Notes under the pieces: model-generated
What the model was told of the DNA's origin: nothing
Databases searched by the model: none
Seen by the model: only the letters and a program-made list of their open reading frames with translations
In this document: piece after piece, positions 1-59,396 of the stretch
Layout of the letters: each line of letters starts with the position of its first letter
Position numbering within the stretch: position 1 is the first letter of the stretch
Translations under genes and position numbers: made by a program
Source: Girardia tigrina
Taxonomy: Eukaryota
DNA length: 59,396 nt
Reading direction: 5' to 3'
Assembly (NCBI GenBank): GCA_001938485.1
Contig: MQRK01234570.1
Location: forward strand, 1-59,396

Positions 1-1413
1 TTATTTTACAAAGTTATTTTTTTGAATAACTTGGAAAATCGTTCTTATTTGTATTATTTAAATAAGAAACATTAACTAAAATCAAATTAATTCGTTGCGA
101 CCAAACTGAAACATCGTTTAACAAATTCGATTATTTGGTTTTTTTCGAAATAGAGACGAACCGAATTCAGGAGACGAATTTCTATATCAAAAAGACACGG
201 TCTCCGCAACAATGACTCTCTGATCAAAATAGATATATTTTATCTTTGAAAGTCTACTATATATAGAATTATAAGGTCAATAAGAAGTCATTTTTTTCGA
301 AAAGTCAATAAAATTTAGTTATATTCAAATTTATCAAATATTTCATAATAAAATTTTTTATTTTAATAATGAAAAAATCGTCTGTTCATTTATTTAAAAA
401 TTCTAAAAATTTTAAAATGCCGAGTCACAAGAAATAATACATCCAAAATTAGTGAAATTCTTATAAAATATCGAAATTAATTTTAAAAGCACAAAATAAT
501 GAACTTTTTGTAATGTGTATAATATGGTTGTCAAGAATTCGAAGCAATTTTTCGTTGATAGTCATAAAAATACTAAAAAACATAAAAGGCACAATATGCA
601 AGATCTCATTATTCATAAAACAAAACAATGTATTATCTTTCCAAAGAATGATTTCAAGAGATGTTTTGAATGTATTTTTGGTAGAAGATGTTACATTTTC
701 GATATTAAGAAACTTGAGAATCATATTTTCCTCTGTTGCCCATAATCTACCATGTAAACAATCTTGTCAATGAAGAATCCCAGAACCGTTTGAAGAATGA
801 ATTTGCAAGATAAACATTTATATTGAAAATGAAAATATATTCATTTTGGTTGAATAATCTGAAAATAATTCATGCTAGTTTGTGGATCTGTTCGTAGGAA
901 TTTCCGGTTAAAGAATTTTTGACCGTGAAAATATATTTTTATATTTTGTTAGATCTCATAAAAATTTTAGTGATGATGAGTCATAGTCAATAAAGTCGAT
1001 TTTTTGCAATAGTCAGTTTTTTAAAGTATTAGTAATAAAGTCAATGTTTATTTTTAAGTTCATTTTTTAGGGGTCCTAGTAATAATATTAAAAACTTGTT
1101 CCATAAAAGAATACTAGCAAAAGTATGAAATATTGAACAGAAATGGTCAACTATTCATTGAATAATAATTATGTGTTACTATTGATTGGTTAATCATTAA
1201 AATACATTAAATAAAAACGTGATAAAAAGATAAAAGTTTGGCTAATTAAAAATAATATCGAAATAAATATTTATATAGATTATTTAATTTTGTATAAATA
1301 CAAAATAATCACTAAAACAATTTTTATTAAACAAATATCAATTATTCAAAACAACTCTTAATTATTAATTTAATTCTATAATTTTTCTAAAAAACATTTT
1401 GTTTTAATATTTC

Positions 1414-1428
1414 GTTGCTAATGAATAC
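1414..1428 (+). promoter_or_regulatory. Candidate RFX X-box upstream of the ciliary gene
   Basis: GTTGCT-AAT-GAATAC resembles the X-box pattern GTTRYY-N(1-3)-RRNAAC. It ends 24 bp upstream of the RSPH10B ATG. The right half-site is imperfect. Confidence 0.45.
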
Positions 1429-1451
1429 ATTGAGAAATATTTTAAATTTCA

Positions 1452-30221
<28,770 letters not shown>

Positions 30222-31108
30222 ATGTTGAAAAATGGGAAGTTGAACTTAACGAAAATAAATCTTTTTTATGTTTTGGTTGTTATATTGTATATAAATTGAT
30301 CTTTAATGCAGTATCAGTTACATAGGTGTTACATAATGATGAAACAATGGTTTTCAAGAATAAAATCAAGGTTAAGATCACATTGGAACCGACTTGCCGA
30401 ATTCGTGAAATCGGCAGCAGTTTGCTGAAATAATGTAGTTGCCGAATTTATGAACTAGTCAAGTTTTGCCGAATTCAGTAACTATATGAAAAGTTTTCAT
30501 TTTAAAATGAAAGATTATGTATTTAATATGAAAAAATATTAATTTATTATGAAAAATATCAATTTAGTATGAAAAATATGTATTTAATACGACAAAATTA
30601 TCAATTTAATATGATAAAATAAATTAAATATGAAAAAAATCTTAATTTATGTAAAATAGACTTCAAATGTAAAATTTTTATTCGTAGTTATTTAAACTTC
30701 TTCCTTGGTGGAAAGCTGAATTGCAAACGTTTGTATTTTGAAAGCATTTTTTCATATTGAATTGATATTTTTCATATTAAATTGATTGTTTTTATATTTA
30801 AATATCATTTTAATATGAAAAATATCAATTTAATCTGAAAATATAAATTTATATATTTTAAATCCGCTCAGTAGACGTGACCCGACGTAATGTTGGAAAA
30901 TGATAAAGTTGTCCATTATTTTTCGCTTTTCGAAATATTAAAGTTCTTCTATCCGAAAAAAATTACTTCGAACGAAAAGTATGTAAATTTTAAGTTATTT
31001 TTAAGATATACACAAGCTAGTCTAAGATAATCGTATCCCCATATGGCCTAGATAGAATGCTGAATCACTCAAAGAGACTTTTACTGTTATAACATGCATT
31101 GAGCACTA

Positions 31109-31321
31109 TCAACTGACTGGACTTTGCGATAATCCATGCACAATCGTTCCTTTATAAGCGTCGGGATACATTTTTCGATGCTCTGTATTGACTTGAAGAA
31201 CAAAATGGGTTTGCCCTTTGTCTATGGAAAGGATTCCACTACATTCTTGTATGAGGACGATACCTCTTTCAACTGCTTCATTCGTCACTCGAAGCCCACA
31301 AACAATTTCTTCGCCTTTCAA
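31109..31321 (-). mobile_element. hAT-related (hATm-like) transposase C-terminal remnant
   Basis: LRVTNEAVERGIVLIQE...LQV..EHRK.YP motif. Confidence 0.55.
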
Positions 31322-33790
31322 GATATTCAGGATTGTTAATCCAGTTCACCGGCGATACGCGTCTTTTCTGCGACTCTTTTTCGGTGCTTTGCATTCACAA
31401 ACTCTCTTATTAAAAGATTTTCCAATAATTTTATATTTATTAAGAACAAGAATTGGATTTTTAATACATTTATTTGTATCACAACTTGAATTGTCACTAG
31501 GACTATTCTCCATAAAACTTTCGTAGTTCGTCATCGTTCTTGATTAATAAATTGAATTATATTTCTAAATGTATTATTATTTAAACAAATTTAAATTACA
31601 ACTTATTTAAAATTCGTTTCCAAAATAATTTATAATATAAATTACAAAAATAATTTTAATTATTTTAAAAAATATTTTAAATATATTATTTATGATTTAT
31701 TAATTTTAATTTTAAAGTAAGTTATTTAAATTTTAAAATAGAATAAACAATTCAACGTTTTAAAATATTTAAAATATTAATCTTCCATCTTTGTGGGAGA
31801 AACACAATCATAAAACAACATACCAAACAATATACAATTAGCACCATTCAAAATATTTCTCACAATATTAACTTAAAAATTATGTGTACGCATTATTTTT
31901 TGTTTGTTTAGTGTTAATTAAACAAATTTATTTGAAAAATTCTTTTATTATTGTCCATATGAGCGATATTATATTATAAAAAAGAAAAAAATGAAATTTT
32001 CTCATGAAGGCTTTTTCTGTGTTCGGCAAATTCAGTAAAGACGGCCTTTTGAAATTTTGGAGGTGTGAAAAAAAATGATACATGTAAGCCACACTAACTT
32101 GGGCAATAATCCAATCAAATTCACAAACGTGCACTCACATGATTCAAATCAGTCACAAATAGAAGTGCAACAAAAAATATCTTTTATGTTATCCGATTTA
32201 CCAATTACAGTAGAAGTCGGATAAATTTTTGAAGTCCCGTTAAAAGCCTCATAGGATACGTGTTAAATATTTCAGCCTAACTCGGATTCATTTAAATCGA
32301 TAATCTGCTGAGTCGTAGAAGAATTTCAGTAGGGATTACGTAAAATATGGTTTAAGTCGGATTTATTTTGTTTTAATATTTAAATAAAACACGTTAATTC
32401 AATTAAAAAAAATTAAGTTTAAAATAAAATTTAGTTTCATCAAAATGTAAAACCATTTGGTGTTTTATTTCTTTTATGTATTGATAAATCTTTTATATAT
32501 CTTTGAATATATTGTTATGAAGTTTGAATATATTTTTTAATCATTTCATTGAATATGTTATTAAATTGAAATAAATAGATGACTAAATCTGTGTCTAAAG
32601 AACAGATGACCAAAACAGATGTGTTGTAATTTACAGACATCCATAGAATTATAGAAACTGTTCTTAATCGTGATTTTCAAATTATTACTTAGATCAAATT
32701 TTGTGGTTATTATTCAAAAAAGTTTATTTATAAGAACAGTAAAGAAGTTTATTGTAATTTGTTTTCTACTTTATTTTATCATATTTGCCTTTTTGAATTT
32801 TGTTTTATATATTTTATTAGTTTATTTTCTTTATCTTTTTGTTGGGTCACCGAGCAAAACAACAATATAAATAAATATAATTTAAAAATTCTTTGTACTC
32901 AAATTAAGAAGTTTTGACTGGGAATGTTATTTGTACCTGAACAGATTTGCATAAATGTTTTTTTTATTTAAACTTCATTTCATTTGTAATTTTATTCACT
33001 GCCAATTTCTTGATTGTTAAAATTGTTAGGGTTCCAAATGTTATATATATATAAATTATTATACTATTATTATAATCATTATTATTATTATTATTGAGAG
33101 TATTATAAAAAACTTACATTTTTCGGTGAAAATTAAAAATGATTATGGGGGAAAACCTACCTGAAAGTGCGTGAACCTGATTGCACAATCTCGGATGCAA
33201 TCAGATAGCGCGCACCGACTTAGAATTTTAAAAAAATAACATAAAAAAAACAACAAAATTCCAAATTGTAGATGTAATCTCCATATTAAAATAATAATTT
33301 AAAATATTTTATTAATTAAATTTTTTAATATTTTAATAATTAAATAATATAATTTTTATATTTTTATATTTTATATCATTTATATTTTGGTTTTAAAATC
33401 CCAAAATATATTATTGATGAGCCCTCCGCTCGAATTTATTTTGTAAATTTGAATTGATTATTGGTATTAGTCGAAAAAGGATCATTATAAATTATTTATT
33501 GGAAATTTCAAAAGGAAAATTATTGAGATTTATTTGAAAAATTGAAAATTTGTTTGTCGAAAATTATTTATTGGAATCATTGATTGGAAATTATTTATTG
33601 GAAAATATTATTGAAAGTGAAAATTATTATTGAATATTATTTGAAAATAATTGATATTGAAATACCGAATTAAGAAATTAATCTATTTAAATTATTTTAT
33701 CAAATTGTTAAAAGAGGTATTTATTTTAAATTATTAAAGTGTCGAGGTATTATTTACGAAATAAAAAATTGGAGAAACCAAAAATGGCTG

Positions 33791-33982
33791 ATGAAAATAG
33801 AAGCGAACAATGATTTTGGAAGTTTTCAAAAACTACCTGTTTCTCAATATGAAGGAGATCCTGTGGAATTCGTTGATTTAATGACCGAATACTATATGTA
33901 TGCCTATGGATGGTCAGATAAAATTATGATACAAAGACTACCACTATATTTGAAAGGTGCCAGAGAAGTGTACAATCAATTA
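33791..33982 (+). mobile_element. LTR retrotransposon gag fragment
   Basis: YEGDPVEF...AYGWSDKIMIQRLPLYLKGAREVYNQL, cut by the mariner TIR. Confidence 0.6.
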
Positions 33983-34680
33983 TTGGGTTGTTCGGAAAGT
34001 CATTTCGTTTTTTTAATACTTGTTTTAAATGTATTTTTTTATATTAATAATCATTAATAATCATTGACTATATTATTTATTTTAGCAGTTGGTAATCAAG
34101 GTTAGATTTGGAAAATTTTGGAATAATTAAAAACATTTATATTTGATTTTGACCTATCAAAGATGGAAAGCAAGAATCAGCATTTACAGAATGTATTACT
34201 TTTTTACTTCCGAAAAAGTAAAAATGCTGTACAAGCAAGAAGAAAATTATGCGAATTGCATGGAGAAGATGTGTTGACAGAACGCCAATGTCAAAACTGG
34301 TATAAAACATTTAGATCCGGAAATTTTGATGTTGAAGATTCTTCACGTTCCGGAAGGCCCATTGAGGCCGACGAAGATATAATAAAGGCATTAATTGATT
34401 CAAACCGGAGAATTACAACTCGCGAAATTACCCAGACATTACATTTATCTAATTCGGCCGTCCATGATCATTTGAAGCGCCTAGGTTTTACATCAAAACT
34501 CGACACATGGATTCCTCATAATCTTACCGAACGAAATTTATGCTGTCGTTTAGACATCTGCGATATGCTTCTCAAACGTCAAGAAAATGATCCATTTTTT
34601 GAAGCGCATCGTCACTGGAGATGAGAAATGGATAGTCTACAATAATGTAAAACGCAAGAGATCTTGGAGTAAAAAAAAGT
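33983..34680 (+). mobile_element. Mariner 5' half (same TIR family as 9119-11771)
   Basis: TA then TTGGGTTGTTCGGAAAGTCATTTC. Transposase from 34163 (MESKNQH..., SRSGRP, WIPHNL), frameshifted before IVTGDEKW and truncated. Confidence 0.85.
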
Positions 34681-36605
34681 ATACCGATACCAAGAACCCT
34701 GTAATTTCAAAAAATTTAAACCACAAAAGTTACCTAACCAAGCACCAAGATTAGGTAACGTACAATCCACTTTCATGGTGCAACTTAATAATTTTAAATA
34801 TGATTTTCTCGTTGACACACGTTCAATCGTTTCCATTTTACCAGTTAAATCCTTCATACCCAGTCTTACAAAACAAACAAACAAATTCTTATACGTAGCC
34901 AATGGTAATACAATCAAAACATTAGGTGAACACAAACTGATTATCGATATTGAAAAAAAACATACAACTGGTCATTTATCATCGCCGATGTAACAAACCC
35001 CATACTAGGTGCAGATTTTTTAGCCCATTACAATTTCTTAGTGGATTGCAAGAACAAAAAATAATCAACAATAAGGATAATACTACAATAAACCTAATAA
35101 CCAACAAACTAGACGGATAGGAACTATAAAGCAAAAAAACACACAAAATAACAACATTCTACAAACATCAAAACAAAATTAAAAAAACAATACATACACT
35201 AGAAACATTTAAAAACAGAGAAACAGCATGCTCAGAAATCAATATTAACAATCACAAAACGAATAAAAATAAATTCGTACACTTAGAAAATACAGTAAAC
35301 AAAAATAATTCAAAAATTGAAACAAAAAAAAGACAGTAACAAAAATAATATTAAAACAAACGATAAGAACGACAACATAATTACATTAAATAACAAAATA
35401 ATCGAGGAAATATTAAAAATAACAAATTTGGAAACTCAGACTATAACTAAAAACAAAACCACTCATCAAATAATCACAAAAGGCACCCTAGTACACACGA
35501 AAGTTAGACTTTTAACCGAAGATAAATTAAAAGAAGCAAAAATTATATTTCAAGAACTAACTAATAACGGAGTGATTAGACAATCATCATCAAATTGGTC
35601 ATCACCATTATTAATGAAAAAAAGAAAGACGACACATGGAGATGTTGTGGTGACTACCGACGTTTGAACTCGATAACCATCAAAAACGAATACCATGTGC
35701 CGTTAATTAAAGACATCACAACGAGGTCGAAGAACGCCGCATACTTTACGAAATTAGACCTTGAGAAAGCTTACCATCAAATCCCAATGGCCGATGAGGA
35801 CATACCAAAAAGAGAAATAATTTACTCCATTCGGGTTATTCGAATTTTTAAAAATGACATTTTGGCTTAAAAACGCCGCTTCCACATTTCAACGTTACAT
35901 GGATAATTTATTTCATAAATTGGACTACATCTTAGTATACTTAGATGACATAATTATTGGCAGTAATAATATTAATGAGCATAAAATACACATAGCGACC
36001 GTATTACAAATACTTATGGCAAACGGTTTATCAATCAATTTAAAAAAATGCGAATTTATTAAAACAAAAATCTTATTCCTAGGTCACACTATAGAGAAGG
36101 GCATCATATGAAAGAGAAAATGGATTTCATTAAAAAAATTCAACCACCTAAAAACGTGCAATAAATAAGGAGATTTTGTGGAATGGTAAACTTTTACCAT
36201 AAATTTATACCACATTGCTCAAGTATTTTAGCTCCACTTACAGATATGATAAAAAACAGAACTAAATTACAAAAAATCGAGTGGAATGAAGAAAAACTAA
36301 AACAGTCAACATAATTAAACAAAAATTAGAGTCAATCACAAAATTATACATGATACAACAAGATAGCGAACTAACCTTAACTACAGATGCTTCAAATTAC
36401 GGTATAGGAGCGGTTTCATCACAAACACATAACAACGGTGAAGTTCCAATAGCTTTCTTCTCACAAAAACTAAATGAAACAGAAAAACGCTACTCAACTT
36501 TCGACCGGGAACTCCTAGTAATATACAGGTCTATCAAACACTTTCAAGACTATCTCGAACATAGAACCTTCACAATCAACACAGATCACAAACCTTTAGT
36601 ACAAG
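34681..36605 (+). mobile_element. Decayed Ty3/Gypsy pol (protease-RT-RNase H)
   Basis: FLVDT, PILGADFL, WRCCGDYRRLN, KLDLEKAYHQI, YLDD, TDAS, RYSTFDRELL, TDHKPL; many frameshifts. Confidence 0.85.
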
Positions 36606-37601
36606 TATTAAATTTAATAATAATAATTTTTAAACTTATTATTTTTTTAAAACATTATTTTTTATTATTTTTTAAATTTATTATTTAAAATTATTTGTGA
36701 TCAATATATTGATCATTTTATAAATTTAAAATTTTGTATTAATTTCATATGACGACTTAATGTCGTTAAGTATATAATATAAATAATAATTTACTAATAA
36801 AATAATCAATAAATAAACATATTATATAAATAATAATTTACAAATAAAATAGTACAAAAATAATACGTAGATAATAAATAATTTAATATAAATTTATACA
36901 ATAGCCCCCCCCCTTCATAAGTGGAACGTACACCGACGGGAGTTAATATCAGATTTTTTTGATTTTAAGGCTATAATTAACATTAGAAAAAAAATCGGCA
37001 GTATTGTTATCGAAAACGTTTACTTTATAAGGACCAATAAAACGGGTTCCGAAAATTATTAGATTAATGACTTTGACGTAAGCAATAGCCTCTTTAACTT
37101 GTAATTTTTGTTTGGGTTGTTGATCAAAATTGAACAATTTAACGAATGATTTCTTCCCGCACAGCTTTTCTAATGGAGAAATCCCCAAAGTGGAATTAGG
37201 TTTAAGTTTTAAAGATAAAAGACCTTCTGAAAGAATGTCTAGCCAGTTCGAATCATTTCCTTTGAGCTATATTGATTGTTTGAGATATCGATTGAAAGTC
37301 TCGACTTTACCATTGGAGTTTACTGAACATTTTTGCGTCCGCCAATCTAATAGTGACATCTTTTATTAAAGGAAGTGGATATTCATCTTTCAAAGTTATT
37401 GCGTTAAGGTTACGATAGTCCCCACAAAAACGCCAATCACCATTCGGTTTTTTTCATAAGCAACGCGGAAGACCAATCGTAAAATGATCTTCTTATGATT
37501 TTGCGAGCTTCTAAGTCTCGAAAGATTTCTTTTTCGGCTTCGAGTTTACCTGGCGGTAGACAACAAACACGAGAATGTAATCGCAAACCATTCGTAATAA
37601 T

Positions 37602-37810
37602 TGTTAGGATAATTAAATTAATATCAATACATATTTATATTTAAATTCATATCTCTATTTATAAATATATAAAGGATCCATTATATGATTATATAGACTC
37701 CTGAAATTGTTTGAATCAATCAACGTAATTATAAATTACGGACATAATTTAATTTTGATTAGAAATAAATATTTCTTCTAGTTTCGATTTTTTAATGAAT
37801 AATTCTTACA
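37602..37810 (+). repeat. 5' LTR
   Basis: Matches 42148-42356 at 207/209. Confidence 0.95.
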
Positions 37811-38843
37811 TGGCGACCACGCCTAGCATCGTTAATAATTTAGCACCGAAGATATTCGATGGNNNNNNNNNNNNNNNNNNNNNNNNNNNNNNNNNNNNNN
37901 NNNNNNNNNNNNNNNNNNNNNNNNNNNNNNNNNNNNNNNNNNNNNNNNNNNNNNNNNNNNNNNNNNNNNNNNNNNNNNNNNNNNNNNNNNNNNNNNNNNN
38001 NNNNNNNNNNNNNNNNNNNNGAACGATTACGGAAAGCGTTCAAAAAACCAACATCGTTGATCCAAGATTTACAAGACCTGATGACCTATCGTAAAGGATC
38101 AGACTCGGCTCCTGCATTTTTCAATAAAGTGGAAAAAATAGTCGATAAAATTCTGAATCACAAATGGAACAAGCAAGAACTCATGTCCTATTTTTTGACC
38201 CATTGTGTGGAAGATGTCAATATGAAGACTCAAATTTTAATGCATGAAGCAAAATCACCNNNNNNNNNNNNNNNNNNNNNNNNNNNNNNNNNNNNNNNNN
38301 NNNNNNNNNNNNNNNNNNNNNNNNNNNNNNNNNNNNNNNNNNNNNNNNNNNNNNNNNNNNNNNNNNNNNNNNNNNNNNNNNNNNNNNNNNNNNNNNNNNN
38401 NNNNNNNNNNNNNNNNNNNNNNNNNNNNNNNNNNNNNNNNNNNTCCAAAAGGATCCATACAACAAAGTGGTGAAAAGGATGGTAAATCTTTTGTTTGTTA
38501 TCATTGCAGGAAATCTGGACACATTCGTCGAGATTGTCCAGAAATATCAAGAATTTGCTATGAATGTCGTGATGTTGGACATATTCGGAAAGATTGCCCA
38601 TATGTTAAATGTTCCAAATGCGATAGCCATGGACATTTAGGATATCAATGTTTCAAAAATAAAACCAGAATGCTAACTTGGAATCAAAGATCTGGCCAAT
38701 TTGGTCGATATGAGCAGCAATACCGACGAGACGTGGCTGGAGTAGACGAAATAAATGATTCAAGATCAGTTGAATTTGAAACAGATAGACCGTCAAACTN
38801 NNNNNNNNNNNNNNNNNNNNNNNNNNNNGGAGCCATAAATTAA
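37810..38843 (+). CDS. gag: Gag with three CCHC zinc knuckles (gapped)
   Basis: MATTPS...PKIFDG; CYHCRKSGHIRRDC, CYECRDVGHIRKDC, CSKCDSHGHLGYQC. N gaps obscure frame continuity. Confidence 0.8.
37811..37821 (+). other. Primer binding site (tRNA-Arg-like)
   Basis: TGGCGACCACG immediately after the LTR CA. Confidence 0.7.
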
Positions 38844-38857
38844 AATGTAAGAATATT

Positions 38858-38950
38858 TTGGATCCTTATATATGTAATATTAGTAGTTGTAAATGTATTT
38901 ATAATAGTAATAATATATATCGTAATTATGATATTGGTAGTATTTATAAT

Positions 38951-38984
<34 letters not shown>

Positions 38985-41900
38985 TTAATAACAGTGATGT
39001 AACTAATGTAGAGGGTATAGCATTTATTGAGAATACTAGAGGTAGTACAATCTTGAAGAGCGCAGATCGATATTTATTAACATTTGTAATGAATTCGAAA
39101 GATAAGTTACGTTATAATGTTTTTAATGGGAGGCCAAGCATGTTGACAAAAATTGGCGGTTTGGAATTAAACTGTTTGCTTGACACAGGAGCTCGAATTA
39201 ATGTATTGGATGAAAAGATTGTTAAAGAGTTACAGATTTTGATAGATAATAAATCTATAATGAATGTAGTTTGTACCAATGGTAGTGGTATGGAGTTGTC
39301 AGGAACATGTAGAATTAATGTTATGTGGCGGAGTGTAAAAATAAATGCATTATTTTATATCGCGAAGAGAGTATTCCCATCTGTTATTTTTGGAATAAAA
39401 TTAATAAGTGATTTAGGTTTCGAACTTAAATGTAATGGAGTGATTACATCTGAAAAAGAGGATATAATGAGCGATTCAAAGACATATATTTGTGCATTAG
39501 ACCCATATGTAGGTAAATTTCAATATAATGAGAAACATAGAATGCAGAATGCAATTAAGAAATTAAATCTGAAGACTAATACAACTTTATATAAGTGCGT
39601 CGAAAAATACAAAAATATATTTATGGCTGGTNNNNNNNNNNNNNNNNNNNNNNNNNNNNNNNNNNNNNNNNNNNNNNNNNNNNNNNNNNNNNNNNNNNNN
39701 NNNNNNNNNNNNNNNNNNNNNNNNNNNNNNNNNNNNNNNNNNNNNNNNNNNNNNNNNNNNNNNNNNNNNNNNNNNNNNNNNNNNNNNNNNNNNNNNNNNN
39801 NNNNNNNNNNNNNNNNNNNNNNNNNNNNNNNNNNNNNNGAAATTCGTTTGTGTCTAGACTTTAGACTTTTAAATCAGATTACAGAAAGACCTGCCTTCCC
39901 AATGCCAAATATAGATGAGATGCTAGATTCTTTGAAAGGGGCCCGATGGTTTAGTTCTGTTGATTTAGGAAACGCTTACTATCAAGTGGAGTTGGAAGAA
40001 AATTCGAGATTGCAAACTGCCTTTTCAACCCAAACAGGACAGTTTTGTTTTACGAGAATGCCTTTCGGCATAGCAGCGGCACCAGCAACGTTTCAAAAGT
40101 TGATGACAGATGTTTTGGGAGAAATGTTATGGAAGGAGGCATTAGTTTACCTGGACGACATTTTAATATTTTCAGAAACAGAAGCACAACATTTAGACCG
40201 ACTGGACAAGCTATTTTGGAAGATTCAAGCTGCAGGACTCAGAATAAACCCAGAAAAGTGTAAACTTTTTCAAACAGAATTAAAATTTTTAGGTCACATC
40301 GTTAACAGAGATGGAATTAAGACAGATCCTAAAAAAATCAGAGCAATTCAAGATTTCGAAAAACCAAATTGTATTAAAAAGTTACGCAGTTACTTGGGGT
40401 TATGTAACTATTACAGGAAATTTATTCAACAATATTCGAAATTATCTAAACCATTAGAGGAACTATGTGGAAGTTCAAAAGATAAACTTTATTGGTCTGA
40501 CTCCCATACTGANNNNNNNNNNNNNNNNNNNNNNNNNNNNNNNNNNNNNNNNNNNNNNNNNNNNNNNNNNNNNNNNNNNNNNNNNNNNNNNNNNNNNNNN
40601 NNNNNNNNNNNNNNNNNNNNNNNNNNNNNNNNNNNNNNNNNNNACAAAGGTGAGGAACAAGTGATTGCATATGGTTCGAAAACTATGTCAAAGCATGAAA
40701 TTGGCTATTGTATTACTCGGAAAGAGTTATTGGCTATTTTTTTATTTCACTCAGCACTTTAAACATTATCTGTATGGTGCAAGTTTTAAATTGCGAACCG
40801 ATCACAAAGCAATAGAATTTATGATGACCACAAGGAAACCCATAACACCACAATTCCAAAACTGGATGAATTATTTAAGTAGCTTAGATATGGTTTTAGA
40901 GTACAGAAAAGGAATATTACATCAAAATGCAGATGCCTTGTCGAGAACAGATTGTATGGCATGTGTGCAATATCTTATTAAGCATGATGAAGCAAAATTG
41001 ACCAAATCAAAGACAAGAATGATTGCAATAGATGAAAAGGAATTGCATATCCCTTGGCAACAAAGTAACGATGAAATTAAAGAAATATTAGGAAAGTTAA
41101 ATAGTGGTAGTAGTATAAATTTTAAGGAATGCAATGGTTGTGTAAGAANNNNNNNNNNNNNNNNNNNNNNNNNNNNNNNNNNNNNNNNNNNNNNNNNNNN
41201 NNNNNNNNNNNNNNNNNNNNNNNNNNNCAGGTGTGAATAAAGTATATTCTTTCATGAAAGACGAATATGATATGGATAGTTTTACTAAAGAAATAGAATC
41301 AGTGGTTCGTAGTTGTCCTACCTGTCAGTTATCTAAAACATACACGAGAAAAACGAAGGAAGTATCTCTTGACTTAGTATCTCAGCGCCCTTTAGATGAT
41401 ATTTATATAGATTTTTGTGGACAATTGCCTGTAGTTTGTGGTAATAAATATATTTTAGGAATTATCGACAGATTTAGCAGGTATATAAGTTTAACAGCCG
41501 TGAATAGTCAAGATGAAGAAACATTAATTACAACAATCCAACATAAGTGGATATTTAGATTTGGANNNNNNNNNNNNNNNNNNNNNNNNNNNNNNNNNNT
41601 CTTCGAGTCAAAAAGTTTTAAAGAATATGCTAAATCTATGTTAATTACAATTCACTTTTCCAGTCCATATCATCACAGTTCAAACGGCATAATAGAACGT
41701 CAATTTCGAACTATTCGAAATGCACTGAATGCAACACTGAAAGATAGAGGAGGTTCAAACTGGGTTGATATTCTCCCAGAAATTGAATTTAGCATTAATG
41801 TGTCCAGACAAAGCACCACTGGGGTAAGTCCGGCGGAAGTTATACTGGGAAAACGTTTAACTTTAGATGGCTCTCGTCACTATGAATTAGACAATAAAAA

Positions 41901-42153
41901 GATTATTGAAAAAATTAAACAAAGTGAGGCAAGTAAATCAGACAAATCAAATACACCAAGACGAGAATATAAGGAAGGTGATTTAGTTCTAGTAAAGATA
42001 GAGAATAGACAGAAAGGAACAGACCATTATGAAAGCCCTTATGAAATAATACGGAAACTCCATGATCGATCTTTTGAAATGAAAAATAAAACCGGAAGAG
42101 TTATAGCTAGAAATATAGAATGGCTGAAACCTTTTAAAGAAGGGGGGTGTTAG
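38858..42153 (+). CDS. pol: Pol (protease, RT, RNase H, integrase), with gaps and one frameshift in a T-run near 40740
   Basis: LLDTGA; LCLDFRLLN; SVDLGNAYYQ; MPFG; YLDD; KELLA; TDHKA; CPTCQ; YIDF; IIDRFSRY; PYHHSSNGIIER. Confidence 0.9.
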
Positions 42154-42356
42154 AATAATTAAATTAATATCAATACATATTTATATTTAAATTCATATCT
42201 CTATTTATAAATATATAAAGGATCCATTATATGATTATATAGACTCCTGAAATTGTTTGAATCAATCAACGTAATTATAAATTACGGGCATAATTTAATT
42301 TTGATTAGAAATAAATATTTCTTCTAGTTTCGATTTTTTAATGAATAATTCTTACA
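42148..42356 (+). repeat. 3' LTR
   Basis: Follows the PPT; matches the 5' LTR. Confidence 0.95.
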
Positions 42357-44190
42357 ATAATATTGTGAGGAACACAACTGGAACCTTCAAAATCAGTCAA
42401 AAAGTTGAATACTTTAGGGAGGTTGTCGAGAGTCGTTGAACAAAAACTTTGTTAGTGGTTATTCTACCTAAATCAATATTCAATTCGGTTGCATTTTCGA
42501 TAGAATCCTCAGAAATATTGCTAGTTAGAATGTCATCTGGGGAAACCATGTTGATAGAATGATTTACAGTATCGAAAAGGATTGCAGAAGACGGTAGATC
42601 TGCTAGAGTTTTTAGAGTAAAATTCTTTTTTAATTTTCCAGAATTAAAGAAAACATAGCTTTGGGTGGGGTTTTTTTATTTCTAATCTGGAGACAAGGAT
42701 TAATATTGCCAGTGTTGTGTGGAATAATCAACGGTGAACAATCATGATTACGTCTGATGGATTTGTTTCTACAATCAACTAACAGATTAAAGTGAGCTAA
42801 AAAATTATAAAATTATAATAATTTTTAAACTTATAAATTATTTGTGATCAATATATTGATCATTTTATAAATTTAAAATTTTGTATTAATTTCACTTGAC
42901 GACTTAATTACATCAAGCATATAATATAAATAATAATTTACTAATAAAATAATACATAAATAAGCATATAAAATAAATAATAATTTACAAATAAAATAGT
43001 ACAAAAATAATACGTAAATAATAAATAATTTATTATAAATAAATAAATAATTTTATACAAAGAGAAATAGGATTAATAAAATTAATTATGAAATATGGTG
43101 CATATATTATACTTAATAGAAATTGATAAAAATTTACCAATAATTAATAAGATAAAATAACATAGAAAAATAAAATAACCGTCTACTCATATACGCCAAT
43201 ATGAGAGTTAGACAATATTGAAAAGTTATTAATTATTATTGTAGTGTGAACGCTCTCTACTTGGAGGAATTTCTGTATGTTTGTCTTTCACACTATATGG
43301 GTGGTCCTGTTCTCTTCTCGTTTTTTGTTATCACATTTCTCTCATTGTCCGTGTAGCTAATTTTTTTATATATCTTTAGTGTAGGGAATGGGTACGTTTT
43401 ATGGGTAGATTCATTTTTTGTGGTCATTACCTTTCATAATTTATTTCTTGGTCTGTTGTTTTTTACGATTTACGTGTGTTTATATGTCGTATATATTTTT
43501 TGTTGTAGTTTTTTTTATTTTTTTATTTTTCTTTATAATTATGCGTTACAATTAAAAGACAATCGGAAAGAAGAAAGAAGTAGTAAGTCAAGAGATAAAA
43601 GACAGTGATTTATATTTCCCCCTCCCCATTATTCTTTTCCCAATGCCAAATAATAATATATCATAATCAAATTGCCATAGGCGATTATAATTATAAATAT
43701 AAATTTAAATTAAAAAAATCATTATTAATTTATGATTCCTAATTATTTCGCCTACGACGATTCTGACAATTATTTCACCTAAGACAACATTCGACGATTA
43801 ATTAGCCTACAAGAATCCTCCATTTATTGCATTTATGATTAAATCTGTATCAATATCAAGTATCCGATTGTGAGTATCTGTTATATTAATTACAGAGTTG
43901 ATTGGTTAAACGAGATTTGAGTTCATCTACTTGAATTAATATTTTTTTTATTCATTCAACCTAAACAGGTTCATCCAACTAATACCGAGTTCGATTAACC
44001 TGGTTAGGTTTATTTTTATATACAAAAGAAAAAAAATAAAGTATTCACATCCCGGTACATTGAGGGACGAAGCCTTAATTTTTTTTATAATTATGATTAA
44101 TAAAATTAAATATATAAATAAATAGACACACTAGTAAATAAATCACAGATGCTAAAATTATAATATAATAACAGTAAAAAGAAGAAACAG

Positions 44191-45133
44191 CAGTGCCGGA
44201 TTTAGGCATGGGCTTTATGGGCTACAGCCCAGGGCCCCGCCCATCAAAGAGCCCCCTTTTACTCTGAGATTAGTCACTAAATGGTCCTAAAATGAGTAAT
44301 ATCAAAAAATAATAATATTGTCATATATATTTTGTCATTGTGATACCAATATAACAGGCAACTGATATATACACATTGTGAGGAATGTTATTGTTTTATG
44401 TTTGAATGTTGTGTATTTTTGAAAGAATATTTAGGTTCAAATTAGTTCAGATTATGAGATAAAAATATTTAATCTTTTTGAACGATGTCTATATTTGAAA
44501 GCTTTTCTACGGATTGTCTCATGGATGATCCGAATTGTGTTTATAACAAAAATTATAAATCATTTTATTTTGCATATGGTAGATATTACTGATAAATAAT
44601 ATAATAGATTTCTGTAAATTGTCCATGAAAAAGATTCATATCATTAATAAAATTTTAAATATTGAAATATATTTAAAATTACGAAGAAATGTTTTTGTTT
44701 AAATTATGTTATTTAATGAATTTATTTTGAAATTATCAATATGAATGTAAATCACTATTAGTCCACTTAATATTTTGGTAAATGACAGATAGTACTAAGC
44801 GCTTACACATTTGCTTGAGATTTCGATCATTTCATTTTTCATGTGATAAAAATAATATGGTTGTAGGATTTGTGTTTTATCATATTTTTTCATTTTAGAT
44901 TCAATATCCGCATATTTCTGTATCAAAATTTTTGCTTGAAAATGTCAACTAGAAAATATAATTATATTTATTCTTTTTATAATAAAAAATGCAAAGGCTT
45001 TTAGATCGAAAAAGGCGCAAGAAAGTGAGAAACTACAACTAAACTATAATCGCCTTTAAACAATAGAAATTAGGGGGTAAGACCCCATTTGGTGTCATAG
45101 CCCAGGGGCCCCAAATTCTATGTTCTGTCCCTG
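44191..45133. mobile_element. Non-autonomous hAT element
   Basis: Exact 8-bp TSD AGAAACAG (44183-44190, 45134-45141); CAG...CTG termini; subterminal AGCCCAGGG(G)CCCC repeats. Confidence 0.8.
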
Positions 45134-46137
45134 AGAAACAGTAATAATCACAGTAACATGAAATAATGTGTCGGACAAGTTAAACAACTATCAAAATTAA
45201 TTACTTTAGTATCAGATTATAATCGTCAAATATTGGATCGTGTAGTGTCGGCGGATATTTGTCGATAATATCAAATGATTTAAGAACGTCGATAAAGCTG
45301 ATATTAGATGCCATTCGTGAAGATTTATTAAGACATTAATTTATGAATTTAAATTTTTCAAAAAAACGCAAAAGTAATTTATTTAGGTAAATATTAAAAC
45401 AAATTGTCTCCTCCGGAGTTCGTTATTTTTTATCGAATCTCCACCCAAAAAAAATTAATTATAAATAAATATATAAGGTTTTTATTATATACAGAATATT
45501 TTGATAAATATTTAGATAAATTGATTTTTGGGGGTCACTACAGCTCGGAAAATTGTTCAAGAGAAAATATGATCGTTTGGTTTTGGTAGTTATTATGGTT
45601 GTGAGTTCTCAATAAATTTCGCAGTAGATCTGTTATTTCGAAATAATCGTCGGTATACAAATTGATAATCGTTTTTGAGATCAATTGAATTATTGAATAT
45701 AATACTTTCAATCGGACAAATGATGGATACTGATAAATGATTCGAAATACAACAATACACAAAAATATAATTAACTACACGGCTCAGCGTATAATATAAT
45801 TAAATATTTAATTGTATTTTAATTATTCTGGTCGATGAATCGATTCACATTTAATATATGAATTTAAAAATTCATCTCAATCATAACAAGTCGTCAAAAT
45901 GAATTATAAAATAATATTTGATAATAATATTAAAAATAATAATACAAAAATATAAATAACAATAATATAAATAAACGATTAATTAAATAATATAATAATG
46001 AACATTACATAATAATAAATGATAATATTATTAAAATAATAATGATAATTTACTTATGTAGTGCATGTAATTTCAACATTAAATTGTAATTTAATTTAAA
46101 TTTTAAATTAATTTACTTAATGCCACCCGGCTGAATT

Positions 46138-46373
46138 TGATATATTATTTTTTCTTTAATATATGTTTTTTTTAAAAAAATCTAATTAGTAGTTTTTTAT
46201 GTCCCCCATCTTGTTAATCCTCGCAACCGAGGGCCGAAAATAAATTTTAAACAAAAACCCCTATCAGAATTTCAATCAACAATTTTGTTTTAATAAACAA
46301 AATTTGGTCAGTTTTTTGAATTCAATAAATTTTTTGTGGAAAAGAATTTTTTTCTTTTTTATTTTTCATACAC
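46138..46373 (+). repeat. 5' LTR
   Basis: Direct repeat of 51266-51460 with substitutions and indels; followed by a PBS resembling the tRNA-Leu type TGGTGTCAGAAGTGG. Confidence 0.75.
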
Positions 46374-46530
46374 AAAAAAATGGTGTTAGAAGCGGTCCCA
46401 TTTGCCGCACTGTGTTCATTCTCGGCTATGGGTTACCCACAACTCCCGGACACAATGAAATTTTCCACAGTTTCAATCACCACCCGCCGATCAACCTCTA
46501 ATGCGTACACTCGGATCCACCAAATTCAGA

Positions 46531-46765
46531 TACGCCACTCACGGACCGGTTTACAAACACCGATTTATCATCGCAGTATCGAGCAACTCTCGCTTCATCG
46601 CTCACGGACCAGTTTTCAATCACCGGTCCATTATAGTGGAATGGATCAGTTCACGATTCGCCGTTCACGGACCGGTTTAAAAACACCGATCCATCATCGC
46701 GGAACCGAGCAAATATCGATTCGTCGCTCACTTACCGGCCTTCAAACAGCGATCCAGCATATCTT
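46531..46765 (+). repeat. 63-bp tandem repeat (about 4 units)
   Basis: ACGGACC recurs at 46541, 46604 and 46667, with the variant ACTTACC at 46730. Confidence 0.85.
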
Positions 46766-46920
46766 CTCTGTGCTCAGTACGTTACTCTCCTCCCGACGCA
46801 GATCAAATTTAAATGAGATTAACCCCGGTTTAACATTCCCGAGGTCAACGAATGCGAAATACAGGACGAATCATCGATCGGTGACACCCATGTCAGTTGT
46901 CATGGTGAGTTTAATTAATT

Positions 46921-48265
46921 TTGACCTTCTATATGCGGGGAGCGACATTTTTGGGGTACATTTCATTATATTGTTTATTTAATTATTTAATGAATTTAAA
47001 TAAGGAAAATTTTATTGAATTTTTTATATTTTTTTCGCATAAAATGTGGGTCGGTGGACTTAATTTTGGGGTGATTCGAAGGGAAAATTCAGTTCCTTTC
47101 AATATTATTTGTTTTTATTATTTCACAAACATCCCATCATTATCCCAACGCAATGATATATCCATAAAGCTCCAGGGAGATATCGGTGACTCCACGCTTA
47201 GGGTTGCTCTCGATGCGCGCATTTGTGACACTTTATCGTTACTGAAGGACGATGATAAATCTCGTGTTTGGTTAGTATGGGGCACCAAGCCGCTTCGCCC
47301 ACATCTAACTTGGTCCGCATATAATATAACGAATGAAGCGAAAATCACCGTGCACCGCGCCCTACCGGGTGGTATGATAAATACACCCGAGGAAGGTGAA
47401 AATATTAATGCGATATCCCTGCCCACTGCACCACCGCCGTATTTTCTGGACACGAAGGGATCACCCCAGGGTTGGTTAGACATCATTGAGATGCGATTTA
47501 GGATCCAAAAGTTGACCAACCAAGTTGCAATGTTCCACCACGCATTGTGCGTACTCCCACCCGAGCTTATGCAGTCCGTTACGGCACACCTGGCAACTAT
47601 AGGATCTCACGAGAATCCATTTGATGAGTTGAAGAGACGGATTCTCCAATCCTTTAAACCATCACTTGATGAAATCTTTGCAAATTACTTTCAGTTGCAA
47701 TCCCTGGGAAGCCAGAAACCGGCAGTCTTTCTAGCTAAGGTCGTCACGAATTTAGAAGCAATCCATCCAGAAATTACAAACGGCCCAGAAAACGAAGTAC
47801 TCAAGCGATTTTTTACGACCACAATTTGGTACCACAATTACCAATCTAAACCAGTCGGCGAAGATTGCAGACAACATTAAAGGAACACAAGTTGCGGAAT
47901 CATCCACCTGCTTTCCTGTTTCTACACCGTCAACTCAGTCGTCTCCTCCTGCAGCACCAACCGATCTCTCCAGTCAAATTACAGCGTTACAACTACAAAT
48001 GCAGGAAATTAAGATGCAGATAACGGCACTCAATCATGGGAAACAAAGGGATTTTCGAAAACGACAATCGTCAGTTGACTGTAATCGTTCGCCAAGCACC
48101 AACTTGTTCTGGTATCACAGCAAATTCGGAAAAGGAGCAAAAAAATGCATTCCCGGTTGCACATGGATGGATCACACACGAAAGTTGGACATAAATAACA
48201 TATGTATCTATCACTCTCGTTATGGTGACCAGGCAAAGCGTTGTGCACCTGGTTGTTCTTTCTAA
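46921..48265 (+). CDS. gag: UBL-Gag (frameshift near 47815; true start uncertain)
   Basis: Ubiquitin-like domain at 47152-47373 ends LPGG. Met 47374 follows, then the Gag N-terminus AISLPTAPPPYF...PQGWLDIIEMRF. The frame-shifted C-terminus has two CHCC-type motifs. Confidence 0.8.
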
Positions 48266-48280
48266 ACTCCAAAAAACTGA

Positions 48281-51220
48281 GTTCCATCTTCGGTCTTCGC
48301 AGCCGACTCAGAAGGCTCCAACAATTACTGCAGCATTTTCGCGTGCAACGCCATAATTAGCGGTCATTCATCCGAAACAATGTCATTCTTGGCTAACACT
48401 GGTTCAGCCATATCGGTTCTTCCCAGAATTTTCCAACCGCAAACAATGCGTTCTACCCGCCGACTTTCAGCCGCTAACGGATCAGTCGTCCACACTTATG
48501 GAACAATCAATCTCTCGTTCAAGCTTGCCTCTTTGGACCCATCTTTCCAGTGGAACTTCACTGTTGCATATGTAACGCAACCTATACTTGGCGCTGATTT
48601 ATTTGACCATTTTGGATTATTGGTGGATTGCAGAAACAAAAAACTAATCTTGCACCACACATTGGAACCTGTGTCCACCACACCGACTGAATCGAAAATC
48701 TGCTCACTCGTTTCTGATCCTGCACAATATATTAAACAGAACTTTCCGAATACAATAAATGCAACTGATCACTTTAACGAAACTGGCAACTGCATTTCAA
48801 ATCATGTCATCGTCACAATGCCGTGTGCACCAGTCCGGCAACGCCGCCGCGAATTGTCCCAAGAAAGACTCCTGGCCGAAAAGGAATTCAAGGAACTTGA
48901 GCAGTGCGGCATTATACGCCGATCCAGTTCTCTGTGGGCCGCTCCTCTGCAGATAGTCACCAAGAAGGATGGATCGTTACGCATCTGTGGCGATTATAGA
49001 GGTTTGATTACCGATATATTACAACGTTTCTCTGGCTGCAAAGTTTTTTCATCACTGGATTTGGCTAAAGCGTATCACCAAATCCCAGTTGCTGAAGACT
49101 CAATACCGAAAACCGCCATCATAACGCCATTTGACCTCTTCGAATATCTTCGAATGCCGTTTGGTCTCCGTAACGCTTCACAGACTTTCCAGAGACATAT
49201 CGACATCATCCTCTCTGGCTTATCGAACACGGCAGCGTATATGGACGACATAGTTATTGCGTCCCCGGATGAAACTTCTCACCAACAACATCTTTCAGAT
49301 ACTCTGTCGAGACTCAATGCCAACCATCTCAAATTGAAGCTCACCAAAATTCGTCCACTACCAGAACGAATCAAGGCCATCACAAATTTTCCCCAACCAG
49401 AAACGGTCACAACCCTGCACAGCTTTCTGGGGATGGTCAATTACTGTCGCTTATTTATTCCAAACATTTCAGCGACTCTGACTCCACTTACAGATATGTC
49501 ATCTGGACCCAAAAAGCAACAATTATCCTGGTCCGAAGAAGCAGTGAGAGCTTTTCAGCAGATAAAACTGGACATTACACAGACCACATCGCTCCGATTT
49601 CCAGACAGCTCTCTACCAATAACGCTTACGACAGATGCATCTAATATCGCAATTGGTGCAGTCCTGATGCAGGTGCGTGACAAAATTCCTGAACCACTGG
49701 AATTTTATTCACACAAGCTCTCGCCAACCCAAACTAGGTACTCTACCTTCGATAGAGAACTCCTTGGTTTGTTCATGTCGGTAAAACATTTCGAACACTT
49801 GTTGATTGGCCGATCGACAACAATGTATACAGACCATAAACCACTTCTCCACATCTTTCAAATGAAGAATCCGTCACCACGTCAACAAAGACAGATCAGC
49901 TATTTATCCCAATTTGACATCGAGATCAAATTTATCTCCGGAGCTGACAACGTCATTGCTGATTGTTTTTCATGAATCGAATTGGCTTCATTAGACTTTG
50001 AACCATTATTCACCCAAGACATCCTGGAGCAGAATCCACCATCGGATAAGGACCTAGCTACTTTCAAGGAACAACCAACCACACGTGGCCGCATTTATTT
50101 CGACAGCTCCATCGCAGGTTGTCCACGCCCCGTTCTCGGATCAGCCCTCCGTGCAGATGCGTTCAAGGCCGTCCATTCCAGCGCTCATCTCGGATCGAAG
50201 GCAACATATGAACTATTGCGCACAAAAGTCATTTGGCCTTACATGCGCCGCGATATTAAGCTATGTTGCAAAGCTTGCCTACAATACCAAGCCAACAAAG
50301 TATCTAGACAACCAAGTCTCTAGTTCTCAGCTTTCCGACAGGCAGCCGTTTTGATACAATACATATGGACATCGTCGGTCCACTTCCACCCTGCAATGGC
50401 TACTCATGTCTCCTCACCATCATCAATCGGAACACGAGTTGGCCAGAAGCATTTCCAATGAGGAACATTGCAACCGAGACAATTGTTGAAATTTTTGTCA
50501 ACAATTGGATCACCAGATTTGGCGTTCCCAAGCGCATAATCACAGACCAAGGCCGCCAATTTGAGTCCCACATCTTCACCAACCTACTCCAAAGGCTGGG
50601 AACTCAACTTAAAACCACGGCATTTCAACCACAGTCAAATGGTCTTGTCGAAAGATTTCATAGGACATTAAAGAACTCCCTTAGGACAATGTCCGTTAAC
50701 AGAAACTGGACCAAACAGTTGCCAATGCTCCTCCTTGGATGGAGAAATATTCCCAGTAGCCGTCACGGATCTTCACCAGCTCAGATGCTGTTTGATTCCA
50801 ATACGTCACTCGTCAATGAGATTTTTTTAGCGACTGTCCCAGCAATGACGAACAACTTGAACTGGCCCGGCAACACTTCATCAACCAAGACACTTCTCCA
50901 CCAAAACATACTGCATTCAAGGTACATATGCCGAAAGACTTGTGCAACGAAAATTCATATGGTTGGTTCGAGAACACCCAACCTCTCTACAAACCAGATA
51001 CACTGGCCCACATCTAGTAGTACAGCTCAACATGGAGAACAATACAGCCACAATTAATTTTAAAGGCACGCACCGCACCGTCAACTTATGCAAGTTGAAA
51101 CCTTATATTCACATCTACGACGACCCAGGCAATTTCACGACAATTTATTCCATCAAAAAGTCAGTCTCATTCTCCCCATGGGTTCAATTATCGAATGCAT
51201 CGTACTCGATTCCATTATGA
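48281..51220 (+). pseudogene. pol: Pol (protease D-to-N, RT, RNase H, integrase), disrupted
   Basis: FLANTGSAIS, PILGAD, ICGDYR, SLDLAKAYHQ, MPFGLRNA, YMDD, TDAS, TDHKPL, MDIVGP, TDQGRQF, QSNGLVER, YTGPH; deletions, stops and frameshifts. Confidence 0.9.
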
Positions 51221-51265
51221 ACAGCTTAACATTCCTGCGATGTCTCCGCATCTCAAAGAGGGAGC

Positions 51266-51460
51266 TGATTTTCTTTAATATGTTTTTTTTAAATCTAATT
51301 AGTATTTTTTATGTCCCCAATCTTGTTAATCCTCACAACCAGGGGCCGAAAATAAATTTTAAACAAAAACTGCAATCAAAAATTTTGTTTTAATAAACAA
51401 AATTTTGTCAGTTTTTTGAATTCAATAAATTTTTTGTGGAAAAGATTTTTATTCTTTTTT
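51266..51460 (+). repeat. 3' LTR (3' end truncated)
   Basis: Follows the PPT; homology to the 5' LTR stops at about 51460, where exonuclease sequence begins. Confidence 0.75.
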
Positions 51461-51901
51461 GCTAAATTCTTTTTTTAAGGATATAAATGGTCTATCCTTG
51501 GTGACACCATATTTCTGGAATACTTTACCGGCTGACGTATCACGGATATCAAGTATAGATTGGAGCGGAATTGCGCACGCTTTGAGTTCTAGTTGGACAT
51601 CGTGCAATTGTCGATGGATTTCGGCAATTGCGTGATATTCGTCCATTGTGTCACATACATCGGAATCTTTTATTCCATGACAAAAGGAGACAAAGTAATG
51701 GATACGTGATCTTTGGTGTACCACGGTGTGCATAAAGACTGCGCCGTGATAATATAGGATCGTGACTGATACTAAATGGTGTTTCTTGTCGGTACCTACG
51801 GCAAATTCTCCATCCATGACGCGGATTCGGATTTGTATCTCTTTTTCAGATAAGGGTTTTCTGAGGAATGAACCTCTGTTTAATAATGGTGTCCGATATA
51901 T
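51449..51901 (-). pseudogene. DEDDh 3'-5' exonuclease, REX4/ISG20-like (C-terminus truncated)
   Basis: VMDGEF (Exo I DxE), LVSVTILNYHGAVFMHT.V, HGIKDSDV, IRDTS and ISLKK follow the REX4 pattern ALDCEM/ARVSIVNYHG/SGI/IRDTS/PSLKKL. The ILVG segment before Exo II is deleted. Confidence 0.75.
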
Positions 51902-52337
51902 TTACATCTGATTCAATGATCAGATAGGAGTTTTCGAGGAACGGATTCTGGAGATCGTCCTGTAGGATGAATATCCCTACATCATCCGATGTTGAGATCC
52001 GAATGTCATTCTATTGTTCAATTTCTTCGATGTCCGTCACTCTGAAGACTTGGACCTCGATTGATTTCTTTTCGGGCAAATTAATAGTGGTTGACCCGTC
52101 AGTAATATGGAGAAGTGCCAATGCTGCATGTATGTATACAGCTAAGACTCTGTAAAAAGGTCGGTTGAAGATGGTGGGGAATGAGTGTCTATACACTCCC
52201 ATAATATCTGCTATGGCCATTCGTCCAGGGATACTTCGCTTTACGATGACCATTCTTTTGTTGAAGGTATTATATACCAATTTATTANNNNNNNNNNNNN
52301 NNNNNNNNNNNNNNNNNNNNNNNNNNNNNNNNNNNNN

Positions 52338-53516
52338 TGGAGCGGAATTGCGCACGCTTTGAGTTCTAGTTGGACATCGTGCAATTGTCGATGGATTTCG
52401 GCAATTGCGTGATATTCGTCCATTGTGTCACGTACATCGGAATCTTTTATTCCATGACAAAAGGAGACAAAGTAATGGATACGTGATCTTTGGTGTACTA
52501 AGGTGTGCATAAAGACTGCGCCGTGATAATTTAGGATCGTGACTGATACTAAATGGTGTTTCTTGTCGGTACCTACGGCAAATTCTCCATCCATGACGCG
52601 GATTCGGTTTTGTATCTCTTTTTCAGATAAGGGTTTTCTGAGGAATGAACCTCTGTTTAATAATGGTGTCCGATATATTTACATCTGATTCAATGATCAG
52701 ATAGGAGTTTTCGAGGAACGGATTCGGGAGATCGTCCTGTAGGATGAATATCCCTACATCATCCGATGTTGAGATCCGAATGTCATTCTATTGTTCAATT
52801 TCTTCGATGTCCGTCACTCTGAACACTTGGACCTCAATTGATTTCTTTTCGGGCAAATTAATAGTGGTTGACCCGTCAGTAATATGGAGAAGTGCCAATG
52901 CTGCATGTATGTATACAGCTAAGACCCTGTAAAAAGGTCGGTTGCAGATGGTGGGGAATGAGTGTCTATACACTCCCATAATATCTGCTATGGCCATTCG
53001 TCCAGGGATACTTCGCTTTACGATGACCATTCTTTTGTTGAAGGTATTATATACCAATTTATTAGGGTATTTAGCTGGGTATTCGAGTTTCGTTTTTGTT
53101 ATGGGTTTATTTCCTGGCAACCCATATTGCATCCATCTGTAAAACATATTTGGGTAATAATGTGGCGTTACCTGGAATTGAAATAACATGGTCACCTCTA
53201 ACTGTAATTGTGCAGAAGGGTGCCATTCTGAATGGATTGGTACGGCTGACCCCATATACTCATATTTGTGCTCTTCAATCAGAGCATGCTTCTCATCCTC
53301 AACTTGTTGCAGGCGTAGAACCTCAGAAAAATTTATATGGGTTCTTTTATCACGTAAATGGACAGGTGTATCCATATATCGGTTATTGGCCTCTACTACG
53401 CGTTCCCTTACCCCGTAAAGAGAAGATATCTGAGCTGTCCCCGATTTGCTGTACATATTTCTCCGCTCATCGGCTGGAGTACATTGAGGATATCTCATTA
53501 CATCGAAGCGAGGCAT
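52338..53516 (-). pseudogene. Unknown about 240-aa domain plus REX4-like exonuclease N-half (in-frame TAG at 52788, frameshift near 52680)
   Basis: An intronless open frame MPRFDVMRY...EEIEQ* continues through NDIRIST... and IYRTPLLNRGSF... into RVMDGEF. Confidence 0.6.
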
Positions 53517-53657
53517 CTTGGGATTGGGTTTCTTGAACAATCTAGAAGGGAATAAATAATCGGTGAGTGGTTGTATACTAATAACTAAAAATATAAGTAA
53601 ATATGATAATTTAAATTTATAGATTTTAATTTGCCTCGTGTCATTTTTGATTAAAAT

Positions 53658-54308
53658 TTGCATACCTGTGTTACATTTACGTACACCCCTGGCAGGTATT
53701 GCCCCAAGGATGTACGATATAAGTTTAAAGTCATTATCTTTTTCTGGTATTCTTTACATATTTTCACAATTGGCATTAAGGATACCTCGGCCGGAAAAAA
53801 ATTCGAAGAAAAGTATGGATTAAAAAACGAACAAAGGCACTTCTTAAAGGCCTTGTCGCGAAAAGTACTCCATGAGGAAATACAACAACTATACCATTCC
53901 GACATACATGACGCAAAGGCAGTTTGGCGAATTTATCTAAAGAAGGAACAGGAATGGATAGATACCATTTCATTCCGTGATAAACGAAGTCTGTTGGGAT
54001 CTTTGAAATTCGCTGGAATGGAGACTTCTAAAGAACCGGACGTAGTACAGGATAAACAGACAAACTATTCACCATCAGTAACAATAAACCCATGGATTAT
54101 GGAGAAGGACGAACTCCCGCGAGTCGATATAAAGAGTGTTCCGACCCAATCTACAAAAAAATCAACTTCACAGTGGATAGCGGAATTACCAACAGGGTCA
54201 GTACAAGGCAATAAAGTAAGTCCTATAATAATTGATTTGATGGATCCTGAAAGTACCTCAGTTGCCTCTTCATTCGCAAAAATTTTTACAGAACGAACAA
54301 CACGTTGA
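53658..54308 (+). pseudogene. Paralogous DEDDh exonuclease C-terminal half plus tail
   Basis: IKDTSAGKKFEEKYG...LKALSRKVLHEEIQQLYHSDIHDAKAVWRIY contains the Exo III H-x4-D motif; it aligns with IRDTSAGKVFQKYG of the minus-strand copy. Confidence 0.7.
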
Positions 54309-56431
54309 AGGATTTCAGGTATTCTTTGATAGGACTTTTAAGGTGCAGGATCCAAACCCTATCTCTTTCGTTCATGCCCAGGGGAAAGATGCTCACCTAA
54401 TCCTCTATATTATCCCACGATAAATAATTATCAAATCCATTATTCAATCAAAAGAATATGAAAAACGAACAGAACCTGCCGTCCGTTAAGATGAGCGAAA
54501 GTATCATTCAGTAAAAATCCATTCAGCGATCGAAAGTTTTCACGATCAGTGCAAATTCATTTGTAAAAAGACATTAAAACATTGACATGATCATATCCCT
54601 TGATATCCTTGGTTTATTTGCTTATTTAAATTGCTTATTTTTATTATTTTATTTTTATTTTATTTTTAGCAATATTTAATGGACATTATCTTTCAAGAGA
54701 TCTTTTGTATATACATTTTTGTCTTTTGTTTAAGTGAATGTAGTTATGTGGACATATCTTTTATGAATAAATAAATAAATTTGTAAATATTAAATAAATT
54801 TATAAATAATTGTGAGATTCACCGTTGTTTTTTCTTTATTTTATAATTTTAAATAAAAAATTATTATTAATTTATATTGTTAAATAAAAATAATATATTA
54901 ATATTATATTCAAATTAAATTTAAAGATTAAACCTGGAGATCATATTTCAAAAATTTTAAAAGTTTAAATGACTCATTACGAGTCAAAGGTTTAAGTCAA
55001 ATTTGTGATATATTTATAACTCGAGGTGGGTTCTCATTTGTGCTTGTGTTTTGTATTGTGTAATCTTTTCCTTCGGTCGTTACATTGTCAAAGCTCTCCG
55101 ATTATTAAACTGAGATTACACTACTAAGCTTAAATATCTCATTGTAAGCTAGCCTCATCCAATATGGACCAACAATTGCAGTTGCCTTTGGAAACCCAGA
55201 ATGTTGAGTTCTCCACCAGTATCCATTATATTAAACCAAACAAACCTCAGTCTATGTCTAACAATCTTTAAAAAATGAAATCAATTCACATAATAAAGTA
55301 CTTAAAAATTTACGAAATTTTAATAAATTAAATCATTTGGACCTCTCATTCTAAGGACATATCTTAGAACGAGTGAACCAGTTAAAATTATTTTTGTTGA
55401 GTTTCTGGAATTCCTTTTAGTCTACTCACAGACTCAATAATATTATATCAGAACTTTTTTACAATATTTGACAAATGAGTTTATTGAAAGTATCTCAATT
55501 GCACTAACATCAATTGTTAATAAAGTTTTTGATTATTTATTATAATTATAAAGATTTCATCTGATCATCTTGAATATTCCCTAATCCTTCTAATAATTAA
55601 AAAATAATCTTCCTGGATTCCAAACAGTTTTCTTATATTCAATAACAACTTTTAAAACTAAGTAAAATTTTAATTAAAACCGAAAATTTCAGTGAAAACA
55701 TTAAAAAAAATAAAATCCACATGTTTAAAATTAATTTTGATTTCCTACATCAAATAGTGTGAATTTACTATTTCTAATATATTTCATAAACATCACCGAT
55801 TATTTCCACTATAAAATTATTACTAAATAAAAAATTCCAAATTTAAATATTCGAAATATCCAAAAACGTAAAAAAAATTTCCATAAAAATATTTTTTTTC
55901 ATAAACTTTAACACTTTGAATCCACCTCAAATTTTAAAACAATAAGATCAATTCGGAGTCAATTTTTGTTTTCAAAAAATTTGAACAATCAATTACTTTA
56001 AAAAAACTTTAACAAAACTGATGTTAATAAATATATTATCAGTTATATGAAATATTTGGGTTGGCTACTAAGTGATTACCGATTTGACCAATGAAATAAA
56101 AGAGTTTTTTATACTTGGAATGTACATATATCTGTAATGTAAATTCATTTCGTTCGATCACTTTTCGTCATCTTTCTGACAACTTGATTAGTTACTCTAA
56201 ACTGGCAGTCTTTTAAGTCTATTTTCATAGTTATTGGTTGATATGGTAACCGAAAATCACATAGCAACATATTGTTACATGCACATTTTTCCAATTGTGA
56301 TTACTTCTATATTTAGCAGTTTCCTCGTTTGAAATACAAATGAAGCAAAAGAATTCAAGTTTATTGCAAAAATTCAAGTTAAATTGCTTTATTCTTTGTG
56401 AAATCATTGGATTTGGATTCCATATATTATA

Positions 56432-56560
56432 CAGTCAACCCTCGTTATAGCGTCACTCATGTCGTCTATGCGGACGGTAAGAATTCGATATAACATCATC
56501 CTCGCTTTTCGTCACATTTTTCTCAAAAACCAATGATGACGTTATAACAAGGGTTGACTG
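56432..56560. mobile_element. Tigger-type MITE
   Basis: TIR CAGTCAACCCT(C/T)GTTATA(G/A)CGTCA at both ends; left TA present. Confidence 0.7.
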
Positions 56561-57048
56561 AGTTGTCACCGATAACAACAGATTTGTATAAATTAAGGCC
56601 TTTTATTTTTAGAATAGGTAACTATTGGCAATTTTTTCTTTCCACAGTAGAGCGCATATGAATGCAGATTCGCGTTAAAGATCAAGGCTTGATGTGGATC
56701 GATTTAATACTAATTAGCATAATTTGTGAAAAGATTATATTTTTTGACTATTTAGGATACATAAAAGTAATTCATTGTTAATCCCACTACAAAAGACTTA
56801 ATAAAATGCATGTATGAGATCAAGTACAAGTTCATATTATAACATATTTCAAAAGCAAGCTCATGGGTCTTATGAATTATGGTTACTCTCTTTTTAAAAA
56901 GTGCTTTCAAATATAGTGCAGATTTCAGATGCAGCACAGACTTTTATCGAAATTGACAACTTACGACTAAAAGTGCGGAATAAAATCTTAGGTTTTGAAT
57001 AATTTTGCATCTAAGCCAATGTCTTATTCATACATTAGAGTATAATTA

Positions 57049-57976
57049 TAAACAACAAAAAATTTTCGTCAAAATATATTGTTATTAATTTCGACGGATC
57101 AACCGTCATCATGAGACTAAATAAACAATGATATACTCGCGTTTATATATCAAAGCAATGTTTATGTAATCATTATGTCATTAAAATCATGAAAATACTT
57201 TCAATAAAGTTGAAGAGGATGGTGTTTGGACATTGATTTTAGGATCAAAAGATTCTATCAACAATGCTTCACACATACTCCTCTCCCAGTAATTATCAAA
57301 TTGTGAACACCAAATCATAAAATTACTTAAATCAACTTTACTATTCAAACAGTTCTTCTTATGCTAATATTGATAATATATTATGATAATATTTGTTTTG
57401 TTTTGACTGTTCCCTACTCTGAGGGTTTCAGGAAATTCAAAAACTATTTTGAAACATGATGAAAATAATTTATTAAATTTAAAAATTGTATCTAGATCAT
57501 GTGAGATAGGAAGTTTGTTCAGTAGTAAATCTATCACTCCAACTGGGTTATGTTCCAATTTANNNNNNNNNNNNNNNNNNNNNNNNNNNNNNNNNNNNNN
57601 NNNNNNNNNNNNNNNNNNNNNNNNNNNNNNNNNNNNNNNNNNNNNNNNNNNNNNNNNNNNNNNNNNNNNNNNAAGAAGAACTGTTTGAATAGTAAAGTTG
57701 ATGTAAGTAATTTTAAGATTTTGTGTTCACAATTTGATAATTACTGGGAGAGGGTGATGTGTGAAGCATTGTTGATTAAATCTTTTGATCCCAAAATCAA
57801 TGTCCAAACACCATCCTCTTCAACTTTATTGAAAGTATTTTCATGATTTAAATGACATAATGATTGCATAAACATTGCTTTGATATATAAACGCGAGTAT
57901 ATCATTGTTTATGATGATGACGGTTGATCCGTCGAAATTAATCACAATATATTCTGACGAAAATTTTTGTTGTTTA
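57049..57976 (+). mobile_element. 5'-truncated Penelope element with inverted pLTR
   Basis: GIY-YIG C-terminus (TPTGLCSNL...CEALLIKSFDPKINVQ...FS*). 57049-57360 is the inverted copy of 57673-57976, and each arm has a degenerate hammerhead. Confidence 0.8.
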
Positions 57977-59152
57977 AAAATTCGTTGTCGTCATTTTGTA
58001 AATATTTATATAATTATAAACTTCATTATTTAGGTTTTGCCGATCTCTGACCCACTATGCACTCGTAGAATATCTGATCCTTTTTGGCCAAAAACAGAGT
58101 TAAGAGAGATGTTCTAGTGTCATCATCCTTGAAATTTTTACCACGAATGGAGTTGTCCAGGTGTCGAAATAAGTGATAATCCGATGGCGCAAGATTCATG
58201 GTTATATTCCCCACCAATATCCATCAATTGTTACCGAGTGGTGAAAGATGTAAGAGGCCTAGCATTATCCTTTTTTTAAAATGACACCTTTACGATTGAA
58301 TTTGCTTATCCTTGACCGCTGAATTCAATTTGTCCAATTGCCGACAGCAGACCTCCGAATTATTGCTTTGGTTCCTTGGAAGAAGCTCAAATTTACGACG
58401 GACCTTTCCAATCCAAACAAATAGACGGAAAAATCTTCTTTTCACTCGTTAGATATGCACCATGATCGTTTTCGATTGAGATTGTTGTGTACAATCTACT
58501 TTTCGTCTCGAGTGAGGATTCATTAAAAAAGGATGGAATTCATTGCGTTGATGATATTTGTCAGATGAATTTCTTTCAAATCATACGGAACATAAATAAT
58601 ATTCAGCTTCTTGACGAGACCGACACGTTTTAAATATTTCTTAAAGGCTGTATGTGAAACATTTAACTTCTCTGTAGTCTGCCGTATAGTTACATGACGA
58701 TCCACTTCAACTATAGTTTTCATTTCTTCCTCATTAAACTCAACTGGTCGACCTGAACGTTAGTTATCTCTAAGAGAAAAATCTTTACATCGGAATTTAT
58801 TAAATCTATTTCGGCATTGACTTTCTTTAAGGGCTTCTTTACCATACACATCACGCAAATGTTTAGCGGTTTACACTGCGCTCTTTGCTTTACGGAAATA
58901 ATAAACAAAAATATGGCGAAAATCTTCTTTTTTGCACTCGATATTGATTATTGAAATCATTAAAAAACTTTAACAAAAAATACACATTGAATTTGTAAAG
59001 CTAGATTAGGATGACAGCTAACACATATAAGAAGTTCATAACATTTACGGATGTCATAGAAATGGGAGAGAGAGACATCGACAGCTGAAAGCGGCAATTA
59101 CTTAGTTGCGGACCCAATAAATAATCTATAAAAATAAATCAATAATATTCCA

Positions 59153-59282
59153 ACTGGCGATGGTATCATTGGTAGACTGCGCTCGCTGTCTCCTTCTATC
59201 TAGATCGAGCAATTTCGGTGTGACTCCCGATGCCAGGGCGGTTATCTGACGCACCTTATACGACAAGGGTAGCATCGCCAGT
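59153..59282 (+). other. Structured GC-rich element, possibly a Pol III SINE head
   Basis: Terminal stem 59153-59167/59268-59282; A-box-like TGGTATCATTGG; B-box-like GGTGTGACTCC. Confidence 0.35.
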
Positions 59283-59396
59283 CGAAGGATCACCGCGCCT
59301 GAATGTGGAAGTGAAAACTCAGTTAATTATCATTAATGTTCAGTGAAAATCCAAAACTTCTTGTCCAATACTTTCATTAAATATTGTACAGTGCGT

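Follow-up and report, generated by a model that had tools for sequence, protein, structure and literature searches.

Ubiquitin-fold domains that are cut by host enzymes are known from viral and cellular precursors. According to the accessible parts of the respective papers, ubiquitin insertions in pestiviruses lead to NS3 being freed through cellular hydrolases (PMC8310069), the divergent ubiquitin-like domain (UBL) of SDE2 is cut at Gly-Gly (GG) by deubiquitinase (DUB) activity even with an N-terminal GFP (PMC5131917), and FUBI, a further divergent UBL, is handled by some USPs only (PMC10611586). LTR-mediated retrocopies are described, likewise in the part available, as pieces of host mRNA that LTR elements take up through template switching, frequently in frame and at times from more than one gene (PMC5131818).

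Here we describe a Gypsy-type retrotransposon family of Girardia tigrina in which a ubiquitin-fold domain ending in GG directly precedes Gag. No description of ubiquitin-GG before Gag in a retrotransposon was found by full-text literature searches, although Repbase, Dfam, GyDB, subscription journals and supplements may contain such an annotation; an earlier sequence-only reading of the same DNA knew of no natural UBL-Gag LTR retrotransposon. The word ‘ubiquitin’ is absent from a paper on the CsRn1 clade (PMC2582038) and from one on accessory domains (PMC6338049), and the accessible part of PMC9289625 adds nothing on UBL-Gag. Taken together, the data below indicate that UBL-GG-Gag is real, under selection and recurrent, and that it has apparently gone undescribed.

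Results

Anatomy of the element

The window, i.e. the whole 59,396-nucleotide contig MQRK01234570.1, contains a 5.4-kb element, all of whose features lie on the plus strand, with the order gag, protease (PR)-reverse transcriptase (RT)-RNase H-integrase. Its 5′ LTR (46057–46379) is ∼320 bp long, AT-rich, begins with TGTAGTG and contains no captured host reading frame. The primer-binding site (PBS; 46381–46398) is of the tRNA-Leu type and matches the 3′ end of host tRNA-Leu(CAG); the 3′ ends of the host tRNA-Leu(CAG) genes are the complement of the PBS motif of the family. A polypurine tract (51255–51264) precedes a 3′ LTR remnant (51266–51460), truncated on either side relative to the 5′ LTR, and the two LTRs are 87% identical across 211 columns. 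The element thus has the LTRs, PBS, polypurine tract and gag before PR-RT-RNase H-integrase by which Ty3/Gypsy elements are recognized. Its Gag also carries the CHCC motif of the CsRn1 clade (CX2HX9CX3C), whose members use a tRNA-Trp primer site; because the PBS fits tRNA-Leu(CAG) and not tRNA-Trp, the element is best filed as CsRn1-like only.

The N-terminal part of Gag (47374–47820) comprises a predicted disordered linker of ∼20 residues and DUF7041 (47458–47667, E = 1.2e-9). The C-terminal part (47756–48265) has two CX2HX9CX3C-type motifs, one at 48107 with a degenerate first Cys and a complete one at 48203. A degenerate protease motif, RT and RNase H follow in pol (48281–49975), which terminates at a stop, and Pfam scans and reading frames place the zinc finger and the core of integrase at 49976–51057, each in a frame of its own. 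Pfam scans of the frames revealed no env and no apoptosis cargo as in Burro elements. The copy is broken between the leader and the UBL frame, in the gag frame near 47820, in the protease motif, and in pol by the stop and by frame breaks. It is a dead family member, as the sequence-only reading had concluded from the gag frameshift and the protease damage; its placement of the domain between PBS and gag, inside the LTRs, was likewise correct.

Several other features were recorded in the window. Another Gypsy element, unrelated to the first, occupies 37600–42360; it has CCHC knuckles and many assembly gaps, and its 209-bp terminal repeats (37602–37810 and 42148–42356) are 99% identical. The region 51450–54400, right after the truncated 3′ LTR, holds a duplicated segment (51561–51860 and 52338–52637, 98%); a 321-aa minus-strand frame at 52788–53753 had no Pfam match. 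The frames at 6723–7244 and 34127–34624 resemble, judging by motif, fragments of Tigger/pogo and mariner transposases, and the long inverted repeats at 57044–57982 and 20542–21179 (240 nt at 95% and 154 nt at 97%) are probably MITEs.

The ubiquitin-fold domain

The frame 46915–47880 is open and reads RALPGG directly followed by MINT, the GG and Met codons lying at 47368–47376, before continuing into the DUF7041 Gag; translation, coordinates and frame were as first claimed. The domain (47146–47373) shares 20 of 76 identities with host ubiquitin, ends in L-P-G-G (GG at 47368–47373) and lacks a start codon of its own. Its extent, put at 74 codons in the sequence-only reading, is corrected here to ∼76 residues from ∼47146, while its ubiquitin-like character and position before Gag stood. 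Over its last 34 residues, the domain aligns gap-free to ubiquitin 43–76, and a recount by hand against the host's own ubiquitin gave the same 12 identities as before.

Alone, the window domain matched PF00240 with E = 0.031 and 14.5 bits, under the gathering cut-off of 25.4, and PF00240 matched six of 19 genomic copies at E ≤ 1 (best E 0.0017). Word-based protein searches found just two, four and one relatives, and a search of the ESM Atlas gave no usable match. In the PDB, a profile built from 19 stop-free genomic copies picked up chains of ubiquitin, ISG15 and ubiquilin. The AlphaFold model of the domain is a beta-grasp (mean pLDDT 85.7), the fold that had been expected, and the best Foldseek matches of this model are ubiquitin variants and ISG15 (E ∼3e-6, TM 0.73–0.83). 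When the UBL was modelled together with the start of Gag, a compact domain was followed by a low-confidence linker at residues 74–93; GG and the next ∼18 residues are predicted to be disordered, and hence accessible. Profile matches and predicted fold confirm that the segment is a captured ubiquitin-family domain, beyond chance similarity.

The UBL profile scored host ubiquitin at 15.6 bits, host FUBI at 0.9 and pieces of host SDE2 at ≤ 1.5. Because ubiquitin scores far above both others, it is the likeliest source of the domain, and FUBI or SDE2 as donor is unsupported, with the caveat that the SDE2 pieces may be partial exons. The UBL tails of two host SDE2 genes (L245 and L246) read RLLGG and RLRGG, and resemble several element tails.

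Occurrence, GG conservation and selection

A profile search found at least 154 matches to the domain in the 1.43-Gb genome, a lower bound with 150 scored of 4097 candidates. We determined the state of GG in 61 profile matches that reach the C-terminus (loci L001–L050 and L131–L190, seven duplicate loci dropped). Forty-nine of 61 end in GG, and the remaining 12 each differ at one Gly. The GG copies continue with M (25), S (9), T (5), V (3), L (2), G (2), I (1), E (1) or a stop (1). The ‘GG|M’ pattern proposed earlier is therefore unsupported as a rule: GG is kept (49/61), but Met, which follows in 25 of 49, is dispensable, and S, T, N, V and G also occur there. Pro follows GG in none of the 49 genomic GG copies and none of 22 database proteins. 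The family shows the sequence marks of a DUB-processed UBL fusion precursor, an L-x-G-G in a linker predicted to be exposed and no Pro behind it. An argument from the N-end rule was dropped: residues after GG are mostly small, yet N and D occur in five of the 22 database proteins.

Selection was analysed on 43 full-length copies, 40 of which were sorted into eight groups. I5, L43, K48, L50, L73, G75 and G76 are retained in 38–43 of the 43 copies with mixed codons, and K48 is invariant (43/43). Between groups, pN/pS was 0.40–0.77, under 1 throughout, and synonymous sites were close to saturation; for the window group and its nearest group, dN was 0.43 and dS 0.99. Gag is under stronger constraint than the UBL. 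These ratios argue that the UBL is under purifying selection family-wide, which is how a check suggested by the sequence-only reading turned out, and the domain is in frame across the family. A one-off insertion or a chance match is ruled out by the family-wide copies, the selection and the distant relatives described next.

Among 1.84 billion representative proteins, a UBL+Gag profile had 195 matches. From 150 listed matches we took 19 further proteins in which a single match crosses from UBL into Gag. A Gag-like sequence is preceded by GG in each of the 19; as they were chosen with the UBL+Gag profile, they give no rate of presence. At E ≤ 0.01, PF00240 matches 12 of these proteins and DUF7041 eight. 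UBL-Gags share between 14 and 57 of 76 residues with ubiquitin. In a midpoint-rooted Gag tree of 33 rows, which were selected by profile and are no census, the window falls in a clade of 20 (98/96), all with the domain, and five more UBL-Gags lie in another branch among UBL-less Gags. Two near-authentic ubiquitins (54/76 and 57/76) are nested among divergent domains, which points to re-capture. Thirty other genomic Gags with DUF7041, the best matches of a genome-wide DUF7041 search, all lack the domain (best E 0.67). In these UBL-less elements (L101–L130), Gag mostly begins at an LTR ATG just before the PBS, and the PBS is read in a different frame (NGVRS).

The leader and the question of splicing

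The sequence upstream of the domain may itself be translated. An ATG (46380–46382) overlaps the LTR/PBS junction of the window element and opens a leader reading frame of 200 codons (46380–46982), which contains 63-bp repeats (46529–46761) and has no meaningful Pfam match. Although this frame overlaps that of UBL-Gag, the two do not run on into each other in the window copy. The AT-rich part of the leader (46915–47145) is open in the UBL frame and has in-frame ATGs at 46933, 46990 and 47044. Across the family, the 49 codons 5′ of the domain are stop-free in the UBL frame in 25 of 42 copies, as against two and four of 42 in the other frames. Thirty-seven copies have PBS and UBL in one locus (seven duplicate loci dropped); six of them, from four subfamilies, are fully open from the PBS codon to GG. 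These six unspliced, stop-free leaders span 460–735 nt. The PBS-to-GG phase is in frame in 14 of 37, no better than one third, and among the fetched copies of the window subfamily even the best has two stops between the junction ATG and GG. In one locus (L021), ∼600 bp between PBS and UBL, inserted in the leader, resemble large-subunit rRNA by eye. An N-terminal expression tag of the Ub-L40 kind, as had been proposed, does not fit a domain that is internal to a longer frame.

A splice-donor-like GTGAGT, a putative donor, lies at 46905–46910, at the start of the AT-rich stretch. The AT-rich leader could be an intron, or the domain could be reached by splicing, and the window subfamily would then make Gag from its own Met and keep the UBL frame as a regulatory upstream feature. 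This fits the occurrence of GTRAGT at the AT-rich edge, 437–507 nt before the position equivalent to the Gag Met, in 13 of 37 loci (mostly from two subfamilies), as well as the Met after GG in the window subfamily and the often broken leader frame; the donor-like sites suggest that splicing could be involved. We nevertheless consider this explanation unlikely. The six open leaders are unspliced, a Met is missing at that place in subfamilies where S, T or G follows GG, and no GT..AG joint from 46905 was seen in contigs of four runs that cover the site unspliced, the last being a weak point, as these Logan contigs are possibly DNA and can show presence only.

Host-gene 5′ ends in the LTRs of sister subfamilies

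The LTR of the window subfamily contained no captured host frame in 30 loci, including LTRs with no PBS behind them. In contrast, LTRs of sister subfamilies, again including ones with no PBS behind, carry host N-termini in a frame that continues into UBL-Gag. The N-terminus of Arp8 (PDB match, E = 7e-5) is present in LTRs with a PBS (L161 and L168) and without one (L185, L187, L189 and L190). That of an RRM protein (E = 3e-8) is open from Met to the LTR end in four of 13 LTR-only loci. In L219, L220 and L222 the RRM front is swapped in frame for another start, which from its motif we take to be short-chain-dehydrogenase-like, and L221 and L223 carry other sequences. An N-terminal piece of Hsp90 is carried by L044, L195 and L197 and an INTS7-like sequence by L037, and a DHHC piece in L183, L202 and L213 is internal rather than N-terminal. 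One DHHC-containing LTR among these three loci is found on two different internal subfamilies, suggesting LTR swapping. Leader-UBL-Gag frames are likewise found in metagenome proteins (P0003–P0005).

A parallel in BEL/Pao elements

Searching the genome with PF00240 gave 3445 candidates, from which 20 matches were fetched, picked for long open frames. One is a polyubiquitin; in the other 19, a near-authentic ubiquitin leads into Ser and then into either of two conserved sequences. DUF1759, the Pao Gag, was detected in four of 10 scanned BEL/Pao-type frames. In these BEL/Pao-type elements (L081–L100), ubiquitin ends in LCGG or LRGG directly before the DUF1759 Gag, and GG of the ubiquitin-GG|S-Gag junction is intact in 17 of 19 fetched copies; one family has Cys at position 74. 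In frame upstream of ubiquitin lie pieces of host Hsp90, PRMT, PRS7, Hsp70, 14-3-3, Rpb10 or LSm, and the 14-3-3 and Rpb10 pieces turn up again at the 3′ end in other copies; swapped host pieces are also present in LTR-like ends. In P0006, too, a Pao-type Gag is joined to a diverged ubiquitin-GG. We take Gypsy and BEL/Pao elements to have reached ubiquitin-GG before Gag convergently. Ubiquitin and a decayed second ubiquitin precede a zinc-knuckle-like sequence at L052:847–1779, possibly a third Ub-Gag lineage. Neither this parallel nor the translated leader and the LTR-captured host 5′ ends had been part of the sequence-only reading.

Five BEL/Pao copies have a second ubiquitin tail upstream. 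This tail ends in GS or GN in five of five, whereas the Gag-proximal tail keeps GG in four of five. The pattern bears on whether the domain could stay attached to Gag as an N-terminal module (for assembly, trafficking or as a degradation signal), with GG a leftover of ubiquitin. Such a module would fit the loss of the residues that face DUBs while core and K48 were kept, and the accessible text on Burro elements reports an internal SUMO-like domain of unknown role (PMC6431247). We judge it rather unlikely all the same: the upstream tail loses GG where the Gag-proximal one keeps it, GG survives at 14–21/76 identity with saturated synonymous sites, and an uncut capsid protein would bear up to several hundred changing, host-derived leader residues.

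Loss of the ubiquitin recognition surface

Among 19 aligned copies of the Gypsy domain, Arg42 and Ile44 are kept in none, Arg72 in three and Arg74 in one; 10 have Pro at 74. R72 and R74 of ubiquitin are needed for its activation by E1. Of the marks of a conjugatable (type I) modifier, the C-terminal GG is thus present in the sequence, and the E1/receptor surface of R42, I44, R72 and R74 is absent.

The sequence-only reading had also allowed that a free conjugatable or decoy UBL might be released. Were the domain cut off and the liberated UBL itself the point, whether by being conjugated as a modifier or by acting as a decoy on the host's ubiquitin system, the exposed C-terminal GG, the K48 of all 43 copies and the near-authentic ubiquitin of BEL/Pao elements would make sense. 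With most copies lacking I44, R42, R72 and R74, the domain is unlikely to serve as a free, conjugatable modifier; Cys at 74 in one BEL/Pao family and the variable leader that the freed piece would carry also speak against release as the purpose, which we regard as very unlikely overall.

Discussion

The domain is probably a linker that host deubiquitinases cut after GG, freeing Gag with a fixed N-terminus. Translation would start at or before the PBS, from the junction or a leader ATG in the window subfamily and, in others, from an ATG that came with the captured host piece in the LTR, and yield a leader-UBL-Gag precursor. Because a USP-type host protease would cut this precursor after GG, the N-terminus of Gag would be the same whatever the leader, and cutting would leave the element free to lengthen its leader and to swap host mRNA 5′ ends into its LTR. 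The captures probably arose by template switching during reverse transcription, and placement in the LTR may have occurred during strong-stop synthesis.

Several observations make us fairly confident of the linker: the survival of GG at 14–21/76 identity, the loss of GG from upstream tails, the open frame, the LTR captures and the convergence with BEL/Pao elements. We count against it, and have allowed for in that judgement, that I44, R42, R72 and R74, surfaces that many DUBs read, are mostly lost, and that the window subfamily has a broken leader, an LTR without a capture and a Gag with its own Met. Caution about the DUB model is also advisable because FUBI needs particular USPs and the domain here is so diverged. 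We lean, by a little, towards a broader view, in which several unrelated LTR lineages would use 5′ ends of host housekeeping mRNAs in their LTRs as swappable starts, read through the PBS, and maintain a refreshed ubiquitin as a host-cut linker that insulates Gag; the window would represent an old, diverged version.

If the linker reading is right, retrotransposons have arrived more than once, in Gypsy and BEL/Pao elements, at a natural ubiquitin-fusion expression cassette, and maturation of Gag depends on host deubiquitinases beyond the element's own protease. Tolerance, and perhaps exploitation, of host mRNA 5′ ends in the LTR would be explained, and many in-frame host-gene scraps with a common tail in the genome would have a source. 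Running from 57 down to 14 of 76 identities, the domains would also amount to a natural scan of what DUB recognition needs.

Comparison with known systems

CsRn1-clade Gypsy elements, in the accessible text, share with the window element the CX2HX9CX3C Gag motif, the compact gag-pol and the PR-RT-RH-IN order; the latter differs in its tRNA-Leu rather than tRNA-Trp site, two motifs, long leader and UBL (PMC2582038). The nearest case found in the literature is the giant Gypsy LTR retrotransposon Burro/GYPSM1, whose polyprotein likewise includes a ubiquitin/SUMO-like domain. However, Gag is N-terminal there, with the SUMO-like motif further on, between MATH and BCL-2, and the accessible part of the paper describes no layout with GG before Gag; Burro also has a giant polyprotein, env and apoptosis cargo, whereas the window element measures 5.4 kb and has its UBL before Gag (PMC6431247).

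LTR-mediated retrocopies resemble the sister captures in that host mRNA pieces are present in LTR elements (Tan et al., 2016). As far as the accessible text goes, those are internal and flanked by a broken element, while the captures found here are inside the LTR and run from host N-termini into the Gag frame (PMC5131818). SDE2 and FUBI-eS30 are alike in having a divergent ubiquitin fold that ends in GG and is cut by DUBs to free the downstream protein, as the available portions of the papers describe (PMC5131917, PMC10611586; see also PMC8354635), but these are host genes with an N-terminal UBL. Cytopathogenic pestiviruses with ubiquitin or ubiquitin-like insertions, in the part of the source at hand, offer a captured host ubiquitin in a polyprotein with other host mRNA upstream, cut by the host to give the next protein its authentic N-terminus; theirs is a sporadic RNA-virus recombinant with near-authentic ubiquitin, whereas the domain described here is fixed, selected, deeply diverged and placed before Gag (PMC8310069).

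Follow-up and report, generated by a model that had tools for sequence, protein, structure and literature searches.

Organization of the locus

The window, i.e. the entire 59,396-nucleotide stretch of Girardia tigrina DNA analyzed here, contains two oppositely oriented exonuclease-like open reading frames adjacent to a Gypsy retrotransposon. Translation recovers the motifs MDGEF and IRDTS from the minus-strand frame (51449-51901) and IKDTS...LKALSRKVL...YHSDIHDA from the plus-strand frame (53655-54308), with DTSAGK.F..KYG common to both, just as quoted in the initial annotation. That annotation described the two frames as head-to-head paralogs, but the minus frame lacks the Exo III motif and the plus frame lacks Exo I and II, and both are almost certainly broken, decayed pieces of a single accessory gene, ORF3, of an env-bearing Ty3/gypsy element. 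The features of the region are as follows:

46145..51463, plus strand: separate Gypsy element with a ubiquitin-like gag N-terminus and a broken pol; a neighbor, not the carrier of ORF3
51476..51901, minus strand: exonuclease remnant (the minus ORF) with motif I, a deletion at motif II and IRDTS, without motif III; from alignment to intact copies and a profile match
51561..52287, minus strand: second copy of 52338-53064 beyond the N gap, 98.6% identical over 727 nt with 10 substitutions
52338..52790, minus strand: ORF3 continued; the N-terminal domain finishes here, followed by a frameshift and by the exonuclease from motif I to a motif II that is damaged; the N gap interrupts the segment
52791..53661, minus strand: 5' part of ORF3, subfamily A, with an AT-rich hydrophobic linker followed by the N-terminal domain, closing at a premature stop; 77% amino acid identity to L018; the predicted double-stranded beta-helix (2OG-dioxygenase-like) fold is taken from relatives
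53662..53729, minus strand: predicted -1 ribosomal frameshift signal, where ORF2 terminates in the 0 frame and ORF3 occupies the -1 frame; folding z-score -2.87
53730..53764, minus strand: last codons of ORF2, which in intact elements encode a cytoplasmic tail following a transmembrane helix; tblastn aligns them at 92% with the terminal part of the L058 ORF that combines integrase, ankyrin and membrane protein
53764, minus strand: end of nucleotide homology, at which the minus copy is broken on its upstream side
53773..54308, plus strand: 3' fragment of ORF3, subfamily B, with the last third of the exonuclease including motif III (H-x4-D) and a low-complexity tail, without motifs I and II; 81% nucleotide identity to C243876 and 68% to C213884

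When aligned to the open relative L018, the minus copy spans from 53764 down to 51476, and the space between the two window frames is the remainder of the minus gene, comprising the N-terminal domain and the predicted frameshift signal. The copy is disrupted by a premature stop and a frameshift, has lost 7 codons at motif II and lacks everything from motif III onward. Since its homology to intact copies ends at 51476, the KK of what had been read as IRDTS..SLKK is junction sequence, and close intact copies read SLVAL at this point. The N-terminal part compared to the closest copy, L009, gives a dN/dS of 1.59 over 140 codons, which fits neutral decay of the window copy. A run of 50 N (52288-52337) lies between the two repeat copies 51561-52287 and 52338-53064, which probably reflect overlapping haplotypes or near-identical copies in the assembly.

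The plus copy is equally fragmentary. The first ~40 codons of its frame are merely the antisense of the minus copy; homology to relatives begins only at 53773, and similarity to related loci runs on to about 55004. Motifs I and III thus sit in different broken copies within the window. Of the DEDDh profile match expected for these frames, the direct form failed, as Pfam RNase_T gave no match at E<=1 in either frame, whereas a profile of the intact family relatives, which themselves exceed the Pfam cut-off, matched the minus frame with E 2e-48 and the plus frame with 4e-14. Sequence searches of the PDB recovered nothing relevant with the minus frame, and the best match of the plus frame was ISG20 with only E 0.15.

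The head-to-head join is a single-locus rearrangement and the layout is incidental. The join 53764/53773 is covered by assembled contigs from three runs (two DNA runs and one other), of which the best-supporting one may be the assembly's own sample, and the join-spanning contigs extend only 25-30 letters to the left of 53765, just short of the 31-letter rule. Depth at the join is flat and the same as in the flanking unique sequence, and no genomic match to the minus copy, among the matches listed, continues past 53764. The proposal of paralogs arranged head-to-head as a functional unit is not supported; the two are dead fragments of two subfamilies, whose join does not recur among those matches. 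Two ORF3 copies from different subfamilies, lying in opposite orientation, came to abut through a local deletion or rearrangement, and a further break placed the minus copy against the LTR of the unrelated Gypsy. The two window copies are dead and the locus is a fossil.

This neighboring Gypsy has LTRs of ~200 nt at about 46145-46374 and 51266-51463, the 3' LTR being without its last ~15 nt, and a primer site at 46381; the ubiquitin match of its gag has an E-value of only 0.041. It is not the carrier of the exonucleases: its pol is 30-36% identical in amino acid sequence to that of the carrier described below, indicating an unrelated element. A clean insertion of this Gypsy into the minus gene was also considered and rejected, as the remaining minus gene is absent from its far side.

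The carrier element of ORF3

Profile searches with PF00929 across the genome (1.43 Gb in 255,254 contigs) gave 776 candidates, of which 150 were scored and at least 149 exceeded the cut-off. The three best matches (L021-L023) belong to another type of protein, and most of the others are long uninterrupted domains. In 39 exonuclease loci picked for their long flanks, the N-terminal domain of ORF3 is found upstream of the exonuclease in 37, co-oriented pol/env upstream in 19, and pol, env or ORF2 in 26, with none of the three found upstream in 13. Among the 30 loci with at least 4 kb upstream, pol/env is present in 18 and pol/env/ORF2 in 21; 2 loci showed nothing. Flanking context, which the initial annotation had proposed as a check, thereby supports cargo of a mobile element.

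The order of domains recovered by Pfam is gag/zinc knuckle, Monjiviricetes_fusion, protease, reverse transcriptase, RNase H, integrase, ankyrin or FN3 with a membrane protein, and ORF3. There is very little doubt that the carrier has the layout LTR-gag-env (a Monjiviricetes-type fusion protein)-PR-RT-RH-IN-ORF2-ORF3-LTR, with ORF3 as the last gene; ORF2 is of two types, combining a membrane protein with either ankyrin or FN3. The order of gag, class III-type env and PR-RT-RH-IN was seen in single contigs elsewhere in the genome (L114+L097 and L122+L081), not within the window. Complete elements were recovered on two contigs; their lengths, about 14.8 and 17.4 kb, place the carriers at ~15-17 kb including LTRs, and their LTR pairs are 99.9% and 90% identical. 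Both elements have TG...CA ends and TGG primer sites, and one of the two has a 4-nt target duplication; a polypurine tract before the 3' LTR is absent in both, a C-rich stretch being found there. LTRs were not found in 3 of the 6 contigs on which a search was tried.

The carrier is an env-bearing Ty3/gypsy element rather than a Polinton or an inserted DNA virus. Scans of IMG/VR found no relative of ORF3 and so lend no support to a DNA-virus or phage source, and giant-virus exonucleases gave fold matches only, at about 21% identity. Of 68 candidates among JGI metagenome loci three were weak matches, all in GC-rich bacterial-type DNA, and were rejected as false. A database search yielded 52 cluster representatives at E<=1e-30, some of which group with the element clade. 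A search of the ESM Atlas with P0030 returned cellular REX4-type clusters only.

Domain architecture and origin of ORF3

Intact ORF3 is a predicted REX4/ISG20-like exonuclease, mostly with a DEEDh active site, situated behind a domain with a predicted dioxygenase-like fold. A profile of 17 copies matches ISG20L2 (1.6e-19), ISG20 (2e-18), SDN1 (4.6e-10) and also PAN2, and the predicted model superimposes on ISG20 (1wlj) with Z 18.7 and an rmsd of 2.3 over 159 aligned positions, the identity to ISG20 being 24-29%. The D and E of motif I and the H and D of motif III are invariant in the 17 aligned copies. Across a larger set of 47 frames, the motif III D is present in 37, not found in 8 and altered in 2, and motif II has E in 35, D in 10 and another residue in 2. 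An E at motif II is catalytic in the ExoN of coronaviruses and nidoviruses according to the available text of PMC7654266, and the activity of that variant makes the motif II E of ORF3 compatible with catalysis.

The N-terminal domain has no Pfam match and no usable match in the ESM Atlas. Folded alone (pLDDT 77.6, pTM 0.74), it matches prolyl 4-hydroxylases (2jij; Z 10.9, rmsd 3.4, 156 aligned, 6% identity) as well as AlkB proteins (Z about 8) and cupins, with most of the top matches being 2OG oxygenases or cupins, and it is accordingly predicted to possess a double-stranded beta-helix, 2OG-dioxygenase-like core. The HxD/E iron motif occurs at any one column in at most 5 of 32 rows, and the residues conserved elsewhere are one His (31/32) and one Glu (29/30). 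The modeled domain is probably an inactive dioxygenase fold serving in binding, and an altered metal site is conceivable. The vaccinia C16 protein, with its inactive dioxygenase fold, was considered as an analog and set aside, being only a weak fold match (rank 47) for which no supporting paper was found.

Thirteen within-subfamily pairs with unsaturated synonymous sites give dN/dS values of 0.02-0.33 in both domains (one short comparison gives 0), and synonymous sites are saturated in most between-subfamily pairs. As judged from these ratios, both domains of ORF3 are under purifying selection in intact copies.

The host REXO4 is a separate gene at C12004/C235352 with a 59-nt GT-AG intron, and the exonuclease domains of the window frames contain no intron, which upholds the claim that they are intronless unlike the host gene. 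In a tree of 38 rows, 20 element-type rows are split from 18 cellular ones at 100/99, although the bootstrap is not fully settled, and the AU test rejects a common group of host REXO4 and the window ORFs (p-AU 0.00024). A quick tree of 136 rows agrees and places the two window copies in different subclades, the plus copy in one with 98% support apart from the minus copy. Locus context, LTR elements and phylogeny all agree with the earlier reading of these genes as cargo of a large mobile element and not the housekeeping REXO4. A host gene family, be it an expanded defence family or REXO4 retrocopies, is hardly credible and for the window copies already largely refuted: the ORF3 family does derive from the REX4/ISG20 group, and a long-branch group of database relatives with degenerate active sites may be domesticated, but the split from cellular proteins and the fixed position of ORF3 in LTR elements stand against it.

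A predicted frameshift signal between ORF2 and ORF3

Signals for -1 frameshifting comprise an in-frame X_XXY_YYZ heptamer, a spacer of 5-9 nt, a stable downstream structure and an open -1 frame. All of these are found in the box at 53662-53729, marking it as a predicted -1 frameshift signal: an in-frame U_UUA_AAC is followed by a 6-nt spacer, a 13-bp stem 1 and a 7-bp stem 2 between loop and downstream sequence, together predicted to form an H-type pseudoknot. The box is conserved at 79-97%, even between elements with non-alignable flanks, and its exact pattern has 387 matches in the genome against 0 for the reversed control. Among the boxes listed, at least 7 are, by eye, followed on their contig by a match to the exonuclease some 1 kb further downstream.

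Of 45 boxes, which were drawn from the examined loci and are hence biased toward exonuclease neighbors, 42 have an intact slippery heptamer and 36 a complete stem 2. The -1 frame leading into ORF3 is open across 240 nt in 29/42 cases and the other frames in 0/42, and it is open over a 78%-AT segment in 32/43 against 0.8 expected, these being related copies whose counts are not independent. Upstream of the ORF3 ATG, 24 stops are observed where 169 are expected. Folding z-scores of four boxes are -2.87, -3.47, -3.43 and -0.44, the last being no better than shuffles. No two-sided compensatory change was seen in the pseudoknot: stem 2 is invariant, and stem 1 shifts its register with bulges. Double-frame coding alone could conserve the box. 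The hydrophobic stretch that follows the slip scores above shuffles in 8/12 cases and could place the frameshift product in the ER lumen, a poor fit for a cytosolic nuclease. No frameshift box was found in 10 scanned loci, most of which belong to the FN3-type clade, and an Rfam search over the box gave nothing significant.

From these features it is likely that intact copies express ORF3 by -1 frameshifting at U_UUA_AAC and the pseudoknot, with a fraction of ribosomes slipping from ORF2 into ORF3. A pyrimidine-rich YAG located 0-3 nt before the ORF3 ATG in 11/11 representatives suggests that a spliced subgenomic message may be made as well. It could even be argued that ORF3 comes from such a spliced RNA only, with the box acting as a splice, packaging or template-switch signal; the YAG, a donor-like CAG/GTAT at the end of the box, the absence of covariation and the location of recombination breakpoints at the box would all be in keeping with this. 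We consider it unlikely, as it leaves unexplained both an in-frame heptamer correctly spaced from a 13-bp stem and the avoidance of stops upstream of the ATG, and as the variable acceptor-ATG distances allow no constant in-frame splice from the donor.

Cassette exchange and potential functions of ORF3

Comparisons between loci reveal a discontinuity at the box. As far as a point slightly beyond the box, the nucleotide sequence of L058 is 93-96% identical to those of L081, L076, L025 and L027, and from there on 64-72%; against L048/L049 it is 90-94% identical throughout. Within the backbone group of L058, integrases are 96-100% identical versus 59-75% for the exonucleases (near-copy pairs at 91-98% excepted), and a second backbone (92-98%) likewise has exonucleases at 74-86%. 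The synonymous sites of the swapped ORF3s are near saturation, so that faster evolution alone is not a sufficient explanation. These comparisons show an exchange of ORF3s among near-identical backbones, with the switch falling just after the predicted frameshift signal; elements might refresh ORF3 by recombining in different cassettes at this conserved signal.

Based on its motifs, ORF3 would be a metal-dependent 3'-5' exoribonuclease of the DEDDh/DEEDh type, guided by the probably non-catalytic dioxygenase-fold domain at its N-terminus. It might degrade RNAs that trigger or guide host silencing, such as small RNAs and cleaved or double-stranded element RNA. For intact copies, such counter-silencing by RNA degradation is the foremost candidate role, held with slightly less than even confidence; the purifying character of selection within lineages is a point against it.

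A second possibility is that ORF3 is a replication helper unrelated to silencing, packaged with Pol and trimming primer or template 3' ends or proofreading for the reverse transcriptase. Strong purifying selection is compatible with this, and frameshifting would couple the dose of ORF3 to Pol. The C-rich rather than purine-rich tract before the 3' LTR of the two complete elements hints that plus-strand priming may be unusual, and 3'-end processing has been proposed for the rotifer ORF3 exonucleases (PMC5408684, available text). Nevertheless, a core factor should track Pol, yet very different ORF3s occur on the same backbone, and ORF3 sits behind a membrane anchor. Most Ty3/gypsy elements also replicate without such an exonuclease, and on balance a helper role appears rather unlikely.

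Still less probable is an ISG20-like action on competitors, whereby ORF3, possibly membrane-bound or secreted, would serve superinfection exclusion by restricting RNA viruses or further retroelements. Its closest solved relatives are indeed ISG20 and ISG20L2, the expression route is linked to a membrane, and the diversity of cassettes fits competition between elements; however, the likeness to ISG20 reflects the whole REX4 family, and such an enzyme would need some means of sparing the element's own RNA.

We return to counter-silencing as the preferred role. The best overall explanation for the observations, and one that we regard as fairly probable, combines a decayed ORF3 at this locus with frameshift expression, a counter-silencing nuclease and cassette swapping in intact elements. 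More tentatively, and with appreciable doubt, it can be conjectured that flatworm env-bearing retrotransposons carry an exchangeable counter-defence cassette that consists of a captured REX4/ISG20-type ribonuclease and a dead dioxygenase-fold targeting domain and acts against piRNA/RNAi. A coronavirus-like -1 frameshift placed after pol, not before it, would set its dose and double as the swap point, and further hosts would harbor the family, represented in environmental assemblies by elements of 15-17 kb.

Relationship to known systems and significance

The backbone type of the carrier is already published as the flatworm GAG-ENV-POL errantiviruses (Smed_errantivirus_1-6; PMC13524379, in the text available), which are likewise Ty3/gypsy elements with env between gag and pol; by eye, the env of Smed_errantivirus_1 and that of L123 have the motifs RRAKVREC, CGKWSHTS and TGKLQ.HPFC in common. 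The main text of that survey contains no mention of an exonuclease, DEDD, ankyrin or accessory gene, its available supplements none of an exonuclease or REX4, and its six Schmidtea entries list no LTR or primer site. Its search reached 3 kb past pol, and extra 3' ORFs such as those of the carrier would push the LTR beyond this reach. Burro (PMC6431247) likewise has ankyrin repeats and accessory ORFs, and its in-frame env, which is akin to the glycoproteins of mononegaviruses, also lies between gag and protease. It exceeds 30 kb and has MATH, BIR, BCL2 and dUTPase domains, and an exonuclease goes unmentioned in the available part of its description. Membership of the carrier in Burro was rejected on its size of about 15-17 kb (about 15 and 17 kb for the complete elements) and the absence of these four domains from the scanned ORFs.

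The nearest precedent for the cargo is in the Juno and Vesta elements of bdelloid rotifers (PMC5408684, available text), Ty3/gypsy elements whose 3' ends likewise encode an accessory exonuclease of the DEDD superfamily; that exonuclease shows a DEDD to DEED change and is common to several element lineages. The available text of PMC6338049 cites only this rotifer case of an exonuclease ORF. The rotifer enzyme is of the DEDDy, RNase D-like type, replaces env and is without TM domains (PMC5408684), in contrast to the planarian ORF3, a DEDDh enzyme of REX4/ISG20-like type that occurs alongside env, joined to a predicted dioxygenase fold and located after a predicted frameshift signal. Among cellular proteins, ISG20, ISG20L2, REXO4 and plant SDN1 have the fold and catalytic motifs in common with the ORF3 exonuclease, which differs in forming a separate clade, in having mostly E at motif II, in its extra N-terminal domain and in its mobility. 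A 2OG-dioxygenase fold is likewise LTR-element cargo in an orchid Gypsy with an AlkB m6A demethylase ORF, for which counter-defence has been proposed and in which AlkB is an active, recognizable domain (PMC9289625, available text). Unlike it, the N-terminal domain of ORF3 has neither a Pfam match nor a conserved HxD/E, is fused to a nuclease and is slightly nearer to prolyl hydroxylases than to AlkB.

No description of ORF3 itself was found in the open literature; a prior annotation is possible in repeat databases (Repbase/Dfam), bioRxiv supplements and closed papers, which lay outside the search. The recent GAG-ENV-POL survey (PMC13524379), in its available text, left the 3' region undescribed, and the present observations extend the anatomy of these elements by a predicted frameshift at the 3' end, the exchange of cassettes on a common backbone and the fusion of a nuclease to a pseudo-dioxygenase. 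The ORF3 family represents a conserved, selected candidate enzyme in multiple hundreds of copies with clear catalytic residues, in a setting, planarian RNAi and piRNA biology, where it can easily be tested. To our knowledge, few animal retrotransposons have their own suppressors of small-RNA silencing. If the proposed role is true, ORF3 would be a transposon-encoded nuclease directed against piRNA/RNAi in stem-cell-rich animals.

Organization of the ORF2-ORF3 region and the 3' end

The features considered here are as follows:
L058:3320-4811, C-terminal membrane protein of ORF2, about 500 aa, without annotation
L097:8500-8533, short GC hairpin and C-rich run upstream of the 3' LTR of a complete element
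L081:8130-8161, short GC hairpin and C-rich run upstream of the 3' LTR of a complete element

The membrane protein encoded by ORF2 at L058, between the integrase and the exonuclease gene ORF3, contains seven N-glycosylation sequons, and its tail has three tyrosines and ends in TQV; counterparts of this protein in other subfamilies are either of the FN3 type or shorter. In the FN3-type clade (L083, L102, L108, L111, L086 and L092) the predicted -1 frameshift box at the ORF2-ORF3 junction is replaced by another short conserved motif before ORF3, with a GTAACC-GTA core. A rearranged copy (L055/L056, on contig C248807) has a fragment of the env gene fused directly to the transmembrane end of ORF2 and the frameshift box, and carries on the opposite strand an unrelated membrane-protein ORF of 466 aa. 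In both complete elements (L097 and L081) a GC hairpin and a C-rich run occupy the position before the 3' LTR where a polypurine tract would be expected.

Other elements in the window

46145-51463, Gypsy with a ubiquitin-like gag start (Pfam ubiquitin at E 0.041 only; DUF7041)
37602-42356, 35300-37300, 6312-7244, 9651-11101, 34127-34624 and 57044-57982, further TE remains

The N-terminal ubiquitin-like segment of the first of these terminates in a Gly-Gly motif. Contig depth across this Gypsy far exceeds the local unique level, and it therefore belongs to a high-copy family. The further remains comprise two additional Gypsy elements (one with 209-nt LTRs, 99% identical), a Tc5/pogo-type transposase, mariner fragments and an inverted-repeat element. 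A short frame at 21380-21580, which we take to resemble part of histone H2B, adjoins an N gap and gave no match in a Pfam scan.

Other ORF3 loci and relatives

At L073 an integrase precedes an ORF3 exonuclease in the same orientation, at a distance of 2.8 kb, and is only 24-30% identical to that of the ORF3-carrier family; the arrangement reflects either transfer into another Gypsy lineage or chance nesting. Distant relatives from ENA/Logan assemblies (protein clusters P0029, P0030, P0012 and P0040) reside on 12-17.6 kb contigs, which match whole elements in size; six of the seven P0030 members are on contigs of 15.3-17.6 kb. Clusters P0025, P0042 and P0046, with their tree neighbors, form a long-branch subgroup with a degenerate motif I, one member of which has a repetitive tail of 1113 aa. 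It is possible that this subgroup represents domesticated pseudo-nucleases.
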